Of a stretch of DNA of 64,000 nt, positions 1-64,000 are shown one piece after another (position 1 is the first letter of the stretch; every line of letters begins with the position of its first letter). Origin of the DNA: Candidatus Kerfeldbacteria bacterium (GTDB lineage: Bacteria > Patescibacteriota > Patescibacteriia > SBBC01 > CAIJZX01); assembly GCA_016193315.1 (NCBI GenBank), contig JACPSJ010000001.1, positions 471,478-535,477 on the forward strand, in the 5' to 3' direction. The position numbers and the translations under genes were made by a program. A model generated the notes under the pieces. That model worked only from the letters and a program-made list of their open reading frames with translations, ran no database searches and had not been told where the DNA came from.

Positions 1-808
1 TAATTTGCGATTAACGGTGCTGGGGGCGGGCAGTAATACATTGGTGGCCGATCGGGGCTTTGTCGGCACAATCATCATTGCTCGCCATGACGGACTCGAT
101 TGGCAACCGCCACGGGTGGTAGCCGAGGCCGGAGTCAAGTTGGGGCAGTTGATGGCCGGCGCATTGGCCCATCGTCTCGGTGGGTTAGCCTGGCTGGTCG
201 GGGTGCCTGGTACGGTCGGCGGAGCCATCTACGGAAATGCGGGTAGCCGGACGGAAGGCTTGGGCTACCTCGTTGACTGGGTGGAGACATTAGAACCAGA
301 TGGTTCGGTGCGGCGTTGGTTACCGGCCGAGTGTGGTTTCAGTTACCGGACCAGTGTGTTTAAATCCCTTCGCACCATCATTCTTCGCGCTCAGCTTAAA
401 CTCCCAGTGGTTTACCCGACGGCCGAGCGGATGGAATTACGACGGGCAGCGGCCGCGAAATCGGCGCACCAACCAACGATCGATTCCTCGGCCGGGTGCA
501 TTTTTAAGAACCCCGTCGTCGGCTCGAAACAATTACCTGACGGTTTACAACCATACCACTTTCCGGACGGCACCATCTCGGCCTGGCGTCTGGTAGCCGC
601 GGTTGGTCTCCAAGGTTTTCAGCTTGGTCAAGTGCAGATTTCTCCTCGCCACGCCAATTTCATGGTCAATCTCGGCGGGGCCAGAGCCGATCAGGTAGTT
701 CAGCTGATTAGCTTGGTCAAGCAGCGGGTTCGTGATACACTCGGAATCCAGCTCCAGGAAGAAGTCCAGTATCTTGGTTTTGATGATCCCGATCACTATC
801 AGCGCTAA
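1..808 (+). CDS. murB: UDP-N-acetylenolpyruvoylglucosamine reductase MurB, 5' end truncated by the window edge
   Basis: Open frame runs through position 1. Translation carries MurB FAD-binding and substrate-domain motifs (VLGAGSNTLV, GGAIYGNAG, CGFSYR). Confidence 0.75.
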   Translation, partial: NLRLTVLGAGSNTLVADRGFVGTIIIARHDGLDWQPPRVVAEAGVKLGQLMAGALAHRLGGLAWLVGVPGTVGGAIYGNAGSRTEGLGYLVDWVETLEPDGSVRRWLPAECGFSYRTSVFKSLRTIILRAQLKLPVVYPTAERMELRRAAAAKSAHQPTIDSSAGCIFKNPVVGSKQLPDGLQPYHFPDGTISAWRLVAAVGLQGFQLGQVQISPRHANFMVNLGGARADQVVQLISLVKQRVRDTLGIQLQEEVQYLGFDDPDHYQR

Positions 809-1118
809 AGATTTCAAACTGACACCGGCTCTGAAGTCGTATGTCAACGATAAGCTCGGTCGGCTAGCCAGATTATCGCCGAGCATTGAACGTATCGGGG
901 TCGAACTCGATGTTGATCGCCACCACCATCAGGGCCGCAATTTTCGGGTCGAAGTATGGATTTACTTGCCGCGACGTACCATCGCCGCCGGTTTGAAAGC
1001 CGAGGACATGCGGGCGGCCATTGATCTGGTCTGCCCCAGACTGGAGAGGCGGATCGTGCGTTACAAAGACCGGCTGGTGTCTCGCCGGCGTCGAGCCAGC
1101 CGGCAGATGGCCGGATAG
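783..1118 (+). CDS. hpf: Ribosome hibernation promoting factor / RaiA (short form)
   Basis: ISAKDFKLTPALKSYVNDKLGRL ... EDMRAAIDL matches the HPF/YfiA fold signature. The in-frame ATG at 783 overlaps the murB stop. Confidence 0.7.
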   Translation: MIPITISAKDFKLTPALKSYVNDKLGRLARLSPSIERIGVELDVDRHHHQGRNFRVEVWIYLPRRTIAAGLKAEDMRAAIDLVCPRLERRIVRYKDRLVSRRRRASRQMAG

Positions 1119-1167
1119 AACCGGCACGGTTGCGTTACCGCGCGGTTCTTGTATACTTATCCACACT

Positions 1168-1185
1168 GCCCCGCGGTGGGCTTTT
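1168..1185 (+). terminator. Weak candidate rho-independent terminator downstream of hpf
   Basis: gccc-cgcggt-gggc 4-bp GC stem followed by tttt. Confidence 0.25.
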
Positions 1186-1357
1186 GACAACTAACTGTGC
1201 CGAGGATTCGGCTTACGAGATGCTCTGCGTCTTGATCGGTAAGCGCTAACCGCACCACTCCCAGGCGGAGTTGTGCGGGGCCCCGAATCCGAAACTCCAA
1301 AGTCCCACCAACGGGCTGGGGGTTCCGTCAGCCTGCGGCACAGCGATCGGATCTACC

Positions 1358-1822
1358 ATGGCCAACGCCAAGGTTGATCAACAGCTTCGATCCAGCTCGA
1401 CGCTGGCGAGGTTGACCACCAAACCAAAAAACAAACCAGCCGAAATCCTCTTCGGCACCCACCTGACCCTCGATGGCTACGGAGCCAGCGCCAGCCGACT
1501 GAATGATATGGACACGGTCTTTACGGCCCTCAACGACCTGCCGGACTTGTTGGCGATGCAAAAGATTACCACTCCCTACGTCGTCAGATTCGCGGGTAAC
1601 GAGAAAAAGGACCCGGGTGGTTACTCGGGGTTCGTCATGATCGCCGAAAGCCACATTTCGGTCCACACTTTTCCCGAGCGCGGGTTTGTAACCATTGATG
1701 TGTACACTTGTCAGGGCCAGCTTGACGTCAAAACCTGCATCTCCTACTTCACCAGCCTGTTTCGTGCCCAGCGTTGGGAGCGCCACGTGATACGGCGCGG
1801 CCGGCATTACGGACGACAGTAA
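1358..1822 (+). CDS. S-adenosylmethionine decarboxylase proenzyme, small pyruvoyl-dependent type
   Basis: AESHISVHTFPE ... IDVYTC motifs typical of class-1 AdoMetDC. ATG at 1358 is in frame within the longer tracked ORF. Confidence 0.7.
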   Translation: MANAKVDQQLRSSSTLARLTTKPKNKPAEILFGTHLTLDGYGASASRLNDMDTVFTALNDLPDLLAMQKITTPYVVRFAGNEKKDPGGYSGFVMIAESHISVHTFPERGFVTIDVYTCQGQLDVKTCISYFTSLFRAQRWERHVIRRGRHYGRQ

Positions 1823-1848
1823 GTATAGACGCCGGCCGTTCGTCAGGC

Positions 1849-1877
1849 TTGATGGAACGGGATGTTTGTGATACAAT
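1849..1877 (+). promoter_or_regulatory. Putative sigma70-type promoter for secA (TTGATG-N17-TACAAT with extended TG)
   Basis: Read directly: ttgatg 1849-1854, 17-nt spacer, TG-n-tacaat 1872-1877, about 100 nt upstream of the secA start. Confidence 0.4.
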
Positions 1878-1974
1878 CGTGTCCGCTCGACCATCAGTAC
1901 CTCTGGTCTTGACCGGCCGAGAACTAATGTCTCAATCCTTCGCCCCGATGATTCATTCTCGGCGTTAACCGGCC

Positions 1975-4692
1975 ATGGCCTGGCTCAGCAAGTTATTTGG
2001 TGATGCCAACCAGCGGGCACTGCAATCGCTCAGTCCGCTGGTGGTGGAAATTAACGCTTGGCGAACGAAGTTAAAATCCTGGCCTGATGACCGCCTGGCC
2101 GGGAGGATGCAGGAGTTACGCCAAGCCGTGGCCGGGGATGCTCGTCGGCTGGATTCATTCCTGCCCGAAGTTTTTGCCCTCGTGCGCGACGCCAGTCGTC
2201 GGGCGCTGAAACAAGAGCACTTTGATGTCCAGCTGCAGGGCGGGATCGTTCTCCACCGCGGGGCCATCGCCGAAATGAAGACGGGCGAAGGAAAAACATT
2301 GGTGGCCACGGCGCCGGTGGCGCTCAACGCGCTGACCGGACAGGGAGTGCATGTGGTGACGGTGAATGACTATCTCGCCCGGCGGGATGCCGGCTGGATG
2401 GGTCAGGTCTATCATCTGCTCGGGCTGTCGGTCGGAGTGATTATTCATGAGCAGGCTTTTCGTTTCGACCCCACCTTCATCGACCCGAACGCCCTGGAGG
2501 AGCGGACCGCACACCTCCGACCCGTGACGCGGCCGGAAGCCTACCAAGCGGACATTACCTACGGGACGAACAATGAGTTCGGCTTCGATTACCTGCGTGA
2601 CAACATGGTACCCGACCGCCGCTACCTCGTGCAGCGACCGTTTGCCTACGCCATCATTGACGAGGTTGATAGCATTCTCATCGATGAAGCCCGGACACCG
2701 CTGATTATCTCCGCTCCGGCTGAGGAGTCTTCAGAGCGGTATCGTAAGTTTGCTCAATTGGTAACGCAGCTCGAAGCCGAGACTGATTACTTGGTCGACG
2801 AAAAAATGCGGGCCGCGACCTTAACCGAAGCTGGCATCGCGCGAGTCGAACGAAGCTTGGGTCTCGACAATATTTACACCGCTGGCGGCATTGAGCTGGT
2901 CCATCACCTCGAGCAAGCGCTGAAAGCCAAGACGCTTTTTCAACGCGACCGTGACTACGTTGTCCGGGAAGGCGAAGTCGTTATCGTCGACGAGTTCACC
3001 GGACGACTGATGTTCGGTCGGCGGTATTCCGAAGGGTTACACCAGGCGATCGAGGCCAAGGAGGGCTTGTCGGTCAAACAGGAGAGTCAAACGCTGGCCA
3101 CCATTTCACTGCAGAACCTTTTTCGGCTCTACCCGAAACTGGCCGGAATGACCGGCACAGCCGCCACCGAAGCTGAGGAGTTCCATAAGATTTATAACCT
3201 CGATGTCGCGGTGGTGCTAACCCACCGTCCAATGGTCCGCCGCGACTTGCCCGACAGCGTCTATAAAAACCAGCAGGGGAAGTTCCTGGCGGTCGTCCGG
3301 GAAGTCAAACGGCGACACACGGCCGGCCAGCCGATTCTCCTCGGCACCATCTCCATCGAAAAAAATGAACTCCTCAGCGAACTATTGCGTCGGGAGGGGA
3401 TTAGTCATGAAATTCTCCATGCCAAGAATCACGAGCGCGAAGCGCAAATTATCGCTCAAGCCGGTCGCTACGGCGCCGTCACCCTGGCCACTAATATCGC
3501 CGGCCGCGGCGTTGACATTATCCTCGGCGGCTCATCGACCGAGCCGGCCGAAGCCGAGCGGGTGAGGGGGGCCGGCGGTCTCCACGTCATCGGTACTGAG
3601 CGACATGAATCGCGGCGGATTGATAACCAGCTGCGCGGTCGCTCCGGGCGCCAAGGCGATCCTGGATCAAGCCAATTCTTCGTCTCGATGGAAGATGATC
3701 TGATGCGAATTTTTGGGTCTGACCGGATGAAGCGCATGATGGATCGGCTGGGCGTACCAGATGACATGCCGATCGAGAGTCAGCTGGTTTCCAAGTCGAT
3801 CGAACAAGCGCAGAAGAAGGTGGAGGGTCACAACTTCGACATTCGCAAACACTTGGTGGAGTACGATGACGTGATGAACAAGCACCGCGAAGTGATTTAC
3901 AAGCGTCGACGAGAAATTCTGCTGGCGGCGGGATCGGACGTCGAGCGGCGGGTGGAGGAAATGGTGGAGAAGGAAATGAGTCAAATCGTGTCCTTCCACA
4001 CCGCGGCGGAGACGGAAAGTACCTGGGATCTCGACGCCATGTACAATGCGGTCGAAGCGATCGGCCTAGTCGGTCTCAAAGGACGGTTGAAACTCGAGGA
4101 TTTCCGCGATCAAGCCGGCGACCAAGCCCACGACGCGCAGGCGCGAACGGCCATGGTCGGCTTTTTAATGACCGAAGCTAGGTCAAGGCTTGAAGCCCTT
4201 CGTCGTCAGGCTCCAGACCCCAAAGTATGGTCAGAGGTGGTGCGCAACGTCATCCTGCGGACCATTGATCAATTGTGGGTCGAACATCTTGACCTGATGG
4301 AACGGCTGCGCGAGGGGATTGGCCTCCGCGGTTACGGCCAAAAAGATCCGTTGGTGGAGTACAAAAAGGAAGCCTTCGATATCTTTACGCAACTGATCAA
4401 CTCCACCAACTCCCAGGTAGTGCAGACTGTATTCCGCCTGGCCTTCAGTGCTAGCGAGGCCGGACCAACTCCGGCCGAGCGACCACAACTCGTATTTTCG
4501 GCGCCGCAAAAGGAAGCCAGCCAAGCCAGAAGTCAAAGCCCGTTTGTGGCCGCCCGGCCGGTTGTCGGCGGCGTCGATTTAGCCAAGGTGGGACGCAACG
4601 ACCCTTGTCCTTGTGGCTCTGGCAAAAAATTCAAGAAGTGCTACTTAGCCAACAGCCCAGACTGCCGGATTTTGCATCCCGCGCCAGCTTGA
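1975..4692 (+). CDS. secA: Preprotein translocase ATPase SecA
   Basis: 905-aa ORF with canonical SecA N-terminus, DEAD-like motor motifs and the C-terminal zinc finger CPCGSGKKFKKC. Confidence 0.95.
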   Translation: MAWLSKLFGDANQRALQSLSPLVVEINAWRTKLKSWPDDRLAGRMQELRQAVAGDARRLDSFLPEVFALVRDASRRALKQEHFDVQLQGGIVLHRGAIAEMKTGEGKTLVATAPVALNALTGQGVHVVTVNDYLARRDAGWMGQVYHLLGLSVGVIIHEQAFRFDPTFIDPNALEERTAHLRPVTRPEAYQADITYGTNNEFGFDYLRDNMVPDRRYLVQRPFAYAIIDEVDSILIDEARTPLIISAPAEESSERYRKFAQLVTQLEAETDYLVDEKMRAATLTEAGIARVERSLGLDNIYTAGGIELVHHLEQALKAKTLFQRDRDYVVREGEVVIVDEFTGRLMFGRRYSEGLHQAIEAKEGLSVKQESQTLATISLQNLFRLYPKLAGMTGTAATEAEEFHKIYNLDVAVVLTHRPMVRRDLPDSVYKNQQGKFLAVVREVKRRHTAGQPILLGTISIEKNELLSELLRREGISHEILHAKNHEREAQIIAQAGRYGAVTLATNIAGRGVDIILGGSSTEPAEAERVRGAGGLHVIGTERHESRRIDNQLRGRSGRQGDPGSSQFFVSMEDDLMRIFGSDRMKRMMDRLGVPDDMPIESQLVSKSIEQAQKKVEGHNFDIRKHLVEYDDVMNKHREVIYKRRREILLAAGSDVERRVEEMVEKEMSQIVSFHTAAETESTWDLDAMYNAVEAIGLVGLKGRLKLEDFRDQAGDQAHDAQARTAMVGFLMTEARSRLEALRRQAPDPKVWSEVVRNVILRTIDQLWVEHLDLMERLREGIGLRGYGQKDPLVEYKKEAFDIFTQLINSTNSQVVQTVFRLAFSASEAGPTPAERPQLVFSAPQKEASQARSQSPFVAARPVVGGVDLAKVGRNDPCPCGSGKKFKKCYLANSPDCRILHPAPA

Positions 4693-4779
4693 CGAAGCTC
4701 AACGGCCTTTGGCCGGCGCGGAACCAACTTGTGTTTTGCCGAGGGGTAGGGTACGCTGAAACGTGTTACCGTCGTCACC

Positions 4780-5298
4780 ATGCAGCTGCTTCGAACGGGA
4801 TTATCTGACCGCGAGTTGGCGAGCAGTCTGTTTGCTCTCTGTCTCCAGGCCGACGCTGCCTTTGGCGGAGAGTTTGTCGACGCCGCCGCCAGCTACGGTT
4901 ACACCATTCATGTCCCGGAAGACGCGATCGACCACGGCGAATTACTGATTGCCCTGGTGTGGTTGGTGCAATGGATTTCTCGATCCCGACCGGGTCTCGT
5001 GCATGCCCTCGGGGGCCATTACCTATCGGCGGTCACCTCACTACCGTACTTCGGTAACCGCACGGACCGGCAGGCGTTAGAACGATTCTTCATCGACCGC
5101 ACCCATCACTATGACAGCCTGGTTGAACGGTCAGCCCAAGGACTTGACCTCATTGAGGTGGCCTACGAAATGTCAAAATATGCCCTCCGGAACTGGTTCG
5201 AAGTCCAGCATCACCTGCCGCGAGTCGAGATCGTCGTGGCCCACCTGCTAACTCAGTGGGTGGTCTCGGTGACCCAGACGGTTAAGGAGCTGTCATAA
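4780..5298 (+). CDS. Hypothetical protein
   Basis: 172-aa ORF with ATG start and coding-like composition. No recognisable family. Confidence 0.45.
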   Translation: MQLLRTGLSDRELASSLFALCLQADAAFGGEFVDAAASYGYTIHVPEDAIDHGELLIALVWLVQWISRSRPGLVHALGGHYLSAVTSLPYFGNRTDRQALERFFIDRTHHYDSLVERSAQGLDLIEVAYEMSKYALRNWFEVQHHLPRVEIVVAHLLTQWVVSVTQTVKELS

Positions 5299-5324
5299 CG
5301 ATCGCGCCCGGCATCGCGGTGGCG

Positions 5325-5353
5325 TTGACAGCCACGGTTTTTTGTGATAGAAT
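5325..5353 (+). promoter_or_regulatory. Putative strong sigma70-type promoter (TTGACA-N17-TAGAAT, extended TG) followed by a roughly 190-nt structured leader
   Basis: ttgaca 5325-5330, 17-nt spacer, tgaTAGAAT 5348-5353. Nested inverted repeats in the leader at about 5420-5475 (ccgagtg ... cactcgg; ctcga ... tcgag). Confidence 0.5.
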
Positions 5354-5543
5354 TGTTAATGTTCAGCCTGAAAACTGGACTTGTGTTCCTTACAGAAACA
5401 CAAAAAGAAAAACAAAAGCGCGGGGAGAGGCTCCGAGTGCTCGTTGATCTCGAACTAAATCGAGCGCAGCGAACACTCGGGTGGTCCTGATCGAGAACGT
5501 TACTTCGAGATGGATCCGTCAGCCTCTCCCTCCCACCCTTTTC

Positions 5544-6950
5544 ATGACGACTGTTTCGACGGCCCGTCAGTTTTCAATATCGGTCATTAGCCTGGGCATA
5601 CTCGGGGTAAGTTTTGCGACTCCGGCCGCGGCGCAATCTACAACCTGGCAACGGACGGCAGCTTTTGCGATGCCGAGCGAGGGCTCAACCACCGACGTTT
5701 TTGGGGGCGTGTTTCGAGGCGGAGCGAGCGTCGCCGCTGGTGATATTGACGGCGATGGCGACGAAGAAATTATCCTTGGCGCTGGGCGCGGTGGTGGACC
5801 GCACGTGGAAATCTACCGACCCGACGGCCGCCAAGTGGGTTCGTTTTTCGTTTTTAAACGGTCCCTGCACGCTGGTCTGAGCGTGGCGGCTGGCGATCTC
5901 GATGGCGACCACCAAGCAGAAATTATCGTCGGTCCGCGCGGAGACTACGCCCCAGAAATCCAAATCTACGATGACCACGGCCGCCGACAAGCTTCCTGGT
6001 TGGCCTTTGAGGCGTCGTACACCGGGGGTATTGAAGTCGCGGTCCTCCGGGCTGAGGGCGATCGGGCGGGCATGATTCTGGTCGCCAGCGGCAGCGGTCG
6101 CGACCAGGAAGTCCGAGCCTTCAGCCCGACCGGCCAACTACTTTTTCAGGATTGGTACCCCCACGGTAGGAATCCGGGCCACGGACTCGACATTGCCGCC
6201 ACGGACAGTTCCGTCTTTCATGAACCGGTGTTGGTGAGTGTACCCGGTGTCGGCGAGAAACCGTTGGTCTTAGTCCATGGTTTGTACTCCGGACGACTGC
6301 TGGCCTCCTGGCTGGCCTATGACCAGCGGGTGAAAACCGGCTTGTCAGTGGCGGCCGCCGACGGAACGGTAGTCACCGGTCCAGGTCGGCGGGGTGGTCC
6401 GGAAGTCCGGATATTCAGCGTTCGCGGTGTTCTTGATCGCGCCTACCGGGTATTCGAACCGACCTATTTCGGTGGTCTCGAAGTCGGCCTTCTCCGCCGT
6501 GGCGGCCGTCTCGAGTCAGTCGCCACCCCCAGCGGCAAACCGAGCCATTGGCTCCATCCGAAAATGGACAAGGCCATTGTGATCGACTTATCCGAACAGC
6601 AGTTGTACCTACTCGAGGGTGATCGGGTGATTTCGGTCCGGTCGGTATCGACCGGCCAATGGTCAACCCCGACGCCAGTCGGTAGCTTCCGGACGAAGAA
6701 TAAGATCGGCGTGGCCTACTCGCGGCGCTACGGATTGTACATGGAGTATTGGATGGCGTTTACGCCGGACGGCGCCTACGGACTCCACGCCCTGCCGTAC
6801 TGGTTGCTACGGAATGGGCAGAAGCACTACGAGGGCACCAACCACCTGGGCACGCCAGTTTCCCACGGTTGCATCCGCCAACGCCTCGAGGATGCCCGGT
6901 CGCTCTATGACTGGGCACCGATTGGGACGACCGTCATCGTTCGGCCCTAA
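5544..6950 (+). CDS. Secreted FG-GAP/VCBS-repeat protein fused to a C-terminal L,D-transpeptidase (YkuD) catalytic domain
   Basis: Signal peptide (FSISVISLGILGVSFATPAAAQ). Repeated GDIDGDGDEEIILG / GDLDGDHQAEIIVG FG-GAP motifs. C-terminal YkuD motif ... SHGCIR ... with the catalytic Cys. Confidence 0.75.
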   Translation: MTTVSTARQFSISVISLGILGVSFATPAAAQSTTWQRTAAFAMPSEGSTTDVFGGVFRGGASVAAGDIDGDGDEEIILGAGRGGGPHVEIYRPDGRQVGSFFVFKRSLHAGLSVAAGDLDGDHQAEIIVGPRGDYAPEIQIYDDHGRRQASWLAFEASYTGGIEVAVLRAEGDRAGMILVASGSGRDQEVRAFSPTGQLLFQDWYPHGRNPGHGLDIAATDSSVFHEPVLVSVPGVGEKPLVLVHGLYSGRLLASWLAYDQRVKTGLSVAAADGTVVTGPGRRGGPEVRIFSVRGVLDRAYRVFEPTYFGGLEVGLLRRGGRLESVATPSGKPSHWLHPKMDKAIVIDLSEQQLYLLEGDRVISVRSVSTGQWSTPTPVGSFRTKNKIGVAYSRRYGLYMEYWMAFTPDGAYGLHALPYWLLRNGQKHYEGTNHLGTPVSHGCIRQRLEDARSLYDWAPIGTTVIVRP

Positions 6951-6966
6951 GGCTGAGCGGCTGGGC

Positions 6967-6995
6967 TTGTCACAATTGACCCAGGGTCGTATACT
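6967..6995 (+). promoter_or_regulatory. Putative sigma70-type promoter for secDF (TTGTCA-N17-TATACT)
   Basis: ttgtca 6967-6972, 17-nt spacer, tatact 6990-6995. An 8-bp inverted repeat ctgatggt/accatcag lies immediately downstream (6996-7021). Confidence 0.45.
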
Positions 6996-7027
6996 CTGAT
7001 GGTTCCATCGTTGACCATCAGTGTTGC

Positions 7028-8674
7028 ATGCGTCGCTCCCGGGTCTGGTTCAGTTTTGGCTCCATTGTTGTCCTGGCTTTGTTAGCTGGCTATGTTGACT
7101 GGCCACAGGCACCGAAGCTAACCTTCCCGCCATTCAACCGGTCGTTCCCGCTCCGTCTCGGCCTTGATATTCAAGGCGGCAGCAGTTTGCTGTACGAAGC
7201 CGATGTCAGTAAAGTTCCGGCTGGAGATCGAGATTCGGCCTTGGCCGGTGTGCGCGATGTGATTGAACGCCGGGTCAATGCTTTTGGCGTGGCCGAGCCG
7301 GTGGTCCAAACCAGCCGGGTCGGTGGGCATTACCGCGTGGTGGTGGAACTGGCCGGTATCCATGACGTCAACGAGGCCATCCGTCAAATCGGCGAAACGC
7401 CGCTGTTGGAGTTCCGTAAGCCAGCCGGTCTACCAGACGCCGAAGCGAAGGCCAAGGCCGAAGAAGTACTGGCCAAGGCCAAGCAAGCAGGCAGTGATTT
7501 TTCCGCCCTGGCCAAAGAGTTTTCCGACGACCCCGGCAGTCGCGACCGGGGTGGAGATTTGGGTTTTGCTCGCCCCGGACAGTTTGTGCCAGAGTTCGAG
7601 CAGGCCTTGTTCGATCAATTGACCGTCGGCCAAATCAGCGACCAAACGGTAAAATCAAAATTCGGGTACCACATTATCAAGAAAATAGAAGAACGCGAGG
7701 TGGACGAGGACGAAAAGAAAATCAAGGAGGTTCATGGGGCCCATATCCTAATCGCCAGTCTCGAAAGTTCTCAAGAGGTCGGTAACTACCTGCCGACGAA
7801 ACTGTCGGGGAAACAGCTGCGACGGGCGGACGTGACTTTTGATCCGAATACTGGGGCGCCGGAAGTACAGTTGCAATTCAACGCCGAGGGATCAAAGTTA
7901 TTTGCCGAATTGACGAAGCAATACCTCCAGCGAGTGATTGGCATCTATCTGGATGGCCAGCCAATTAGTCTGCCGGTCGTCCAGTCAGAAATCACCTCTG
8001 GCACGGCGGTCATCACCGGCAACTTCAGTCTCGACGAAGCTAAGCAGTTGGCCCGGCGTTTGAACGCCGGGGCGCTGCCAGTGCCAATCACCCTCGTGAG
8101 CCAGCAGAACGTTGGCGCCAGTCTTGGGCAGTCGGCCGTGGAGCGAAGTTTTGCGGCCGGTTTGCTGGGGCTGGTTTTCGTAGCGGTGTTCATGATCTTG
8201 TACTATCGATTACCTGGCTTGCTGGCCGTCGTGGCCCTGGTGATCTACAGCCTGCTGGTGCTGGCGATTTTTAAGCTCTGGCCGGTGACCCTGACCTTGG
8301 CCGGCATGGCCGGCTTCATCCTCTCGATCGGCATGGCCGTCGATGCTAATATCCTCGTCTTTGAACGAACCAAGGAGGAGCTCCGCGCCGGACGACCATT
8401 ACGGTCGGCGATTGATGAGGGCTTTCGGCGAGCCTGGTTGTCGATTCGTGACTCCAACGTCTCCAGCCTGATTACCTCCTTCATTTTAATTTGGTTTGGC
8501 ACCAGCTTGGTCAAGGGTTTTGCCTTGACCCTAGCCATTGGGATCCTGGTATCGATGTTTTCCGCCTTGACGGTCACCCGCACCTTTCTGCACCTGGTGA
8601 CTGGCCCATGGATGGGCCGGCATTTGTGGCTCTTTGGCGTCTCCAGCGCACCAGCGACTTCGTCCGATGTTTAG
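7028..8674 (+). CDS. secD: Protein translocase subunit SecD; its periplasmic P1-head region carries parvulin-like motifs
   Basis: N-terminal TM plus SecD P1 base motifs ([25 protein letters not shown]) and the C-terminal 6-TM SecD core. The internal segment has GGDLGF ... FGYHIIK ... AHILIA motifs. Confidence 0.9.
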
Positions 8675-9572
8675 GATCATCCAAAAACGCCGCTGGTTGT
8701 TTATCCTGTCACTCCTAATTTTGGTACCAGGGCTGGTGGCGCTCGTTCGATTTGGCCTCAAGCTGGGCATTGACTTTACGGGCGGGACGCGAATGGTAGT
8801 TGCCTTTAGCGGGGACCGACCGAGCGGAACGTCGGTCATCGCCACGGTCAGCGATTTAGACCTCGGCCAAGTGACCACCCAAACCGCGGGTCAGAAAGAA
8901 ATGGTCTTGCGGTTGTCGAGCATCAGTAATGACCAACGTCAGCGCCTGCTGGAGCGATTGCAGGAGAAATTTCCGGGCGCGATGGAAGCCAGTTTCGATT
9001 CGATTGGCCCAACCATCGGCGCCGAACTGCTCCGCAAGGCCTATCTAGCCCTCGGTCTCGTGTTGCTGGCCATCGTGGTCTACGTCAGCTGGGCTTTCCG
9101 GCGGGTCAATGTCGGTCCGGTACCGGCCTCAGTCTACGGTTTGTCCGCCATTGTCGCCTTGGCCCACGATGTCTTGGTAGTGGTCGGCATTTTTGCCATC
9201 CTCGGTCACTATCGTGGAGCGGAAATCGACAGCCTGTTCGTGACCGCGGTCCTGACGGTGCTCGGTTTTTCGGTCCACGACACGATCGTCGTCTTCGACC
9301 GCATTCGCGAACGACTTTTGATCGGTGGTGAGTCGACATTTGAAGACACCGTTAACGTCAGCCTCAACCAGACGCTCACCCGGTCACTCAATACCTCACT
9401 GACCACCTTGTTTGTCCTGGTAGCCCTCTACCTTTTTGGCGGCGAAACGATCAAGTATTTCGTCCTGGCTCTGATCATCGGTATCGTTTCCGGCACCTAC
9501 TCCTCGATTTTCGTGGCCTCGCCATTACTGGTGGTCTACGAAGGCTGGAAGCGGCGGCGGGCACATCGCTAA
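8667..9572 (+). CDS. secF: Protein translocase subunit SecF
   Basis: [26 protein letters not shown] ... GIDFTGGT ... SecF signature. ATG at 8667 overlaps the secD end. Confidence 0.9.
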
Positions 9573-9715
9573 CATCCACGAACGAGCTCTGACGTTTTTG
9601 TTGGCAACAGAGTCTTCTTTCTGTACAAAACAGAGAGCAGTTTTCTTAGATGCTGGTCTTACAGAGCAGCACCACTGGACTATTGGGTCAGCTATGTTAC
9701 TATCACCCACGGAAC

Positions 9716-9744
9716 TTGACAGAGTTGCAACAAAATGCTATATT
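9716..9744 (+). promoter_or_regulatory. Putative sigma70-type promoter (TTGACA-N17-TATATT)
   Basis: ttgaca 9716-9721, 17-nt spacer, tatatt 9739-9744. About 25 nt upstream of the ATG at 9770. Confidence 0.5.
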
Positions 9745-9769
9745 CAATATTGACAGCAATTTATGGTCA

Positions 9770-10960
9770 ATGGCCGTTGAGCAACAATCTTCCGCCGGAT
9801 CGGGCGGTTCCCTTTTGGACCGAGTGCTGCTGAGCCAGCAGTCGGTCGCGCTTGAGCATTTCGATCCGGCCGACATTGTCAACGAACTACTGAAACAACT
9901 GTCGACCAAAGAGACCGACGTCTTGCGCCGTCGGTTTGCGCTGGGGCAGGAGGAAAGAGAAACGCTGGAGAAAATCGGCCAGCGGTACCACGTCACGCGG
10001 GAACGAGTACGGCAAATCGAACGCTGGGCGATTGACCGTCTCCGCCACTCCGGCCCGACCAGAACCTTACTTCACGATCTCGATGTCCTCTTGCAGCAAG
10101 TCTTGGAAGAACATGGCGGTTTGATGCGAGCAGACGAATTGTTCCAAGCTCTCCACAGCCATTCGTCACAAACCGCCCAATCTCAAGCGGCGATCGAATT
10201 TCTGCTCCACGAACTGATGACTGAGAAAGTTGAACGGCGATCGGGGCTCGGGATGAAGCCGTACTGGAAGTTGCGTTTCGGCAGCTTTGAACTGATGCCG
10301 CAGGTCATCGCCGAAGCCGAACGGGTCATTCGGGAGGTCGGCAAACCAATGGACCGGGATCGGCTGCTAGCCGGACTCAGGCAGCGGCCGCTCATTCGCG
10401 AGCAAGCTGAGCAACTCAGCGATCAGATCATCCTCAGCTACCTCAGCGTAGCCAAATCGATTGAGCGGAATCCCTATGGTGAGTACGGTCTGCGGAGCTG
10501 GGGCAGCATTATTCCCCGGCGGATGCACGACAAAATCCTGCTGGTCATGCGCAAGCACGGTCAGCCTCTCCACTTTCAGGAGATTACGCAGAAGATCAAC
10601 GAAATGGGTTTTGACCAGCGTCAGGCCTACCCGCCGACCGTCCACAACGAACTGATCCTCAACGACGAATACGTATTGGTTGGTCGCGGGATCTACGCTC
10701 TGCGCGAATGGGGCTACCAGCCGGGGGTAGTGGCCGATGTCCTAGCCAGCACTCTCCGCCAAGCCGGACGACCGCTGGCCCGGGAAGAGCTGGTGGAGAA
10801 AGTACTCCAACAACGAATGGTGAAACGGAACACCATCCACCTGGCCCTGACCAACAAACAGCGCTTCCATCGTTTACCCGATGGGCGATACGAGCTGGTC
10901 GAATCGGCCAGCGGCCACGGTCCCCTCCTGGTCAAAGGTAAAATATCATCGGCCGAATGA
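9770..10960 (+). CDS. Sigma-70 region-4 domain protein with C-terminal HARE-HTH-like domain(s)
   Basis: N-terminal region resembles sigma70 region 4 (ETDVLRRRFALGQEERETLEKIGQRYHVTRERVRQIERWAIDRLR). C-terminal region resembles the HARE-HTH fold of RNAP delta (ILLVMRKHGQPLHFQEITQKINEMGF ... YVLVGRGIYALREWGY). Confidence 0.6.
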   Translation: MAVEQQSSAGSGGSLLDRVLLSQQSVALEHFDPADIVNELLKQLSTKETDVLRRRFALGQEERETLEKIGQRYHVTRERVRQIERWAIDRLRHSGPTRTLLHDLDVLLQQVLEEHGGLMRADELFQALHSHSSQTAQSQAAIEFLLHELMTEKVERRSGLGMKPYWKLRFGSFELMPQVIAEAERVIREVGKPMDRDRLLAGLRQRPLIREQAEQLSDQIILSYLSVAKSIERNPYGEYGLRSWGSIIPRRMHDKILLVMRKHGQPLHFQEITQKINEMGFDQRQAYPPTVHNELILNDEYVLVGRGIYALREWGYQPGVVADVLASTLRQAGRPLAREELVEKVLQQRMVKRNTIHLALTNKQRFHRLPDGRYELVESASGHGPLLVKGKISSAE

Positions 10961-11049
10961 AACGAGGCTTAGTAGTCGGTTTGGCGAGGAGATTGTAAGC
11001 CGGCCGCTAGGATCATCAACCGAAAGGGGCATCTCCTAACAAACACTCG

Positions 11050-12444
11050 ATGGACATTTCGATCGTCATTCCGGAGTTCGCCAACCCCTTCGCTGCGCTG
11101 TGGTGGGCCTTTACCCACGGCGGTTTTATCATTGTCATCATTGCCCTCGGCTATGGCTTCTGGTGGATCTACCTCCAGGCGATTCAGATTCGTTTTTTGA
11201 CGAGGCGGCGCTATGTCTTACTAGCCATCGATGTGCCCAAAGAGAACGAACAGACCCCCAAAGCGGTTGAGCACATCTTCAGTCACTTTTCTGGCATCTA
11301 CCGTCAGGCCAACCTGGTTGAAAAATATGTCCACGGTTATGTCCAGCTGGCCATTAGCGTCGAACTCGTTTCACTCGGCGGCTACATCCAGTACCTCGTC
11401 CGTTGTCCGGCCGAGCACCGCGACTTGGTGGAGGCGGCCATCTACGCCCAGTATCCTGAGGCCGAAATCTCCGAAGTCGAAGACTATGCCTTTCAAGTCG
11501 CCCCCAAATTCCCGAACGATGAATACGACGTCTGGGCGTCCGAACTCGAGCTGACGAACAAAGAGGCCTACCCGATTCGCACCTATCCTTTGTGGGAACA
11601 CCCGTTAACGCAGACATTCCTGGACCCGATGGCGGCGTTACTGGAAGTTTTGGCCCGCCTCCGGGAAGGCGAACAAATCTGGTTACAGTGGGTCATCCGT
11701 CCACCGGCGAACGACCGCTGGCGGGAACGTGGCTTGGACCTGATTAACAAGCTGATCGGCGCGAAAGTCAAACCCAAGCGCGGCGCTCTTGATGTCCTGG
11801 TCGATACGCCAAGCAATGTCCTGATCGGTACCTACGAAACGATCACCCGGACACTGTTCGAACCAACTAGCGTCACCCAACGGCAGGAGAACGGACCGCC
11901 CAGCCTGATGCAACATTTGGCGCCGAACGTGCGGGCCGTGGTCGAAGGGATCGGTATCAAGATCTCGAAAACCGGCTTTCAAACGAAGGGCCGATTCGTG
12001 TACCTCGGTCGGAAAGATGTCTTCGATCGCACGCGAGTGAACGCCATTTTCGGTGCCTTGCGACAGTTTGCTTCGATGGACATGAACGGTTTCAAGCCGG
12101 ACAAGAAAATGAAAACGAAGCGGAATTATTTTCGGGTTGAGCAGCGAGAAGCAGTCTTGAAACGGCGGATCATCCTCGGCTATCGCGATCGTAGCCTATG
12201 GGCCGGGCGCTCGACGTACGTGCTGAACATCGAAGAGCTGGCCTCGGTTTGGCACTTCCCCGTGCGGACAGTCAAGGCGCCGCTGGTGAAGAAGACTGAA
12301 GCCAAGCGGGGCGAGCCGCCAAGCGCCCTGCCGCTCGGTCAGTTGCCGGAACGGCCGGCCACGCCAACCATGTCTAGCCCCGGGCCCGCCATCGCCCCCG
12401 GTCCGACGCGCGGCGCGGCACCCGAAAACCTGCCAGTCGCCTAG
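11050..12444 (+). CDS. Membrane protein of unknown function (N-terminal TM helices plus about 400-aa soluble domain), partner of the downstream ATPase
   Basis: 464-aa ORF with hydrophobic N-terminus (FAALWWAFTHGGFIIVIIALGYGFWWIYL). Stop lies 2 nt before the next start. No recognised family. Confidence 0.6.
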   Translation: MDISIVIPEFANPFAALWWAFTHGGFIIVIIALGYGFWWIYLQAIQIRFLTRRRYVLLAIDVPKENEQTPKAVEHIFSHFSGIYRQANLVEKYVHGYVQLAISVELVSLGGYIQYLVRCPAEHRDLVEAAIYAQYPEAEISEVEDYAFQVAPKFPNDEYDVWASELELTNKEAYPIRTYPLWEHPLTQTFLDPMAALLEVLARLREGEQIWLQWVIRPPANDRWRERGLDLINKLIGAKVKPKRGALDVLVDTPSNVLIGTYETITRTLFEPTSVTQRQENGPPSLMQHLAPNVRAVVEGIGIKISKTGFQTKGRFVYLGRKDVFDRTRVNAIFGALRQFASMDMNGFKPDKKMKTKRNYFRVEQREAVLKRRIILGYRDRSLWAGRSTYVLNIEELASVWHFPVRTVKAPLVKKTEAKRGEPPSALPLGQLPERPATPTMSSPGPAIAPGPTRGAAPENLPVA

Positions 12445-12446
12445 CC

Positions 12447-14141
12447 ATGCCCGACACTACTGCTGACAATCCGGTCCTGACCCTCTTCGCGACCACTAAT
12501 TTCCGTGGCGTGAAGCGGCCGTTCGGCATCAAACTTGATGATCGGCGGCGTCACATGTATATCATCGGCAAAACTGGGATGGGCAAGTCGACGATGTTGG
12601 AGAATATGATCATCCAAGATATTCGGGCTGGCCGTGGCTTAGCCGTAGTCGACCCACACGGCGATCTAGTCGAGAAAATAGTTAAGTTCATTCCCTCGTA
12701 CCGGGTCAATGATGTGGTCTATTTAAATCCGGCCGACGCCGACTACCCGATCGCCTTCAACATCCTGGAAACGATCAATCCCAGCCAGCGCCACCTGGTG
12801 GCTTCGGGGTTAATTGCCGTCTTTAAGAAACTGTGGATCGATTCGTGGGGGCCGCGGCTGGAATATATCTTGCGGAACACGATCCTGGCCCTGATCGAAT
12901 ACCCCGGCTCGACGCTCCTGGGCGTGACCAGGATGCTGGTCGATAAAGAGTACCGCCAAAAAGTTGTCCGGCACATTACTGACCCGATTATCAAAGTCTT
13001 TTGGCAAACTGAGTTCACCGCTTACGCTAACCAATTCCGAACTGAAGCAGTGGCCCCAATCCAAAACAAAATTGGGCAGTTCCTCTCGAGCTCGATCATC
13101 CGCAACATCGTCGGCCAGCCGAAATCGACCATCGACATGCGCGAGATCATGGATAACGGTAAAATCCTGCTGCTTAATTTGGCCAAGGGCCGGATCGGCG
13201 AAGATAACGCCGCGCTCCTCGGGGCGATGATGATCACCAAACTCCAGGTGGCCGCCATGAGTCGGATTGATGTCCCCGAGAACGAGCGCCGGGATTTCTA
13301 CCTCTACGTTGATGAATTCCAAAACTTCGCCACCGAGTCATTCGCCAACATCCTCTCAGAAGCCCGGAAGTATCGGCTCGACCTGATCATTGCCCACCAG
13401 TACATCGAACAGCTCGATGAGACTGTCCGGGCCGCCGTTTTCGGTAACGTCGGGACGCTGATCTGTTTTCGCGTCGGAGCCGCCGACGCCGAGTTCCTGG
13501 CCAAGGAATTCTTTCCGGTCTTCACGGAAACTGACTTGGTTAATCTGACCAAGTTCGACATGTATCTGAAACTGATGATTGATGGCGTGGCCTCCGAACC
13601 TTTTTCCGCCACCGGCCTACCACCAGTGGATAAGCCGGATGAACTCCAAGACCGGATTATCCGCGTCTCCCGGGAGCGCTATGCCAAGCAACGAGAGGTA
13701 GTCGAGGAGAAAATCTCTCGCTGGTCAGGGATGATGGTCGAAGCCGCGCTCCAGGAAGGCGGCCGGCCCGAGGGTCGTGGTCGCCGAGAATCAGGCGGCC
13801 CGGGGCCGGCCGAAACCCGCGACGGCACACCGAAACCCGCGGTGGAAATACAGAGTCGTCAGCCAGTCGTGACTGAGGGTATTCCCGCGCCCATCTCGCT
13901 GAGCCAGGCGCTTCGTCCAGATTCGCCGCGCCCCGGCCCAGATCGGCCGCGCCGGGATCGACGCCGGCCTCCCCGTCATCGCCCGCCGCCGCGGGCACCA
14001 GCGGCAACGACCGAAGCGGCGTCCATGCCGACGGCCACGAGTCGGCCACCACCGCTGACGCCGCCATCTCCACTCAGTCCAACCCCGCCGACCCCAAAAC
14101 CGTCCCCCCTCCAACCCGGTCAAGTCGTCCATCCATTATAA
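12447..14141 (+). CDS. TraG/VirD4 (T4CP)-like / FtsK-HerA superfamily P-loop ATPase with Pro/Arg-rich low-complexity C-terminal tail
   Basis: Walker A YIIGKTGMGKST. Walker B FYLYVDEFQNF. About 130-aa tail rich in P/R/T (PRRDRRRPPRHRPPPRAPAATT ... PTPPTPKPSP). Confidence 0.65.
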   Translation: MPDTTADNPVLTLFATTNFRGVKRPFGIKLDDRRRHMYIIGKTGMGKSTMLENMIIQDIRAGRGLAVVDPHGDLVEKIVKFIPSYRVNDVVYLNPADADYPIAFNILETINPSQRHLVASGLIAVFKKLWIDSWGPRLEYILRNTILALIEYPGSTLLGVTRMLVDKEYRQKVVRHITDPIIKVFWQTEFTAYANQFRTEAVAPIQNKIGQFLSSSIIRNIVGQPKSTIDMREIMDNGKILLLNLAKGRIGEDNAALLGAMMITKLQVAAMSRIDVPENERRDFYLYVDEFQNFATESFANILSEARKYRLDLIIAHQYIEQLDETVRAAVFGNVGTLICFRVGAADAEFLAKEFFPVFTETDLVNLTKFDMYLKLMIDGVASEPFSATGLPPVDKPDELQDRIIRVSRERYAKQREVVEEKISRWSGMMVEAALQEGGRPEGRGRRESGGPGPAETRDGTPKPAVEIQSRQPVVTEGIPAPISLSQALRPDSPRPGPDRPRRDRRRPPRHRPPPRAPAATTEAASMPTATSRPPPLTPPSPLSPTPPTPKPSPLQPGQVVHPL

Positions 14142-14162
14142 GTTTGGTATACTCGGCAAGCA

Positions 14163-15047
14163 ATGAGCAAGGTATCATGCGTTATTCCTGCTTACAACGA
14201 GGCTGAAAGTCTGCCGCACTTGTGGGCGCAATTGGAACCGGTCTTGCAAGCCTACCCCGACTGGGAGGCGATTGTGGTCAGTGACGGCAGCACGGATTCG
14301 ACCGTCGACGTCGTCCGACAACTTAGCCAACGCCAAGCGCGGCTTCGGCTGGTTGAACAGGGGCGGAATCTTGGTAAATCGGCGGCGCTCATGGCCGGCT
14401 TTGCGGCCGTGACCGGTGACATCATTGTCACCATTGATGCCGATTTGCAAGACGACCCGGCAGAAATTCCCAAGTTGGTAGATGAACTTGAACGCCGTCC
14501 CTACGATGTGGTCGGTGGGTGGAAACAACATCGGCGCGATCCGTGGATAAAAGTACTGTCTTCGAAAATCTTCAATCGCCTGGCCAACCGCGCCCTAAAG
14601 ACAAATTTCCATGATCTCAATTGTGGACTGAAAGTTTTTCGTCGCCCGGTGGTAGACCAGCTTGACCTATACGGCGACCTCTATCGATTCATTCCGCTCT
14701 TGGCGGTGGCCGATGGCTGGCGGGTCGGCGAAGTACCGGTCGCCCATCGGGCCCGGCAGTATGGGCACTCGAAGTATGGGCTACGGCTGAACGGCGCCTT
14801 TGACCTGATTAGTATCCTGCTGCTGACGAAGTACCGCCACCGACCACTCCACTTCTTCGGACGCTGGGGGGGTCTGCTCGTACTCGTTGGCAGCGGCCTA
14901 CTTGTTTATCTTGCTATTATCCATTGGCGGGGGCAGGCCATCGGTGAACGACCGCTGCTTATTTTCGGGGTGCTATTCGTCTTGTCCGGACTACAGCTGT
15001 TTTTCACTGGCTTGCTTGGCGATCTGATTGTCCAACGAAAACGATAA
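14163..15047 (+). CDS. Glycosyltransferase family 2, polyprenyl-phosphate sugar transferase (DPM1/GtrB/ArnC-like) with C-terminal TM helices
   Basis: VIPAYNEAESL ... VVSDGSTD ... DADLQDDP motifs (DxD) and two C-terminal TM segments. Confidence 0.8.
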   Translation: MSKVSCVIPAYNEAESLPHLWAQLEPVLQAYPDWEAIVVSDGSTDSTVDVVRQLSQRQARLRLVEQGRNLGKSAALMAGFAAVTGDIIVTIDADLQDDPAEIPKLVDELERRPYDVVGGWKQHRRDPWIKVLSSKIFNRLANRALKTNFHDLNCGLKVFRRPVVDQLDLYGDLYRFIPLLAVADGWRVGEVPVAHRARQYGHSKYGLRLNGAFDLISILLLTKYRHRPLHFFGRWGGLLVLVGSGLLVYLAIIHWRGQAIGERPLLIFGVLFVLSGLQLFFTGLLGDLIVQRKR

Positions 15048-15637
15048 TGGCGACCACGAACCGGCAGAAGTTCGCCACCGGCAACGTTGTTGTTCAAAGA
15101 TTGATCAACCGTTTTCACCATCAGATCAGCAACTTGGTGGCCGAGCTTCAGCCACAGAATATCTTGGAAGTCGGCTGTGGCGAAGGATTCCTGCTCGATG
15201 TTCTCCACCGGCGCCTGCCGGAGGTGCCAATCTTGGGTTTGGACAACAGTCAGGACGCCCTGTCTGATGGGCATCGATTATTTCCCGATCTGCCGCTCGA
15301 GTTTGGTGATATCTACCACCTGGTGCAACCCGACCGCAGTTGGGATGTGGTGGTGGCCAGTGAAGTTCTCGAACACCTCGACCGACCGAACGAAGCCTTA
15401 GCCGAACTACACCGGGTCGCCCAACGCTATGTTGTGCTGTCGGTGCCCTGGGAACCGTGGTTTCAACTTGGATCGCTGGCCCGGGGCAAGCATCTGCAAC
15501 GCTGGGGTAACCATCCCGAACATCTTAACCGCTGGAATCCGGTCACCTTTCGTCGCTTGGTCAGCCAGCGCCTGGTTGTAGAACGGATGTCCACGCAATC
15601 TTCGTTCCCATGGATGATCGTGGTGGCCAGGGTGTAG
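15047..15637 (+). CDS. Class I SAM-dependent methyltransferase
   Basis: ILEVGCGEGFLL (motif I) ... VVASEVLEHL. TAATG overlap with the upstream GT2. Confidence 0.7.
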   Translation: MATTNRQKFATGNVVVQRLINRFHHQISNLVAELQPQNILEVGCGEGFLLDVLHRRLPEVPILGLDNSQDALSDGHRLFPDLPLEFGDIYHLVQPDRSWDVVVASEVLEHLDRPNEALAELHRVAQRYVVLSVPWEPWFQLGSLARGKHLQRWGNHPEHLNRWNPVTFRRLVSQRLVVERMSTQSSFPWMIVVARV

Positions 15638-16506
15638 GCTGGTCTCGGTTATTCGGCTGGGGGCTGGCGGTGCTGGCCCTGTGGTTTGTTTTTCGTTGGC
15701 TACGCGGCGTTGATCCGCTGGTCTGGCAGCAGTTTCAGTCGCTTGAGGTTACCTCGGTGCTCATCTCTTTCGTTCTGTTCCAGGGCTGGTTTGTATTGCG
15801 GTACCTGGGCTGGGAATTTATCAGCCGTCGCTATGGATTGGATAGCCAGCGTGCATCGAACCTGCGGATGTGGACCCTGAGTGAATTGATGCGGTACATC
15901 CCGGGGAATGTCTGGTCCTTCGCCGCGCGATATCGCGGCGCCAAGGAGCGGGGGACGGGCCGCCGCGGCGCGGCTGTATCCTTAGTGGTCGAAGCGTCGA
16001 ATCTTGTTGCCGGAGCAGCCTTGGTAGCGGCCGTTTTTTGGCGTCCGGAGTGGTGGCTACTGTGGCTATTGGCAGCCGGGGTGTTTGTCACCATCTGGCC
16101 GTGGCTGGTGCGTCGCTTAGCCAGTTGGCGGAAATGGGAATTCCCAAAACCACTGTCATACCGTGATAGCGTGGTGCTCCTGGGAGTCTACCTGGCGGTG
16201 TGGTTGCTCTACGGCCTAGCGCAAGCCATCATCATCTTGTCGATTCCAGGGCTGTCGACTCCGGGCTTGACGTTTCTTCTGGGCATCAATGTCACTGCCT
16301 GGCTGATCGGCTACGTCAGCGTGATCACGCCGATGGGCTTGGGCGTGCGGGAAGTGGCCTTTGTGACATTGCTCAAAAACACGATTGCCCCCGGGGTCGG
16401 CAGCATGCTGGCCGTCCTGACACGTGTCTGGCTCGTGGTGTGTGAACTGGCTTTTCTCGGCCTAGTCACGATTTTCACCAGTCGTCGTCCGGGGTCACTT
16501 GAATAA
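15610..16506 (+). CDS. Lysylphosphatidylglycerol-synthase-TM-like / flippase-like membrane protein (UPF0104)
   Basis: Polytopic membrane protein with the YIPGNVWSFAARY motif characteristic of the LPG_synthase_TM family. Confidence 0.6.
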   Translation: MDDRGGQGVGWSRLFGWGLAVLALWFVFRWLRGVDPLVWQQFQSLEVTSVLISFVLFQGWFVLRYLGWEFISRRYGLDSQRASNLRMWTLSELMRYIPGNVWSFAARYRGAKERGTGRRGAAVSLVVEASNLVAGAALVAAVFWRPEWWLLWLLAAGVFVTIWPWLVRRLASWRKWEFPKPLSYRDSVVLLGVYLAVWLLYGLAQAIIILSIPGLSTPGLTFLLGINVTAWLIGYVSVITPMGLGVREVAFVTLLKNTIAPGVGSMLAVLTRVWLVVCELAFLGLVTIFTSRRPGSLE

Positions 16507-16534
16507 GCAGCCACATGATGATAGTCTGCGGCGC

Positions 16535-17620
16535 ATGAATTCAAGTGGCAAAAAAGTCATGGTTGGCCTCTCCGGCGGCGTTGATAGCGCCGTGGCAGCG
16601 CTTTTGTTGCAACGTCAAGGATACGAGGTTCATGCCGTGTTCATGAAAAATTGGTCAGCCGATGATTTTGGCGGGCCATGTCCATGGGCGGAAGATCAAA
16701 GGAGCGCTCAGGCGGTGGCCGATCACCTCCGCCTTCCACTCGAGACCTGGAACTTCGAGCGTCAATACCGTGATCGAGTCTTTCGGGTCATGCTCCGCGA
16801 CTACGCCAGTGGCCGAACGCCGAATCCTGACATTGTCTGCAATCGAGAAATCAAGTTCTCGTTGTTTCTCGATCGGGCAATCCGGCAAGCTAATTTTGTC
16901 GCCACTGGTCACTACGCCCAAACGCGAGACGGTCGCTTGTTCAAAGCGGTCGACCGCGATAAAGACCAGTCCTACTTTCTGGCGGCCGTTCCGGCTCAGG
17001 CGCTGCGGCACGTTATCTTCCCGCTGGCGCAGATGAAAAAGATGAAGGTCAGACAGCTAGCGAAAGAAGCTGGCCTGCCAAACTGGGATCGTCCAGACAG
17101 CACTGGTATTTGTTTTATCGGCGAAAAGAGAATGTTTGATTTCTTGAGCCGTCATCTGTCAGCCAGTCCCGGTCCAATTAAGCTCTGGGGTGGGGGAGTG
17201 GTCGGTCAACACCTCGGTTTACCTTTCTATACGATTGGGCAGCGGCATGGCTATGGTGTCCAGCTCGATCATCGGCTGTTAGCCCGGACCATCGGTCCTA
17301 GCCAGCCAGTCTTTGTGGCTGCCAAGGAGACGAAGACGAATACCTTGTTCGTTGTACCGGCTGAGTCGCCCGCTCTCGAGGCGAGGGAATTATTAATCGA
17401 TTTTCCACACTGGATCCATCAGCCCGCTTTACCGTGGCGTGGCATGGCCAAATTCCGCTACCGCCAGCCAGACACGCCGGTAACATTGCGGCCGGCCGGA
17501 GAAAAAATCCGTGTCGTCTGTCAAACGCCTCAGCGGGCGATTACTCCTGGACAGTACGCCGTTTTCTACGGCGGCGTGGAGTGTTTAGGCAGCGCGGTGA
17601 TTGACTCGACGGAACAATAA
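16535..17620 (+). CDS. mnmA: tRNA-specific 2-thiouridylase MnmA
   Basis: KVMVGLSGGVDSAVAALLL PP-loop. Conserved cysteines and the C-terminal MnmA domain. Confidence 0.9.
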   Translation: MNSSGKKVMVGLSGGVDSAVAALLLQRQGYEVHAVFMKNWSADDFGGPCPWAEDQRSAQAVADHLRLPLETWNFERQYRDRVFRVMLRDYASGRTPNPDIVCNREIKFSLFLDRAIRQANFVATGHYAQTRDGRLFKAVDRDKDQSYFLAAVPAQALRHVIFPLAQMKKMKVRQLAKEAGLPNWDRPDSTGICFIGEKRMFDFLSRHLSASPGPIKLWGGGVVGQHLGLPFYTIGQRHGYGVQLDHRLLARTIGPSQPVFVAAKETKTNTLFVVPAESPALEARELLIDFPHWIHQPALPWRGMAKFRYRQPDTPVTLRPAGEKIRVVCQTPQRAITPGQYAVFYGGVECLGSAVIDSTEQ

Positions 17621-17628
17621 AGCTAAGT

Positions 17629-18198
17629 TTGGTGAGTCCCACATTACGTTTCGTGCCCTTTTCTTGGAGGTCGGATCATGCGCCATTCTCGCGATACTGT
17701 CTTTGTGCCCGCCTGGTGTTTAGCGGGGCTGCATCTAGTACAGCTTACGTCAACCCTGGCCCACTAACCTTTAACATTCGAGACTCGACCACTGTCACGG
17801 TCTCACGAGGCATAGATGCTCGGCGGCTCTTTTCCGAGGCTGGCTACGAGCCAGACGGAAACCAGAGCCTGGATCTCGATTGCTATCCACTGGCGCGGCG
17901 GACGTACCGTCGTCAGGTTCTCTTCATCGAGGTCGGGACTTTTCGTCAGAGCGAAGACGAGGTTCGCGCGTTCCTGGCGGTCCGGGGTTTTTGTCCAGCC
18001 ACGATAATCGAGGTCCTGCTGGTCGCCAAGGAGTGGGATAACAATCGGTTGCCCTATACCTGGGTTCTTGATCAGACGTTGGCGGAGGAACAGTTAGGAA
18101 CCACGGCTGGATTCTGCAAGTGTAGTGGGCGGCACATTGGGCGCCTTAGTCGACATGATGGGCCATATTCTTCAATCCTCGCCGCCGTCCGAGAGTAA
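17629..18198 (+). CDS. Hypothetical protein (uncertain gene; TTG/GTG start, no internal Met)
   Basis: 189-aa ORF with no ATG anywhere in frame. Followed by a clear terminator. No family recognised. Confidence 0.3.
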   Translation: MVSPTLRFVPFSWRSDHAPFSRYCLCARLVFSGAASSTAYVNPGPLTFNIRDSTTVTVSRGIDARRLFSEAGYEPDGNQSLDLDCYPLARRTYRRQVLFIEVGTFRQSEDEVRAFLAVRGFCPATIIEVLLVAKEWDNNRLPYTWVLDQTLAEEQLGTTAGFCKCSGRHIGRLSRHDGPYSSILAAVRE

Positions 18199-18200
18199 AC

Positions 18201-18228
18201 ACCGCTTGGAAAGAGCGGTCTTTTCTTG
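18201..18228 (+). terminator. Rho-independent terminator
   Basis: accgct-tggaaag-agcggt stem-loop followed by cttttctt. Confidence 0.55.
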
Positions 18229-18243
18229 TACACTATCGGTAGC

Positions 18244-20070
18244 ATGACCGCCCAGAAAATTCGCGACGAGTTCACCAAGTTTTTCGTCAAACACAGCCAC
18301 ACTCCTTTGCCTTCTTCGTCGCTCGTCCCGGACAACGACCCGACTGTCTTATTGACGACGGCCGGCATGCAGCAATTCAAACCGTACTTCCTGGGAGAAA
18401 AAGACCCGGTCAAAGAGCTGAAAACAAAACGCGTCACTACGATTCAAAAATGTTTTCGCACCTCGGACATCGAGCAGGTTGGTGATCCTTCGCACCTGAC
18501 GTTTTTTGAAATGCTCGGTAATTTCAGTTTTGGCGACTACTGGAAAACCGAAGCCATCGATTTGGCCTGGGAATTCCTCACTCAGAAACTCCACTTACCC
18601 GCCAGCCGACTGTGGGCGACCGTTTTTTCCGGCCATGGCACGATCCCGCGGGACCGAGTGGCGGAGCGGGCGTGGGCCAAGCATTTGCCGAAGTCTCGGA
18701 TCGTAGCCCATGGTCGGTCTGATAACTTTTGGGGACCGCCGGGCACGACCGGCTCCTGCGGCCCGAGTTCGGAAATTCACTGGCAGCTGGTTGAACAGCC
18801 GCAGGGCAAGCCCGGCGGCGACAACCCGGAATTCGTGGAGCTGTGGAACCTGGTCTTTACCGAGTATTTCCAAGATGAGCGCGGCCGGCTGTCTGAATTG
18901 CCGAAACGCAATATCGACACCGGCTTAGGCTTGGAGCGGTTGGCCATGGTGGTCGAACAAAAAAATCATGTCTTCGAAACCGACATTTACCAACCGCTTA
19001 TCCGTCAACTCCGTCAGCTTGAATCGTTCGGCCGGACTAGCCAACTTGATCTCGACCGCCGTCGCGAGCGAATCGTAGCCGATCATCTCCGCGGGGCGGT
19101 GTTCCTGTTGGCCGATGGCGTCCGTTTCTCGAATAAAGACCAGGGCTATATCCTGCGCCGGATTGTTCGTCGGGCCGCCGACCAGTTTCTCCAACCCGAG
19201 TTCAGTCTTGACCCGCTGGTAACTATCCTGATCATCCACCACCAGCGCTATCCAGAGTTGAAACGTCAGGCTGCCTCGATACAGCAACAGCTGGCAGATG
19301 AACTTGAACTCTACCGCCGGGTGCTGAATCTCGACGTCGCGTCGCTAGTTAAGAAATTGCGAAAATCGAAGCCGCGGGCCCAAAGCGAAGTAGAAGTCCT
19401 GGCCGGTCCTTCGCATGCCAATTTGTCAGCCGACGAAGCCTTCACCCTGTACGCCACACACGGTTTGTCGCTCGATCGTTTACAACGGCTCGGCTACATC
19501 TTCGATCAGCCGATGGTGGAACGTAAAATCGCCGCCCACCAAGAAATCTCCCGGGCTGGGGCGACCAAGAAATTCGGCGGCCACGGGCTGGGCCATGGAC
19601 CGGAGACGAGCGGTTTGAGCCAAGACCAAATCTGGCAAGTAACGCGGCTCCATACGGCCACCCACCTCCTGCACGCCGCCCTACGGCAGGCGCTTGGCAC
19701 CCAAGTCCGGCAGAACGGCTCAGACATTACGCCCGAACGGCTGCGCTTCGATTTTACCTTTGATCGGAAACTGACTGATGAAGAAAAGCTACGGGTGGAA
19801 AACCTGGTCAACGAGAAAGTCAAGGCCGATCTGCCGGTGAAATGGGAAGTCATACCGTATCAGCAAGCGATCGACCAGGGGGCGCTGGCATTTTTCAAGG
19901 AGAAATATGGCGACCAGGTCAAAGTCTATACGATCAATGACTTTTCAAAGGAACTTTGCAACGGCCCGCACGTCGAACACACCAACCAGGTTGGTAAATT
20001 CAAGATCACCGCTGAACAGTCAATCGGGCGTGGCCTACGTCGGATCAAAGCCGAAGTTCAGTCTCCATGA
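18244..20070 (+). CDS. alaS: Alanine--tRNA ligase (AlaRS) lacking the C-terminal C-Ala domain
   Basis: Class II catalytic core (FTKFFVKHSHTPLPSSSLVP ... TTAGMQQFKPYF), tRNA-recognition region and editing domain with HxxxH (HTATHLLHAAL) and CxxxH (CNGPHV). Ends directly after the editing domain. Confidence 0.9.
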   Translation: MTAQKIRDEFTKFFVKHSHTPLPSSSLVPDNDPTVLLTTAGMQQFKPYFLGEKDPVKELKTKRVTTIQKCFRTSDIEQVGDPSHLTFFEMLGNFSFGDYWKTEAIDLAWEFLTQKLHLPASRLWATVFSGHGTIPRDRVAERAWAKHLPKSRIVAHGRSDNFWGPPGTTGSCGPSSEIHWQLVEQPQGKPGGDNPEFVELWNLVFTEYFQDERGRLSELPKRNIDTGLGLERLAMVVEQKNHVFETDIYQPLIRQLRQLESFGRTSQLDLDRRRERIVADHLRGAVFLLADGVRFSNKDQGYILRRIVRRAADQFLQPEFSLDPLVTILIIHHQRYPELKRQAASIQQQLADELELYRRVLNLDVASLVKKLRKSKPRAQSEVEVLAGPSHANLSADEAFTLYATHGLSLDRLQRLGYIFDQPMVERKIAAHQEISRAGATKKFGGHGLGHGPETSGLSQDQIWQVTRLHTATHLLHAALRQALGTQVRQNGSDITPERLRFDFTFDRKLTDEEKLRVENLVNEKVKADLPVKWEVIPYQQAIDQGALAFFKEKYGDQVKVYTINDFSKELCNGPHVEHTNQVGKFKITAEQSIGRGLRRIKAEVQSP

Positions 20071-20109
20071 TCATTCTCGCCGTGTATCCGTCGAGGGATA
20101 ATTCTAACC

Positions 20110-20538
20110 ATGGTCGCGAATCAAGATTTTGATCATCGCTTGACCATTGTCGCCCGGCCAGACCTACCATCGTGGCAGAGCATGAACGCGGTGGCTCATG
20201 TGGCGGCCTACCTGGGCCATCAGATGACCGATCGTTTTGATACGGGTGAATGGTTCGTCACCAAGGATGGCATTCGCCTGCCGCGCAACACTCAGTACGC
20301 GATTATTATTCTTCGGGCTGACCGGCAGCGGGTCAATGATTTTTTGGAGCCAGCGCAAGAACACGATCTTATCCACCTCGGACTCGTTCGGGACATGATC
20401 GACACGACCAATGATCAAGAAATTGAAATAATCCTCAGCCACAAGTCGGCGACGGATGTTGAATACCTAGCCGTCGGGGCGTTTGCGCCGAACGACCGGC
20501 TCAAAAAAATAACTTTTGGGCTCGCTTTATGGAAATAG
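20110..20538 (+). CDS. DUF2000-like small protein
   Basis: 142-aa ORF whose pattern resembles DUF2000 family proteins (weak recall-based assignment). Confidence 0.4.
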   Translation: MVANQDFDHRLTIVARPDLPSWQSMNAVAHVAAYLGHQMTDRFDTGEWFVTKDGIRLPRNTQYAIIILRADRQRVNDFLEPAQEHDLIHLGLVRDMIDTTNDQEIEIILSHKSATDVEYLAVGAFAPNDRLKKITFGLALWK

Positions 20539-20837
20539 CGAAACCACCGTCCCGAACGCTCTACCTGGCTCTGACGATGCTCCTCGGCGTCACCGTCAGT
20601 TATGGCCTCCACGCCCTGATCGAACTGTGGTACCTATCCTGGGCGCAAAATACGGGTCGCCTGATCACCTGGACCCGCCACCTCGGAATCGGACTGTGTG
20701 CCTTACCGCGGTGGCTCCAATACGGTTTACTCGCCGCTGGATTGGTCGGCGGGTTCCTGACTGGTCGAGTCTGGTGGCGCTGGGTGTATGGGGAAGGGCG
20801 GCGGTGGCCCAGGCGGAAAATGGTAGGCACCCCATGA
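20529..20837 (+). CDS. Small 2-TM membrane protein
   Basis: 102-aa ORF with two hydrophobic helices. ATGA overlap with the downstream HAD gene. The alternative reading (N-terminal extension of HAD) looks non-coding. Confidence 0.45.
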   Translation: MEIAKPPSRTLYLALTMLLGVTVSYGLHALIELWYLSWAQNTGRLITWTRHLGIGLCALPRWLQYGLLAAGLVGGFLTGRVWWRWVYGEGRRWPRRKMVGTP

Positions 20838-21481
20838 TCCGACATCTCTGGTTTGATTTCAGCGAGACGATCGTGGTGCTCAGGCAGGAACGGCATGATC
20901 GCTTGCGCTATGAATCGTATGCGGCAGTAGTTCATCAGCCGGTCACCGATGCGCTGATGGCGGAATATAACCAACTATATAAAGTACATAAACAAAGTAA
21001 TGCGGCCGTTTTTCGATCGTTAGGATTGCCGGGGAGTTATTGGTCGGGCCGAGTCAACTCCGTAGCCCCGCTAGAACTGTATCAACTAGCCGACCCGAGT
21101 ATTCCTTCAGTTCTTGAAGATTTGAAAGAGTTGTTACCAATCTCCATCTTCTCGAATATCAAGCTCGAAAGCATCCTCCCGTCCTTTAGAATTAGTCCAT
21201 TATGGTTTACCAACATCCTGTCTGCCGGGATGGTCAAGGAGCCAAAACCGGCCCTTGACGGCTTCAAGAAAATGGTGGAGTTATCTCGCTGCCAACCAGC
21301 CGAAATCCTGTACATCGGTGATGACATTGAGAAGGATGTACGCCCGGCCAAGCAGGTTGGGATTCGAGCTGGATTGATGTGGCATCACTCTCCAGAGGCA
21401 GACTTTCAGTTTGAAAGGTTTTCTGATATGCTGTCGCTGGTGAAATCATTACCTGCCTCTCCGCGGGCGGCAAACCCATGA
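20834..21481 (+). CDS. HAD-superfamily hydrolase
   Basis: Begins with a DxS-type motif I (HLWFDFSETIV). C-terminal YIGDDIEKDVRPAKQVGIRAGLMW (motif III/IV). Confidence 0.7.
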   Translation: MIRHLWFDFSETIVVLRQERHDRLRYESYAAVVHQPVTDALMAEYNQLYKVHKQSNAAVFRSLGLPGSYWSGRVNSVAPLELYQLADPSIPSVLEDLKELLPISIFSNIKLESILPSFRISPLWFTNILSAGMVKEPKPALDGFKKMVELSRCQPAEILYIGDDIEKDVRPAKQVGIRAGLMWHHSPEADFQFERFSDMLSLVKSLPASPRAANP

Positions 21482-21873
21482 GCGCTATTTCGCTTTGGCT
21501 CGTCCTCCACCTGAGCGGTGCGGCACTAGTGGCCGCCCTCATCATCGCGGCGGTGATCGCCCTGCTCCACAGGCGTCGCCAGTGGTACCGACCAGTCGCA
21601 TTTGGCTTGGCGATTCTGGTTGGGTGGCAACTCACCACCGGCGCTTGGCTTTCCCTTCTCTCCACTCATTCACCTTCGCTCGGTGCTTACTGTCGTAATA
21701 TTGGGCTCTACCTGCTCGTCATCGCGGCCACTTTATTCTGCCTGTACCGACGCATGCAGGTGGAGCGGTTGAAACGATTCCCCCTGCCTTTGACTTTGGC
21801 CAGCGGGGGAATCGGGATACTGGTCGCGGTGTTGGCGGCCTTGTCAATATTCGGAAAACTGGCTAGACTATAA
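21478..21873 (+). CDS. Small polytopic membrane protein
   Basis: 131-aa ORF with four hydrophobic segments. ATGA overlap with the HAD gene. Confidence 0.5.
   Translation: MSAISLWLVLHLSGAALVAALIIAAVIALLHRRRQWYRPVAFGLAILVGWQLTTGAWLSLLSTHSPSLGAYCRNIGLYLLVIAATLFCLYRRMQVERLKRFPLPLTLASGGIGILVAVLAALSIFGKLARL
21841..21869 (+). promoter_or_regulatory. Putative promoter for the metK leader (TTGTCA-N17-TAGACT)
   Basis: ttgtca 21841-21846, 17-nt spacer, tagact 21864-21869, placed just before the riboswitch start. Confidence 0.35.
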
Positions 21874-21882
21874 CCACAACCC

Positions 21883-22078
21883 ATCTATCAAGAGCGCAGA
21901 TCAGAGCCCTGGCTCGATGCCGGCCGTCGTCAATCGGCGCCGGCGGTAATCTGCCGACAACCTACCCCGAACCGAAGCATCAGCCATCGGTTCGCCGGCA
22001 AGGTGCCAATTCCAGCCTCATTCGTTTGAGTGGGGGAAGATAGCAGCGATCGTTGCGCTTCCCCCAGCCGGGAAAGCG
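21883..22078 (+). ncRNA. SAM-I (S-box)-like riboswitch with apparent translational (SD-sequestering) expression platform, upstream of metK
   Basis: CUAUCAAGAG at the 5' end. GCAGAU/AUCUGC P2 pairing. GACAACC and AAGGUGCCAAUUCCAGC conserved core. P4 hairpin CUCA-UUCGUU-UGAG. 3' P1 strand GAAGAUAG. Then GGGGGAAG ... CUUCCCCC hairpin and CUUCCC complementary to the GGGAAAG SD-like sequence before the ATG at 22081. Confidence 0.7.
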
Positions 22079-22080
22079 TT

Positions 22081-23151
22081 ATGCATCTGCCGCCGGTCTA
22101 CACGGTTGAGTCGGTCACCAGTGGTCATCCCGACAAGGTTTGCGACCAGATTTCGGACGCCATTCTCGACGCCTGCCTGGCGCAAGACCCGTATTCCCGG
22201 GTAGCCGTAGAAACGTTCGGCGCCCACGGCCAACTGATGATTGGCGGCGAGGTGACGACCACCGCGGACGTTGATTACGCCGCCATTGCCCGCCACGTGT
22301 ACCACCACATCGGCTACGGCGACGGGATCGACATCAACGTTCACGTTTCCTCCCAGTCGCCCGACATCGCCCGGGGTGTCGATGCCGGTGGCGCCGGCGA
22401 TCAAGGAATCATGTATGGCTTTGCGACCGATGAAACACCCGAAGGACTGCCCGCCGGCGTCGTTCTTGTCCATCGCCTGACCAAGGGCTTAGAGAATCTG
22501 CGCCGACATGACCAGCGCTTTTCCTTCCTTGGCCCTGACGGCAAGGCCCAAGTGAGTATTGAGCGTCGGGGCGTGAGCGCGGTGGTCGTCAGCGCGCAGC
22601 ATAACCAAGGGGTGACGCTGGAGGAACTCCGACGAGCATTATCTGATCATTTGGTCGAACCAGTGATCGATAGTCTTGACGGTGTGGGGGCCCATATCAA
22701 TCCGGCCGGGGCCTGGCACCGGGGGGGATTCGCCGCCGACACCGGACTGACTGGGCGGAAAATCATGGTCGATACCTACGGCGGAATTATCCCGCACGGC
22801 GGTGGGGCGTTTTCCGGCAAAGACGCCACCAAGGTTGATCGCTCCGGGGCCTACATGGCCCGTTTCGTGGCCAAGCAGATAGTGGCCAAAGGGTTGGCCA
22901 GACAATGTTTGGTGTCAGTGGCCTATGCCATCGGAAAAGCGGAGCCGGTAATGGTCGCAGCCACAGACGAAAATGGTCGAGACATTTCAGCCCACGCTCG
23001 GCAATTCGATTTTCGGCCCCAGGCTATTATTGAACGGCTCGGACTACGCCAGCCGATCTTCCAGCAGACTGCTGCGTACGGCCATTTTGTCGTATTAGTG
23101 TGCAGCCGTTGGTTCCACAACTACAGAAGCTGCCGCGCCGAACGGTCCTGA
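22081..23151 (+). CDS. metK: S-adenosylmethionine synthetase MetK
   Basis: ESVTSGHPDKVCDQISDAILDA ... GGGAFSGKD ... TAAYGHF motifs. The C-terminus after GHF is shorter than and divergent from E. coli MetK. Confidence 0.9.
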   Translation: MHLPPVYTVESVTSGHPDKVCDQISDAILDACLAQDPYSRVAVETFGAHGQLMIGGEVTTTADVDYAAIARHVYHHIGYGDGIDINVHVSSQSPDIARGVDAGGAGDQGIMYGFATDETPEGLPAGVVLVHRLTKGLENLRRHDQRFSFLGPDGKAQVSIERRGVSAVVVSAQHNQGVTLEELRRALSDHLVEPVIDSLDGVGAHINPAGAWHRGGFAADTGLTGRKIMVDTYGGIIPHGGGAFSGKDATKVDRSGAYMARFVAKQIVAKGLARQCLVSVAYAIGKAEPVMVAATDENGRDISAHARQFDFRPQAIIERLGLRQPIFQQTAAYGHFVVLVCSRWFHNYRSCRAERS

Positions 23152-23261
23152 CCATCACCGCCCTCGGCTCGCCACGGTTAGTCCTGGCACGGGTTCTACC
23201 GTCACTCTTCGGGACGGCCTACGGTACCAAGTTCAAGGTCTTCAAACCCCGGCCGAAAGTC

Positions 23262-23606
23262 ATGATGATTGGTCGCCTGGTCTGCGCTTACCCTGACGGA
23301 CTGAGTAAACCGATGTCCAAGTGGACTATCGTTAGCGATCTTGAAGTATCACATTTTGTCACCGCTAAGGACTTGATTCAAAAGAACCCGCAATTGCCAG
23401 TCCGGGTAACCAAACGACCGGCTAGCACGTACGCCGTCATCCGGCACATTGGTCCATACGCCAAGGAAGGTCCGACGATCAAACGGCTTCATGAATACAT
23501 GAAAGCAAACCACCTGAAGATCATCGGGCCGCACGAAGAAGTCTACCTGACCCGGCCCGGCCCGAAAGCGAAGACGATTATACGCTACGCCGTCCAGAAG
23601 CGATGA
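23262..23606 (+). CDS. GyrI-like (AraC effector-binding/SOUL fold) small-molecule-binding domain protein; start uncertain (tracked ORF begins at GTG 23100)
   Basis: C-terminal segment YAVIRHIGPYAKEGPTIKRLHEYMKANHLKIIGPHEEVYL matches the GyrI-like half-domain. Confidence 0.4.
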   Translation: MMIGRLVCAYPDGLSKPMSKWTIVSDLEVSHFVTAKDLIQKNPQLPVRVTKRPASTYAVIRHIGPYAKEGPTIKRLHEYMKANHLKIIGPHEEVYLTRPGPKAKTIIRYAVQKR

Positions 23607-24031
23607 ACCAAACACGGTCGCTAGCCACCGTCGCCATCTACTTCGCTAGCCTCGGCATTTTGCTGTCCGGGTATCTATCATATCAAACGCTGTTCGCGCC
23701 CATCGGCTGCTCACAAGCGCTGATCACCTGTGGCGGCACGCCGGTGGAGTTCTTCGGGATACCGCAATGCGTCCTAGGTTTTATCATGTTCTTGGCCGCG
23801 GCCATTGTCTCAATCTTAATCTTGGAATCGATGCGACCGGCGCCATGGTTGTCCATCCAGCTCTGGTTGAGCCTGGCCGGGACACTGTTTGCCGCCGGTC
23901 TGTCGGTTTATGAACTGTGGCTCCGTCAACCGGCGCCGACCACTATGCCGTCATGCGTCTATGGGTTCTTTCTGTATCTTGGTGTTCTGATCGCCACGAT
24001 CCTGGCTCGACGTCAGGAGGTGAGAGCATAA
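23603..24031 (+). CDS. 4-TM membrane protein, paralog 1 of a tandem triplet (contains Cx6C loop motif)
   Basis: 142 aa, four hydrophobic helices. CSQALITCGG. C-terminus ARRQEVRA shared with the two downstream paralogs. Confidence 0.6.
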   Translation: MNQTRSLATVAIYFASLGILLSGYLSYQTLFAPIGCSQALITCGGTPVEFFGIPQCVLGFIMFLAAAIVSILILESMRPAPWLSIQLWLSLAGTLFAAGLSVYELWLRQPAPTTMPSCVYGFFLYLGVLIATILARRQEVRA

Positions 24032-24396
24032 AATCTCTAGGGAAAACCATCGGCTATGGTCTGCTGTTGATCCCGATTTGGTTTTTGACGCTGTTCGTAC
24101 GGTCGATCATCTACGCCAGCGAACAGCCAATTGACTTTATCAGTGCCAATATTATTGCGGCGGTGGTAATGGCGGGTGCAACCTGGTGGCTGGGGCGGAA
24201 GATGAGGCTGGCCACGAAGACTGACACTGGTCTGGTCGGTATGGTATGGGTGGTAACCGTGGTCGTGGTCCTGGTCGTGGTGGCCTTTGGGAATCGAACG
24301 CCAGGGATCGTCTTTAGCAATTGGTCAGTGTACCTGACCTACGTTGGCATCTTAGTTGGCACCTTCTTAGCCCGACGAAAGGAGGTGAAAGCATGA
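24028..24396 (+). CDS. 4-TM membrane protein, paralog 2; apparent non-canonical ATA start (or start-codon-mutated pseudogene)
   Basis: Homologous to paralog 3 from the first codon (IKSLGKTIGYGLLL vs MKYPGKIISYGLLL). Same GGAGGTGA SD context. ATA at 24028 sits exactly where paralog 3 has ATG. Confidence 0.5.
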   Translation: MKSLGKTIGYGLLLIPIWFLTLFVRSIIYASEQPIDFISANIIAAVVMAGATWWLGRKMRLATKTDTGLVGMVWVVTVVVVLVVVAFGNRTPGIVFSNWSVYLTYVGILVGTFLARRKEVKA

Positions 24397-24809
24397 AATA
24401 TCCAGGAAAAATTATCAGTTACGGACTGCTACTATTTCTTGTCTGGCTGCTGTCGTCATACGTTTCTGCCTTGGCGACCGGGACGCAGGGGCAGGGTCCG
24501 CCTGAGGTTGACTTCAACTCCCGGCCGTTAGTGATCTCCGGCGTTAGCATCGCCCTGCTCATGGCTGGCGCAGCTTATTGGTTCAGCCGTAATCTCCATC
24601 TGCCCACGAAACGCGATGCGCTCATCACGAGCGTGTGGTGGATTGTGATCGTGGTGGCGTTGCAGATCTTGGTGATGTGGCCGTATCAAACAACGCCGGC
24701 ACTCTTCAGTGCCTGGGCGATGTACTTTCCCTATCTGGGCATTGTCTCCGCGGCGACGCTTGGTGTTCAAAAGACGAACCCTGTTTCCACGCAAAATCCG
24801 TATCCCTGA
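24393..24809 (+). CDS. 4-TM membrane protein, paralog 3
   Basis: ATG preceded by GGAGGTGA. Four hydrophobic helices. Overlaps the upstream paralog as gcATGAaa. Confidence 0.6.
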   Translation: MKYPGKIISYGLLLFLVWLLSSYVSALATGTQGQGPPEVDFNSRPLVISGVSIALLMAGAAYWFSRNLHLPTKRDALITSVWWIVIVVALQILVMWPYQTTPALFSAWAMYFPYLGIVSAATLGVQKTNPVSTQNPYP

Positions 24810-24989
24810 ACTAGGGCTCCTCAGCCAGACTAGGAGAAGTCGATGTTTATGGGCCGGCGGCGCTGAACCCCAAGGTTTGCGAAGTATCAGCAACTTGACA
24901 GCATCTTGCGCTTGTGCTGCGGTTTTTTTATAATCCAATTTAACCACTCGAATTTACGAATTTTTAGCTTATTCCTTAACCCTCGCCAT

Positions 24990-25772
24990 ATGAAACACAC
25001 TTCTATAGGAGTAGCCATTAGCCTGGCCGCGTTGGCAGTGTTCGCATTTGCCACCGCGGCTTCAGCCAATCACAGCTGGGGTCCGCCGTACCACTGGGCC
25101 AGGACGAGTAACCCGTTCACCCTTAAGGTTGGCGATAACGTTTCATCTAGCTGGGATTTTTATTTAGACACCGCGATCGCTGATTGGAGCCAGTCGAGTG
25201 TTCTCGACATGACGAAGGTGGCTGGCGGCACGCGACCAAAGACTTGCCGCCCGACTGCTGGTCGGGTTGAAAGCTGCAGCGCGAGGTATGGCAACACCGG
25301 CTGGCTCGGCATCGCCCAGATCTGGATCACCGGCGGCGAACACATCACCCAAGGCGTGGTGAAAGTCAACGACTATTACTTCAGCCAGCCATACTATAAT
25401 ACCGCCGGTTGGCGAAGTTTGGTGATGTGCCAGGAGCCTGGTCATACCCTAGGCCTTGGCCACCAGGACGAGAATTTCAACAACGACCCGATTCAGCCGC
25501 ACACCTGCATGGATTATTTCATCCCGGAGGCAAATGAAATTGTCCATCCGAACCAGCATGACTACGAGCAGCTGGAAGACATCTACAGCCACCTCGATAC
25601 CACCACCACGATTAGTCAAGCGGCTACCAGCCCGAGGTCATGGCAGTCAGCCCAGGCACCGCGCGAGTGGGGTCGAGAAATCCACCGTTCGCCTGATGGT
25701 CAGGCTTCAGTCTTCGTTCGTGATCTCGGTCTCGGTCGGAGGATTGTAACGCACGTCTTCTGGGCGGAATAA
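24990..25772 (+). CDS. Secreted zincin-like metallopeptidase-like protein with a degenerate QExxHxxGxxH motif
   Basis: Signal peptide MKHTSIGVAISLAALAVFAFATAASA. Motif CQEPGHTLGLGHQDE resembles the astacin/serralysin/snapalysin HExxHxxGxxH with the first His replaced by Gln. Confidence 0.55.
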   Translation: MKHTSIGVAISLAALAVFAFATAASANHSWGPPYHWARTSNPFTLKVGDNVSSSWDFYLDTAIADWSQSSVLDMTKVAGGTRPKTCRPTAGRVESCSARYGNTGWLGIAQIWITGGEHITQGVVKVNDYYFSQPYYNTAGWRSLVMCQEPGHTLGLGHQDENFNNDPIQPHTCMDYFIPEANEIVHPNQHDYEQLEDIYSHLDTTTTISQAATSPRSWQSAQAPREWGREIHRSPDGQASVFVRDLGLGRRIVTHVFWAE

Positions 25773-25797
25773 CGCTTCTGAGCTGAACAGTAGAGAA

Positions 25798-25830
25798 AGA
25801 ACACCCCGCTGGGGTGTTCTTTCGGTTTTT
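25798..25830. terminator. Rho-independent terminator (possibly bidirectional)
   Basis: agaacacccc-gctg-ggggtgttct 10-bp stem followed by ttcggttttt. Lies between convergent genes. Confidence 0.7.
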
Positions 25831-26024
25831 GACATCATTCCTTGCCTGGTTGTGATAGACTTGATGGTGTGGTTCACCAGAAGCTGATCATCTCCCTCAG
25901 CGTCGCGGCGGTTGTTGCCACGGCGGTAATACTTTTCTTTCAGGATCGTTCGTCTGAGCGCCCTGAGCAGAAGACTATACGGCAGTTTGTTCAAGTCGAC
26001 TTCATTGACTTGCGGTAGATCGGG

Positions 26025-26396
26025 TCAATCTCCAAGTTCCGGTCTGGCATGGGGCACGATTTTTCCGGTGGCGGTGAAACGTGTCGGAGCATGAAGCATT
26101 ATTTCACACCCTTCGGGCGCTTGACCGCCGATGCTCAAGGCGGCGGCCATGTCGTCCACGTCCCACCCGGACAAATCGGTGAACCGCTGGACATCGAAGT
26201 TGCTTCCTCGAAAGCCCAAGAGGTATTGACGAAACGATCGCCAGTGGGTTTCCGGTCCTTGGTATAACTGGTTCCATTCGTCACGCTCCCTTGATTCAAC
26301 CGCCAGCATCCGGATATCGAAGCCGAGGCGACGAATAAAGCAGACGGTCTCCCAGGCATTCAGTGCCTGTTCCAATCGCTCAATCACTTTTGGCAA
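26025..26396 (-). CDS. Hypothetical small protein (TTG start with perfect GGAGGTG SD)
   Basis: 123-aa minus-strand ORF. On the reverse strand the start reads ggataGGAGGTGtaccTTG. Confidence 0.5.
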   Translation of the reverse strand: MPKVIERLEQALNAWETVCFIRRLGFDIRMLAVESRERDEWNQLYQGPETHWRSFRQYLLGFRGSNFDVQRFTDLSGWDVDDMAAALSIGGQAPEGCEIMLHAPTRFTATGKIVPHARPELGD

Positions 26397-26664
26397 GGTA
26401 CACCTCCTATCCGAAGTTCAACAGTGGCAGAGTACAGCAGTACCGATTCAGGCCGAGGCTAGCAACAAGAAGTACAAAAGTCAAGTGCCGCTCCGGATCG
26501 ACATAATAATTATCTTGAACAACGTAGCAGGCTGATGGCAGCCGTTACTCCGCCACTACCGGGCGATCTGGGCGAGACACAGCCTGGCTCACCTCATCTC
26601 TTGTGCCCCTTCCGCCAACGCTGGTATACTCTGTGTACAATGATAATCAATTAGGTTTTTGGCC

Positions 26665-27522
26665 ATGAAGACGGTATTTTTCGCCTCGCTACTGGCCCTC
26701 CTCGCTTGGACGCAAGCCTCGGCCCAGCCGGCTTACTATTTTCAATTTTTTAATTTCGAAACCAACAATTACACCGAATCCTTCCCTTTCGGCCATTCCA
26801 ACGAGGTCGTCGTCGCCAGCCAGGGGCAGGACGTTCGGCAGCAACTGCCGATCGACTTGTCAATGTCGGTCAATGGTCAGCAAAGATGGACGTCAACTAT
26901 TGCCAACAACCCGACCCAGAACTGCCGCGGCGCGGATGGCTGCTCCACCCGCGGGCCAGTGACGGATGATCCCGGCGCGACTGCTTTCGTCGAGCTGACC
27001 GCCAAGGGTAAGGACGGTCAGACCATCGCCACTTACACCCGTGGCAACCGACCGACAAACACAGCGGTTACCAACCAGCCGACGACTTCAACAAACCGGA
27101 CCACCACCACGAACCGGACGACACCAGCCACGCCGACCACGTCAACAACCAATCGCACCACGGTCACTACCCAGCCGACGTCCACCAGCCAACAAGCGGA
27201 CACGAGCTGGCACCGGCGATGGTGGGAGGTTGGTTTCTGGGTCGGGATTTTCTGGCTCTTCCCCTGGGTCTTTGTCGGCTGGCAATGGACCAGATACAGG
27301 TTCTGGGGTTTTGGCTGGCCGTGGCCATGGTGGTTCTGGATTCCGCTGTGGTGGTTTATCCCGTGGTTTATCATCGGCTGGATCTGGTGGCTTGACTGGT
27401 GGCCGTGGTGGATGTGGTGGTGGTGGCTGTTCCCCTGGATTTTCTGGCTGTTCTGGTGGATTATCCTGTTCAAAGAAGCCATGATCTGGCATTGGCGCCA
27501 GAACCAAAGCGGGAACAGATGA
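26665..27522 (+). CDS. Secreted protein with Thr-rich linker and extraordinarily tryptophan-rich hydrophobic C-terminal region
   Basis: Signal peptide MKTVFFASLLALLAWTQASAQP. Linker TNRTTTTNRTTPATPTTSTTNRTTVTT. Final 104 aa contain 34 Trp (WPWPWWFWIPLWWFIPWFIIGWIWWLDWWPWWMWWWW ...). Confidence 0.6.
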   Translation: MKTVFFASLLALLAWTQASAQPAYYFQFFNFETNNYTESFPFGHSNEVVVASQGQDVRQQLPIDLSMSVNGQQRWTSTIANNPTQNCRGADGCSTRGPVTDDPGATAFVELTAKGKDGQTIATYTRGNRPTNTAVTNQPTTSTNRTTTTNRTTPATPTTSTTNRTTVTTQPTSTSQQADTSWHRRWWEVGFWVGIFWLFPWVFVGWQWTRYRFWGFGWPWPWWFWIPLWWFIPWFIIGWIWWLDWWPWWMWWWWLFPWIFWLFWWIILFKEAMIWHWRQNQSGNR

Positions 27523-27737
27523 ACGTTATTTCCCCGCCAGATAAAAACAGTTCGGTCTGGCCGGCATAGTGTTCTCTTGCCTCCCCGAACCGGATGGCGG
27601 TGGTTAGCATGGCCCGCGTGACTAAGATTTTCACGAACTACGCTCCGATCCCCGGACTAAAAATTACGGTCGTGTTTCCGGGGGGCCGTGATTTCCCTTC
27701 AATGGACAAACGCGCCTAGTTAGAATATCGTCGTTGT

Positions 27738-28010
27738 ATGTCACCTTGGTGGCGGAAAGGACTGTTTATGCCACCGTATGTGACGAAAGAACATTTCAAC
27801 GCCACTATGGATCAGTTTCGAAGAGATTTTTTTTCGAGCCATGAATTTCAGAGCACGATCAATAATCTTCCAAACGACCTGATGACAAAGATGGACGGAA
27901 CGTCTGTCATCCTTCAGCGCCTTGACCAGGAGCGCGTTTTAACGATCGAATGGATCCGCCGGATCGAAGGCGATCTATCAATGGTCAAGCAGCGTCTGAA
28001 GATAGCCTAA
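27738..28010 (+). CDS. Hypothetical small protein
   Basis: 90-aa ORF with ATG start, followed by a strong terminator. Confidence 0.4.
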   Translation: MSPWWRKGLFMPPYVTKEHFNATMDQFRRDFFSSHEFQSTINNLPNDLMTKMDGTSVILQRLDQERVLTIEWIRRIEGDLSMVKQRLKIA

Positions 28011-28030
28011 GGACCGCGGCCGGTGATTTG

Positions 28031-28051
28031 GCGCCCAAGCGGGCGTTTTTT
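28031..28051 (+). terminator. Rho-independent terminator
   Basis: cgccc-aagc-gggcg stem followed by tttttt. Confidence 0.65.
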
Positions 28052-28065
28052 GCTATACTTGGGAC

Positions 28066-29214
28066 GTGAAACCAACAACCAAAACTATTCTCATCGCAAT
28101 CCTGGTGGTGCTTATCCTCGGTGCAACAGCGTGGTGGCTTTTCTTCAACGGCAACTCAGCGGTTTCTGATCTGCCGCTGGTCAAAAACTTCCTTCAGCAA
28201 CGCGTCGATGCCGCGTTCAAGCCGGTAAACTGCCCGAATATACCACGAACCTTCCCGGCCGGCGCATATACTGGACCGCTGTATGACATGCATGTCCACA
28301 TGGCCGCCATCCCGGACGGACCGCCAGGAAGTCCGGTCGACCCGGGCGAGGGGCTGGCCCTCGGTATCAATACCTCGGTCGAGGACTACATCTGCATGAT
28401 GGACGTGGAGGGGACGCCGAAGGCCCTGGTCTTCTTTCCGGTTTGGGATCCGGTGCGCAAGCAAATGCTCGACGTGGTGAAACGAACCATGCAGAAATAT
28501 CCTGATCGTTTCATTCCGTTCATCATGCCGCCGGCCGATGACGGCTCGCCGACCGGTTTCCCGACGGTCGATGCCAAAACGCTCGAGGACATGCTCAGCG
28601 TGTATCCCGGACTGTTCCGCGGCTACGGTGAAATTGGCTTGTATGCACGCGACGGCGGCGCGCCGGAACTCAAACCTGATGCTCAGCGACTGTTGGACAT
28701 CTATCCGGTCATCCGGCAGCACAAACTCATCGCCTACTTCCACCTCGGGCAGGGGCAGAAAGACGAATTTGAAAAGATCCTCGAACAGAACCCTGGCATC
28801 ACCTTTATTTTTCACGGCGACCAGTTGGTCGAAGATGCTGGCGGCGGAGACAATTTGCAGCTGATTGATGAAATTCTGACCAATCACAAAAATGTGTATT
28901 ATGGCGTGGATGAACTCTATGGCGACGTCTGGCTGCTCCGTCGCGGAGTCAGCAAAGAAACATTCTTGACGCACCTGTCCAATCCTGAACCGTTGCTGGA
29001 GAAAGACTTGAAGACCTGGCGGGGGTTCATCGAGAAGCATCCGGACCAGGTACTATGGGACACGGATCGCGGCGGCGACGCTCGTTGGTCGCTTGATACC
29101 GATGTGGCGCTGGCGCTGAACGACTACAGCCGCATGTTTATTGGTCGGCTAAGTCCAGAGGTACAGGCGCGGTTCGCCTATCAAAATGCGGGACGACTCA
29201 TTGGTGAACGCTAG
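28066..29214 (+). CDS. Membrane-anchored metal-dependent amidohydrolase (TIM-barrel, Amidohydro_2-like)
   Basis: N-terminal TM anchor. YDMHVHM (HxH metal-binding motif). Later conserved His/Asp pattern. GTG start with TATACT immediately upstream. Confidence 0.6.
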   Translation: MKPTTKTILIAILVVLILGATAWWLFFNGNSAVSDLPLVKNFLQQRVDAAFKPVNCPNIPRTFPAGAYTGPLYDMHVHMAAIPDGPPGSPVDPGEGLALGINTSVEDYICMMDVEGTPKALVFFPVWDPVRKQMLDVVKRTMQKYPDRFIPFIMPPADDGSPTGFPTVDAKTLEDMLSVYPGLFRGYGEIGLYARDGGAPELKPDAQRLLDIYPVIRQHKLIAYFHLGQGQKDEFEKILEQNPGITFIFHGDQLVEDAGGGDNLQLIDEILTNHKNVYYGVDELYGDVWLLRRGVSKETFLTHLSNPEPLLEKDLKTWRGFIEKHPDQVLWDTDRGGDARWSLDTDVALALNDYSRMFIGRLSPEVQARFAYQNAGRLIGER

Positions 29215-29373
29215 CTCCGGTCCCAAATAACAAATCCCAAGGAAGCCCCAATAACCGAAATTCGAATGATCAAAATATATTTTCGAGCAAAAAGTATTTC
29301 GGTCATTTGATGATTGGTTATTCGGACTTGTTTGGAATTTGGTGCTGGGCATTTGGGATTTAATTGAGTATGT

Positions 29374-29763
29374 ATGCCAAAATCTGGAACTGTTGATGCG
29401 TACATCGCCGGCGCTCCAAAAGCAGCACGAATCATGTTGACGCAACTTCGGCGAGCGATCAAATCCGCCGCGCCAACCGCTAAAGAAGAAATAAGTTACG
29501 GCATTCCGTTTTATGAATACAAGAGTCCTGGATATAAAGGCCGCCTGGTGTACTTTGGCGCGTTTAAGAAGCACATCAGTATCTACGCCTGGGACCGGGA
29601 AGTCAACCAGCACAAAGAACTCAAGAAGTATAAGACCTCAACCGGCACGCTGCGGTTTCCGATTGGCACGAAGATACCCATGGCGCTAGTGAAAAAGGTG
29701 GTCAAAGCGCGGAGGCGAGAAATTAATCTGACCCTGAGGCCAAAAAGCAAGAGGCAATTGTGA
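29374..29763 (+). CDS. DUF1801 (YdhG-like) domain protein
   Basis: VDAYIAGAPKAARIMLTQLRRAIKSAAPTAKEEISYGIPFY ... LVYFGAFKKHISIY pattern typical of DUF1801. Located in a lower-GC stretch. Confidence 0.55.
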   Translation: MPKSGTVDAYIAGAPKAARIMLTQLRRAIKSAAPTAKEEISYGIPFYEYKSPGYKGRLVYFGAFKKHISIYAWDREVNQHKELKKYKTSTGTLRFPIGTKIPMALVKKVVKARRREINLTLRPKSKRQL

Positions 29764-30060
29764 TGAACCGGGAGGGAACGTTAAGAATCTGCCAGCGCGT
29801 GGATTTTCAGCCGGCCACGATCAGGATGAGTCATCACCAGGGGTTTGGAACGGCTGGAACGGTCCGCCGCTGAGTCGGTCTAACCGCTAACCGACGGTCG
29901 AGACCACCAGCTTGCTTGGCCAGGGCAGGAGGAGTACTCTGTGAGGGATGGAGGGCCTAGCCCTTTGTTAGCTGTTATCCACATGGGGCGCTGACTTCCC
30001 GCATCAAGGACGCGCCGATTACTTCATTGGGGATTCATTTATTATATTAACTGCACGCTT

Positions 30061-31791
30061 ATGATGCATAGTCCGCAGCGCATTCTCAGGGTTGGTCTCC
30101 GCCGGGGAATCTTGGGTGTCGTCAGCTTGGGGGCACTACTTCTACTGGCAGTGGCCAGCCAGCTCGAAACCGTTCAGGCCGCGGCGTTCACCGTTAACAG
30201 TACAACCGATAGCGTGGACATCAGCCCCGGTGACGGCGCCTGTGCTGATAGTGCTGGCGATTGTTCCCTCCGCGCGGCCATTATGGAGACCAACGCGCTT
30301 CCAGGGGCCGACAGTATTACCCTGCCCGCGGGCACGTACACGATCAGCATGGCCGGAATCGGCGAGGACGCTGCTCTGAGCGGCGATCTTGATATTTCCG
30401 ACGACTTGATTGTTTCCGGCGCTGGTGCGGCCGCCAGCCTGGTTGACGGGGGCGCGATCGACCGGGTGTTTGAAATACGTCCAGGGGCGACAGTCCATCT
30501 CCGTTGGCTACGCACGCAGAACGGCGACCCGGTGGCCAATGCCGGCGGCATCCTCAATCATGGGGACCTAACCCTTACTCGCGTTACAGTCACTAACAAT
30601 ACTGGACAGAATTTTGGCGGTGGCATCGCCAACTTCGGGACGATGTCAATTGGGTATTCAACCATCAGCCACAACGACACGGTCGGTGCTAATCTGAGTG
30701 GCGGCGGAGGCGGGATCTACAATGAAGGCACGTTGACCATAACGGGTAGCACCCTAAATGATAACACCACACTTGGACGCGGTGGAGCTATCTATAACCT
30801 TGATCAAACGCTGACGTTGACTAATAGCACGCTCAGTACCAACACGGCCCTAAACGGCGGGGGCATTTTCAACCGCTTCGGAACTGTCACCAGCACCCAT
30901 CTCACCATTACTAACAACACGGCGACCGACAATGGCGGCGGCGTTTGGAACTTCGGCGGAACAATGTCATTGGGCAATACTGTCATCAGTGGGAACAGCG
31001 CCGCCACGGCTGCAGACGATTGCGCCGGCGCGATCACGTCCCTCGGATATAATCTGGCCAGCGATGCCTCCTGCGGGCTTGGCGGAACCGGCGACCTCAA
31101 CAGTACGAACCCCATGCTGGGGCCATTGGCCAACAACAGCGGTCCGACCTTCACGCACGCGCTGCTCACTGGTAGCCCAGCAATTGATGCCGTTCCCCTG
31201 ATCGCCTGCACCGTCAGCACTGATCAACGCGGCGTCCCCAGGCCGATGGGTCCAGCCTGCGATATGGGCGCGTTCGAACGAGTGGTGCCGGAGGCCTGTA
31301 ATAACGTAGCCTTTGACACCATCATTGTTGGCACGGCTGGAAATAATACACTGAACGGCGGAAATGGCCGCGACTTGATCTTCGGCCTAGGCGGTAATGA
31401 CGTGTTGAACGGCAGTAATAATGACGACTGTCTGGTCGGCGGCTCCGGCCACGATCGCCTCAATGCCAGTAATGGCAATGACTACCTTGATGGCGAGGCG
31501 GGTAATGATCGACTGCACGCCAGCAACGGTAACGACACCCTGGTTGGCGGGGACGGCCGCGATGCGCTCAGCGGCAGCAATGGGATTGATCACCTTGACG
31601 GTGGCCTGGGAAACGACACCCTCTCCGGAGGGAACGGTGATGACGTCCTGGATGGCCATGACGGCGACGACCGGTTGTTCGGAGACAACGGCTACGACAC
31701 GCTGAGTGGCGGCGCCGGTACGGACAGGCTCGACGGTGGACTGGGCATAGATTCCTGCATTGGTGAGATCGAACTGTCCTGCGAGATATAG
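30061..31791 (+). CDS. Secreted CSLREA-domain / right-handed beta-helix protein with C-terminal RTX-type calcium-binding repeats
   Basis: Signal peptide. CSLRAAI motif (CSLREA N-terminal domain). Repeated NxxGGGI beta-helix turns. Tandem GGxGxDxL nonapeptides (GGNGRDLIFGLGGNDVLNGSNNDD ...) at the C-terminus. Confidence 0.75.
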   Translation: MMHSPQRILRVGLRRGILGVVSLGALLLLAVASQLETVQAAAFTVNSTTDSVDISPGDGACADSAGDCSLRAAIMETNALPGADSITLPAGTYTISMAGIGEDAALSGDLDISDDLIVSGAGAAASLVDGGAIDRVFEIRPGATVHLRWLRTQNGDPVANAGGILNHGDLTLTRVTVTNNTGQNFGGGIANFGTMSIGYSTISHNDTVGANLSGGGGGIYNEGTLTITGSTLNDNTTLGRGGAIYNLDQTLTLTNSTLSTNTALNGGGIFNRFGTVTSTHLTITNNTATDNGGGVWNFGGTMSLGNTVISGNSAATAADDCAGAITSLGYNLASDASCGLGGTGDLNSTNPMLGPLANNSGPTFTHALLTGSPAIDAVPLIACTVSTDQRGVPRPMGPACDMGAFERVVPEACNNVAFDTIIVGTAGNNTLNGGNGRDLIFGLGGNDVLNGSNNDDCLVGGSGHDRLNASNGNDYLDGEAGNDRLHASNGNDTLVGGDGRDALSGSNGIDHLDGGLGNDTLSGGNGDDVLDGHDGDDRLFGDNGYDTLSGGAGTDRLDGGLGIDSCIGEIELSCEI

Positions 31792-31848
31792 CACCCCCCA
31801 GAATGATAGGCCGGACCGATACGTGGTGGTTGTTCTGAGCGCGGTTCG

Positions 31849-32550
31849 ATGCCCAGACTGAATCAAGTCCGCGCTGAACTCCAACGCCTCAGTAAACCCA
31901 GCACGGCCAAGACCAGGCAGTGGTTTTTCCAGACCGGGCATGGCGAGTACAGCGAAGGAGATATATTTATCGGTGTCTCCGTTCCTGAGCAGCGCCGGGT
32001 CGCAAGGAAATATAGAGATTTGCCTCTGGCTGACGTCGAACGTCTGCTGCAGAGCCGATACCACGAACACCGCCTAACGGCCCTGTTCATCTTGGTCAGT
32101 CAATTCCAACGCCGCGACCAACACACACGCGAGATTATTGCCAAGCGGTATCTGCGGTGGCGGAAACAGATCAATAATTGGGATCTGGTCGATTCTTCGG
32201 CGCCCCACATCCTCGGGACATACCTACTCGACAAGCCGCGGCTGGTACTTTCGAGCCTAGCCGCTTCAAGGAACCTGTGGGAACGACGGATGTCGATCAT
32301 CGCCACGCAAACATTCATCCGCCACGGCCAGTTCCGCGATACGCTGAACTTAGCGAAAAAGCTGTTGCGCGATCCCCACGACCTAATCCATAAAGCTGTC
32401 GGCTGGATGCTTCGTGAAGTAGGAGATCGCGATCGTCCAACTGAAGAACGATTTTTGAAACGATACGCCAGGCAAATGCCCCGGACGATGCTGCGCTACG
32501 CCATTGAGAAGTTCCCGCCCGCGGGTCGTCGCCAGTATCTAGGCAGATAA
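31849..32550 (+). CDS. DNA alkylation repair protein (AlkD-like HEAT-repeat glycosylase family)
   Basis: 233-aa ORF with the DNA_alkylation family pattern (GDIFIGVSVPEQRRVARKY ... WDLVDSS ... KAVGWMLREVG). Confidence 0.6.
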   Translation: MPRLNQVRAELQRLSKPSTAKTRQWFFQTGHGEYSEGDIFIGVSVPEQRRVARKYRDLPLADVERLLQSRYHEHRLTALFILVSQFQRRDQHTREIIAKRYLRWRKQINNWDLVDSSAPHILGTYLLDKPRLVLSSLAASRNLWERRMSIIATQTFIRHGQFRDTLNLAKKLLRDPHDLIHKAVGWMLREVGDRDRPTEERFLKRYARQMPRTMLRYAIEKFPPAGRRQYLGR

Positions 32551-32552
32551 AG

Positions 32553-32581
32553 TTGACAGGGGGCGCAAACCGTCGTATAAT
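32553..32581 (+). promoter_or_regulatory. Consensus sigma70 promoter (TTGACA-N17-TATAAT) for the infA-rpmJ-rpsM-rpsK-rpsD-rpoA-rplQ-rplM-rpsI operon
   Basis: ttgaca 32553-32558, exact 17-nt spacer, tataat 32576-32581. About 100-nt leader with a long imperfect hairpin (ctcgggcagaat ... attcttgcctgccgag). Confidence 0.6.
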
Positions 32582-32680
32582 CGATCAGCCACCAAGCTAG
32601 ACTTCACGACCTCGGGCAGAATTGATGACAGCTAAGCGAAAATTCTTGCCTGCCGAGTCGTCCTCGACTAAGTTTTCTTA

Positions 32681-32944
32681 ATGCGGCGAAAGCGACCAGC
32701 CTTCGTTCCGACAAGCAGCCAAGAGCCGAAGCGAGACAAGGGTTTTATCACCCTCACAGGGGTGGTCACCGAATCGCTACCAGGAGCCATGTTCCGGTTG
32801 GAACTGGAGAACGGTCACCGAGTCTTGGCTCACTTGTCTGGAAAAATGCGACTCCATCGAATGAAGATTCTGCCCGGTGACAAGGTCCAATTAGAAATCA
32901 GCCCCTACGACTTGACCAAGGGTCGAATTGTCTACCGCCTGTGA
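32681..32944 (+). CDS. infA: Translation initiation factor IF-1 (with short N-terminal extension)
   Basis: S1-like core [68 protein letters not shown]. Confidence 0.9.
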
Positions 32945-33057
32945 AAGTCCGCTCATCAGTCAAACCAATCTGTAAAAACTGCCGCGTCATTCGCCGCGGC
33001 AAGCGGCTCTATGTCGTCTGCCCGACTAATCCGAAGCACAAACAGCGCCAAGGGTAG
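32941..33057 (+). CDS. rpmJ: 50S ribosomal protein L36 (GTG start overlapping the infA stop; too short to appear in the ORF track)
   Basis: Translation [38 protein letters not shown] matches the L36 zinc-ribbon consensus. Confidence 0.85.
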
Positions 33058-33093
33058 CCGAGTTCTCCGCCGCTTAAACTAGTCGTCTCTCAC

Positions 33094-33486
33094 ATGCCAG
33101 TTCTTCGCCTCGCCGGGATTAACCTGCCAGCCAAAAAACGCATCCAGGTGGCCCTAACCTATTTGTACGGCATCGGGCCAAGCTTGGCTGGAAGAATTAT
33201 TACCGCCGCCAAGATTGCTGGTAACCCGCGGGTTGAGGAATTGAATGAGACGCAGGTTGGCAAACTCCGCGAACTGATTGATAAACATCAGGTCGAGGGC
33301 GATTTAAAACGCGAAGTTCTCCTGAACATTAAACGGTTGAAAGAAATTGGTGCTTACCGGGGAATCCGGCATAGCAAAAACCTGCCGGTCCGAGGCCAGC
33401 GGACGCGAACGAATTCCCGCACGGTGCGCGGTAATGTTCGACGCACCATGGGCTCCGGTCGTCGGGCGCCAGCGGAGAAAACATAG
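33094..33486 (+). CDS. rpsM: 30S ribosomal protein S13
   Basis: LAGINLPAKKRIQVALTYLYGIGPSLAGRII ... S13 signature. Confidence 0.9.
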   Translation: MPVLRLAGINLPAKKRIQVALTYLYGIGPSLAGRIITAAKIAGNPRVEELNETQVGKLRELIDKHQVEGDLKREVLLNIKRLKEIGAYRGIRHSKNLPVRGQRTRTNSRTVRGNVRRTMGSGRRAPAEKT

Positions 33487-33490
33487 TCGT

Positions 33491-33940
33491 ATGATTGACC
33501 ACGGACTCGATTCTCATCAATCGGCGCCAGCCAGCGATACGAAATCTACACCGGCCGCGGCGACCCTGAAGTCGAAAAAGCCGAAGAAGAAATTCGTCAC
33601 CCACGGTCAGGCGCATATTCAAGCGACCTACAATAATACCATCGTCACGATTACCGATCAAAACGGTAACGTTTTAGCCTGGTCGTCGGCGGGGAAAGTT
33701 GGTTTCTCCGGACCGAAAAAAAGCACCCCCTATGCGGCCGCGATTATCGTCCGCGACCTGGTCGAACGTATCCGGCCAGTCGGCCTGAAGCAGATTGACG
33801 TCTTTGTCCGCGGCGTCGGTTTGGGTCGGGAGGCCGCTATCCGGGCGCTCGTCGCCCAGGGGCTGACCATCAACATCATCAAAGACTTGACGCCGATGCC
33901 GCATAATGGTCCGCGGCCGCCACGGGTTCGCCGCGTATAA
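33491..33940 (+). CDS. rpsK: 30S ribosomal protein S11 (with N-terminal extension)
   Basis: [42 protein letters not shown] ... S11 signature. ATG at 33491. Confidence 0.9.
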
Positions 33941-33944
33941 AGTC

Positions 33945-34562
33945 ATGGCTCGCTACACCGGTCCCAAACTGAAACTCTCCCGCCGCTTCGGTCAAGCCCT
34001 GTTTGGCACCGCCAAGGAAGCCAAAGTTCTCCAGCGTCGAAATTACCCACCTGGCCAGCACGGCCCGGCCGCCAGTGGACGGCAGTCCGAGTACGCGCTC
34101 CAACTGCGGGAAAAGCAAAAAGCCAAAATTATGTACGGGCTACTGGAGCGGCAATTCCGTAAGTACTTTTCCGAGGCCTACAAGTCGAGCGGCGACACCG
34201 GTGTACAGCTGTTGCAGCTTTTAGAACGTCGCCTTGATAATGTGGTCTATCGCCTCGGCTTGGCCTCGACCCGGGCTCAGGCTCGACAGCTCGTTAACCA
34301 TGGGCATGTGGTAGTGAATGGCCGGCGAGTTGACGTCCCATCGTATCGAGTCAAAGTCAATGACGTCATTGGCGTTAAACCCCAGAGTTCAACTCTCACC
34401 CATTTTACGACGCTTGCTAAATCGCTTGAAAACTACCAGCCACTGACCTGGCTCGAACTGAACAAAACAGCACTCTCGGGTCGAGTCACTGGCTTACCAG
34501 AAGGCAGTCAATTGGAACAGACTATCAGCCCACAATTGATCGTCGAGTTTTATTCGCGTTAA
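33945..34562 (+). CDS. rpsD: 30S ribosomal protein S4
   Basis: [16 protein letters not shown] ... S4 N-terminus and S4 RNA-binding domain. Confidence 0.9.
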
Positions 34563-34573
34563 CCGCCGCGTCT

Positions 34574-35395
34574 ATGGAATCGATTCCTTTACCGCGCAAC
34601 ATCGTGCAGAAAACCATGGGTCCGCATCGTAGCGCCTTTACGATTGAGCCGCTGTACCCCGGCTACGGCACGACGTTGGGAAATACGTTGCGCCGCGTAT
34701 TGCTATCATCGCTACCAGGCGCCGCCATTACCGCCGTTAAAATCGAGGGGATCAACCACGAATTCTCGGCCATTCCAAAAGTCAAGGAAGATGTGGTCGA
34801 TATCCTCCTCAATGTGAAACAGATACGGCTGAAAGTTCACCGCGACGAGCCGCTGACCGTCCACCTGAAAGCAAAAGGCAACAAACCAGTGACCGCCGGA
34901 GATCTGGAAAAGAATGCGGATTTGGAAGTCGTCAATCCAAAGCAGCCGATTGCCACCCTGACCGACAAAACAGCCAGCTTCGAGATGGAATTGACTGTGG
35001 CCCGGGGCCGGGGATATGTGCCGGTCGAGAACCGCGAGAAAGATCGACTGCCGATCGGCACCATCGCCATCGATGCCATTTATACGCCGGTCAAGAATGT
35101 CAATTTTACCACCGAGCATGTGCGGGTTGAACAGATGACAAATTTTGACAAGCTTATTCTTGATATCACCACCGACGGTAGCCTGACACCGGATGAAGCC
35201 TTACGGCAGGCCGCCTCGATCATGGTTGAACACTTCCAATTTGTCCTGACCGGTCCCACCGAGACAGCGGCGATGCCCACCATTCCCGATCCGACCAGCG
35301 AGCCCGAGCCGGATGCGACGGCGACTGAGAAACAGAAGAAGAAACCGAGCCGTCGAAAAAAAGATGATCAGTCGGCAGCCACCGAGGAGACCTAG
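34574..35395 (+). CDS. rpoA: DNA-directed RNA polymerase alpha subunit, N-terminal domain only (alpha-CTD absent; ends in low-complexity tail)
   Basis: alpha-NTD of about 225 aa conserved. The remaining 46 aa are PTETAAMPTIPDPTSEPEPDATATEKQKKKPSRRKKDDQSAATEET, with no alpha-CTD helix-hairpin-helix. Confidence 0.9.
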   Translation: MESIPLPRNIVQKTMGPHRSAFTIEPLYPGYGTTLGNTLRRVLLSSLPGAAITAVKIEGINHEFSAIPKVKEDVVDILLNVKQIRLKVHRDEPLTVHLKAKGNKPVTAGDLEKNADLEVVNPKQPIATLTDKTASFEMELTVARGRGYVPVENREKDRLPIGTIAIDAIYTPVKNVNFTTEHVRVEQMTNFDKLILDITTDGSLTPDEALRQAASIMVEHFQFVLTGPTETAAMPTIPDPTSEPEPDATATEKQKKKPSRRKKDDQSAATEET

Positions 35396-35397
35396 GC

Positions 35398-35751
35398 GTG
35401 CGACACCGGAAGGCCAAGCGGACGCTTGATCGCACGAGCGCGCAGCGCCAACGCCTGTTGCGTAACTTGGCCGTGGCCCTAATCATCAATGGCCGGATCA
35501 CCACCACGCCGGCGCGGGCGAAGTTAGTTCGCCGTTTTGTCGAACGACTTATTTCAACTGGCAAACAACCCACGCTAGTTCACCGCCGTCAACTGCTGCA
35601 AGCCTTGCCACACCGTCCGGCCGTGCAGGTTATTCTCCAGCGTCTGGCTCCCCAGTTTCAGCGCCGTGCTGGTGGCTACACCCGGCGGTCGAATCTTGGG
35701 CGTCGGGCCGGCGACGGAGCCGAACAGGTGAAACTTGAATTTATTGAGTAA
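35398..35751 (+). CDS. rplQ: 50S ribosomal protein L17 (GTG start)
   Basis: RHRKAKRTLDRTSAQRQRLLRNLAVALIINGRITTT ... L17 signature. aggaga SD-like sequence upstream. Confidence 0.9.
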   Translation: MRHRKAKRTLDRTSAQRQRLLRNLAVALIINGRITTTPARAKLVRRFVERLISTGKQPTLVHRRQLLQALPHRPAVQVILQRLAPQFQRRAGGYTRRSNLGRRAGDGAEQVKLEFIE

Positions 35752-36109
35752 GCCGATGACCACGATCGAAATGAATGCCGCCGGACAAGCCTTGGGTCGT
35801 CTGGCTACCGCCATTGCTGGCGCGCTCCAGGGTAAGAGGAATCCAGCCTACCGCCCAGACCGTCCAGGCGGAGTGTCAGTAGTGGTCCGAAACATTAACC
35901 AAGTACGTCTTACTGGGCGGAAACGAACTCAAAAAATGTATCGACGTTTTAGTGGCTATCCTGGCGGCCTAAAATGTCAGACCGCCGGCCAACTGCTGAG
36001 CCATCATCCTGACCAGGTTCTTCGGTTAGCAGTCAAACGAATGCTACCGAACAACCGCCACCGTGAGCAACTATTACAACGATTAGTGATCGAGCGGCGC
36101 CCGACATGA
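35735..36109 (+). CDS. rplM: 50S ribosomal protein L13
   Basis: MNLLSKP ... GQALGRLAT ... YRRFSGYPGGLK ... KRMLPNN pattern of L13. Overlaps the rplQ end. Confidence 0.85.
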   Translation: MNLLSKPMTTIEMNAAGQALGRLATAIAGALQGKRNPAYRPDRPGGVSVVVRNINQVRLTGRKRTQKMYRRFSGYPGGLKCQTAGQLLSHHPDQVLRLAVKRMLPNNRHREQLLQRLVIERRPT

Positions 36110-36615
36110 CCAAGAAACCGATCGTCAAAACAACCCCCCGACGACTCCGGTCCACGGCGAGGGAACGAAAAATTACTTCTCCGCCGGCTAGCCGTCAGGA
36201 GCTCAAGGTTTCTCCTTCGACACCACCGCCTTACTTGTTTGCGGTGGGCCGGCGAAAAGAAGCGGTGGCCCGTATTCGTTGGTATCATCAGGGTCCGACT
36301 GATTTCGTCATTAATGGTCGACCAATGGCGGAGTACTTTCCGGTGGCGGCCGACCAGCAACTCATCACTGCGCCCCTCCGCACCTGCCAACGCTCCCTGG
36401 CCGAGCGAGTACAGATCAAAGTTTCGGGGGGCGGGACGCAGGGTCAAGCCGAAGCAATTCGCCTTGGTCTCGCCCGCGTTTTAGTCAAAGTCGATCCTGA
36501 CTACCGTCTGGCGCTGAAACGAGCCGGTTTTCTTCGACGCGACCCACGGGTTAAGGAACGTAAAAAGTACGGCTTGAAACGGGCCCGTCGGGCTCCACAA
36601 TGGCAGAAGCGTTAG
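36106..36615 (+). CDS. rpsI: 30S ribosomal protein S9 (with basic N-terminal extension)
   Basis: YLFAVGRRKEAVARIRWYHQGPTDFVINGRP ... GGGTQGQAEAIRLGLARVL ... KKYGLKRARRAPQWQKR. ATGA overlap with rplM. Confidence 0.9.
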   Translation: MTKKPIVKTTPRRLRSTARERKITSPPASRQELKVSPSTPPPYLFAVGRRKEAVARIRWYHQGPTDFVINGRPMAEYFPVAADQQLITAPLRTCQRSLAERVQIKVSGGGTQGQAEAIRLGLARVLVKVDPDYRLALKRAGFLRRDPRVKERKKYGLKRARRAPQWQKR

Positions 36616-36635
36616 ACGCCTGGTAAACTGCGGCT

Positions 36636-38111
36636 ATGATCCCACGCCCCAGTTCGGCTAACGGCGGTAGCATTGCCAAGAATACTACCTACCTGACGGG
36701 GGCACTGATCGGACAGAAAATCCTGTCTTTTTTGTATGTCCTTATTCTGGCCCGGCTGGTTGGAGTACGAGTCACTGGAGATTACTTCAGCGCGCTGTCG
36801 TTTATTACCTTGTTCTCCATTTTTATCGACCTTGGCCTGACCCCGGCCTTTATCCGCCAGACGGCCCGCGACCGGCAGCAGGGTTTAACGGATCTCCACC
36901 ACATAGTCACATTCAAGCTTCTTTCGTCGGCGGTGGTGATTGCGGCTTTATTCGGATCGATTGCCTTGCTCGACTCAATGGGCCGTTCTCACCCCGACTC
37001 GCTATTCATCCGCTGGGCGGCGGTGATCATGGTTCTCGACTCGATGACCCTGACACTGTATGGATACTTCCGGGGTATCCAGCGACTGGAGTTTGAATCG
37101 ATTGGGACGATTCTCCACCGCGTGGTGGTGATGATCATCGGCATCACCGGCCTGGTACTAGGCGCACATCCGGTGATTACGGTCATGGCCGTCCTCGGCG
37201 GGAGTGCCTCGAACTTTTTGTACGTCGTCTTCCACCTCTGGCGGCAGGGCGTTGTCTGGCGACCACGGTTGCAGTGGCGGGTGCTCCGCTCGCTGCTGCG
37301 CTTGGCCTTACCTTTTGGCGTGGCTGGCCTTTTTACCGCCGTCTACGCCAGCAGTGACAACGTCCTGCTAAGCATTTTTGGCGGCAACCGCGAGGTTGGC
37401 TTGTACGGTTTGGCGGCCAAGATAATTTTAGCCTTTCAGATTTTGCCCGCCGCCCTCGTGGCGGCCACGTTTCCCGCCATGAGCGCCGCCTTTATCACCG
37501 ACCGGGCGCGGCTGGAGCGTATTTTTCGCTATTCCATGCAGTACCTGATGGTTATTACCGTCCCGCTGATGGTGATCGTCAGCCTGCTAGCCAAGCAAAT
37601 CATTATCCTCGGCTGGGGGGCTTTCTGGCTCGATGCGGTCTGGCCACTCCGGTTCCTGGCTTTGGCCTTGCCATTCCTGTTTCTCAACTATCCGGTCGGC
37701 TACTTGCTCAACGCCGCCAACGCCCAAACCCGCAATACCATCAATATCGGCATTACGGTGGTGGTCAATGTGGCGCTGAACTTGGTTTTTATTGAACAGT
37801 ATACTTACCGTTCGGTCACCATCATCGCCCTGGGGTCAGCCGCCCTGCTGTTCTCCTTGGGCCTCTGGTATGTACGACGAATCATCACTGTTCCGGCTCA
37901 GGCGTTGTTGACTACGTTGGGCAAAACTCTACTGGCCGGTTTGATTGTCGCCCTGTTTGGCTGGTGGCTTATTCCACAGTTGGACGGACGAACCGGCGCT
38001 ATCACCGCGGCCATCCTGATGGGACTGCTATACCTGGTCCTCGCTTTTGTGCTGCGGTTGATGCGGACAAGTGATGCCCAAGCGCTCCTCCAGCGGCTGC
38101 GCCGTACATGA
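36636..38111 (+). CDS. Oligosaccharide/polysaccharide flippase (Wzx-like, MOP superfamily)
   Basis: 491-aa polytopic membrane protein with about 12-14 TM helices and a pattern typical of polysaccharide biosynthesis transporters. Confidence 0.7.
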   Translation: MIPRPSSANGGSIAKNTTYLTGALIGQKILSFLYVLILARLVGVRVTGDYFSALSFITLFSIFIDLGLTPAFIRQTARDRQQGLTDLHHIVTFKLLSSAVVIAALFGSIALLDSMGRSHPDSLFIRWAAVIMVLDSMTLTLYGYFRGIQRLEFESIGTILHRVVVMIIGITGLVLGAHPVITVMAVLGGSASNFLYVVFHLWRQGVVWRPRLQWRVLRSLLRLALPFGVAGLFTAVYASSDNVLLSIFGGNREVGLYGLAAKIILAFQILPAALVAATFPAMSAAFITDRARLERIFRYSMQYLMVITVPLMVIVSLLAKQIIILGWGAFWLDAVWPLRFLALALPFLFLNYPVGYLLNAANAQTRNTINIGITVVVNVALNLVFIEQYTYRSVTIIALGSAALLFSLGLWYVRRIITVPAQALLTTLGKTLLAGLIVALFGWWLIPQLDGRTGAITAAILMGLLYLVLAFVLRLMRTSDAQALLQRLRRT

Positions 38112-39916
38112 GCCGCTTTATCCTCATCACCGAATTTTTCCCGCCCGAGATCGGGGGCATCCAGACCAGTCTAGAACTAATAGCTCCGGTCTTTGGCTCC
38201 GAGCTGACGGTCATCGCCCCGCCGCAGCGCGGGGATGATGACTTCGACCGCCGGCAGCCCTACCAAACCATTCGGCGGTCGTTGTTCAGTGGACCGGGCT
38301 GGCCATCGTGGCAGTGGCTTGTCCCGTGGCTGTGGTCTCGTCGCCGGCAAGCCGAGCTGGTTCTTTTCGGCCACTTCAGCGGCGCCGTGTTGGCCGGGTG
38401 GCTCAGTCGTTGGTTTGGCCTACGCTACGCGATTTTGGTCTACGGGCGAGACCTGCTAACTGAACAGCGCCGCTGGCCGCTGCGTTGGTTCATGGGCACA
38501 GTACTCCGTTCGGCCACCTGGATCGGGGTGATTAGTGATTTTACTGCTGGTCTAGTACGACAGTACCGCGTGCCAGAGAACAAACTTGTTTTAACTCATC
38601 CCGCCGTGCCTGAAGAACTTACCGTGAAAGTACCGTCCACCAGGAATGATCCTCAGTTGGTGACCGTCTGCCGTCTCGTGACCCGCAAAAATGTGGCGAC
38701 CGTCATACGCGCGGTAGCTAAGCTACGTTCGGAAATCCCGGCTCTAGAGTACCACATCATCGGCGACGGTCCGGAGCGGGGAGCGCTCGAACGCTTGAGG
38801 CAAGAGATGAAACTTTCTAGCCAGGTAACGTTTCATGGCTGGGTCAGCGAGCCAGAAAAGATTCGCCTTCTGCAGGCCAGCACCATCGGGGTATTGGTGC
38901 CACGAGTGTTGGAGGCGGGGAGTGATGTTGAGGGCCTAGGCATTTTTTACCTGGAAGCAGCCGCCTGCGGTCTGCCGTTGGTGGCCAGTGCGACCGGGGG
39001 AGTAACCGACATCGCTGATGATGAAAAAACGGCTTTGGTTACTGATCCAGAAGATATCGATAGCCTAGTGAAATCTATCCGCCGGCTGATCATTGACCCC
39101 GCCCTCAGCGCCCGACTTGGACAGGCTGGGCAGGAGCTCGTCCGGCGGGAGTTTACTGTCCCGGTCAGGAACCGGCGAGTAGAAGCGCTCGTCCAAGGAT
39201 GGCACATGTCCAATCCACCGCTGGTATCGATCATTATACCCGCCTTCCAGGCGGCGAAGACGATCGGTCGGACCATCACCTCCGTATTGAAGCAAACCTG
39301 GCCCCACTGGGAGCTCATCGTCGTTGATGACGGATCGACTGATCAACTGACCCAGGCGCTTGCACCACACCGTTCACAGATACAGTTCATTCATCAAACA
39401 AATCAGGGGGCTCCGCTCGCCCGGAATAGGGGCGCGGCCGCGGCCCAGGGTCAATTCTTGCTTTTTCTTGACGCCGATACGTGGCTTCATCCGCAGGCCC
39501 TGACCGCCATGATCGTCGCCCTGCTGACTCATCCGTCGGTCAGCTATGCCTATAGCAATTTTCGATTCGGGCCGAAAATGTTTCGTCTCTTCGACTTTAA
39601 CCGAGCGCGCCTACGCCAGATGAACTATATTCACACTACCTCGCTGATTCGGCGAGCAGATTTTCCTGGTTTCGACCCGGCCCTACGTCGGTTTCAAGAC
39701 TGGGATGTGTGGCTAACCCTGCTGCGAAGTGGTCAGCATGGAATCTGGGTACCGACCGAACTCTTCCGCGTTCAACAACAGCGTGGTGGGATGAGTACCT
39801 GGCTGCCATCATTCGTCTATCGTCTGCCGTGGATCGGACGAGGTCGAGGCAGCGATACTATCCGACGCTACCGTCAGGCTGAGTTAATGATCCGCCGAAA
39901 ACACCACCTCGACTGA
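38108..39916 (+). CDS. Bifunctional glycosyltransferase: N-terminal GT4 (GT-B) fused to C-terminal GT2 (GT-A)
   Basis: N-terminal ITEFFPPEIGGIQT ... and EGLGIFYLEAAACGLPLVAS (GT4 E-x7-E region). C-terminal VSIIIPAFQAAKTIGRTITSVLKQTWPHWELIVVDDGSTD (GT2). Confidence 0.75.
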   Translation: MSRFILITEFFPPEIGGIQTSLELIAPVFGSELTVIAPPQRGDDDFDRRQPYQTIRRSLFSGPGWPSWQWLVPWLWSRRRQAELVLFGHFSGAVLAGWLSRWFGLRYAILVYGRDLLTEQRRWPLRWFMGTVLRSATWIGVISDFTAGLVRQYRVPENKLVLTHPAVPEELTVKVPSTRNDPQLVTVCRLVTRKNVATVIRAVAKLRSEIPALEYHIIGDGPERGALERLRQEMKLSSQVTFHGWVSEPEKIRLLQASTIGVLVPRVLEAGSDVEGLGIFYLEAAACGLPLVASATGGVTDIADDEKTALVTDPEDIDSLVKSIRRLIIDPALSARLGQAGQELVRREFTVPVRNRRVEALVQGWHMSNPPLVSIIIPAFQAAKTIGRTITSVLKQTWPHWELIVVDDGSTDQLTQALAPHRSQIQFIHQTNQGAPLARNRGAAAAQGQFLLFLDADTWLHPQALTAMIVALLTHPSVSYAYSNFRFGPKMFRLFDFNRARLRQMNYIHTTSLIRRADFPGFDPALRRFQDWDVWLTLLRSGQHGIWVPTELFRVQQQRGGMSTWLPSFVYRLPWIGRGRGSDTIRRYRQAELMIRRKHHLD

Positions 39917-40825
39917 TTGTCGGGCCAGCGGCTTTTTGCTAGACTGGTGGCTATGCCCGATCCTGTGGTGACGATGGTTGTTGTCAGTTGGAATGTCCGT
40001 CGCTCGCTCCGTCAGTGCTTACGGGCCGCCGAAGCCAGCCGGGGCATCCGCTGGCAGATTATTGTCGTTGACAACGCCTCAACCGATGGTTCGGTCGACT
40101 TAGTCAGACGTCAATTTCCCCGGGTCGTCCTGATAGCAAACGATATCAATCGTGGATTTGCGGCCGCTGTCAATCAGGCCCTCCGGCGCTCGCGAGGGGA
40201 CGTATTATTACTCAACCCCGACCTAGTCCTGCAGCCGAGAACGGTAGCCTCGATGGCCGCATGGTTTTTACGCCGCCCAAGAGTGGGGATTATCGGTCCC
40301 CAACTCATCTATCCTGATGGCCGTTTGCAGCCATCGGTCAAGCGCTTCCCACGATGGATCGATCTGTTCCTGCTGCTGAGCAAAGTTCCGAATATTGTCC
40401 CGCGTTTATCCGCTCGCTACCAAGCCACTGACTTCGACTACCAGCGAATTCAAGTGGTCGACCAGGTTATGGGGTCCTGCTTTCTTATCCGCCGTCAGAC
40501 CCTCGATCAGGTCGGTTTATTCGATGAGCAGTTTTGGATTTGGTACGAGGAAGTTGATTTCTGCCGACGAGCGAAGGCATTGGGGTGGGAGACGCTCTAC
40601 GTCGCCGACGCGGTCGCCACCCACGAACGCGGGCAAAGTTTTCGCCAGGTCAGTGTCCGGCGAAAACAACTACTCCTGCGACAGAGTATCGGCCACTATA
40701 CCCGAAAACATCTCGGCCAGCTACAGTTCTTTGGCTTATGGCCAGCATTCGCCATCAGCTGGCTGTCGGCATTGGTGATCGATTTCTTTCGGTGGGGCAA
40801 GCCAATGGTAGCGAGCGACTTTTGA
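39917..40825 (+). CDS. Glycosyltransferase family 2 (rhamnosyltransferase-like)
   Basis: VVVSWNVRRSL ... IIVVDNASTDGS ... NRGFAAAVNQAL ... typical GT2_7 pattern. Confidence 0.75.
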   Translation: MSGQRLFARLVAMPDPVVTMVVVSWNVRRSLRQCLRAAEASRGIRWQIIVVDNASTDGSVDLVRRQFPRVVLIANDINRGFAAAVNQALRRSRGDVLLLNPDLVLQPRTVASMAAWFLRRPRVGIIGPQLIYPDGRLQPSVKRFPRWIDLFLLLSKVPNIVPRLSARYQATDFDYQRIQVVDQVMGSCFLIRRQTLDQVGLFDEQFWIWYEEVDFCRRAKALGWETLYVADAVATHERGQSFRQVSVRRKQLLLRQSIGHYTRKHLGQLQFFGLWPAFAISWLSALVIDFFRWGKPMVASDF

Positions 40826-42238
40826 ATGGACGATCGAGCGAAGATACTCTACCGGTGGACGATGGTAGCAGTCGGGGCGGCGGAATTGCTATCCTGGTTG
40901 GCCTTCCGTTTGGGATTGATGGTACCGATTACCAGTTTGGTTATCGCCTTCGTCTGGTGGTTAGCCTGGCGATGGCCGAAGTGGTTGTCCCTGGTCAGCC
41001 TGGTGGAGCTGGTGATTGGGGGCAAGGGGTACTTGTTCTGGCTCGATCTCTCCGGCTCAGTTAGTCTTCACATCCCAATTCGGATGATTGTGTTTTCGGT
41101 CTTGCTCGTGGCCACGGCCGTGTCGTGGTACCGTGAGAAGAGGTGGCCATGGCCGACCAGAGCGTTCATGCCGGCCGCGGTCCTGCTGCTGTGGGTCATC
41201 ATCATGACTGGCTGGGGACTGGCTGTCGGCCATGGCCTGTCGACCACCTATCAGGATGCCAACGCGTGGGGGTACCTGTTGATTCTGCCGTGCTGGTGGT
41301 TTTGGTGGCGGAAACAACCAGGCTGGCAATCGCTCATCCTGACCGTGCTGCTGGCTGGCGTGACCACGGTGGCGATCAAAACGTGGGTTGTCCAGGTACT
41401 GTTTAATCACCTCTCGGCGCCAACACTCGAAACGTTCTACCGCTGGATCCGACAAACTGGCATCGGCGAAATCACGCACCTCAGCGGGCCGCTCTACCGA
41501 GTCTTCTTCCAAAGCCATCTTTACCTCTTGCTCGGCTTGCTCCTGACGGTCAGCGGCTGGCTGTTTGGCCGAGCCCCGCGGTGGTGGCTGTGGCCGATGA
41601 TTGCTAGCGGGGTTGGCCTTTACCTGAGCCTATCCCGCAGCCTGTGGTTGGGAGTAGCCGGCGGGGGAGTCGTCCTCCTCTACCAGTTTTTGCAAGCCCG
41701 TCGCAGTCTGTCTGCCTGGCGGGTGATATGGCTCCTGCCGCTAGCCATCGCCATCTGGCTACTGTCGTCGTGGGCGGTTAACTTCCCGTACGTGCTCAGC
41801 CCGGTCGGCGCCCCCCGCCCGTCAAGCGCAGTCATTGCCCGTCTATACTCTCCCGGTTCACAACAGGCAGCCAGTGCCCGGGCCAATCAATTTCGGCCGC
41901 TGATCCAAGCCATCAGGCAACAACCGCTGACCGGACATGGTTTCGGCACGACCGTCCGTTACTACAGTACCGACCCACGGGTGAAGGGCTGGCGGACGAC
42001 GTTTGCCTTTGAACTCGGTTATCTCGATCTATGGTTAAAATTTGGTATCATCGGGCTCGGATTGCTGAGCTGGTGGGTGTGGTCGATCAGGCAAAACCTC
42101 CGGCGCACCAAATGGTATCCGTGGCTGTGGGGCGGGGTAATTGCGATTCTCGTGACCCACCTGACTACTCCCTATCTTAATCATCCACTCGGGCTGGGCT
42201 GGCTAGCCTTGGTCACTGTTTATGCGTCCGATCAGTGA
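40826..42238 (+). CDS. O-antigen ligase / polymerase-like membrane protein (Wzy_C family)
   Basis: Polytopic membrane protein with the Wzy_C hallmark LYLSLSRSLWLGVAGG. Confidence 0.7.
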   Translation: MDDRAKILYRWTMVAVGAAELLSWLAFRLGLMVPITSLVIAFVWWLAWRWPKWLSLVSLVELVIGGKGYLFWLDLSGSVSLHIPIRMIVFSVLLVATAVSWYREKRWPWPTRAFMPAAVLLLWVIIMTGWGLAVGHGLSTTYQDANAWGYLLILPCWWFWWRKQPGWQSLILTVLLAGVTTVAIKTWVVQVLFNHLSAPTLETFYRWIRQTGIGEITHLSGPLYRVFFQSHLYLLLGLLLTVSGWLFGRAPRWWLWPMIASGVGLYLSLSRSLWLGVAGGGVVLLYQFLQARRSLSAWRVIWLLPLAIAIWLLSSWAVNFPYVLSPVGAPRPSSAVIARLYSPGSQQAASARANQFRPLIQAIRQQPLTGHGFGTTVRYYSTDPRVKGWRTTFAFELGYLDLWLKFGIIGLGLLSWWVWSIRQNLRRTKWYPWLWGGVIAILVTHLTTPYLNHPLGLGWLALVTVYASDQ

Positions 42239-43256
42239 GGTACCACTGGTAACCGTCCAGATCGTCACCTGGAACAGCTTAACGCACTTACCAAGCTGCC
42301 TGGCGGCGATCATGCAACAGCGCGGACCAGCCCGCCAACTGATGATCGTCGATAACGCCTCGGTCGACAACACCGTACACTGGCTCGAGGAACATTTCCC
42401 TCACCTTAATTTGCTGCGCAATACGCGGAACCTCGGCTTCTGTCGTGCTCACAATCAGGCCCTGCGGCTGTCCAAGAGCCCGTATGTTCTGATTCTCAAC
42501 CCGGATGTCATTCTTCAGCCGGACTGGCTCGAGCGAGGGATCAACTACCTCGAGGGTCACCCTCCGGCCGGCAGCTTCGGTGGTAAACTACTGCGCTATC
42601 ACTATTCCGCCGATGAGTTGAAAGAAGTCGTACCGTCTGGTATAATCGACAGCACCGGTTTACATTGTTTCCGTAACCGGCAGGTCAGCGATCGGGGTAG
42701 CGGCCAGGCCGACCGTGGCCAATATGATCAAGCGGGCGAAGTGTTTGGTATCTCTGGTGCTTGTTTGCTCTTGCGTCGGTCAGCGCTGGAATCAATTCGT
42801 TGGCACGATGAATACCTGGACGAAGACTTCTTCGCCTATAAGGATGATGTTGACCTAGCTTGGCGCCTCCAGCGGTTGGGGTGGTCGAGTTGGTACGACC
42901 CGCAGGCGGTGGCTTATCACTACCGCACAGTTCGAGGACTGGATACAATACGGAACGTAGCACTGAGTAAAAACTACCGCTCGCGCCACCAGATGATTAG
43001 CTTTTACTCATATCGAAATCATTGGTTGTTACTGGCCAAGCATGAGCGTCGATCAACGTGGTGGCTCGACGGGCCATGGATTAGTTGGTATGAATTGCGC
43101 AAGTTCGCCTTTCTTCTCCTCACGCAGCCTCGTACCCTACAGGCGATCGGTAGCGTCATCCGGTTGTGGCCGCGTATACGGCGGAAAGCCCGACTACTGG
43201 AGCACCACGCTCGCCGGTCGCCACTGGCCATACGATCTTGGTTTGTGATGTCCTAA
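42222..43256 (+). CDS. Glycosyltransferase family 2
   Basis: VTVQIVTWNSLTHL ... MIVDNASVDNT ... NLGFCRAHNQAL. DxD in ILNPDV. Confidence 0.75.
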   Translation: MRPISEVPLVTVQIVTWNSLTHLPSCLAAIMQQRGPARQLMIVDNASVDNTVHWLEEHFPHLNLLRNTRNLGFCRAHNQALRLSKSPYVLILNPDVILQPDWLERGINYLEGHPPAGSFGGKLLRYHYSADELKEVVPSGIIDSTGLHCFRNRQVSDRGSGQADRGQYDQAGEVFGISGACLLLRRSALESIRWHDEYLDEDFFAYKDDVDLAWRLQRLGWSSWYDPQAVAYHYRTVRGLDTIRNVALSKNYRSRHQMISFYSYRNHWLLLAKHERRSTWWLDGPWISWYELRKFAFLLLTQPRTLQAIGSVIRLWPRIRRKARLLEHHARRSPLAIRSWFVMS

Positions 43257-43262
43257 ACCGGC

Positions 43263-44072
43263 ATGGATCTCTCCATTCTCGTCCTCAATTACAAGACGAA
43301 AGGCCTCCTGAAGCAGTGCTTACGTGGTATTCTCGACAGCCAGTTGCTGCTAGCATATGAGGTGATCGTGGTTGATAATGACTCGCGCGACGGCAGTGTC
43401 GGCATGGTTCGACAGCAGTTCCCAGCGGTCCAGGTCATTGCCTCGCCGAAAAACGTAGGCTTTGCCGCCGGCATGAACATCGGCTTAGCTCGGGCGACCG
43501 GTCGGGTGGTCCTGCTTCTCAATCCTGATGTCGCCATCTTCCACCAAGCCGTCGCCACGCTCATCGACTATCTTGATACGCATCCTCAGGTCGGTCTGGC
43601 GGCGCCAAAACTCATTAATCCCGACGGTACCACCCAGCTTTCCTGTTATCGTTTCCCCAACATTTGGACACCGCTGTTACGGCGGACGCCACTCGGACGT
43701 TTCCCCGCCGGTCGACGAACGCTCCGGCGTTACCTGATGAGTGACTGGGATCATCAGGACAACCGTGCGGTCGGTTGGGTGCTCGGGGCCTGTATGCTGA
43801 TTCGTCGTACGTCGCTTGAGCGCATCGGACCGTTCGATGAACGTTTTTTCCTGTATTTTGAGGATGTCGATCTCTGTCGTCGCATGTGGCAAGCCGGATG
43901 GGAGGTCCACTACGCCGCCAGCGCCGAAATGGTTCATTATCACCAACGTCTGTCGGCCGAATACCCAGGCCTCCAGGGGCTGTTCTCCTACCCCACGAGA
44001 ATTCACATCCAGAGCGGCCTGAAGTACTTCAGCAAGTACCTCGGGTCGCCACCCCCGCCGCACCAGGTATGA
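43263..44072 (+). CDS. Glycosyltransferase family 2
   Basis: SILVLNYKTKGLL ... VIVVDNDSRDGS ... NVGFAAGMNIGL ... LLNPDV. Confidence 0.75.
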   Translation: MDLSILVLNYKTKGLLKQCLRGILDSQLLLAYEVIVVDNDSRDGSVGMVRQQFPAVQVIASPKNVGFAAGMNIGLARATGRVVLLLNPDVAIFHQAVATLIDYLDTHPQVGLAAPKLINPDGTTQLSCYRFPNIWTPLLRRTPLGRFPAGRRTLRRYLMSDWDHQDNRAVGWVLGACMLIRRTSLERIGPFDERFFLYFEDVDLCRRMWQAGWEVHYAASAEMVHYHQRLSAEYPGLQGLFSYPTRIHIQSGLKYFSKYLGSPPPPHQV

Positions 44073-46036
44073 AGTGGCTCCGCTGGCAACCAAAACTCAT
44101 CGGTCTCCATTTCACGCGGGCTTCACGTTCCCGGCGCCGTTGGCGCCTTTGGTTGCGGCGCGGCCTGTGGTCGTTGGCGGCTCTCGTGACCATCATGGTG
44201 GTGACCGCCGGCTACTACTACCCCAAAGCCAAACACGCGCTGTCCGCCGCACGACAAGCGCAGCAGCTGGCCAAACAATTACCGGGCGACTTGTCGGCCC
44301 AGCGATTTGCGCAGGCCAAGAAGCGGGTGAAAGACCTGCAGGCGGCTATTGACCAAAGCCAGCAAGCGGTCAGCCAGATGGCCGGGCTGCGCCATTGGCC
44401 ATACATCGGTCGTCAGTTCCGGACGGTGGAAACGCTCCTCGTACTTGGTGACGACTCGGTTGAGGCGGTCAAAGCTTTGGTCGATTTTGCGGACCAACTA
44501 CTCAGTCCTTTTGCCAACCGCGGCTCAGTCACCATCGCCAGCATCAGTCGGAAGGAGAAAGGGCAACTTTTGGCCGACATCGCCGCCCACGAGTCTTCAC
44601 TGCGTCGAGCCGAACAGGCGATGGACCGCGCGGCATCAAGACTCAATTTCATCCCCGCCCGTGGCCTTATCCGTCCGCTGGCTAACATCGTCCGGCCGCT
44701 GAAAGAACAATTTCCCCTGCTGCAGCACGGTCTCCAGCAGGCCGTACCGGCCAGCCGAATTTTACCTACCGTCTTGGGCTATCCAGAAGAAAAAAAATAT
44801 CTATTCCTGCTCCAAAATAATACTGAACTACGACCGGGCGGCGGATTCATTGGAACCTATGGCGTCATGAATGTTGCGTCCGGCGAAATCGTCAATCTGA
44901 CGACTGATAACAGCTACAACCTTGAAACCGGCCGCACTCTTCCGATCGTGCCGCCGCCGGAACCAGTGGCGCGGTACCTCAAGACACGTAACTGGTACTT
45001 CCGTGATGCTAACTGGTCACCAGATTTCCCCACCTCAGCCCAGCAAGCACTGTTACTCTACCAGCGCGCCGGCGGCCGACGGGATATCGATGGCGTGGTG
45101 GCCATCACGCCGACAGCCATCACCGCCTTACTCCAACTCGTTGGTCCGATTACTATTGATCGCCTGGAGTTTACGGCCGAAAACTTTACCGATCGCTTGC
45201 AACAATACGTTGACGTTGATTTTCGTCAGGCCGGTGTGAGTGAAGACGACCGGAAAGATATTATTGGCCCATTGACCACTACGTTGGTCGACCGTATCCT
45301 TAGTCTCCCCCTGGCCGACTGGTCAAAGCTCTTCCTGGTCCTCAGTCAGCAGCTGAATGAAAAACAGTTGTTGCTGTCGATGCACGACCCGGTAGTCCAG
45401 AGCGTGTTGGTCGATCAAAATTGGGCCGGCGCCATTGCCTCCCCCGAAGGTGGAGATTCGTTACTAATTGCCGACGCCAATCTGGCCAGTTTAAAAACGG
45501 ATCCAGCCATCGAGCGAAGCTACGAGTACCGTGTTCGGGTAGCCGACGGACGGGCCGAGGGCTGGCTGCAAATTCGCTACCGCCACACTAGACCCTTTGA
45601 TTGGAAAACAACTCGCTACAATACCTACGTCCGGATCTACGTCCCGGACGGGTCAAGGTTACTCGACGCCCAGGGTGCGCAGCTGCGAGAAAAGTCAAAC
45701 GCTCCCGGGCCGGTGACCACCTCGACGGAACTCGGGAAAACGGTGTTTGCGGCTTTTAAATCGATTGAACCGAAAACGGAGAACGCGCTCACCGTTCATT
45801 ACCAGTTGCCGGACCACATCGCTCAATTCCTCGAATCATCACATGAGTACCGCCTGGTGTGGCAAAAACAACCTGGCCTCGAATCCGCTGGGCTGACGCT
45901 GACGGTCACCACCCCAGGTCGCGTGCCAATCCAAGCGTCTAACCTTGACAACCAGGCCCGCCTAAGTAAAGATAGCGTCGCTTTTCAGGGGCCGCTGCGT
46001 GAGGATCGGGCCGCCCTTATTACCTACCGTCGCTAA
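44069..46036 (+). CDS. DUF4012 domain-containing membrane-anchored protein
   Basis: N-terminal TM. LLQNNTELRPGGGFIGTYGVM matches the DUF4012 core. ATGA overlap with the upstream GT2. Confidence 0.65.
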   Translation: MKWLRWQPKLIGLHFTRASRSRRRWRLWLRRGLWSLAALVTIMVVTAGYYYPKAKHALSAARQAQQLAKQLPGDLSAQRFAQAKKRVKDLQAAIDQSQQAVSQMAGLRHWPYIGRQFRTVETLLVLGDDSVEAVKALVDFADQLLSPFANRGSVTIASISRKEKGQLLADIAAHESSLRRAEQAMDRAASRLNFIPARGLIRPLANIVRPLKEQFPLLQHGLQQAVPASRILPTVLGYPEEKKYLFLLQNNTELRPGGGFIGTYGVMNVASGEIVNLTTDNSYNLETGRTLPIVPPPEPVARYLKTRNWYFRDANWSPDFPTSAQQALLLYQRAGGRRDIDGVVAITPTAITALLQLVGPITIDRLEFTAENFTDRLQQYVDVDFRQAGVSEDDRKDIIGPLTTTLVDRILSLPLADWSKLFLVLSQQLNEKQLLLSMHDPVVQSVLVDQNWAGAIASPEGGDSLLIADANLASLKTDPAIERSYEYRVRVADGRAEGWLQIRYRHTRPFDWKTTRYNTYVRIYVPDGSRLLDAQGAQLREKSNAPGPVTTSTELGKTVFAAFKSIEPKTENALTVHYQLPDHIAQFLESSHEYRLVWQKQPGLESAGLTLTVTTPGRVPIQASNLDNQARLSKDSVAFQGPLREDRAALITYRR

Positions 46037-46040
46037 CTCC

Positions 46041-47048
46041 ATGTTCACCCGACGTATCGGGATTGATCTCGGCACCACCTATACGTTAGTTCACTTACCC
46101 GGTCGCGGAATTGTTCTCAACGAACCGTCAGTGGTAGCAATATCACTGCTCGACAAGAAAGTACTGGCGGTTGGTGACGAAGCAAAAGAGATGATTGGCC
46201 GCACCCCTGACACCATTGTTGCTTCACGCCCACTGAAGGATGGGGTGATTGCTGACTATCGCACCACCGAAGCAATGTTGCGCTACTTTATTAATAAGGC
46301 GCTCGGGGGGGTGCGTTTTTTTCGGGCCGAGGTGATGGTCGCGGTCCCCGGCGGCATCACCTCAACTGAACGTCGAGCCGTGATCGATGCGACGTTAGCG
46401 GCCGGAGCCCGGGCCGCGTATATCATCAAGGAACCGATCGCGGCGGCCATCGGTGCCAATATCCCCATTGGTTCGCCATCCGGGCACATGATCATAGATA
46501 TCGGAGGTGGGACGTCAGAAATCGCCGTCTTGTCGCTGGGGGGCATCGTGGTCAACACCTCGGTTCGGATTGGCGGGAACAAATTCGACTACGCCATTCA
46601 GGAACATGTGCGCAAGAAATACGGCTTGGCGATCGGCGAACGGACCGCCGAAGATATTAAGATTACTATTGGCAGCGCCTTAGTGATGGATGATAAGTTG
46701 TCAACTGATATCCGCGGTCGTGACATGATCACGGGCTTGCCGCGGACGGTCACCATCGTCTCCGATGATGTGACGGAAGCCATCCAGAACGAGCTGGCCG
46801 GTATCATCCAAGCGATCAAGAACGTCTTACAGGATACGCCCCCCGAACTGTCGGCGGACGTGATGGACAAAGGCATGGTCCTGAGCGGCGGTTCGTCCTT
46901 GCTGCGTAATATCGACAAGCTCCTCGCTCAGGCTATCGGAGTCCCAGCCTATGTGGCGGATGAGCCTGAACTCTGTGTCGCCCGCGGCACTGGCGTGGCG
47001 CTTGACAATCTCGAATCGTACAAGCGGAGTATTCTGGCCACCAGATAA
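46041..47048 (+). CDS. mreB: Rod shape-determining protein MreB (paralog 1, embedded in the glycosyltransferase cluster)
   Basis: RIGIDLGTTYTLV ... NEPSVVA ... IIDIGGGTSEIAVLSLGGIV ... actin-fold motifs. Confidence 0.9.
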   Translation: MFTRRIGIDLGTTYTLVHLPGRGIVLNEPSVVAISLLDKKVLAVGDEAKEMIGRTPDTIVASRPLKDGVIADYRTTEAMLRYFINKALGGVRFFRAEVMVAVPGGITSTERRAVIDATLAAGARAAYIIKEPIAAAIGANIPIGSPSGHMIIDIGGGTSEIAVLSLGGIVVNTSVRIGGNKFDYAIQEHVRKKYGLAIGERTAEDIKITIGSALVMDDKLSTDIRGRDMITGLPRTVTIVSDDVTEAIQNELAGIIQAIKNVLQDTPPELSADVMDKGMVLSGGSSLLRNIDKLLAQAIGVPAYVADEPELCVARGTGVALDNLESYKRSILATR

Positions 47049-48244
47049 TGGTCATTGGCATCGACGCCTCTCGGGCCAACGAGCGGGAAAAGACAGGTAC
47101 CGAGTGGTACAGTTGGCACCTGCTACGCGTCCTCGTGCCGCTGCTTGGCGAGCACCGAGTTCGACTCTACACCCGCGAGCCGCTTGAACCGATTCTCCGG
47201 CAGCTTGGACCGCCGGTGGAAGAGCGCGTGCTTCGTTGGCCACCGGGGGTACTGTGGAGCCATCTTCGATTGTCGTGGGAACTTCTCTGGTCGCCGCCGG
47301 ATGTTCTCCTGATCACCGCTGATACCGTTCCGCTTATCCACCCGCGTCGAACGTATACCACTATCCATGACGTGGCTTTCGAGCGCTTCCCGGCCCTCTA
47401 TGCCCAACACTCAGTTCAACGACGCCTCGGGTGGCTACGGCCGGTCATTCATCTAGCTGTTCGAATCGTCACCCTCGGCCGGTACAGCGCTTCAGAACTT
47501 GACTACCACCGCTGGTCTGTCCGTCACGCCTTACGCGCCAGCCGAAAGATCCTGACCGTTTCGGAGTTTACGAAGTCTGAACTAGTCAGCCTTTTGGGAG
47601 CCGGGCCAGAGCAGGTAGTCGTCACGTCGCAAGGGGTCAGCCAGCCAGCTTCGTTTGTGACGGTTGATGAGCATCAGATCCAAACCATCCTGGCACGATT
47701 GGGGCTGTCGCGACCATACTTTTTGTTTCTGGGCCGCCTGGAAGCCAAAAAGAATATCGAATTACTGGTCCATGGTTATGTTGAGTATCGTCGTCAGGCG
47801 GCCCGGCCAGTCAATTTAGTCTTGGTGGGAAATCCTGGACAAGGATGGGCGGGAGTCGGGGCCTGGCTTCACCAAGCAAAACGTAGACAAGGCATTTACC
47901 AGCTCGGCTGGCAGTCGCCGAATGATTTACGAGTGCTACAGAAAGGAGCGTCGGGTTTTGTATTCTTGTCGCAATACGAAGGTTTCGGCCGGCCGCCTCT
48001 CGAGTCGCTGAGCGCTCGGGTGCCGGTATTGGCTAGCCGCACGGCCGCCCTCCCAGAAGTTCTAGGTTCATGCGCCCTCTATGTTGACCAGCTGGACCCG
48101 AGCCACGTCGCCCGGGGGCTGGCCCGATTGGCGGAGGACGAACCGCTGCGTGCGAGTTTAGTCAGGTGCGGCCTGCAACGCGTTCAGCAGTTCACCTGGG
48201 AGGAAACCGCCCGACGAACCGTGGCCGTACTCCTCTCAGCGTAG
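47048..48244 (+). CDS. Glycosyltransferase family 4 (GT-B, group 1)
   Basis: FLFLGRLEAKKNIELLV ... EGFGRPPLESLSARVPVLASRTAALPEVLG. Confidence 0.75.
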   Translation: MVIGIDASRANEREKTGTEWYSWHLLRVLVPLLGEHRVRLYTREPLEPILRQLGPPVEERVLRWPPGVLWSHLRLSWELLWSPPDVLLITADTVPLIHPRRTYTTIHDVAFERFPALYAQHSVQRRLGWLRPVIHLAVRIVTLGRYSASELDYHRWSVRHALRASRKILTVSEFTKSELVSLLGAGPEQVVVTSQGVSQPASFVTVDEHQIQTILARLGLSRPYFLFLGRLEAKKNIELLVHGYVEYRRQAARPVNLVLVGNPGQGWAGVGAWLHQAKRRQGIYQLGWQSPNDLRVLQKGASGFVFLSQYEGFGRPPLESLSARVPVLASRTAALPEVLGSCALYVDQLDPSHVARGLARLAEDEPLRASLVRCGLQRVQQFTWEETARRTVAVLLSA

Positions 48245-48276
48245 CCCTTGCATATTGGCGGTCATCATGGTAGAGT

Positions 48277-49296
48277 TTGCTTCGTTCCGTGACTACCCGC
48301 CGCAACAGTCCATCCCGATCGGCGGCTCGCTGGCCATTTCTCGGCCAGGAGCGCCTTGGGTATCGACTCCTGGCGGCACTGCAAGCTGACCAATTGCCAC
48401 CGTCGGTGCTCTTTGCTGGGCCCGCTCAGCTCGGGAAACGTTCGGCCGCGCGCTGGTTGGCAAGGTTTGATCGTTGCTTGTCGGCCGGCCGGCGGCCATG
48501 TGATCACTGTCTTAGTTGCCGCCAGCTGGCAGTTGATCAGCATCCTCAAGTCTCGACCCTGACGGCGAACAACGACCACCCCCTCAGGATTGATGCTATT
48601 CGTCAGGCGACACGAAGTTTCCCCTTCCGTCTTGACCCTTCCGAACGCCGTTGGCTCATCATCCTCCACGCTGAATTGATGACCGAAAGTGCAAGCAACG
48701 CCCTCCTAAAATTTCTTGAAGAATCCCCAGCCGGTGTCATGACGGTGCTAACGACCAATAACCTAGCCCAACTACCAGCCACGATTGTCTCGCGATCAGC
48801 CGTTTACTTTTGGCACCTCGTCCCGCCACAAAAAATGATTACTCAACTGAGATTGTGGTTGGTCGAACGCGCCCTGCCCCCGACGATTCGTCCGGCCGAC
48901 ATCATCGCTCGCGCGGCCGGCCGCCCCGGACTACTCCATCGTCTCGCTCAGCAACCGCAGGTCCTGATCGATGAACTCGAATTATTAGCCGTTTTTTTTC
49001 GAGCTTTTGTCGGGCGTGAGGCAGCCGCCATCCAATCTCTCTTGTCCGAAATTGATGACCGCCTGAATGAAAACTATTTTCATCTCTGGGAACTTGGTTT
49101 ACGTGAACTACTGTTAGCCAAGTTGAACCTGACGAGTCGCCGCCTCTGGCCGAGCTGGCATGATCGGCTTGAGCGTTACATTGAAGATATCTCGCTGGCC
49201 GAATTACTGGCTCGCTCCGACCGCTGGCTGGAACGATTTCGTCTCTTTCATCACCATGTGGCACCCCGACTTGTCGCCGCCGACCTCCTGGCCTAG
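48277..49296 (+). CDS. holB: DNA polymerase III delta-prime subunit (start uncertain; TTG at 48277)
   Basis: LFAGPAQLGKRSAARWLA (P-loop-like). CDHCLSCRQ zinc module. SNALLKFLEESP sensor motif. Confidence 0.7.
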   Translation: MLRSVTTRRNSPSRSAARWPFLGQERLGYRLLAALQADQLPPSVLFAGPAQLGKRSAARWLARFDRCLSAGRRPCDHCLSCRQLAVDQHPQVSTLTANNDHPLRIDAIRQATRSFPFRLDPSERRWLIILHAELMTESASNALLKFLEESPAGVMTVLTTNNLAQLPATIVSRSAVYFWHLVPPQKMITQLRLWLVERALPPTIRPADIIARAAGRPGLLHRLAQQPQVLIDELELLAVFFRAFVGREAAAIQSLLSEIDDRLNENYFHLWELGLRELLLAKLNLTSRRLWPSWHDRLERYIEDISLAELLARSDRWLERFRLFHHHVAPRLVAADLLA

Positions 49297-50365
49297 GCTT
49301 AAGCCGCTCGTAGTCACCCTGGCGGCACTCCTCCTCCTGGGGCAGGGGTGCACCATTCGCATCGGTCAGCCGACCACGAACGACGGCGGTGTCTTCCGTT
49401 CCGATGACCACGGGCAAACCTGGATGCAGAAAACGTTTGTCGGCCGGCAAAAAAAACGCCTCCTCACTATTAGCGATGTCTCCGGAGTCGCACTCGTCTT
49501 TGATCCTCGCGACCACAAACACATCTTTCTCGGCACGCGCGTGAACGGCCTGTGGCAGACAACGGATAGCGGGGAACATTGGCAGCCCACTACCCTCCGG
49601 GCTGGCCGCTTCGACTGCCTCAGCTTTGATCCGGATAACAGCCAGATTCTGTACACGGCTAGCGGCAGCACCGTGCTGAAAAGTACCGACGGTGGGGGCA
49701 GTTGGAGCCCGGTCTACCTCGAAGCTCAGCCCGGCCACATCGTCAAGTGTGTCATTGTCAATCCCCTGGCCGGTAATGAGATTTGGGCTCTCACCAGCGG
49801 CGGCAAACTGATCCTCAGCCAGGATTATGGTCAACGCTGGACAGTGCGGACCACCATGACGCCATTGGAACCGCGGCGGCTGACTTTTGACTTCGATGGC
49901 TCCGGTCGAATCTATGTCTTTTCCACCACCGGCGGTATTTATGTCATTCGTGATCACGGAACAACGGTGGAAAATCTTAGCGCCCCTCTCCAATCGTTTT
50001 CCGGCGGCAGCGACATCCGGGCCGTCACCATTGTGAGTGGACCCACCCCATCATGGTATTTGGGCACGCTCTATGGTTTGCTGGTTAGCCACGATCGCGG
50101 CCTAACCTGGACCAGTATTCCGACCCTGGTGACGCCCCGGAGTGTAGCCATCGAAAACGTGGCCGTTAACCCCCGTCAGTCAGATGAGATCTTTATCATT
50201 GCCGGCCAAAAACTTCATCGGACTACTAACGGTGGTACGTCATGGTCGGTCAGCACCCTGCCAACCAAGCGAATTCCTACCCTCCTGACATTTGATCCGA
50301 CCGACCCCGACCAGCTCTACATTTCCACCCTCAAGCCAGTGAAGAAAAAATCAGGTCTGTTTTAG
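49256..50365 (+). CDS. Secreted BNR/Asp-box repeat beta-propeller protein (Ycf48-like)
   Basis: Signal peptide. Repeated SxDxGxTW motifs (SDDHGQTW, TTDSGEHW, STDGGGSW, SQDYGQRW, SHDRGLTW, TTNGGTSW). Confidence 0.65.
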   Translation: MWHPDLSPPTSWPRLKPLVVTLAALLLLGQGCTIRIGQPTTNDGGVFRSDDHGQTWMQKTFVGRQKKRLLTISDVSGVALVFDPRDHKHIFLGTRVNGLWQTTDSGEHWQPTTLRAGRFDCLSFDPDNSQILYTASGSTVLKSTDGGGSWSPVYLEAQPGHIVKCVIVNPLAGNEIWALTSGGKLILSQDYGQRWTVRTTMTPLEPRRLTFDFDGSGRIYVFSTTGGIYVIRDHGTTVENLSAPLQSFSGGSDIRAVTIVSGPTPSWYLGTLYGLLVSHDRGLTWTSIPTLVTPRSVAIENVAVNPRQSDEIFIIAGQKLHRTTNGGTSWSVSTLPTKRIPTLLTFDPTDPDQLYISTLKPVKKKSGLF

Positions 50366-50369
50366 CGCC

Positions 50370-50921
50370 GTGGACTACCTCACCATTCTGGCTTCCCACA
50401 TCCAGCGAGCACGCGATTTTCTTGAGCGCGAACTGGCTGGCCTGCGAACGGGACGGGCTAATCCCAGCTTGATCGAACGCCTGTCAATCAGCTGCTATGG
50501 TAGCGTCAGTCCGCTGCAGGAGGTGGCCGCCATTCACAGTCCAGAGCCACAGCAGCTCGTCGTCCAACCATGGGACCCGGGTATTATCAGGGATATCGAG
50601 CGCGCTCTCAGCCAGTCTACGCTTGGAGTCACGCCAGTCGTGGAGGGTAAGATTATTCGTCTCCCGTTTCCACCCATGACCGATGATCGACGTCAGGAAC
50701 TGCTCCGCCTAGTTAAAGACAAAGGTGAACAAGCGAAGGTTCGTATTCGCGTGGGCCGCGAAGAAGTAGTGAAAAAGTTACGTCAACAAGAACGTGACCG
50801 GCAGATATCCGAAGACGAACTCGAGGCCGCGATGAAAACTATCCAGTCACGTGTCGATCAGGCGACGACTGACATCGATGCCAGCCTGACGCGCAAAAGA
50901 GACGAGTTAGAAACGCGCTAG
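50370..50921 (+). CDS. frr: Ribosome recycling factor (GTG start)
   Basis: RRF pattern including LAGLRTGRANPSLIERLSISCYGSVSPLQEVAAI and the C-terminal coiled region. Confidence 0.9.
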   Translation: MDYLTILASHIQRARDFLERELAGLRTGRANPSLIERLSISCYGSVSPLQEVAAIHSPEPQQLVVQPWDPGIIRDIERALSQSTLGVTPVVEGKIIRLPFPPMTDDRRQELLRLVKDKGEQAKVRIRVGREEVVKKLRQQERDRQISEDELEAAMKTIQSRVDQATTDIDASLTRKRDELETR

Positions 50922-50922
50922 C

Positions 50923-52026
50923 ATGACCTTGCTCCTCTTTATCCTTATCCTTAGCCTGTTGGTCTTTGTTCATGAGCTAGGTCATTTTCTAGCGGCCCGC
51001 CGTTTTGGGATCGGTGTTCTGGAGTTCGGCTTTGGATTCCCACCTCGTCTGCGGGGCTGGCGGCGTGGTCAAACATTGTGGTCAATCAACCTAATCCCCT
51101 TCGGCGGCTTTGTTCGGCTCGAGGGCGAGACTGATCGTCAATCGAGCAGCCCCACCAGTTTTGCCCAGGCTTCGTGGGCCAAGAAATTTGTCATTTTGGC
51201 GGCCGGCGTCCTGATGAACTACGTCCTCGCCTGGTTGTTGCTATCAATTGTCCTGAGCGTCGGTGTCACCGTTGACCCCACCACCATTGGTCGTGACTCC
51301 TACCAGCGTCTGACACAGCGTCGTCTTGAGGCCTTTGTTTCCCCCGGTGGCTCGGCAGCCGCAGCTGGACTCCGATCCGGCGATACCATCGAGTCGATTA
51401 ATGGGCAAACTTTCGTATCAACGGACAGTTTAATCGCCTATGCGCGGTCCCAGGACTACCCACCACTGACCATTGTCTTCCGCCCAGCCTCAGGTCCATC
51501 CCGGACGGCGATGATCAACCCTCGGGCGGCCAGCGGCACTGATCGCCCGCTCTATGGCTTTGGTCTTCAAAGTTTAGCCACCATTCGTTACCCCTGGTAC
51601 GTGACACCGTTCTTCGGCCTGAAACAGACCCTCAGCCTGACGAACCAAACATGGAAGGGCATTGCGCAGCTAGCACGTGAACTGGTTGTCTCCGGACGCG
51701 TCAGTCAGGATTTAACTGGCCCGGTCGGCATCGCGGTCCTGATCGGCGAAATCCGACAGTTGGGCCTGCTGGCTGTCCTCCAGTTTGTAGCCATCCTGTC
51801 CATTAGCCTGGCGGTTATTAATTTTTTACCATTACCCGCCCTCGACGGTGGTCGGGCAGTGTTTGCCGTGGTCGAACAGATCCGTGGCCGTCCGTTAAGC
51901 TCGCGCTGGGAACAGGCCATCCATGCGGCCGGCTTCTACCTCATCCTCCTGCTGCTGATTATCATCAGCATCCATGATGCCCAACGCTTCAATCTCTTTC
52001 AACGACTCTTCCGTCTCGACCAATAA
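50923..52026 (+). CDS. rseP: RIP zinc metalloprotease RseP/site-2 protease (M50) with PDZ domain
   Basis: HELGHFLAARRFGI (HExxH in TM1). PDZ segment. LDGG motif (LPLPALDGGRAV). Confidence 0.9.
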   Translation: MTLLLFILILSLLVFVHELGHFLAARRFGIGVLEFGFGFPPRLRGWRRGQTLWSINLIPFGGFVRLEGETDRQSSSPTSFAQASWAKKFVILAAGVLMNYVLAWLLLSIVLSVGVTVDPTTIGRDSYQRLTQRRLEAFVSPGGSAAAAGLRSGDTIESINGQTFVSTDSLIAYARSQDYPPLTIVFRPASGPSRTAMINPRAASGTDRPLYGFGLQSLATIRYPWYVTPFFGLKQTLSLTNQTWKGIAQLARELVVSGRVSQDLTGPVGIAVLIGEIRQLGLLAVLQFVAILSISLAVINFLPLPALDGGRAVFAVVEQIRGRPLSSRWEQAIHAAGFYLILLLLIIISIHDAQRFNLFQRLFRLDQ

Positions 52027-52028
52027 CT

Positions 52029-53084
52029 ATGTTGAATAAGGTTCTCGGGCGCTTCTCGCACGATCTCGGCATCGACCTCGGTACCACCAACACCTTGGTC
52101 TACGTCCGCGACCACGGCATCGTCATGAACGAACCTTCGGTGGTAGCGGTCAATACGCGGACGAGTCAGGTCCTGGCCGTTGGTGAAGCCGCTCGGCGTA
52201 TGGTCGGAAAAACTCCGGCCCACATTGTCGCCAGCCGGCCCCTCGTGGACGGTGTAATTTCTGATTTCGAGGTGACGGAAAAAATGCTGAAATATTTTTT
52301 TGACCGAGTACACCGGGATTCACTCGGGTGGTTGCCGCGGCCTCGCGTGGTCATCGGCATTCCGCTCGGGGTGACCGAAGTCGAACGCAAGGCGGTCGAG
52401 GATGCCACTTTACACGCTGGGGCACGGGAAGTTTATCTGATTGAGGAGCCGATGGCCGCGGCCATCGGCGCCCGACTACCGATCCACGACGCTTCAGGTA
52501 ACATGGTGGTTGATATTGGCGGCGGGACAACGGAAATTGCCGTCATCTCTCTGGGCGGCGTTGTCGCCTGGCGTTCCCTCCGTTTGGCCGGCAATCGACT
52601 GGATCAAGACATCATCCAGTACGCCCGTGACCATTTTAATTTGTTACTTGGGGAACGCACGGCCGAAGAGATCAAAATGAAAATCGGGACCGTCTGGGAG
52701 CCGATGGAGGCGACGGAAACGAAAATGCGCGGCCGTGATTTGATTACTGGTCTACCGAAGGAAGTGGCCATCACGAGTGTCCAAGTGCACGATGCCCTGC
52801 AGCGTCCAATTCGGACCATTATCGAGAACATCAAGGCCACGCTCGAAAGTACCCCCCCCGAACTGGTGGCCGATATTTTCGAACGTGGCGTCCTGCTGGC
52901 CGGCGGTGGCGCTCTGCTCCGCGGCATCGGCCAAGCGATTCAAGCTGAGACCCAAATCCCGATTCATGTCGACGATGATCCATTGACCGCGGTGGTTCGT
53001 GGCACCGGTATTGTTTTGGAGGATCTTCAGTACCTACGAAAAGTTCTGGTCATGTCTAACGAGGACCAACCAACGAGCGTCTAG
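52029..53084 (+). CDS. mreB: Rod shape-determining protein MreB (paralog 2, in the mreBCD-mrdA operon)
   Basis: LGIDLGTTNTLVYV ... NEPSVVA ... VVDIGGGTTEIAVISLGGVV. Confidence 0.9.
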   Translation: MLNKVLGRFSHDLGIDLGTTNTLVYVRDHGIVMNEPSVVAVNTRTSQVLAVGEAARRMVGKTPAHIVASRPLVDGVISDFEVTEKMLKYFFDRVHRDSLGWLPRPRVVIGIPLGVTEVERKAVEDATLHAGAREVYLIEEPMAAAIGARLPIHDASGNMVVDIGGGTTEIAVISLGGVVAWRSLRLAGNRLDQDIIQYARDHFNLLLGERTAEEIKMKIGTVWEPMEATETKMRGRDLITGLPKEVAITSVQVHDALQRPIRTIIENIKATLESTPPELVADIFERGVLLAGGGALLRGIGQAIQAETQIPIHVDDDPLTAVVRGTGIVLEDLQYLRKVLVMSNEDQPTSV

Positions 53085-53104
53085 GTGGTTGAGTTTTCCT
53101 GGCC

Positions 53105-53887
53105 ATGAAAACCCGGTACATCCGCCCCAACGTTTTCACCTTGACAGCTCTGATGATAGTTTTCTTGTGGCTAGTTGGAGGTCGACTTGAATGGTCCGCT
53201 GGCCTACTCTTGCGACCGGCAACGAAGGCCGTCGGAACGGTACGTCGCTGGCTGGTGATGCCGGCTGACGTGGCGGCGCTTCGTCACGAACGGGACGCGC
53301 TACAACAACAATTGCTTGCTGTCAGCCAGCAGTTAGCCGAGGCGCGTGGGCGTCTCGAGGTGGCCGCCAACCTAAGCCAACTAGCAGAGTTTCTAGACCA
53401 AGCCAACATTTCCTCAATCACCGCCTCGGTCATCGCTTACAGCCCAGACCCCGGTGTTCAGAGTATCGCTATCCAGCGGGGACGTCGGCACGGTGTCACT
53501 GAAGGTCTGGCCGTAGTCGCCAGTGATGGCACCATGGTTGGGACGGTGGCTCGAGTTCATAACCAGACCGCTACGGTGCGGCTCTTGACCGACGGTCAGT
53601 CACGGGTGCTGGCGAAAGTGGGCAACCAAAGCTCCAGTCGCGGTCTCATTCGCGGTGAGCGCGGGTTAACCATGATCATGGAATTCATCCCGAAGAACGA
53701 CCGACTGGGGCCCGGCCAAATCGTGGCCACCTCCGATCTCGATCCTCGCATTCCGCCTGATCTTTTGATTGGCACGGTCGAACATGTCCAACTCCAGCCC
53801 GGAGCGTTATTCCAATCGGCGCGCGTTCGTTCCGCGACCACCTTCAATCGTTTGGGACTCGTCGCCGTCGTGAAGCCCCATCTATGA
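53105..53887 (+). CDS. mreC: Rod shape-determining protein MreC
   Basis: N-terminal TM, coiled coil, and C-terminal beta-domain with the GxxVV ... DG.L.G pattern (GLAVVASDGTMVGTVARV; GQIVATSDLDPRIPPDLLIGTV). Confidence 0.8.
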   Translation: MKTRYIRPNVFTLTALMIVFLWLVGGRLEWSAGLLLRPATKAVGTVRRWLVMPADVAALRHERDALQQQLLAVSQQLAEARGRLEVAANLSQLAEFLDQANISSITASVIAYSPDPGVQSIAIQRGRRHGVTEGLAVVASDGTMVGTVARVHNQTATVRLLTDGQSRVLAKVGNQSSSRGLIRGERGLTMIMEFIPKNDRLGPGQIVATSDLDPRIPPDLLIGTVEHVQLQPGALFQSARVRSATTFNRLGLVAVVKPHL

Positions 53888-54423
53888 CAGGTCAGGTAGC
53901 GAAGAGCATCCTGATTCTAGTCATTATTATTATTGTCGTGACCGCGGATCTAGCCGGCATCAAGGCCATACCTGGACTGGCGGTCGTTATCCAACCATCG
54001 TTACTGCTGACGATGATTCTCACCCTCACCCAAGGTTGGCGCTTCGGGTTGTTAGCGGCGCTCGTCGCCGGCGGGTTTTATCAGCTAGTTTCAACCTTCA
54101 CGCCATGGGCGCCCATCTTGGCTTTCGTCGGCACCGCCACCCTGGTCTCCTTCCTAACGCGACGTGTACTGACCACCAAATCGACCATGAGCTTCTTGAG
54201 TTTGATGGCCATCGGAACGTTCGGGTTTTACCTCATCCTGGTTGGCGTGGCCGGCGTCGCCTACGCTCTTAATCCGCACCAGTCCAAGCCGCTACTGCTG
54301 ATGTGGTTGCCACCACTTCTATTCCAACTGATCTCCCATCCGTTCCTCGGTTGGCTGTTTTGGCGCTTGACCAATCGACGGCAACGGTTGACCCAAGCCA
54401 CCACGCCCGATTATCAATTCTAG
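53884..54423 (+). CDS. mreD: Rod shape-determining protein MreD-like membrane protein
   Basis: 179-aa polytopic membrane protein immediately after mreC with ATGA overlap. Assignment is by position and hydrophobicity. Confidence 0.6.
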   Translation: MTGQVAKSILILVIIIIVVTADLAGIKAIPGLAVVIQPSLLLTMILTLTQGWRFGLLAALVAGGFYQLVSTFTPWAPILAFVGTATLVSFLTRRVLTTKSTMSFLSLMAIGTFGFYLILVGVAGVAYALNPHQSKPLLLMWLPPLLFQLISHPFLGWLFWRLTNRRQRLTQATTPDYQF

Positions 54424-54425
54424 GC

Positions 54426-56333
54426 ATGGTCTATCCTTCCTGGCTACCGAAGGTTCAAGCTCACGGCCTCGACCTTCATCCTCGGCCGCCCATCATCGAC
54501 ACTGACCCGCGTCAAGCCCGGCTTGACGCGGAACGTATGTCCAGCCTGCAACAACAGGGGTCATGGCGATGGACCTCACTGATGATGTTGGTCATTGGCC
54601 TGTTGGTCGTGGTCCGCCTGGTTGATCTCCAGATAGTCAACGGCCATCGCTATCGCCAACGTGCCGAGTACAATCGGCTCCGGCTCGAATACGTGCCGGC
54701 CGCTCGTGGTTCCATTGTCGATCGTCATGGCCAGGTGCTCGCCGACAACGTGCCCAATTTTACGTTGACCGTCACTCCGGCTGACCTACCAATGACAACC
54801 GCTGATCGGCGGTTAGCGCTCACACGCTTGAGTGAGCTGACGAAGGTCCCGCTGGCAACCATCGAGGAAAAACTAGCGACGGTGTCTGCCCGCGCCGCTG
54901 ATCCGGTGGTCATACTCGACCACCTGCCGGCGGCAGGAGCTCTGCAGTGGATGGTTCAAACCAGCTCCTGGACGTGGGTCTCGATTGATGGTCGACCGAC
55001 ACGACAGTACCCTTTCGGCCTCGCCCTGTCGCCCATTCTTGGTTACGTTGGCCCGGTCACAACTGATGAGTTGCGGCAGGATCCTCAGCTCCGACCGACG
55101 ATGCTGACCGGCAAGGCAGGCCTGGAACGAATCCATAACCAACAGTTGTCCGGCACTGATGGCCAACGAGCCATCGAACGTGACGTGCTCAACCAACGCC
55201 ACCACGTTCTCCAGGAACAACCGCCGGTGACCGGAGAAACTCTGGTGCTGACAGTCGATGCCAAGCTGCAGCAACAACTCTTCGACCGCCTAGCCGAGGC
55301 CGTCCGACTGTCCCGCGGCAGCGGTGGTGGAGCCGTCGCCATCGACCCCAAAACTGGCCAGGTCTTAGCACTCGTCAGCTACCCCACCTTCGACAACAAC
55401 TGGTTCGTGACGGCCAACCACGGCAATGAAATCCGTGGCGCCCTAGCGGACCCGCATCGGCCGTTTCTCAATCGGGCAATCAGTGGCCAATATCCATCCG
55501 GCTCGATCATCAAGCCACTGATTGCCGCCGCCGGCTTGGCTGAAGATCTGATTACGCCAACCACAACCGTGATGAGCTCCGGCGGCCTACCAGTCGGTAC
55601 CGACTTTTTTCCAGATTGGAAGGCTGGCGGCCATGGCGCAACGAACTTAACCAAGGCCATTGCTGAGTCAGTTAATACATATTTCTATTATCTAGCCGGC
55701 GGTTACGAACAACATCCCGGTCTCGGGGTTGACCTGATCGTAACCTATCTCCAACGGTTCGGTTGGGGTAGTCGACTGGACATCGATCTGCCTGGCGAAG
55801 CCGCTGGGTTGTTACCGACCAGAGAGTGGCGGGCCAACGTCCGAGCCACTCCCTGGCGACTCGGCGACACCTATCACCTGGCGATCGGACAAGGCGATCT
55901 ACTGGTCACACCACTCCAGGTCGCCGTCGCCGTGGCCGCCATCGCCAACGATGGAGTCTTGTATCAGCCTCAGCTGGTGCAGGCCGTGGTCAAGAGTGCT
56001 AATCAGTCGGTGCGACGATTCAAACCAGCCGTAATCCGCCGACTCAACCTGCCGCCGTCGACGTTGTCGGTCGTCCGCCGAGCGATGCGTGAGGGCGTCC
56101 TGAGCGGAAGTTCGCAAGCTCTACAAACATTATCGGTCAATGCCGCGGGCAAAACCGGGACGGCCGAGTTCGGCAACGCCGGAAAAACGCATGCCTGGTA
56201 CACCGTTTTTGCGCCATACGAAGACCCGCAAATTGTCTTGGCGGTGGTCATCGAGGGGGGAGGGGAGGGCCACCAATCAGCACTGCCTGTCGCGCAGCGT
56301 GTTTTAGACTGGTATTTCTCGGCCGACCGTTAA
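54426..56333 (+). CDS. mrdA: Penicillin-binding protein 2 (elongation-specific peptidoglycan D,D-transpeptidase)
   Basis: N-terminal TM and dimerisation domain. Transpeptidase motifs SGSIIKP (SxxK), SVN-like and KTGTA. Confidence 0.9.
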   Translation: MVYPSWLPKVQAHGLDLHPRPPIIDTDPRQARLDAERMSSLQQQGSWRWTSLMMLVIGLLVVVRLVDLQIVNGHRYRQRAEYNRLRLEYVPAARGSIVDRHGQVLADNVPNFTLTVTPADLPMTTADRRLALTRLSELTKVPLATIEEKLATVSARAADPVVILDHLPAAGALQWMVQTSSWTWVSIDGRPTRQYPFGLALSPILGYVGPVTTDELRQDPQLRPTMLTGKAGLERIHNQQLSGTDGQRAIERDVLNQRHHVLQEQPPVTGETLVLTVDAKLQQQLFDRLAEAVRLSRGSGGGAVAIDPKTGQVLALVSYPTFDNNWFVTANHGNEIRGALADPHRPFLNRAISGQYPSGSIIKPLIAAAGLAEDLITPTTTVMSSGGLPVGTDFFPDWKAGGHGATNLTKAIAESVNTYFYYLAGGYEQHPGLGVDLIVTYLQRFGWGSRLDIDLPGEAAGLLPTREWRANVRATPWRLGDTYHLAIGQGDLLVTPLQVAVAVAAIANDGVLYQPQLVQAVVKSANQSVRRFKPAVIRRLNLPPSTLSVVRRAMREGVLSGSSQALQTLSVNAAGKTGTAEFGNAGKTHAWYTVFAPYEDPQIVLAVVIEGGGEGHQSALPVAQRVLDWYFSADR

Positions 56334-56355
56334 AAATGAGGGTGTGGATAACCCA

Positions 56356-56384
56356 TTGACACATAACGGTTTTCACCGTAGCAT
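56356..56384 (+). promoter_or_regulatory. Putative sigma70-type promoter for greA (TTGACA-N17-TAGCAT)
   Basis: ttgaca 56356-56361, 17-nt spacer, tagcat 56379-56384. Confidence 0.45.
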
Positions 56385-56421
56385 ACGTCCGGTCGACATC
56401 CACCAGCCGTTTTCTGCGTAG

Positions 56422-56889
56422 ATGCAAGAAAAAGCCACCTATCTCACGAAAGAGGGCTTAGCCAAACTTCAGGCTGAGTTAGAGCATCTTGTTCGTGTTC
56501 GACGGAAGGAGATCGCAGCTCGAATTCAGGAAGCTAAGGAACTCGGGGATTTGTCGGAGAATGCTGAGTACCAAGAAGCGAAGAACGAACAAGCTTTCAA
56601 CGAGGGGCATATTGAGGAGCTTGAAAACACGATCAAGCACGCCCAGATAATTCCTGATGCCGCCCCGGATAATGGCCGAGTCCAAGTTGGCTCGCGGGTC
56701 AAAACTCATGATGGCTCTCGAGACTGGACGTTCTCCATCGTTGGGTCGAACGAAGCCGACCCGCGAGCGGGACGAATTTCGAATGAGTCCCCACTCGGTC
56801 GGGCGCTGCTCGGAAAAAGGATTAAGGATACCATCCGGGTCGACACCCCCAAAGGGCTGATCGAATACACCATCACTAACATCATCTAG
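56422..56889 (+). CDS. greA: Transcription elongation factor GreA
   Basis: YLTKEGLAKLQAELEHL ... GDLSENAEYQEAKNEQ ... GreA coiled-coil and FKBP-like domain. Confidence 0.9.
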   Translation: MQEKATYLTKEGLAKLQAELEHLVRVRRKEIAARIQEAKELGDLSENAEYQEAKNEQAFNEGHIEELENTIKHAQIIPDAAPDNGRVQVGSRVKTHDGSRDWTFSIVGSNEADPRAGRISNESPLGRALLGKRIKDTIRVDTPKGLIEYTITNII

Positions 56890-56947
56890 CGAGTCGGATG
56901 CGGACCGTTGCTTGTCGACGACGGTGATCTTGGCTATACTGAGTTCA

Positions 56948-58399
56948 ATGACACGGCGAAGCGACCAGGAGCAGTTGCGTTGGCAACGACGCGCCAACCT
57001 CATCAAAGCCGGCATCGATGTCTATCCAGCTCGTACCAACCGCACGACCACTGCGGCCGACCTGCTTTCGAATTGGCGCGATAATCAGACGGTCACGATC
57101 GCCGGCCGGATCCGTTCGTTTCGGCTCCAGGGTGGTTCAGCCTTTTTGCACTTGGCAGATGAAACGGCGAAACTACAAGTATTTTTTCAAAAAAAGAATC
57201 TCTCCGCATTTACTGATTTGACCGGTCAGATTGACCTGGGAGATTTTCTCGAAGTGACCGGCACTACGTTCGTCACCAAGCGTGGAGAAAAAACGGTTGA
57301 TGCGACCACGGTGGTTTGGCTGGCGAAAGCATTGCGCCCGCTGCCATCGGAGTGGCACGGCCTAGAAGATGTGGAATTACGGTATCGATATCGTGAGCTC
57401 GATCTACTTTCCCATCAAGACGTCAAACGAACTTTTATCGACCGGGCGAGAATCTTTTCTGCGGTTCATGAATTTTTGCGGCAGCGCGGTTTCTTAGAAG
57501 TTGAAACACCGGTCTTGCAACCGATTCCCGGCGGCGCAAGTGCGAAGCCTTTCATCACGCACCACCACGCGGTTGACGCCGATATGTATTTACGGGTGGC
57601 TCCGGAACTGTATTTAAAACGATTAATTGTTGCCGGCCTTGGCCGGGTCTATGAAATAGGCCGAAATTTCCGAAATGAAGGTATGGATCGAGATCACAAT
57701 CCAGAGTTCTCCGAAATGGAATGTTACGCGGCTTTTACCGATTATCGATGGATGATGAAGTTGGTAGAAGACCTCATCATCCATGTCACCACGGTCATCC
57801 ACGGCCAGGCAGAAATACCTTGGCCCAATAAAAAAATTAGACTTCAAAAGCCGTTTGCGCGCATGACCTATCGTCAGGCCGTCCGGGAAGAAACCGGGAT
57901 AGATGTGGATACGATCGATGACAAAAAACTTCGCTCCGCGGCCACAAAAATGAAAACCGATCTCAAGGGCAAAGATAACCGGGCCCAAATGATCGATGAA
58001 ATTTTTAAAACCCACGTCCGGCCCAAAATGATCCAGCCCATTTTTATACACGACTACCCCATCGAACTTTCTCCGCTGGCGAAGAAAATATTTTCCAATC
58101 CACAATACACCGAACGCTTTCAATTATTCATCGCCGGGACGGAGCTGTGCAACGCCTTCAGCGAGCTAAACGATCCAGTCGATCAGCGTCAGCGGTTTGA
58201 AGCCCAGGAAAACATGCGCGCCAAGGGCGATGATGAGGCCCAACGGATCGATGAAACGTTCTTACGATCACTGGAATATGGCATGCCGCCGACTTCCGGT
58301 TTAGGCGTCGGGATAGATCGATTGGTGGCAGTCATCCTCGGCAAAAAAACAATCAAGGAGGTGATACTCTTTCCGACCATGAAGCCAGAATCTCCATGA
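56948..58399 (+). CDS. lysS: Lysine--tRNA ligase (class II)
   Basis: Anticodon-binding OB fold, then class II motifs (FRNEGMDRDHNPEFSEMECY; GGASAKPF; GLGVGIDRLV). Confidence 0.9.
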   Translation: MTRRSDQEQLRWQRRANLIKAGIDVYPARTNRTTTAADLLSNWRDNQTVTIAGRIRSFRLQGGSAFLHLADETAKLQVFFQKKNLSAFTDLTGQIDLGDFLEVTGTTFVTKRGEKTVDATTVVWLAKALRPLPSEWHGLEDVELRYRYRELDLLSHQDVKRTFIDRARIFSAVHEFLRQRGFLEVETPVLQPIPGGASAKPFITHHHAVDADMYLRVAPELYLKRLIVAGLGRVYEIGRNFRNEGMDRDHNPEFSEMECYAAFTDYRWMMKLVEDLIIHVTTVIHGQAEIPWPNKKIRLQKPFARMTYRQAVREETGIDVDTIDDKKLRSAATKMKTDLKGKDNRAQMIDEIFKTHVRPKMIQPIFIHDYPIELSPLAKKIFSNPQYTERFQLFIAGTELCNAFSELNDPVDQRQRFEAQENMRAKGDDEAQRIDETFLRSLEYGMPPTSGLGVGIDRLVAVILGKKTIKEVILFPTMKPESP

Positions 58400-58474
58400 T
58401 CCCTTTAGAAATCTACGGACGAAGCGCGGACCACCCCAAGGGGCCCAGTTCTCATCCATGTAATTTCTAACGGG

Positions 58475-59026
58475 ATGACTCGTGATGAAGCGGTCGCTAT
58501 TCTCCACCAGCATGTGAAGAACGAAAATTTACGACGCCACATGTACGCCACCGAGGCGGCGATGCGGGCGTACGCCGCTAAGTACCATGGCGATCCGGAC
58601 GAGTGGGGAATGGTCGGTCTACTCCACGATTTTGATTGGGAAATTCACCCCAACCTCCATGACCATCCGCGGAAGGGCCAGTTCATCCTGGAGAGTAGGG
58701 GAGTGCCAGAACCGATCCGTCGAGCCATCCTGGCTCATGCGCCATTGACCGATGTCAAGCCAGAGTCGATGATGGAAAAATGTATTTTTGCCGTTGATGA
58801 GATGGCTGGGTTTATCGTGGCTTGTGCTTTAGTTCAGCCAGACAAACAGCTGGCTCAGGTCACCGTTGAGGGCATCAAGAAAAAACTCAAGAGCAAAGGT
58901 TTTGCCGCCAAGGTCAATCGTGGCGAAATCGCCGCCGGCGTGGCTATACTCGGCATTCCAGAAGACGAACATTACCAGAATGTCCTGGCGGCGATGCAAG
59001 GCATTCACGAAGCCTTGGGATTATGA
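58475..59026 (+). CDS. HD-domain (HDIG-like) phosphohydrolase
   Basis: H ... LLHDFDWE ... pattern of HD superfamily metal-dependent phosphohydrolases. Confidence 0.7.
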   Translation: MTRDEAVAILHQHVKNENLRRHMYATEAAMRAYAAKYHGDPDEWGMVGLLHDFDWEIHPNLHDHPRKGQFILESRGVPEPIRRAILAHAPLTDVKPESMMEKCIFAVDEMAGFIVACALVQPDKQLAQVTVEGIKKKLKSKGFAAKVNRGEIAAGVAILGIPEDEHYQNVLAAMQGIHEALGL

Positions 59027-60252
59027 TCGATCAAGCGCAACTTGAAGGCCTGCACCGTCGCGGCCGGAAGTTTCGCGGCTTGCTTCTGAAACTGAAGGAT
59101 CAAACTGGTCGAACGAACAAGGTCTTACGTCAAGAACTCGAATTACTGCAAGCCCAGATCAATGCGGCCAGCAAACTAATTCCCGCCATGCCAGCGGACG
59201 AGAAAAAGAAAACCATCGCTCGTTTAAAACCCATTTCCGACCAGATTGCTACACTGAAGGCTCAGTTAGCAAACCAGGATGAGATCAAACTTCCAAACAT
59301 TCCCCAACCCGACGTACCCGACGGCGAGGACGAGTCAGCCAATATCGTTGAACGCGAAGTGGGTAAAAAGCCGAAGCTCAAGAACCCGAAGGATTACTTA
59401 GCGCTCACTGAACCGTCGGCACTGGTTGATTTAAAACGCGGGGCCAAGGTTTCCGGCTCGCGTTTTGGCTATCTGACCGGGGTGCTAGCGCAAATGCAAT
59501 TTGCCTTGATTCAATACGCCCAGTCGGTGATTTTGAATAAAGGTTTTACCATGGTCGTCCCGCCGGTGATGGTTACCGAGGACAACATGGCCGCCATGGG
59601 CTACCTGGCCGGCGGGGGAGAGAATGATGTTTACCACCTCGAGAAGGACAAACTCTATTTAGTCGGCACCGCCGAGCAATCAATCGGACCGATGCATCGC
59701 GACGAAGTATTTACTGAAGCCGAGCTCCCGAAACGCTACCTGGCATTTTCTAGTTGCTTCCGTCGCGAAGCCGGCAGTTATGGTCAGGATACGAAAGGCA
59801 TTTTTCGCGTCCATCAGTTCGATAAGCTGGAAATGTTCTCGTTCACACTACCCGAGGCATCAGACCATGAGCACGAGTTACTATTGCGCATCCAGGAGGA
59901 GTTAATGCAAGGCCTCAAACTTCCGTATCGAGTGGTTAAACTTTGCGCCGGCGACCTCGGTTGGCCGAGCGCCCGCACCTGGGATATTGAGACCTGGCTC
60001 CCGAGCCAAGGCGCCTACCGAGAAACACACTCGACTTCAACGACGACTGATTACCAATCGCGAGCCCTGAATATAAAAGTCAAACGGAGCAGTGGGGAAA
60101 AAGAGCACGTCCACCTGCTCAATGGAACCGCCTTCGCTATCGGTCGGACACTAATAGCTATCCTGGAAAACTATCAGCAATCGGACGGGACCGTCACCAT
60201 CCCACCCGTGCTCCAACCTTTCCTCAACGGGCTAGCGGCCATTGGTCGCTAG
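59023..60252 (+). CDS. serS: Serine--tRNA ligase
   Basis: N-terminal coiled-coil arm. Class II core with FRREAGSYGQDTKGIFRVHQFDKLEMF and GTAFAIGRTLIAILEN. ATGA overlap with the HD gene. Confidence 0.9.
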   Translation: MIDQAQLEGLHRRGRKFRGLLLKLKDQTGRTNKVLRQELELLQAQINAASKLIPAMPADEKKKTIARLKPISDQIATLKAQLANQDEIKLPNIPQPDVPDGEDESANIVEREVGKKPKLKNPKDYLALTEPSALVDLKRGAKVSGSRFGYLTGVLAQMQFALIQYAQSVILNKGFTMVVPPVMVTEDNMAAMGYLAGGGENDVYHLEKDKLYLVGTAEQSIGPMHRDEVFTEAELPKRYLAFSSCFRREAGSYGQDTKGIFRVHQFDKLEMFSFTLPEASDHEHELLLRIQEELMQGLKLPYRVVKLCAGDLGWPSARTWDIETWLPSQGAYRETHSTSTTTDYQSRALNIKVKRSSGEKEHVHLLNGTAFAIGRTLIAILENYQQSDGTVTIPPVLQPFLNGLAAIGR

Positions 60253-60262
60253 CAAATCCCGC

Positions 60263-61378
60263 ATGGCTTTCGTCGACCGGACCTGGATTGAGTTGTCGAC
60301 CACGGCCCTCTACCACAATCTCTATCAGGTTCGTCAGGCCATCGGACCGGAGGTGGGGATCGCAGCGGTGCTGAAAGCCAACGCCTACGGTCATGGCTGG
60401 CGTCAACTCTGGCCGCTGCTGGCCAGCCAGCGCCTACGAGCAATTGCGGTTGCCCACGGCCATGAGGCACTAGCTCTTCGCCAGGATGGCTACCGTGGCC
60501 CGCTTATTGTCCTCACCCACTGGCTGCCAAACCAGCTCGGACGGTTAGTTTCCCACCAGGTCGAGCTCGTGGTTTGGGATTTCGAGTCATGGAAACACGT
60601 TCAGTACATGGCGCGGCGATTACGCCGACCAGTCCAACTCCACCTGAAGCTCGATACCGGTACGTCGCGCATCGGTTTTGTTGAACGCGACCTGCCGAGC
60701 TTACGACGTTTTCTTTCCACCCATCCTTCGTCGGTCACTATCCGCGGCATTTTCTCGCACCTGGCCAATGCTGAGGAGTGGTCAACACAAAGAACGAATG
60801 GCCAGATCAAGTATTTTACGACCCTAACAAGTAAACTGCGCATAACGGCCGATGAATACCACCTCGCCTGTACCGCCGCGGCCCTACGATACCCGGCCAG
60901 TCGGCTATCGTTTATTCGCCTCGGCATCGGTTTATACGGCCATTGGCCTTCGACGGCCATTGAACGTTGGGCTAGGGGGCGGCCGATTCGACTGCAGCCG
61001 GTTCTGTCATGGTACAGTCGTCTCAGTCAAGTCAAGCGCGTGCCACGTGGAGCGGCTGTTGGTTACGGTTCGACGGTGCAGGTCAGACGTCCAACGGTGC
61101 TCGGTCTTATTCCGGTTGGGTATAGCGACGGCTACGATCGGCGGGCCTCAAACCGATGGTGGGTGATAGTCAATAATCGTCGGGCCCCAGTCATCGGTCG
61201 GGTATCGATGAATCTCTTAACCGTCGATTTAACTGATGTGCCGGGCCCGGTGGCTGGGCAACGTCTGACCCTGGTCGGCACCGGGGTGTCGCCCGAAGCG
61301 TTCAGCCGGGCGGTCGGGACGATCCACTATGAAGTTCTATCCCGCCTTCATCCGGATATTCCCCGCTACCCAGTATGA
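60263..61378 (+). CDS. alr: Alanine racemase
   Basis: AVLKANAYGHG PLP-lysine motif. C-terminal beta-domain. ATG at 60263 (tracked ORF begins at TTG 60242). Confidence 0.85.
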   Translation: MAFVDRTWIELSTTALYHNLYQVRQAIGPEVGIAAVLKANAYGHGWRQLWPLLASQRLRAIAVAHGHEALALRQDGYRGPLIVLTHWLPNQLGRLVSHQVELVVWDFESWKHVQYMARRLRRPVQLHLKLDTGTSRIGFVERDLPSLRRFLSTHPSSVTIRGIFSHLANAEEWSTQRTNGQIKYFTTLTSKLRITADEYHLACTAAALRYPASRLSFIRLGIGLYGHWPSTAIERWARGRPIRLQPVLSWYSRLSQVKRVPRGAAVGYGSTVQVRRPTVLGLIPVGYSDGYDRRASNRWWVIVNNRRAPVIGRVSMNLLTVDLTDVPGPVAGQRLTLVGTGVSPEAFSRAVGTIHYEVLSRLHPDIPRYPV

Positions 61379-62409
61379 TCTTCCGAACCGGCCGGCGGCG
61401 CACGGTGCCCGAAGCGAACCCCATTGGCCCGCGGCGTTCAGAAAACCCGCTCTTCACCCCTCCAACCTCAGCCTTTGGGCGCTATCGCCGCCGGATCATC
61501 GCCTCCACCATCGCCGCCGTGGCCGGAGTCGGCCTGGCGGTCCTTACCTACGGGGCGTGGTTTGCCGTTGAGGCCGTCACCATTTCCGGAGTCCATCAAC
61601 TCGACCCAGCCAGCCTGGAACGAGTGGCCTGGCAATATCTTGACCGCCAACGCTGGTTGATCATCCCAAACCGCACACTGTGGTTGCTCTCGACGACTGA
61701 TCTGGCGAATTATCTTCGCACCAAGATTGAGCGCCGTCTGTCGGTCGAGCAAGTCATAGTCAATAAGCAATTCCCTCATCGTCTCACGGTGCGGGTGCTC
61801 GAGCGGATCCCCATCTTTGTTTGGCGTAGTAACGATCAGCAGTTTACCATCGATCGACAGGGGATTGTGATCGAACAATTGCCCCCCTCCACCAGCTCTG
61901 GCTGGCCAATCATAATCGATGAGCAACCGGAAGTGGTCAACATCCAAACTCGCGTCATCGACGGCACCGTGGTTGAAGCCTTGCAGGATTTAGACCGTCT
62001 GATGGTGGCCGCCAACTTCGATGTGGCGAACTATCTTATCCCGATCCCAACCTGTCCGCCGCCAGCAGCGATACCGAGTACAAACGTAAACGGGATCACG
62101 AATACGAACCTCAACGCTAATGCATCGCCCGTCGTCAACAACGATCAACGACTGGACTTATTATCGAACGGGCCAGCGACAAACACGCCCAGTCAACCTC
62201 AGACCACTCCAGACTGTGATCTCCCGGGCCTGCACTTCCGCAGCCTGGAGCTTCACGCACAATTGCGCGACGGGCCACGCCTCCTGTTCGATCGTCAACA
62301 AGATCTCGACCAGGCCGTCGCCATCGCGCAACGAGTTCTGCTCGACCCGGCCAACCGCCAAGCCAACTATATCGACATCCGATTCGGCGAACGCGTCTAC
62401 GTGCGCTAG
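61375..62409 (+). CDS. Cell division protein FtsQ/DivIB-like (TM plus POTRA domain)
   Basis: Basic N-terminus, single TM (IAAVAGVGLAVLTYGAWF), POTRA-like VEAVTISGVHQL. ATGA overlap with alr. Confidence 0.6.
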   Translation: MIFRTGRRRTVPEANPIGPRRSENPLFTPPTSAFGRYRRRIIASTIAAVAGVGLAVLTYGAWFAVEAVTISGVHQLDPASLERVAWQYLDRQRWLIIPNRTLWLLSTTDLANYLRTKIERRLSVEQVIVNKQFPHRLTVRVLERIPIFVWRSNDQQFTIDRQGIVIEQLPPSTSSGWPIIIDEQPEVVNIQTRVIDGTVVEALQDLDRLMVAANFDVANYLIPIPTCPPPAAIPSTNVNGITNTNLNANASPVVNNDQRLDLLSNGPATNTPSQPQTTPDCDLPGLHFRSLELHAQLRDGPRLLFDRQQDLDQAVAIAQRVLLDPANRQANYIDIRFGERVYVR

Positions 62410-62509
62410 AGCTCCGAAGAATCAATTAGAGTCTTAAAAGATACCTTCTGCGACGCTAATAAAAACAATTTGACCTGATCTGGCGCGGTCTGAGGGGGTT
62501 CCCTACTGC

Positions 62510-63817
62510 TTAGGGTAGGTACCGGAGTGGGTCGTCGGGAATTCCGTCGGCCCGAATTTCAAAGTGAAGGTGGGCACCAGTGGTGATTCCGCCCGCGCCC
62601 GCCGTCCCCGGTAGTCCGCCCGACAGACCAACCACCTCACCCTGCTTTACAAATTGGTCAGGCTTGAGGTAGATGGTGCTGAGGTGGAGGTAGCGGCTAG
62701 AAATACCGTCGGCATGGACTAGCCCCAAGAAGTTCAGGGCACTGCGGGTCTTGCGTCCGGCATTGTCGTAATAAAACCCGCGATCGCTGATGACTGAAAC
62801 GACGCCGTCGGCGGTCGCCCGGACTGGTGTCCCTTGGGGCACGGCGATATCAAGGCCGGAGTGCTCCAGGCAGTAGGGGCTCTTCCATATGGCGCAGCGG
62901 AATGGATAGGTCGAATCATGAAAATAGGCGCTAATCGTCCCCCGCACTGGCCACAGGAACCCGCGCGAGGAAAATGCTGGCGGATCGTCGTCGCCACTCA
63001 GTTGGAGTTGGATTTGACGCTCCAGAGCACCGATGGTGGCATTCGCCTGTTGTTCTTCGCGAACGGATTGCTGTAGCAATTCGTTATATTGTCCAGCCGT
63101 TCGCTCGACGCTGCTCAGTAACGTCTCTTGCAACTGGCGTTGGTCAACCGTCGATTGATGGTCGATTTCTAATTGCAGCTTGGCTTGCTCGACGTCGTCC
63201 TTGGTCCGGCCCAGTTGATCAAACTTGGCCTGGAGCTCATCCTTCAGACGCCGAATCATGCCCACGTTCTCTTGGAGTGATTGGTTGAGGCTAGCATAAG
63301 CTTGCGCCTGATCGAAGAATCCCGCAAAGTTTGATTGGGTCAGGACCACCGTCAGCAACGGCGTGCGTGAGGTACGATCGAGCTGCTTGAGCGTTTCGGC
63401 CAACTGGCCTTGCCGGTTCCGTAACTGCTCGTTTTTGTCGTCGATTGACGCCTGGACCGAAGTCATTTCTAACTGCAGCTTGGCGATTTCTTCTTCCTTG
63501 GTCTTAATGTCAAAGTTGGTGAGGGCTATTTGGTGATCGATGGCGGCGATTTGCGATTGGACATCCTGAATTTCCGTCCGAGCCTGGTTCACAGCCTGTT
63601 CGTAGGACGCCGATTGGCGTCGTAAATCTTCGATCCTTTGACGTTTGGCCTCAATTTGCGCATTCAAATCAGCGATCGGGTCGACCGCCGGAGCCACCGT
63701 CGGTGCTTCAGACTGGGCCCAGGCGTTGAATTGGGACCAGGCAAAAAAACTGCCGATCATGACCAGGGCCATCAGAAACCCAACTATGGATAGAGACTTG
63801 TGTTTTCGCTTTTCCAT
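62510..63817 (-). CDS. Coiled-coil M23 family metallopeptidase (EnvC/LytM-like murein hydrolase or activator)
   Basis: N-terminal signal/TM. Long coiled coil (about 250 aa). C-terminal M23 domain with HxxxD-like and HLHFE motifs (GLDIAVPQGTPVRATADGVV ... GAHLHFEIR). Confidence 0.8.
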   Translation of the reverse strand: MEKRKHKSLSIVGFLMALVMIGSFFAWSQFNAWAQSEAPTVAPAVDPIADLNAQIEAKRQRIEDLRRQSASYEQAVNQARTEIQDVQSQIAAIDHQIALTNFDIKTKEEEIAKLQLEMTSVQASIDDKNEQLRNRQGQLAETLKQLDRTSRTPLLTVVLTQSNFAGFFDQAQAYASLNQSLQENVGMIRRLKDELQAKFDQLGRTKDDVEQAKLQLEIDHQSTVDQRQLQETLLSSVERTAGQYNELLQQSVREEQQANATIGALERQIQLQLSGDDDPPAFSSRGFLWPVRGTISAYFHDSTYPFRCAIWKSPYCLEHSGLDIAVPQGTPVRATADGVVSVISDRGFYYDNAGRKTRSALNFLGLVHADGISSRYLHLSTIYLKPDQFVKQGEVVGLSGGLPGTAGAGGITTGAHLHFEIRADGIPDDPLRYLP

Positions 63818-63946
63818 ATTCGTTCCCGTCAAGGGTAGCACAAACGGACGCTCGCGTCAACTCATCCCCGATCGAGAAGCGTTAATATCTGATCAAGTCG
63901 CCGGACCGTTTCCTCATGACCGAGGAGGGAGAGGATAGAGAAAACG

Positions 63947-64000
63947 TCAGGGCTCCCGGCGCGTAAGGTCAAAGCCACTCGCAGCGGCCATAGGACCTCG
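63947..64000 (-). CDS. 3' end of an unidentified minus-strand ORF running off the window edge
   Basis: Open frame on the reverse strand ending at a stop whose complement (tca) lies at 63947-63949. Only 17 codons visible. Confidence 0.2.
   Translation of the reverse strand, partial: RGPMAAASGFDLTRREP

Follow-up and report, generated by a model that had tools for sequence, protein, structure and literature searches.

Three consecutive ORFs on the + strand of a Candidatus Kerfeldbacteria (CPR) genome, spanning 23603-24809 of the 64,000-nucleotide window (the whole stretch of DNA that was analysed), are probably accounted for by three findings together: gene 1 encodes a VKOR-like membrane protein that lacks CXXC, genes 2 and 3 are old paralogs that belong to a different family, denoted the P family, and the C-terminal tail common to genes 1 and 2 is the shadow of a Shine-Dalgarno (SD) sequence. 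A preliminary description of the locus had taken all three genes to be tandem paralogs. The ORFs are indeed consecutive and on the same strand, but only genes 2 and 3 are homologous. The same description had called the upstream neighbour GyrI-like, which was borne out by Pfam. Successive members of the chain GyrI-like/gene 1/gene 2/gene 3 overlap by 4 nt each, as ATGA, ATAA, and ATGA, and the proposed translationally coupled chain of small four-TM membrane proteins was supported. The features of the locus are listed below.

23100..23606, + strand: gene encoding a GyrI-like small-molecule-binding protein, first member of the chain (Pfam GyrI-like, E=1.9e-11)
23603-23606, + strand: GyrI-like/gene 1 junction, ATGA, in which the TGA stop overlaps the gene-1 ATG
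23603..24031, + strand: gene 1 (HYY50_02655), CXXC-less VKOR-superfamily membrane protein, 142 aa, 4 TM (Pfam, AF2, Foldseek, Cys census)
24016..24031, + strand: junction 1, with SD GGAGGTGA at 24016-24023, spacer GAGC, and ATAA at 24028-24031
24028..24396, + strand: gene 2 (HYY50_02660), P-family 4-TM protein of the 'P2 type', 122 codons from ATA (orthologs, HMM, dN/dS)
24381..24396, + strand: junction 2, with SD GGAGGTGA at 24381-24388, spacer AAGC, and ATGA at 24393-24396
24393..24809, + strand: gene 3 (HYY50_02665), P-family 4-TM protein of the 'P3 type', 138 aa (orthologs, AF2)

At junction 1, the ATA of gene 2 (24028-24030) overlaps the TAA stop of gene 1 (24029-24031), and the gene-1 frame reads ..QEVRA*. 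At junction 2, the ATG of gene 3 overlaps the TGA stop of gene 2, and the gene-2 frame reads ..KEVKA*. The overlaps had been described as ATGA and ATAA in the context of GGAGGTGA, which is correct, including the 4-nt spacer, but the ATAA holds no canonical start codon. Likewise, a size of about 140 aa is accurate for gene 1 and gene 3 but not for gene 2, which has 122 codons and is annotated as 109 aa. Four TM helices, as had been predicted, were found in the AF2 models of gene 1 (pLDDT 87.8, pTM 0.80) and gene 3 (pLDDT 91.4; helices 4-29, 44-68, 73-98, and 108-123).

The locus forms the 3' part of a four-gene chain with the order GyrI-like, VKOR-like, P2, P3. The GyrI-like protein of the window is 54% identical to one encoded directly 5' of a gene-2 ortholog in locus L010. 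In L020 and L022, the VKOR-like gene is itself immediately followed by a GyrI-like gene. We rejected the possibility of a foreign island, as GC was uniform (0.52-0.60) and the tRNA and Rfam searches returned no match. No phage genes adjoin the locus. The window also encodes a secreted QExxHxxGxxH protein, and a Matrixin-like protein carrying the same motif neighbours the VKOR-like gene in L023. The likeness of these two proteins ends at the motif, and homology between them was rejected.

Gene 1, its cysteines and its proposed function

Within the VKOR superfamily, gene 1 falls in a clade of Patescibacteria. Taken alone, it scored 22.5 bits against Pfam VKOR (PF07884), which is below the gathering score of 27.5, and the match was confined to residues 11-105. 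All 23 aligned relatives of gene 1 had VKOR matches in Pfam (E<0.01), and five of eight relatives that were rescanned individually exceeded 27.5 bits (29.3-41 bits). The match of the clade always falls on profile positions ~2-114 of 134, covering TM1-TM3 and never TM4. The family profile of gene 1 matched PDB 3KP9, and when the gene-1 model was searched against the PDB with Foldseek, the top five hits were Synechococcus VKOR (TMq 0.64-0.71, prob 1.00). The preliminary description had noted that the Cx6C motif of gene 1 was faintly reminiscent of VKOR/DsbB-type loop cysteines. The Pfam and Foldseek matches uphold it as a VKOR-type loop pair. Membership of DsbB (PF02600) was not upheld: matches were sub-threshold, in 8 of the 23 relatives (best E=1.2e-3), and CXXC is absent. 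A literature search for a CXXC-less VKOR found nothing relevant.

We analysed the cysteine pattern of the clade. The motif CSQALITC of gene 1 corresponds to C36-x6-C43 and lies within the outer loop, while C56 (GIPQC) and C118 (MPSC) are located at the start of TM2 and TM4, respectively. In the Cys census, C36, C43, C56, C118, P116, G121, and E104 were retained in 32 out of 32 distinct four-TM members. The loop pair C36/C43 was present in 42 out of 42 sequences, with a spacing of Cx6C or, in some, Cx9C, and CXXC was found in none of the 42 clade sequences (four-TM and half-size forms). TM4 of the clade opens with (M/L)-P-(A/S)-C118-V-Y-G121, in which G121 is invariant. In VKOR, a loop Ser/Thr (human S57) and a CXXC at the start of TM4 (human C132/C135) have been reported to be fully conserved (PMC4555120). 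The clade has the invariant G44 and G45 at the positions aligned with human S57, and its alignment contains no conserved Ser or Thr between C43 and P54. The alignments disagree on the register of TM4 relative to the canonical CXXC, and the positional equivalence of C36/C43 to the canonical pair (human C43/C51) varies between them.

The two halves of gene 1 were found to be homologous (hhalign Prob 97.7%, P=2e-12; TM-versus-TM controls, Prob 0.4-22%), with C56 aligned to C118. The half-versus-half score was 60.8, compared with 11.4 +/- 2.7 for column shuffles, and the second half is far closer to the first than to TM3-4 of canonical VKOR. P-x-C56 and P-x-C118 occupy equivalent positions in these two homologous 2-TM halves, at the outer N-terminal ends of the helices. 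DSSP analysis of the gene-1 model assigned bridge residues at 53-54 and 115-116, immediately ahead of both helices, and this predicted geometry is compatible with C56 and C118 being neighbours. In addition, half-size forms of 80 aa exist, which match VKOR profile positions 2-80. These single-module proteins were found in Saccharibacteria, Roizmanbacteria, and Dojkabacteria.

We suggest that gene 1 may encode a membrane thiol-disulfide oxidoreductase that acts like VKOR/DsbB. Electrons would pass from a DsbA/MdbA-like exported oxidase to C36/C43, then to a C56-C118 disulfide, and finally to a membrane acceptor. VKOR is reported to adjoin MdbA-like oxidoreductases in CPR (PMC6744442). Genes for DsbA-like CPxC proteins were found one or two genes upstream of the VKOR-like gene in four loci (L020, L021, L022, and L027), and in L007 a DsbA-like gene lies ~3 kb from it. 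Against this role, the 64-kb window holds no DsbA/Trx-like CxxC ORF: CxxC is absent from every ORF of at least 70 aa in it.

It is conceivable, though less likely than not, that the clade represents an undescribed class of VKOR-superfamily oxidoreductases built from two 2-TM modules. The catalytic disulfide would be a pseudo-symmetric one between the cysteines at the outer ends of TM2 and TM4, replacing CXXC. The 80-aa single-module proteins would act as homodimers, and the clade would be a relic of, or a reversion to, a symmetric VKOR ancestor. CPR bacteria are generally considered to be without respiratory quinone synthesis. In such quinone-poor cells, this class might use a non-canonical acceptor, for which the recurrent GyrI-like neighbour and the flavodoxin gene that overlaps the VKOR-like gene in L016 are possible leads.

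The neighbours of the half-size forms (loci including L028 and L031) gave a different picture. These comprised CsoR-type repressors (3), HMA domains (3), P-type ATPases (2), cupredoxin (2), and DsbD-type proteins (2-4), and most half-size forms adjoin CsoR, HMA, P-type ATPase, or cupredoxin genes. Such neighbours could indicate copper handling rather than DsbA recycling. The CXXC-less clade might accordingly comprise Cys-based metal (Cu/Hg-type) binding or transfer proteins, or components of a reductive pathway, instead of DsbA-recycling oxidases. The position of the VKOR-like gene after ArsR-Thioredoxin_3-ArsP_1 in L009 and the absence of the catalytic CXXC and loop Ser of VKOR point in the same direction. 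However, the four-TM forms closest to gene 1 adjoin DsbA-like CPxC proteins in 4-5 loci, a conserved loop Cys pair combined with cysteines at the N-terminal ends of helices is how a disulfide relay is laid out, and the fold has no precedent for a metal-binding motif. We therefore regard the metal reading as unlikely.

The P family and the start of gene 2

Genes 2 and 3 diverged long ago as paralogs within a Cys-free 4-TM family that has no known relative. They share 32% identity (E=6e-16), and neither contains cysteine, which agrees with the preliminary description, as does the assignment of these two genes to an unknown family. The closest orthologs of gene 2 were P0102 (74%), P0103 (60%), and P0044 (56%), while those of gene 3 (P0041-P0043) were 59-64% identical. 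In other genomes, the orthologs of both genes are single-copy and located in other contexts. The low identity between genes 2 and 3, together with these closer orthologs elsewhere, speaks against the recent local amplification that had been proposed.

A P-family HMM built from 46 members, genes 2 and 3 included, matched gene 2 with E=1.8e-42 and gene 3 with E=1.1e-39. A search of 1.84 billion proteins at E<=1e-3 placed about 58 representative clusters in the family. Its members are ~125 aa long with 4 TM and share the features GYGLLL ... (T)IPN(G)TT..FG.W.YL, of which the conserved outer-loop motif (T)IPN(G)TT..FG.W.YL is the hallmark. The conserved columns G11, T100, F105, and Y111 (gene-3 numbering) are found in genes 2 and 3. 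Both proteins have K/R-rich segments at the N-terminus and in loop 2, and gene 2 has a further one at the C-terminus. The predicted topology of the P family is N-in/C-in.

No significant relatives of the P family were found in Pfam, NCBIfam, PHROGs, PDB sequences, PDB folds, or BFVD folds. Weak matches to DUF7937, YesK, and RnfA were attributed to TM noise and rejected as remote homology, and an internal repeat was also rejected (Prob 0.6%). A profile search of metagenome contigs revealed no further P-family loci. We also found no P gene within 3 kb of a VKOR-like gene in 21 GTDB loci. The two were adjacent only in the window and in L015, between which the VKOR-like proteins are 71% identical and the P genes behind them 34% identical. 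On these grounds, we rejected the idea that the VKOR-like gene and the P family are functionally linked in general. The placement of P2 and P3 behind the VKOR-like gene may instead reflect a lineage-specific rearrangement. P2 and P3 could assemble into a small homo- or hetero-oligomeric membrane complex, and for their role we favour, as a guess, a channel or transporter of small solutes, or else an accessory unit of the envelope.

The annotated start of gene 2 is probably wrong by 13 codons. Gene callers and NCBI give a product of 109 aa from TTG 24067, and the 13 codons between the ATA at 24028 and this TTG are conserved with the orthologs, whose N-termini read MR(S/N/H)PGK..GYGLLL. Four independent Logan assemblies agree with the window in having ATA at 24028, while P0102, P0103, and P0044 all have ATG at this position. 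A perfect SD is located 4 nt before the ATA and none precedes TTG 24067. Weak translation of gene 2 might persist if ribosomes that terminate on gene 1 re-initiate at AUA with the help of the SD. Because ATA initiates poorly, gene 2 may be silent.

This raises the alternative that gene 2 is a recent pseudogene, or yields only the truncated 109-aa product, so that the VKOR-like protein and P3 would be the functional unit. Loss of gene 2 would fit the change from the ATG of all orthologs to ATA in all five assemblies. This G-to-A change is silent for the gene-1 stop (TGA to TAA), and so would not be counterselected there. The truncated product is the one implied by the choice of TTG 24067 in the annotation. 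However, the ORF is intact over 122 codons, and its dN/dS against the orthologs (0.12-0.25) is the same as for gene 3, although dS is saturated and a very recent loss may escape this measure. Translation from the TTG would forgo the SD and would remove the family-invariant K..GK..GYGLL segment and half of TM1. On balance, we consider loss or truncation of gene 2 possible but doubtful, and prefer an intact gene starting at ATA. Because the reading frame of gene 2 stays open for a further 37 codons 5' of the ATA, a programmed -1 frameshift fusing genes 1 and 2 was considered. It was rejected because no slippery heptamer occurs before the stop.

The shared C-terminal tail

The tail ARR(Q/K)EV(R/K)A is the translated SD of the downstream P-family gene and not a family signature. 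It had been described as the end of all three proteins, which is true for genes 1 and 2 but not for gene 3, which ends ...LGVQKTNPVSTQNPYP, a native tail rich in Pro, Thr, and Ser. Similarity between genes 1 and 2 is confined to the last 21 residues (BLASTP E=2e-6), and pairwise comparison of genes 1 and 3 found none. The VKOR-like and P-family profiles matched each other at the TM background level (hhalign A2 versus A4, Prob 10%). On these pairwise and profile comparisons, the paralogy of gene 1 with genes 2 and 3 was rejected. The tails of genes 1 and 2 are similar because the SD of a P gene is read in the frame of the gene upstream.

We found GGAGGTGA-N4-ATG 5' of every P-family gene examined but one. 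Specifically, GGAGGTGA or GGGGGTGA-N4-ATG was located upstream of P genes in the window (twice), L005, L010, L012, L014, and L015, and this SD can be intergenic or lie within the upstream ORF. Among the ATGA-type overlaps in the window, GGAGGTGA was found only at the two junctions before P-family genes. A P gene that abuts the preceding ORF by an ATGA overlap causes the SD to be read as x-E-V-x-x-stop. In L015, the VKOR-like protein ends ARRSEVRQ* and is followed by a P gene, and in L010, a GyrI-like protein with the extra tail SGVKP* is followed by the P2 ortholog. Where no P gene follows, VKOR-like proteins end in longer tails of a different kind. The 'ARR' ahead of the SD shadow is the usual positive-inside end of the last TM helix. 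Endings of the type 'LARR' and 'FLA(R/H)xR' are native to both upstream families independently of P genes.

The nucleotide sequences of junctions 1 and 2 are identical at 54 of 73 nt, falling to ~35% further upstream. This likeness might instead stem from a copied DNA segment comprising the TM4-ARR codons, the SD, and the first ~13 codons of the P gene. Such a segment could have been moved by segmental duplication, by gene conversion, or by a cassette type of recombination at the SD/start, with P genes moving as SD-plus-ORF cassettes. Among the identical positions are those of the Ala-Arg-Arg codons, whose sequence is not set by the SD. The divergence of the P genes of the window and L015 behind similar VKOR-like genes suggests replacement at the same junction, and in L010 the P2 ortholog lies directly 3' of the GyrI-like gene with the same junction type. 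Set against this are the native endings of the two upstream families, which occur without a P gene, the similarity of the 5' coding region, which is ordinary family conservation, and the uniform GC with no flanking repeats or mobile-element genes. We consider such copying rather improbable, and retain the reading of the tail as a translated SD.

The original model, namely three locally amplified tandem paralogs that share ARR(Q/K)EV(R/K)A as their family motif and have a holin-, immunity-, or transporter-subunit-like role, is very hard to sustain: all three are 4-TM proteins of about 120-140 aa in a coupled row, genes 2 and 3 are homologous, and genes 1 and 2 have the 21-aa tail in common, but gene 1 is VKOR-like and has nothing in common with gene 3, the motif is missing from gene 3, genes 2 and 3 each have closer single-copy orthologs in other contexts, and holins are absent from both searches made (PHROGs, no consistent match; BFVD folds, none at E<=0.001, the first holin for gene 3 being at rank 32 with E=3.7). 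We also rejected gene 2 as a recent tandem duplicate combining a gene-3 body with a gene-1 tail, as it has its own orthologs (56-74%) and a native 'FLA(R/H)xR' end.

Significance and comparison with known systems

Disulfide formation in CPR/Patescibacteria is thought to use MdbA-like oxidases and VKOR (PMC6744442). The gene-1 clade has lost the CXXC and loop Ser, which are deemed universal catalytic features (PMC4555120), and still keeps four invariant cysteines, an internal two-fold sequence symmetry, and half-size forms. Should it prove active, it would widen the chemical and architectural range of known de novo disulfide generators and inform our view of the evolution of VKOR/DsbB-type enzymes. 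The tail of genes 1 and 2 is also a caution that short C-terminal 'motifs' common to adjacent coupled genes may be translated Shine-Dalgarno sequences. Two small orphan families of CPR membrane proteins, P and Q, are now defined well enough for testing.

The closest known system is bacterial VKOR (Synechococcus 3KP9/4NV5; PF07884), which, like gene 1, is a four-TM bundle with the N-terminus in. The likeness extends to the Cys pair in the first outer loop and the G-x-P that opens TM2. Actinobacterial VKOR re-oxidises MdbA. Some relatives of gene 1 adjoin DsbA/MdbA-like oxidoreductases. Unlike VKOR, the gene-1 clade is without CXXC, the conserved loop Ser/Thr, and a fused Trx domain. Its TM2 begins with an additional invariant Cys and its TM4 with just one, and half-proteins of 80 aa occur on their own. 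DsbB (PF02600) is a functional analogue, being a four-TM, quinone-linked disulfide generator, but its loop-1 CXXC and second loop-2 Cys pair are missing from gene 1.

In CcdA/DsbD, the redox Cys pair comes from two TM helices, at equivalent positions of an internal repeat, and each Cys is preceded by Pro. The analogy with gene 1 is functional only, with no sequence or fold relationship. CcdA moves electrons from one side of the membrane to the other by means of inverted 3-TM repeats, whereas the repeats of gene 1 are parallel 2-TM units with all cysteines on the outer side. MauE, a small multi-TM protein, has a non-CXXC motif (CXC) and is reported to replace DsbB (bioRxiv 10.64898/2026.03.05.709764). 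It belongs to a different family (DoxX/MauE-type), and no sequence match to gene 1 was seen.

Genes 2 and 3 resemble the PSMR (EbrAB) and Fluc/CrcB pairs in being adjacent, coupled homologs of 120-140 aa with 4 TM. They have no sequence, Pfam, or fold match to these, and P-family relatives usually carry one P gene. The K/R bias points to N-in/C-in in both proteins, which argues against an antiparallel pair of the dual-topology type. Translational coupling by an ATGA overlap with an SD in the upstream ORF is a known arrangement, and the same one was found at 24016-24031 and 24381-24396. The locus differs from typical ATGA coupling in the ATA at one junction and in a strong SD that, within the window, is specific to the P-family genes.

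Relationships among the three membrane proteins

The window originates from a Candidatus Kerfeldbacteria (CPR/Patescibacteria) MAG. The genes of interest lie in a row and are joined by 4-nt overlaps at three junctions (ATGA at 23603, ATAA at 24028, and ATGA at 24393):

23100-23606, + strand, GyrI-like gene
23603-24031, + strand, gene 1 (HYY50_02655), 142 aa
24028-24396, + strand, reading frame of gene 2 (HYY50_02660)
24393-24809, + strand, gene 3 (HYY50_02665), 138 aa

The GC content was uniform across the region, and a search for tRNA and Rfam features in the region found none. All four Logan assemblies of this organism match the window at 100% identity apart from a 120-bp segment, which they contain and the window lacks at 23089/23090. 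This segment corresponds to positions 3368-3487 of contig L001; contig L003 starts inside it, so that only the downstream junction is visible there. It carries the true metK 3' end (..AAYGHFGKPGLPWEQ*) together with the spacer that precedes the GyrI-like gene, and because it is missing, the metK ORF in the window extends to 23151 with an aberrant C-terminus. The absence reflects either an error in the MAG assembly or a genuine deletion variant.

Genes 1, 2, and 3 had been described preliminarily as tandem paralogs sharing a C-terminal ARR(Q/K)EV(R/K)A motif. Paralogy was found for genes 2 and 3, which share 32% identity in a full-length alignment (E=6e-16), and not for gene 1. Pairwise comparison gave no match at all between genes 1 and 3, and the match between genes 1 and 2 was confined to the last 21 residues (E=2e-6). 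Profile-profile comparison of the gene 1 family with the family of genes 2 and 3 gave Prob 10%, within the range of unrelated TM-versus-TM controls (0.4-22%). The ending is also not common to all three proteins, as gene 3 does not carry it. The preliminary description was partly right in its observation and wrong in its central interpretation.

Genes 2 and 3 fall into a previously undescribed orphan family, denoted P, of which an exhaustive profile search among 1.84 billion proteins found 58 representative clusters (E<=1e-3). Members are ~110-150 aa long, and one, from a Parcubacteria MAG, is named. Conserved features are GYGLLL close to the N-terminus, a basic cytoplasmic loop following TM2, and (T)IPN(G)TT..FG.W.YL in the outer loop before TM4. 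No relative was found in Pfam, NCBIfam, PHROG, or PDB sequences, and no internal repeat was detected. The AF2 model of gene 3 was confident (pLDDT 91.4, four helices) and had no significant match among PDB and BFVD folds. The K/R distribution of both proteins indicates an N-in/C-in topology, which rules out an antiparallel pair. Our best guess is that they would assemble into a small oligomer serving as a channel, a transporter, or an accessory unit of the envelope.

Genes 2 and 3 belong to different subfamilies, P2 and P3, and have closer relatives elsewhere: P0102 (74%), P0103 (60%), and P0044 (56%) for gene 2, and P0041-P0043 (59-64%) for gene 3. The P gene is single in 6/6 related contigs. 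The pair in the window is therefore two old paralogs that were juxtaposed, and not the local amplification first proposed. Elsewhere, the P gene follows GluRS (L005), MazG (L006), or a VKOR-like gene 71% identical to gene 1 (L015), lies among other small membrane genes (L012 and L014), or overlaps a directly preceding GyrI-like gene by ATGA, with no VKOR-like gene present (L010). In L006, L012/L013, L014, and L015 it is followed by a gene of a second orphan family, Q, comprising ~100-aa membrane proteins with GKWS ... K.RERS (K(Q/N)RERS) ... GE.F.PEH. Q-family genes, which recur as neighbours of P genes, were located at L006 ~4456-4530, L012 4652-4975 and 5407-5706, L014 4981-5618, L015 1306-1584, and L016 2360-2680; Pfam gave no match to the family, and the window has no member of it. 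A 131-aa membrane protein upstream of metK (21478-21873) weakly resembles a DUF2214-like membrane protein (L012 4103-4537; 28% over 89 aa, E=0.002) that adjoins Q and P genes.

Origin of the shared tail and the start of gene 2

At both the ATAA 24028 and the ATGA 24393 junctions, GGAGGTGA lies ahead of the overlap, separated from it by a 4-nt spacer. All inspected P-family genes have (G)GGAGGTGA or GGGGGTGA, 4 nt, and ATG at their 5' side, except that of L006, which has only a weak aaaGGGG Shine-Dalgarno (SD) sequence. This pattern occurs both in intergenic positions (L005, L012, L014) and within the upstream ORF (twice in the window, L010, L015). The ATGA overlap fixes the frame, so that xAG-GAG-GTG-Axx-xxA-TGA reads (Q/K/S)-E-V-(R/K)-x-stop, and for this reason the VKOR-like protein of L015 ends in ARRSEVRQ*. 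The GyrI-like protein of L010 has an extra SGVKP* beyond the stop point of its counterpart in the window. Where no P gene follows, VKOR-like proteins have tails that differ and are longer. The A-R-R ahead of the SD-encoded residues is a basic ending of the kind usual for a last TM helix, and it is native to both the VKOR-like clade (..LARRAQP.., ..LARRQGV..) and the P2 subfamily (FLARAR.., FLAHRR..). Among the ATGA-type overlaps of the whole window, the SD was found only at the two preceding P genes. The ARR..EV.. tail is not a family motif but the SD of the downstream P gene in translation, and tail and coupling together are ordinary translational coupling. Physical copying of the junction is kept as a less likely rival: it would fit the 54/73 nt that are identical across the two junctions, and the finding that VKOR-like genes 71% identical to each other are followed by P genes of only 34% identity.

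All orthologs have ATG at the position of 24028, where the window and four independent Logan assemblies read ATA. The G-to-A change is silent for gene 1, since its stop changes from TGA to TAA. The annotated start of gene 2, TTG 24067 (109 aa), has no SD and would delete the invariant K..GK..GYGLL segment; the 13 codons between the two positions are conserved like the rest of the protein. Against its orthologs, gene 2 has the same dN/dS as gene 3 (0.12-0.25; dS is saturated). We consider it most likely that translation re-initiates weakly at AUA with the help of the SD; the alternative is that gene 2 was recently silenced.

Gene 1 and a VKOR variant clade

The hint of a VKOR relationship for gene 1 was supported. 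Gene 1 itself scored below the Pfam VKOR threshold (22.5 vs 27.5 bits); PF07884 matched 23/23 aligned homologs, and five of eight rescanned individually exceeded its gathering score. The match always covered ~2-114 of the 134 profile positions, corresponding to TM1-TM3 and never TM4. The family profile found Synechococcus VKOR (3KP9) in the PDB, and the five best PDB fold matches of the AF2 model (four helices, pLDDT 87.8) were all this protein (TMq 0.64-0.71). Fold and TM1-TM3 sequence place gene 1 in the VKOR superfamily as a divergent member. The clade was found in Kerfeldbacteria, other Parcubacteria-type MAGs, Saccharibacteria, Roizmanbacteria, and Dojkabacteria; a few further MAG records bear the label 'uncultured Gammaproteobacteria', and one member is named 'vitamin K epoxide reductase family protein' by NCBI.

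In a residue census of 32 distinct four-TM and 10 half-size members, C36, C43, C56, and C118 were invariant, as were Y103, E104, P116, and G121, and no sequence contained a CxxC of any kind. Across VKORs, C43, C51, S57, C132, and C135 (human numbering) are treated as fully conserved (PMC4555120). As it lacks both the CXXC and the loop Ser, catalytic features that define VKORs, gene 1 is classed here with a variant clade and not as a canonical VKOR.

In their place, a Cys two residues after a Pro opens both TM2 (G-I-P-Q-C56) and TM4 (M-P-S-C118). Comparison of TM1-TM2 with TM3-TM4 of the family by hhalign gave Prob 97.7% (P=2e-12), with C56 aligned to C118; the score was 60.8, compared with 11.4 +/- 2.7 (maximum 20.9) in 100 column shuffles and 13.7 for the reversed target. 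Judged from these alignments, the two halves are homologous to each other. Half 1 matched the first half of Synechococcus VKOR (Prob 92.7%), and half 2 did not match canonical TM3-4 (Prob 0.4%), the target being a single sequence and the power therefore low. DSSP on the model placed bridge residues at 53-54 and 115-116, directly ahead of the Cys-bearing helices, which is compatible with C56 and C118 being neighbours. Ten GTDB loci encode a relative of only 80 aa with two TM helices (TM1, Cx6C loop, and 'LPACVYGFFMYL' helix), which matches Pfam VKOR positions 2-80. In the literature library searched, no paper described CXXC-less or half-size VKORs.

Genomic neighbours and putative role

The context scan covered 89 ORFs within two genes of the VKOR-like gene at 24 loci. 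DsbA-like Thioredoxin_4/DSBA proteins carrying a CPxC are encoded upstream in L020, L021, L022, and L027, and one ~3 kb away in L007. In CPR, VKOR adjoining MdbA-like oxidoreductases has already been reported (PMC6744442). GyrI-like genes, for small-molecule-binding proteins, are immediately 3' in L020 (3546-4040) and L022 (3406-3915) and 5' in the window (23100-23606); this adjacency in three lineages suggests a recurrent functional link. The order in L020 and L022 is DsbA-like, VKOR-like, GyrI-like, with a NUDIX gene between the first two in L022. In L016 (1479-2350), the VKOR-like gene (63% identical) overlaps a flavodoxin gene by 4 nt, a possible hint at an electron partner, and a Q-family membrane gene follows.

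None of the window ORFs of at least 70 aa contained CxxC (64 non-overlapping ORFs from a simple longest-ORF selection, which dropped gene 2), so a partner of gene 1 is probably not encoded nearby. Most of these ORFs have 0-2 Cys; the exceptions are exported (24906-25769, and 30061-31788 with 10 Cys). Immediately 3' of gene 3, a secreted protein (24990-25772) without Pfam or NCBIfam match has a metzincin-like motif with the first His replaced by Gln (CQEPGHTLGLGH), and its mature part contains four Cys; it may be a pseudo-protease, or a substrate that carries disulfide bonds. Its gene is followed by a good terminator hairpin (25795-25823). A 287-aa protein (26659-27522) with no family match combines a signal peptide and a linker rich in Thr and Asn with a hydrophobic C-terminal third in which Trp is extraordinarily frequent (..WWEVGFWVGIFWLFPWVFVGWQW..WWPWWMWWWWLFPWIFW..).

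Gene 1 would act like VKOR/DsbB, in a disulfide relay from the loop pair to the C56-C118 pair. The main alternative is a metal-handling role of the clade. In L009, ArsR-Thioredoxin_3-ArsP_1 precede the VKOR-like gene, and the half-size forms have mostly Crp-type regulators, CsoR, HMA domains, P-type ATPases, DsbD-type proteins, and cupredoxins as neighbours. These half-VKOR proteins (L028-L037, e.g. L030 3004-3240 and L028 3001-3246) come from Saccharibacteria, Roizmanbacteria, and Dojkabacteria MAGs; their genes usually lie just 3' of a Crp/FNR-type regulator, with CsoR, HMA, a Cu-type P-type ATPase, DsbD-like, or cupredoxin nearby.

The locus is of moderate interest, chiefly through the VKOR variant. 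In the working mode proposed for gene 1, the closest known systems are bacterial VKOR and DsbB. The gene 1 clade has neither the CXXC nor the loop Ser; recent work on MauE shows non-CXXC membrane proteins to be able to replace DsbB (bioRxiv 10.64898/2026.03.05.709764).

Follow-up and report, generated by a model that had tools for sequence, protein, structure and literature searches.

The gene described here lies in a window of 64,000 nucleotides, part of an 857-kb contig from a Candidatus Kerfeldbacteria MAG; the source organism is an ultra-small groundwater bacterium of the Patescibacteria (CPR). Translation of the window DNA from an ATG start yields 285 residues, identical to MBI2984506.1 / HYY50_02680, the hypothetical protein that NCBI annotation calls from the same ORF. 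The gene is bordered on one side by the strong terminator of the upstream gene (25795-25823) and on the other by small unannotated ORFs, and appears to stand alone in the window.

The domain order given in an earlier note on this DNA (signal peptide, globular domain of about 110 aa, Thr-rich linker, W-rich tail) was matched by an AF2 model computed with the family alignment (mean pLDDT 78.6 over the full protein; Table 1). The probable signal peptide, MKTVFFASLLALLAWTQASA, is followed by QP and ends in an A-x-A sequence (ASA) before Gln21, and an equivalent N-terminal hydrophobic segment is present in all full-length relatives. The ectodomain contains a conserved Cys pair (NCRGADGCSTRGP) and has no family match at the sequence level in Pfam or NCBIfam. 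Its top Foldseek matches, which are weak (E 4e-3 to 5e-2), include RhoGDI, NPC2, MD-1/MD-2 and PDE6delta; identities to Ig-like, E-set and macroglobulin (MG) beta-sandwiches are 5-15%, a likeness in fold alone that carries no functional information. The three NRT sequons reported within TNRTTTTNRTTPATPTTSTTNRTTVTT were found in the translation; as a feature of the linker they do not hold, being not conserved among relatives, whose linkers are 28% identical.

Table 1. Features of the gene and overlapping open reading frames (positions in the window)
Feature	Residues	Positions	Strand	Basis
Whole gene (285-aa protein plus stop codon)		26665..27522	+	translation, database identity
Probable Sec signal peptide	1-20	26665..26724	+	by eye, AF2 helix 2-14
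Ectodomain, predicted Ig-like beta-sandwich	22-130	26728..27054	+	AF2 pLDDT 92-98
Disordered Thr/Pro/Asn-rich stalk	131-179	27055..27201	+	pLDDT <50 for 141-179
Conserved Trp-rich module, family-defining	182-277	27208..27495	+	alignment A1, column statistics, profile search, selection
Predicted helix 1	180-211	27202..27297	+	AF2, hydrophobicity, loop charges, conservation
Non-helical segment FWGFGWPWPW	212-221	27298..27327	+	AF2, nearly invariant columns
Predicted helix 2, WWFWIPLWWFIPWFIIGWI	222-240	27328..27384	+	AF2, hhalign
Short outer loop, WWLDW (predicted)	241-245	27385..27399	+	no basic residues, often acidic
Predicted helix 3, WPWWMWWWWLFPWIFWLFWWIILF	246-282	27400..27510	+	AF2, charges, invariant K
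Shadow ORF, Gly/Arg-rich		27041-27484	+	ORF list
Shadow ORF, Pro-rich		27142-27507	-	ORF list
Shadow ORF, His-rich		27033-27482	-	ORF list

Tryptophan content and reading frame

No amino acid is rarer or more costly than tryptophan, which makes up 2.0% of residues in the 56 other long ORFs of the window. The tail of the protein (residues 182-285; 27208-27519) holds 34 Trp among 104 residues, exactly the count of the earlier note, together with 13 F, 10 I, 7 P, 7 G and 6 L, and the string WPWPWWFWIPLWWFIPWFIIGWIWWLDWWPWWMWWWWLFPWIFWLFWW quoted there was found in the translation. The whole protein is 12.6% Trp, with 36 Trp codons and up to four consecutive TGG. Against the window background of 2.0%, a count of 34 W or more in 104 residues has a binomial probability of about 1e-31, which bears out the claim that such a run of TGG codons is very improbable by chance; no other 104-aa stretch of the window, in any frame, holds more than 12 W.

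Several other frames are open in the TGG-rich DNA, and the shadow ORFs to which the earlier note drew attention are real entries in the window ORF list (Table 1); they are an expected by-product of TGG-rich DNA. Such frames could be taken to mean that the tail is an artefact, either a mis-assembled simple repeat or a wrong frame whose Gly- or Pro-rich alternative is the true product, and one homologue, P0048 (locus L053), indeed shifts into a Gly-rich frame at a point within the module. On sequence evidence this reading is refuted, and we leave it next to no probability. Tandem Repeats Finder returned one weak TGG-period stretch of 30 nt (70% matches, score 32) and no collapsed DNA repeat, direct DNA repeats are limited to short in-frame recurrences of a WLFPW-type unit, and the upstream coding is continuous in the W frame. 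The W frame is intact in more than 50 independent assemblies, P0048 being the sole exception; similarity of P0048 to the family is lost from the shift onwards, and a frameshift error or a pseudogene is the simplest account of this case.

For the window gene and its counterparts at five further loci, codon usage was compared over 101 codons of the tail (15 locus pairs). Differences fall mostly at third positions (e.g. 20/14/40), and between 42 and 78% of the conserved residues other than W and M, about 60% on average over the 15 pairs, are written with differing codons. This is the pattern of sequences that have long been diverging while purifying selection acted on the W frame. The earlier note had itself allowed that an assembly artefact, or relatives with a Gly-rich true frame, might overturn its choice of frame; with homologues that keep the W frame and diverge in this codon-position pattern, and P0048 standing alone, the W frame is the true coding frame.

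A family with a constant C-terminal module

About 57 homologues were found in genomes and metagenomes, 49 of them by a database search with the full protein and the others through profile searches and DNA-pattern scans. The family is rare. Among 1.84 billion representatives clustered at 50% identity, a sensitive HMMER profile search returned 13 clusters, all at E<=1e-10. A degenerate DNA pattern for WPWPWWFW, the counts of which are lower bounds because the pattern is exact, detected 4 true members in the GTDB species representatives (three Saccharibacteria, one Woesebacteria), 22-24 in 241 million records from metagenomes, 0.1-um groundwater fractions among them (GC of the contigs 31-56%), and none in 2.9 million viral contigs. 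Relatives with a named source are almost all Patescibacteria (Saccharibacteria, Woesebacteria); one contig (3.9 kb, 37% GC) of a subgroup with an MG2-type N-terminal region was binned as Actinomycetota, a tentative assignment. All relatives are named 'hypothetical protein', apart from this MG2-type subgroup, whose label, emp24/p24, derives from the N-terminal domain.

The impression that the tail belongs to no described family was borne out. Pfam and NCBIfam gave no family at E<=1 for the full protein and none at E<=10 for the tail alone or for the family consensus, no PDB chain was related to the W-rich module by sequence or profile comparison, and a full-text literature search, literal motif strings included, found no description of it. 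At seven homologue loci there is no neighbour gene shared with one another or with the window, and neighbour genes offer no hint of a pathway.

The C-terminal module was aligned almost without gaps for 46 sequences (alignment A1). Mean column identity is 70%, and 21 columns are invariant, 14 of them W; Trp holds the majority in 33 columns and is present in at least 90% of sequences in 28. A simple anchor would need fewer than 28 near-invariant Trp. Expansion and contraction of the tail, about which the earlier note had asked, is not a general feature: the tail is ungapped in 46 of 49 relatives, and two of the relatives are 5-helix variants.

Across the family the module is preceded by three kinds of N-terminal region: a beta-sandwich like that of the query; most commonly, a region rich in Q/T/P that bears a short coiled coil but no globular domain; or one or two MG2/emp24-like beta-sandwiches. 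Among the proteins that share the ectodomain of the query, the module averages 69% pairwise identity (58% in its non-W columns alone), against 59% for the ectodomain and 28% for the linker or stalk. As the constant and best conserved part of proteins with at least three unrelated N-terminal regions, the module probably does more than anchor passively.

The Trp codons, 36 in number and many of them adjacent, might also gate production of the protein by the supply of tryptophan, perhaps derived from a host, on top of a structural role. Amino-acid biosynthesis is usually absent from CPR genomes. An analogy is given by Chlamydia, in which Trp-rich proteins become less abundant under tryptophan starvation (PMC5141270). 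Position-specific conservation of W and non-W residues alike (58% identity in non-W columns), however, shows selection on the folded protein and not on codon content alone, and a supply-dependent gate is silent on the protein's own function; we attach little probability to it.

Internal repeat, predicted helices and predicted topology

AF2 predicts three helices in the module, of 32, 19 and 37 residues, at a pLDDT of 67-86, a moderate confidence that is to be read with the tendency of AF2 toward helices for hydrophobic segments. When the tail was folded alone, the same three helices were returned, with FWGFGWPWPWW non-helical between them; W222, the first residue of helix 2, completes this motif. 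Helix 1 contains a nearly invariant GxxxG (G190, G194), a central FPW and FVGWQW, is followed by the basic loop TRYRF, and is predicted to run from the outside to the cytoplasm, on which side the FWGFGWPWPW segment is predicted to lie. Helix 2 has two invariant prolines six residues apart; with these and the preceding 11-residue W/P/G segment it could be re-entrant. Helix 3 runs into the invariant K270-E271 and a basic tail, KEAMIWHWRQ, on the predicted cytoplasmic side.

Comparison of the module with itself revealed an internal repeat. In hhalign, segments A and B scored 34 (column shuffles 11.2 +/- 2.5) and segments A and C 17.5 (shuffles 10.0 +/- 1.8), with 0 of 100 shuffles reaching the observed score in either comparison, while the score of segments B and C was indistinguishable from column-shuffled controls. 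The unit common to them, W-x-[FI]-P-W-x-[FI]-[VI]-G-W-Q-W, has a proline at its centre, and helix 2 is a repeat of the helix-1 unit; the module would have originated by internal repetition of a unit of about 30 residues. The Trp-rich tail is a conserved, internally repeated and previously undescribed domain, and not a compositional accident of one gene.

Membrane-protein Trp is normally confined to two narrow belts at the lipid-water interfaces. The earlier description of the tail as resembling an aromatic belt does not fit, as Trp, with 28 near-invariant positions, spans the full length of the three predicted helices. Column statistics showed Trp on all helix faces and no clear, one-sided helical periodicity of conservation in the module, so that a lipid-facing side cannot be told from a packing face.

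Summed over stretches of 19 residues (first residue 181-261), Wimley-White octanol energies are about -9 to -30 kcal/mol, the helix cores are almost charge-free, and the tail contains stretches of 20-25 residues without polar or charged residues. Tryptic sites are nearly absent from the module. The Kyte-Doolittle mean is at most 1.4 throughout the module, because Trp counts as slightly hydrophilic on this scale; at this value the helices would not be called by classical hydropathy methods, which may be the reason why methods of this type would miss the module. Averaged over the family, loop 1 (TRYRF) carries 1.83 K+R and 0 D+E, loop 2 (WLDWW) carries 0 K+R and 0.46 D+E, and the C-terminal tail (KEAMIWHWRRRK-like) carries 3.72 K+R and 1.35 D+E. 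With an exported N-terminus, this alternation of loop charges gives a positive-inside pattern that points to three spans with the N-terminus outside and the C-terminus inside. The module thus has the generic features of an alpha-helical membrane protein, namely hydrophobic helices of about 20 residues or longer and positive-inside charges. Of the earlier description as a secreted protein, the export signal stands, whereas free secretion does not; the protein is probably membrane-tethered.

Placement of the tail outside the membrane, where it would bind cell wall or glycan by aromatic-carbohydrate stacking, would suit both its Trp content, since Trp is common at carbohydrate-binding sites, and its C-terminal position behind a Thr-rich linker, an arrangement that some wall-binding modules share. 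We consider it very improbable: the uncharged 20-25-residue stretches are predicted to be helical and not beta, the charge asymmetry obeys the positive-inside rule, and in Pfam and NCBIfam none of the WxL, GW, choline-binding or CBM families proved similar. From the list of functions in the earlier note, a membrane anchor fits best; nothing supports a cell-wall or glycan binder or an antimicrobial module, and both the lack of charge in the hydrophobic helices and the positive-inside pattern speak against them.

In its general layout the module resembles C-terminal sorting signals (LPXTG-sortase, PEP-CTERM-exosortase, PGF-CTERM-archaeosortase, GlyGly-CTERM-rhombosortase), which likewise stand at the extreme C-terminus of signal-peptide proteins, follow a low-complexity Thr/Pro-rich linker, consist of a hydrophobic stretch and then a basic cluster, and are joined to diverse N-terminal domains. 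Sorting signals, however, span about 25-35 aa with one helix, whereas the module is three to four times longer (about 100 aa, three predicted helices), lacks the short signature motif of such signals and is conserved far above the level usual for them. None of the NCBIfam CTERM models matches it, and no gene for a sorting enzyme was found within +/-4-6 kb (less at contig ends) of seven homologue loci or among the scanned ORFs of the window. By length, number of predicted helices and lack of a motif, the module is not a sorting signal of these kinds.

Unusually many conserved Trp in a small helical membrane protein are also known from TspO/MBR (PF03073). TspO has five transmembrane helices in about 160 aa with somewhat less than 10% Trp, and binds porphyrins or sterols; with three predicted helices and no Pfam match, the module is not a member of this family. 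Very high Trp content, W-P-W motifs and membrane affinity characterise indolicidin (ILPWKWPWWPWRR), tritrpticin and gramicidin A. These are secreted peptides of 13-15 residues, cationic or non-ribosomal, that act at the interface or form a beta-helix channel, whereas the module is a 100-aa uncharged, predicted-helical domain tethered to an exported protein. What TspO and the Trp/Pro-rich antimicrobial peptides share with the module is a compositional theme only.

Proposed surface display and alternative functions

Taking sequence and model together, we consider it probable, with moderate confidence, that the module is a three-span integral-membrane anchor or assembly module that displays small ectodomains on the CPR cell surface. 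The protein would be exported by the Sec pathway and stay tethered to the membrane at the cell surface; after cleavage of the signal peptide, the Ig-like beta-sandwich would stand outside the cell on its disordered Thr/Pro-rich stalk, and the last ~100 residues would cross the membrane as three antiparallel helices, from an N-terminus outside the cell to a cytoplasmic C-terminus. In these helices Trp, Phe, Ile and Leu would replace the usual aliphatic membrane core. The module would probably pack on itself or on partner helices via GxxxG and stacked indole rings, and the resulting rigid aromatic core may hold the variable ectodomains at the surface. A passive anchor is not normally the most constrained part of a protein, from which we infer specific packing or partner contacts in the membrane. 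By type the module would belong with the C-terminal helical membrane anchors already known, its composition being apparently unprecedented; we know of no characterised membrane protein that is one-third Trp. That it represents a genuinely new type of functional membrane domain appears unlikely to us.

Strict conservation of aromatic residues on all helix faces, which suggests a specific packed environment, is also compatible with an intramembrane site for binding or transport of a ligand of hydrophobic or aromatic nature (candidates are lipid from the host, quinone, carotenoid, retinal or porphyrin), with the ectodomain serving in capture or recognition; TspO would offer a loose parallel. The Foldseek matches of the ectodomain include lipid-binding beta-sandwiches, though weakly (E 4e-3 to 5e-2). 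We judge such a site decidedly improbable.

The conservation of the module above that of the ectodomain could further speak for an active role, that of a membrane-active device which perturbs, bridges or fuses membranes at the contact between episymbiont and host, much as the Trp-rich regions behind the HR2 coiled coil of class I viral fusion proteins, or the Trp/Pro-rich antimicrobial peptides, act on membranes. CPR bacteria are generally assumed to rely on host cells for their lipids. In most members a short coiled coil (LQNxVxxLExQ) immediately precedes the NW-x-x-WWW start of the module, one member weakly matches Trimer_CC, and WPWPWW resembles the indolicidin core WPWWPW. Residues 44-114 of P0026, a different member, match the HR2/pre-TM/TM end of CoV_S2 (positions 450-520 of 521; E 0.0032), weakly and at 16.6 bits against a cutoff of 40, which for one protein in 47 is not significant after multiple testing. 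The order of coiled coil, W-rich segment and membrane is that of class I viral fusion proteins (HIV gp41 MPER; coronavirus S2 KWPWYIWLGF), and there are local likenesses in motif (ITNWL..., WPW). The viral regions, however, contain 4-5 W over some 20 aa and one transmembrane helix, against about 33 W and three predicted helices in the module; the query protein itself has no CoV_S2 match in Pfam, and with a single sub-cutoff match among 47 members the family is not assigned to the coronavirus S2/class I fusion C-terminal region (PF01601). At most, the likeness is an analogy and a lead, not homology. Against membrane activity, the family has no element like a fusion peptide or HR1, and its ectodomains are of about 60-250 aa; the module lacks the net cationic, amphipathic character of an antimicrobial peptide; and three stop-transfer-like, positive-inside helices would stay in the producer's own membrane. 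This function seems quite unlikely.

A wider proposal unites several of these elements in a new, CPR-specific functional domain that would be no passive anchor: a self-assembling aromatic membrane core at the symbiont-host interface, with roles such as membrane contact, lipid transfer or membrane perturbation, and with synthesis gated by host Trp. We hold it to be unlikely as a whole; if true, it would overturn the rule that confines membrane Trp to interfacial belts. Should the module be an anchor and nothing else, it would still be an oddity of composition within a family of few members. That it is so strongly conserved by comparison with the ectodomains suggests a further function.

On our preferred reading as an integral-membrane anchor or assembly module, indole rings would apparently be the bulk material of three membrane helices, in a module kept almost gap-free across Kerfeldbacteria, Saccharibacteria and Woesebacteria. 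It would define a CPR-specific family of surface proteins, in a field (CPR cell-surface biology and host attachment) that is largely unexplored, and offer a compact natural scaffold of stacked aromatics of use to spectroscopy and protein design. It would likewise be an extreme natural test of the rules of folding and insertion of membrane proteins; on the module itself, the Wimley-White and Kyte-Doolittle scales disagree sharply. In two relatives, P0023 and P0055, the module carries an insertion of ~60 aa with two extra hydrophobic segments and a basic loop, which would preserve the parity of the topology, N-terminus outside and C-terminus inside.

Genes flanking the W-rich gene

The features on either side of the W-rich gene, together with the other Trp-enriched ORFs of the window, are collected in the table. 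In the metzincin-like motif of the 288-aa upstream ORF, Gln replaces the first His of HExxHxxGxxH, and a Pfam search with this ORF returned no match. The 90-aa ORF that directly follows the W-rich gene could be co-transcribed with it; a family search gave no match for this ORF, and no obvious counterpart was seen beside the homologues examined, as judged by gene-table size and Pfam assignment only. On either strand, the long hairpin after the amidohydrolase-like gene weakly matched covariance models of plant miRNA precursors. The best match reached 34 bits, where the gathering score is 136, and the hairpin is probably just a long inverted repeat.

Features in the surroundings of the W-rich gene and other Trp-enriched ORFs (window coordinates)
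Feature	Position	Strand	Remarks
LPG_synthase_TM-like ORF	15610-16503		Trp-enriched, 6.7% W
ORF	20529-20834		Trp-enriched, 7.8% W
Upstream ORF, 288 aa	24906-25772	+	N-terminus resembling a signal peptide; metzincin-like motif CQEPGHTLGLGHQDE
Strong terminator	25795-25823		13-bp stem; 3' of the 288-aa ORF
ORF, 90 aa	27738-28010	+	directly 3' of the W-rich gene
Terminator-like hairpin	28030-28047		after the 90-aa ORF
Amidohydrolase-like gene	28066-29214		
Long hairpin	29221-29358		after the amidohydrolase-like gene
RTX-type protein, 576 aa	30061-31788	+	seven stretches of RTX calcium-binding nonapeptide repeats; HemolysinCabind E 6e-36
Wzy_C/O-antigen-ligase-like membrane protein, 470 aa	40826-42235	+	Pfam E 1.2e-11; 8.3% Trp

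Tryptophan content and the window at large

By ORF Trp content, the Wzy_C/O-antigen-ligase-like ORF ranks second in the window. The Trp content of the RTX-type protein, whose gene lies some 2.5 kb 3' of the W-rich gene, is very low (0.3%); its sequence predicts a secreted protein of the RTX type, here in the genome of a CPR bacterium. Nearly all long ORFs of the window lie on the + strand, and ARAGORN, run over the entire 64 kb (1-64000), detected neither a tRNA nor a tmRNA gene.

Deviating members among the homologues

The contigs of the MG2/emp24-type members, which carry other N-terminal beta-sandwiches (loci L025/L026 and L027, the latter on JAMCVO010000139.1), are short, with 31-37% GC. 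One was binned to Actinomycetota, an assignment that looks doubtful; the member there adjoins Flp pilin and TadE genes. In protein P0026, residues 44-114 gave a weak, sub-threshold Pfam match (16.6 bits, E 0.0032) to the C-terminal end of the coronavirus spike S2 profile (450-520 of 521), spanning the coiled coil and the W-rich segment and reaching into the beginning of the first helix; this match is probably compositional or convergent. Locus L055 (Ga0209342_10130853) combines a differing hydrophobic N-terminal sequence with the linker and W module of a P0013-like protein. It may be a chimera created during assembly, the product of a frameshift or a genuinely different architecture.

Homologue P0048 (locus L053) switches in mid-module from the W frame, the true coding frame, to the Gly-rich shadow frame (…WQWWLVWGGGGVGRRG…), likely through an assembly frameshift or as a pseudogene, and exemplifies how a wrong-frame call appears. 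In both P0023 and P0055, the ectodomain is of the Ig-like query type, and the module has been enlarged by roughly 60 inserted residues. The loop-plus-helix-2 unit (RWPxPxWFxxPxxWFxPW) of P0055 is present twice, with an extra helix separating the copies, and the module of this protein is predicted to adopt a 5-helix form.

Follow-up and report, generated by a model that had tools for sequence, protein, structure and literature searches.

A Candidatus Kerfeldbacteria RNA polymerase alpha subunit without a C-terminal domain ends in a conserved basic block that may serve as a minimal DNA tether

The window, by which we mean the whole 64-kb stretch of Candidatus Kerfeldbacteria DNA analysed here, contains the rpsK-rpsD-rpoA-rplQ gene order of the canonical alpha-operon, which is kept in related loci as well. 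The rpoA gene occupies positions 34574-35395 of the forward strand, where it runs from an ATG to a TAG codon and encodes an RNA polymerase alpha subunit of 273 amino acids that is devoid of the C-terminal domain (alpha-CTD). Directly 5' of rpoA is rpsD (positions 33906-34562, forward strand), whose product, ribosomal protein S4, matches PF00163 and PF01479. On the other side lies rplQ (positions 35398-35751, forward strand), which encodes ribosomal protein L17 (PF01196 Ribosomal_L17, E=3e-25) and has a GTG start codon at position 35398. The stop codon of rpoA and the start codon of rplQ are separated by only two bases, and there is therefore no room for a CTD between the two genes. A sigma70-type promoter with perfect consensus hexamers and 17-nt spacing (TTGACA-N17-TATAAT) is found at positions 32553-32581 of the forward strand, 100 nt 5' of infA, and its sequence makes it the likely promoter of infA-(rpmJ)-rpsM-rpsK-rpsD-rpoA-rplQ. 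A search for Rfam families gave no match anywhere in the 64-kb window.

The original prediction that this gene is rpoA is borne out by comparisons with both sequence families and solved structures. The protein passes the NCBIfam equivalog model TIGR02027 (281.2 bits against a cut-off of 227.8) and scores 294.6 bits with the NCBIfam model NF003519, which has a cut-off of 277. The protein does not reach the cut-offs of six other NCBIfam rpoA equivalog models, since it lacks the CTD part, and the NCBIfam rpoA models align to it only up to position ~230 of their 300-340 positions. This bears on genome annotation in general, as rpoA models that expect a CTD score CTD-less genes below cut-off. Solved alpha subunits in the PDB match the protein with E-values of about 1e-57 to 1e-63, and all 60 of the matches listed cover only residues ~10-248. 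A protein identical to the window RpoA is annotated in a Candidatus Kerfeldbacteria MAG.

The N-terminal domain (alpha-NTD), consisting of the dimerization and insert domains, extends over residues ~10-225 (positions 34601-35248, forward strand) and is conserved, as had been claimed. It is matched by the Pfam families PF01193 (residues 25-221, E=4e-25) and PF01000 (residues 55-171, E=3e-33), and AlphaFold2, supplied with a 57-sequence alignment, models it confidently with pLDDT values above 90 over most of residues 10-225. R40 and R41, which by our own alignment are the equivalents of R44 and R45 in E. coli, are invariant across the 57 relatives in the alignment. The open reading frame is a genuine rpoA orthologue of the single-copy type, and every feature of the RpoA family that was tested is found in its product save the CTD.

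The alpha-CTD reads UP elements and docks CRP-type (class I) activators, and E. coli is not viable without it. The window RpoA resembles the canonical alpha subunits of E. coli, B. subtilis and T. thermophilus in its orthologous alpha-NTD, in its operon position with rpsD and rplQ, and in the flexible linker that follows the NTD. It differs from them in that the canonical proteins possess a folded helix-hairpin-helix CTD of about 70-85 amino acids, whereas the window RpoA ends in a linker, an 11-residue basic block and an acidic end. The predicted absence of the CTD is confirmed in that Pfam finds no match to PF03118 in the protein even at E<=1, and residues 226-273 (48 amino acids) are modelled by AlphaFold2 from the 57-sequence alignment as disordered coil with no secondary structure and with pLDDT values of 52-58. 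The further claim that the CTD is not encoded downstream also holds, given the proximity of rplQ and the outcome of six-frame searches. In a first pass, the E. coli CTD had no match in the six frames of the window. A CTD profile grown by iteration from the E. coli CTD, which was run on five CPR genomes as well and recovers their CTDs at E<=7e-14, gave nothing better than E~5 against the six-frame translation of the whole window, nor did it find a CTD in any frame of 13 CTD-less loci from other genomes (see below). As none of the six frames of the window codes for a CTD, no frameshift restores one, and with rplQ abutting rpoA both a frameshift and a downstream CTD are ruled out.

The truncation of alpha is lineage-wide and is not an artefact. 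Among the best 120 homologues, which are 54-100% identical to the window RpoA, 118 are 234-296 amino acids in length and are without PF03118, and the contigs carrying these CTD-less homologues reach 1.18 Mb. The two exceptions are P0090, a protein of 305 amino acids with a long K/E-rich tail, and P0068, the sole close match with PF03118. P0068 was rejected as a relative since its contig, of 2.5 kb, carries a Bacilli-like rpoA that is duplicated internally. The best 150 representatives of clusters formed at 50% identity include 80 with the CTD and about 30 genuine short forms, and in the remaining seemingly CTD-less representatives the tails resemble frameshifted or chimeric assembly products. 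Species-representative genomes of GTDB yielded 13 CTD-less loci, which include those of Veblenbacteria (L001), Uhrbacteria (L009) and Magasanikbacteria (L013) as well as several 'Patescibacteria group' MAGs. In all 13 of these loci rpoA is followed by rplQ, at a distance of -13 to +21 nt in 12 of them and of 93 nt in one. The expectation that relatives would have the same truncation is thus confirmed by the close homologues, the distant clusters and the species-representative loci, and loss of the CTD is almost certainly both real and lineage-wide.

The CTD is kept in the CPR loci of Andersenbacteria (L019), Gribaldobacteria (L021) and Parcubacteria GW2011_GWF1_45_5 (L018), in two further CPR loci (L002 and L004), and in 62 of the 62 loci that are not labelled as CPR (Chloroflexota, Bacteroidota, Clostridia, Nitrospirota and others). 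Since NCBI taxonomy places both the CTD-less Kerfeldbacteria and the CTD-bearing Andersenbacteria in the 'Parcubacteria group', the loss is widespread, though not universal, in that group. A neighbour-joining tree was built from 309 alpha-NTDs over 219 columns, and in it the CPR sequences with a CTD are interleaved with those that have none, with 16 parsimony changes. We do not read this as evidence of 16 separate events and take the interleaving to reflect poor resolution of the tree, by which one loss is not separable from several. The presence of many CTD-less lineages in a large and environmentally abundant radiation means that this layer of regulation is dispensable outside of organelles and extreme endosymbionts.

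Alpha subunits that lack the CTD have been reported for the endosymbionts Hodgkinia and Tremblaya, and one sentence of the same paper, which also cites Euglena chloroplasts, states that the loss 'is also present in Parcubacteria' (PMC8321222). This remark nominally covers Kerfeldbacteria because NCBI taxonomy assigns them to the 'Parcubacteria group', but the paper presents no Parcubacteria data and makes no mention of a conserved basic or AT-hook tail, and its source for Parcubacteria (PMC4508563) deals with rpoA only as a core gene and has nothing on its domains. The CTD-less alpha subunits of Hodgkinia, Tremblaya, Euglena and 'Parcubacteria' are like the one described here in that the NTD is kept and the CTD lost in a reduced genome, while the endosymbionts as described in that paper differ from the window genome, which has clear sigma70 promoters. 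Within the full-text literature searched, CTD-less alpha in the CPR appears only in that one sentence and in the preprint of the same paper. As far as we have found, therefore, earlier literature mentions that a CPR lineage has lost the CTD and never documents it.

The tail that remains past the NTD has three parts, all on the forward strand. An acidic linker rich in Pro, Thr, Ala and Glu, which is predicted to be disordered (pLDDT 52-58), comprises residues 226-252 (positions 35249-35329). It is followed by the basic block KQKKKPSRRKK at residues 253-263 (positions 35330-35362), which is recognized from its clustering of Lys and Arg and its position-specific conservation, and by the acidic C-terminal end DDQSAATEET at residues 264-273 (positions 35363-35392), which is assigned from its sequence and from the enrichment of Asp and Glu past the block in the family. 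The tail had been described originally as one of low complexity. It is indeed an acidic/basic disordered tail without a CTD, but it is not merely of low complexity, as the block at K253-K263 is conserved across the family.

When the tails of 119 close relatives are compared from the last NTD helix onward, they have a median length of 44 amino acids and consist of an acidic Ala/Thr/Pro/Glu-rich linker, then a basic block, and then a few acidic residues. The linker in this family has a median length of 28 amino acids, a net charge of about -7 and a variable sequence. At least six Lys or Arg residues are found within some stretch of nine residues in 103 of the 119 relatives, and the maximum number of these residues per nine amino acids has a mean of 6.34 in the 119 tails as observed versus 3.49 +/- 0.06 when each tail is shuffled. 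A profile anchored on the block reads [DE][DE]-K(71%)-P(80%)-K(92%)-K(83%)-K(67%)-x-[KR](73%)-[KR](84%)-K(91%)-K(50%), which corresponds to a family consensus of [DE][DE]KPKKKx[KR][KR]KK, while no residue exceeds 38% at the linker positions ahead of the block. Across the alignment of 57 sequences, conservation of K263 is 90% or higher. As a control, one of 92 interdomain linkers of non-CPR alpha subunits has at least six Lys or Arg residues in nine.

An acidic linker followed by the conserved basic block is found in about 80% of 167 CTD-less tails. A strong block is present in 107 of the 167 and a weak one in 16; 23 tails have the motif [KR]GRP[KR], and 21 (13%) have none of these. The block occurs in genomes of 38-57% GC and hence is not a by-product of AT-rich coding; the genomes with block-less tails are of 40-53% GC. 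Among the block-less relatives are the Uhrbacteria loci L009, L010 and L012, and in these three and in L016 and L046, also from Uhrbacteria, only 7-26 acidic or neutral residues are left past the NTD. The block is therefore dispensable in some lineages. Where it is present, it is probably under selection.

The motif [KR]GRP[KR], typically in the form KKRGRPKK, takes the position of the block in the 23 tails that have it (14% of the 167), and RGRP is found in 22 tails compared with 0.01 expected from tail composition. The Pfam model AT_hook (PF02178, 13 residues) aligns exactly on the motif in four of five relatives tested, with scores of 9-13 bits that are under the cut-off of 17.4. A close relative with a KPK-type block (P0002) has no AT_hook match, nor does the window RpoA at E<=1, and since KQKKKPSRRKK has no GRP core, the block of the window RpoA is not an AT-hook. 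On the NTD tree, 12 of the AT-hook forms (Veblenbacteria) make up a single clade and the others lie in small groups within the KPKKK forms, and because of this nesting the two types look like variants of a single element that can stand in for each other. The target of an AT-hook is the minor groove of AT-rich DNA, which is like the target contacted by the alpha-CTD at UP elements. The 23 relatives share with HMGA-type AT-hooks the KKRGRPKK sequence, with its RGRP core on a disordered segment beside acidic sequence, whereas the window RpoA has KQKKKPSRRKK in a single copy with no Gly-Arg-Pro. The Pro-Lys-Lys-Lys cluster on a disordered tail is reminiscent of Lys-rich DNA-binding tails and SPKK motifs, such as those of histone H1-like proteins and of the C-termini of mycobacterial HupB and TopA. 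The combination of a conserved acidic linker with a basic block or AT-hook as a tail on alpha is new as far as we have found, no conserved basic or AT-hook tail on alpha being described in the full-text literature searched.

Other arrangements of the tail occur among more distant sequences. P0169 has an acidic linker and a KPKK-type block ('...AKPKKVKKVTKKK') followed by an intact PF03118 domain, and the same order of acidic linker, KPKK-type block and intact CTD is seen in three further CPR alpha subunits (P0192, P0161 and P0130). With both block and CTD, these four proteins are candidate evolutionary intermediates. In the cluster of P0221 (332 amino acids), which has the canonical gene context rpsD-rpoA-rplQ-rplM-rpsI, two repeats stand past the acidic linker in place of the block, and these give consistent sub-threshold matches to HeH/SAP-type families (SAP_new25 with E=8e-5, Ish1 and Rho_N). 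Long histone-H1-like Lys-rich tails are found in the distant relatives P0224, P0257, P0262 and P0215.

Conservation of the block beside a freely varying linker, together with its repeated exchange for modules that bind double-stranded DNA (AT-hook and HeH/SAP), suggests that a minimal DNA tether has taken the place of the CTD and that this is not a case of simple loss. The lineage no longer has the folded alpha-CTD but has kept in full the alpha-NTD, the part that nucleates core assembly. Past the NTD, a disordered acidic linker of ~27 residues would deliver the 11-residue Lys/Arg block, with a short acidic end behind it, to the DNA upstream of the -35 element where the CTD usually sits, and the block would act there as a minimal DNA-binding peptide. 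The contact would be electrostatic or would be made through the minor groove, and in this GC-rich genome it would have little or no sequence specificity, while relatives with a true AT-hook would have a preference for AT-rich DNA. RNA polymerase would in this way keep a crude upstream anchor and lose the surface for class-I activators and for recognition of UP elements. We hold about even confidence that the basic block contacts promoter-upstream DNA as a tethered minimal peptide. We infer that the block binds DNA, that promoters are where it does so, and that alpha no longer offers activators a contact.

The original prediction held that loss of the CTD leaves alpha with neither class-I nor UP-element contacts. 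Class-I contacts of the type made with a folded CTD are impossible on the window RpoA because that domain is absent, and to this extent the prediction stands. That there is no contact with upstream DNA does not follow from the loss, however, because the tail has a conserved basic block, which is an AT-hook in 14% of relatives; judged from the sequence, a cruder, tethered contact of the tail with DNA seems at least as likely as no upstream contact. The interpretation accordingly shifts, in that what had been read as a simplification through loss may instead be the replacement of the CTD with a minimal tether. If the block truly contacts upstream DNA, then these bacteria present a natural experiment in how little can replace a domain, and peptide-level mutations or minor-groove drugs would provide a handle on transcription in newly tractable organisms.

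Several observations count against a DNA tether, namely the absence of GRP from the block of the window RpoA, the 13% of tails without a block, the AT_hook scores below cut-off, the frequency of K/E-rich disordered segments in CPR proteins generally, and the lack of AT-rich upstream DNA. In six well-matched sigma70 promoters of the window, the 23 bp that precede the -35 element have an A+T content of 38% against a background of 43%, and an A4/T4 run is present in only one of the six. Because of this, no UP-like signal is recognized in the six promoters, which are a small sample identified from sequence. W-tracts in the intergenic DNA of the window are only marginally denser than composition predicts. 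The promoter result counts weakly against sequence-specific reading of AT-rich DNA in this genome.

It is possible, though we advance the idea only tentatively, that across much of the CPR the CTD has been replaced, perhaps several times, by disordered DNA-binding peptides on an acidic tether, which would make class-I regulation impossible. With the same reserve, the peptides in question could be the KPKKKxRKKK block, a true AT-hook or HeH/SAP repeats, and the forms that have both block and CTD could be the intermediates. Were this so, the CPR would contain a natural RNA polymerase that makes its upstream promoter contact through a peptide instead of a domain.

An alternative that we consider rather unlikely is plain loss, in which the tail is a functionless, decaying interdomain linker and alpha makes no upstream contact, promoters being recognized through the -35 and -10 elements alone. 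Such a loss would suit a reduced genome with few regulators, as well as the promoters of the window, which match the -35 and -10 consensus strongly but have no AT-rich DNA ahead of them, and the 13% of CTD-less relatives that have a short acidic tail only. Hodgkinia, Tremblaya and Euglena plastids tolerate an alpha without the CTD, and in E. coli the alpha-NTD is enough for core assembly and basal transcription by RNA polymerase, though the CTD is required for class-I activation and for the recognition of UP elements (PMC8321222). Against this, the 11-residue block is fixed in place even though the NTDs are 45-55% identical and the linker varies freely, and a comparable block was present in only one of the 92 non-CPR linkers. 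Moreover, a neutral remnant would not be expected to turn repeatedly into an exact AT-hook.

Alternatively, the block could have a target other than DNA, such as nascent or other RNA, an acidic protein partner (a delta-like or sigma-r4/HARE-HTH factor), or its own linker, with which it would form an electrostatic switch. The block invariably lies between acidic residues, with the linker and its net charge of about -7 ahead of it, an arrangement that would fit this explanation. Acid-flanked basic layouts are known from auto-inhibited DNA and RNA binders, an example being the acidic tails of HMGB proteins. The window also encodes a protein with a sigma-r4 and a delta-like HARE-HTH domain, but the gene for this candidate partner is 24 kb away, and the AT-hook and HeH/SAP variants of the tail are best known as binders of double-stranded DNA. 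We regard a non-DNA target as improbable.

That the CTD is supplied in trans by a separate gene, encoding an alpha-CTD-like domain that associates with RNA polymerase, is very unlikely. None is present in the 64 kb of this genome or in the 13 CTD-less loci, by a search whose positive controls were found at E<=7e-14. Free-standing CTDs were looked for among 5.8 billion proteins with a profile of 15 CPR CTDs, which gave 28 short proteins. Of these, 25 are annotated with PF03118 and have no alpha-NTD domain. Six of the 28 CTD-only proteins were examined and none of the six is a stand-alone gene in a CTD-less genome: three are the 3' ends of ordinary rpoA genes at a contig edge, L083 is a frameshift-split rpoA at 2x coverage, and L084 and L085 are CTD-only open reading frames at the normal place of rpoA. 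The latter two, which are low-coverage metagenome contigs, have the CTD-only frame 5' of rplQ with no NTD in the preceding 230-240 nt, and from these sequences it may be that split NTD/CTD arrangements exist somewhere. Finally, it is effectively excluded that a normal rpoA was cut short in this MAG by a premature stop or by a frameshift arising in sequencing or assembly. Public assemblies do contain frameshifted or chimeric rpoA genes (about 30 of the 150 cluster representatives, and L083), but here no frame has CTD-coding sequence, rplQ begins two nt past the stop codon, and the same architecture is found in more than 100 independent assemblies.

The original prediction had also proposed a possible link between the truncation of alpha and the sigma-r4/HARE-HTH protein (positions 9650/9770-10960, identified from domain profile matches). 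This connection is not upheld, as nothing links the two and the gene is located 24 kb from rpoA in another transcription unit. Residues 75-140 of the long form of the protein make up an RpoD-like region 4, for which the best NCBIfam matches are the C-termini of MzaA and RpoD. The protein has no region 2 and hence cannot be a sigma factor. Its HARE-HTH domain resembles the N-terminal domain of the Gram-positive delta subunit, scoring 26.7 bits with TIGR04567 against a cut-off of 42, and the gene sits between secF and a type-IV-secretion-like gene pair.

Four alpha subunits from the candidate phyla radiation (CPR; homologues P0169, P0192, P0161 and P0130) combine an acidic linker carrying a KPKK-type basic block with an intact alpha-CTD, and it is possible that these proteins are evolutionary intermediates on the way to a CTD-less alpha. 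A different C-terminus is found in the homologue P0221, which is encoded in the canonical rpsD-rpoA-rplQ context (locus L086, 641-1639) and in which the acidic linker is followed by two HeH/SAP/Rho_N-like repeats in place of the CTD. These repeats matched SAP_new25 with an E-value of 8e-5, and matches to Ish1 and Rho_N were sub-threshold.

Two low-coverage metagenome contigs, L084 and L085 (GC 35% and 42%, respectively), carry ORFs of 62-64 aa that encode only an alpha-CTD. Each ORF (232-426 in L084 and 243-431 in L085) lies directly upstream of rplQ-rplM-rpsI, and a K/E-rich linker remnant is present at each locus. Upstream of the CTD-only ORF in both contigs is an unrelated ORF on the minus strand, and no alpha-NTD occurs within the 230-240 nt between the CTD-only ORF and the contig end. 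This arrangement represents either a truly split rpoA or a chimeric assembly.

P0068, a Bacilli-like rpoA of 448 aa from a 2.5-kb ENA contig, is not a relative, and its placement among the close matches is due only to an NTD that is internally duplicated over approximately 130 residues; it is probably an assembly artefact. Six species-representative MAGs (L010, L016, L057, L002, L011 and L014) are titled 'uncultured Gammaproteobacteria' or 'Candidatus Saccharibacteria' and possess a CPR-type rpoA. In the NTD tree these rpoA sequences cluster with those of Patescibacteria, and the taxonomic labels of the six MAGs look unreliable.

Elsewhere in the window, domain matches identified a 436-aa protein (9650-10960, plus strand) with an RpoD-like sigma region 4 at residues 75-140 and a delta-subunit-like HARE-HTH domain at residues 294-354, the latter scoring 26.7 bits against TIGR04567, which is under the 42-bit cut-off. 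Domain searches of the protein found no sigma region 2, and it appears to be a factor that associates with RNAP or with promoters. Domain matches also showed that secD (7028-8674, plus strand), which is followed by secF (8634-9572), encodes a protein in which SecD_1st and the P1 head subdomain are separated by an inserted PpiC-type peptidyl-prolyl isomerase (Rotamase) domain. The region 11050-14141 (plus strand) encodes a protein of 464 aa that matched nothing in Pfam or NCBIfam, and then a TrwB/VirD4-like type-IV-secretion coupling ATPase. The alanyl-tRNA synthetase (18226-20070, plus strand) is short at 614 aa, consisting of the catalytic domain and tRNA_SAD, and appears to be missing the usual C-terminal extension.

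The window spacers with the highest A+T content (up to 62%), at 29215-29373 and 29764-30060, flank a DUF1801 gene. They contain W-tracts 12-14 nt long, AAAATATATTTT and ATTTATTATATTAA among them, and downstream is a gene for a 576-aa RTX calcium-binding-repeat protein (30061-31791).
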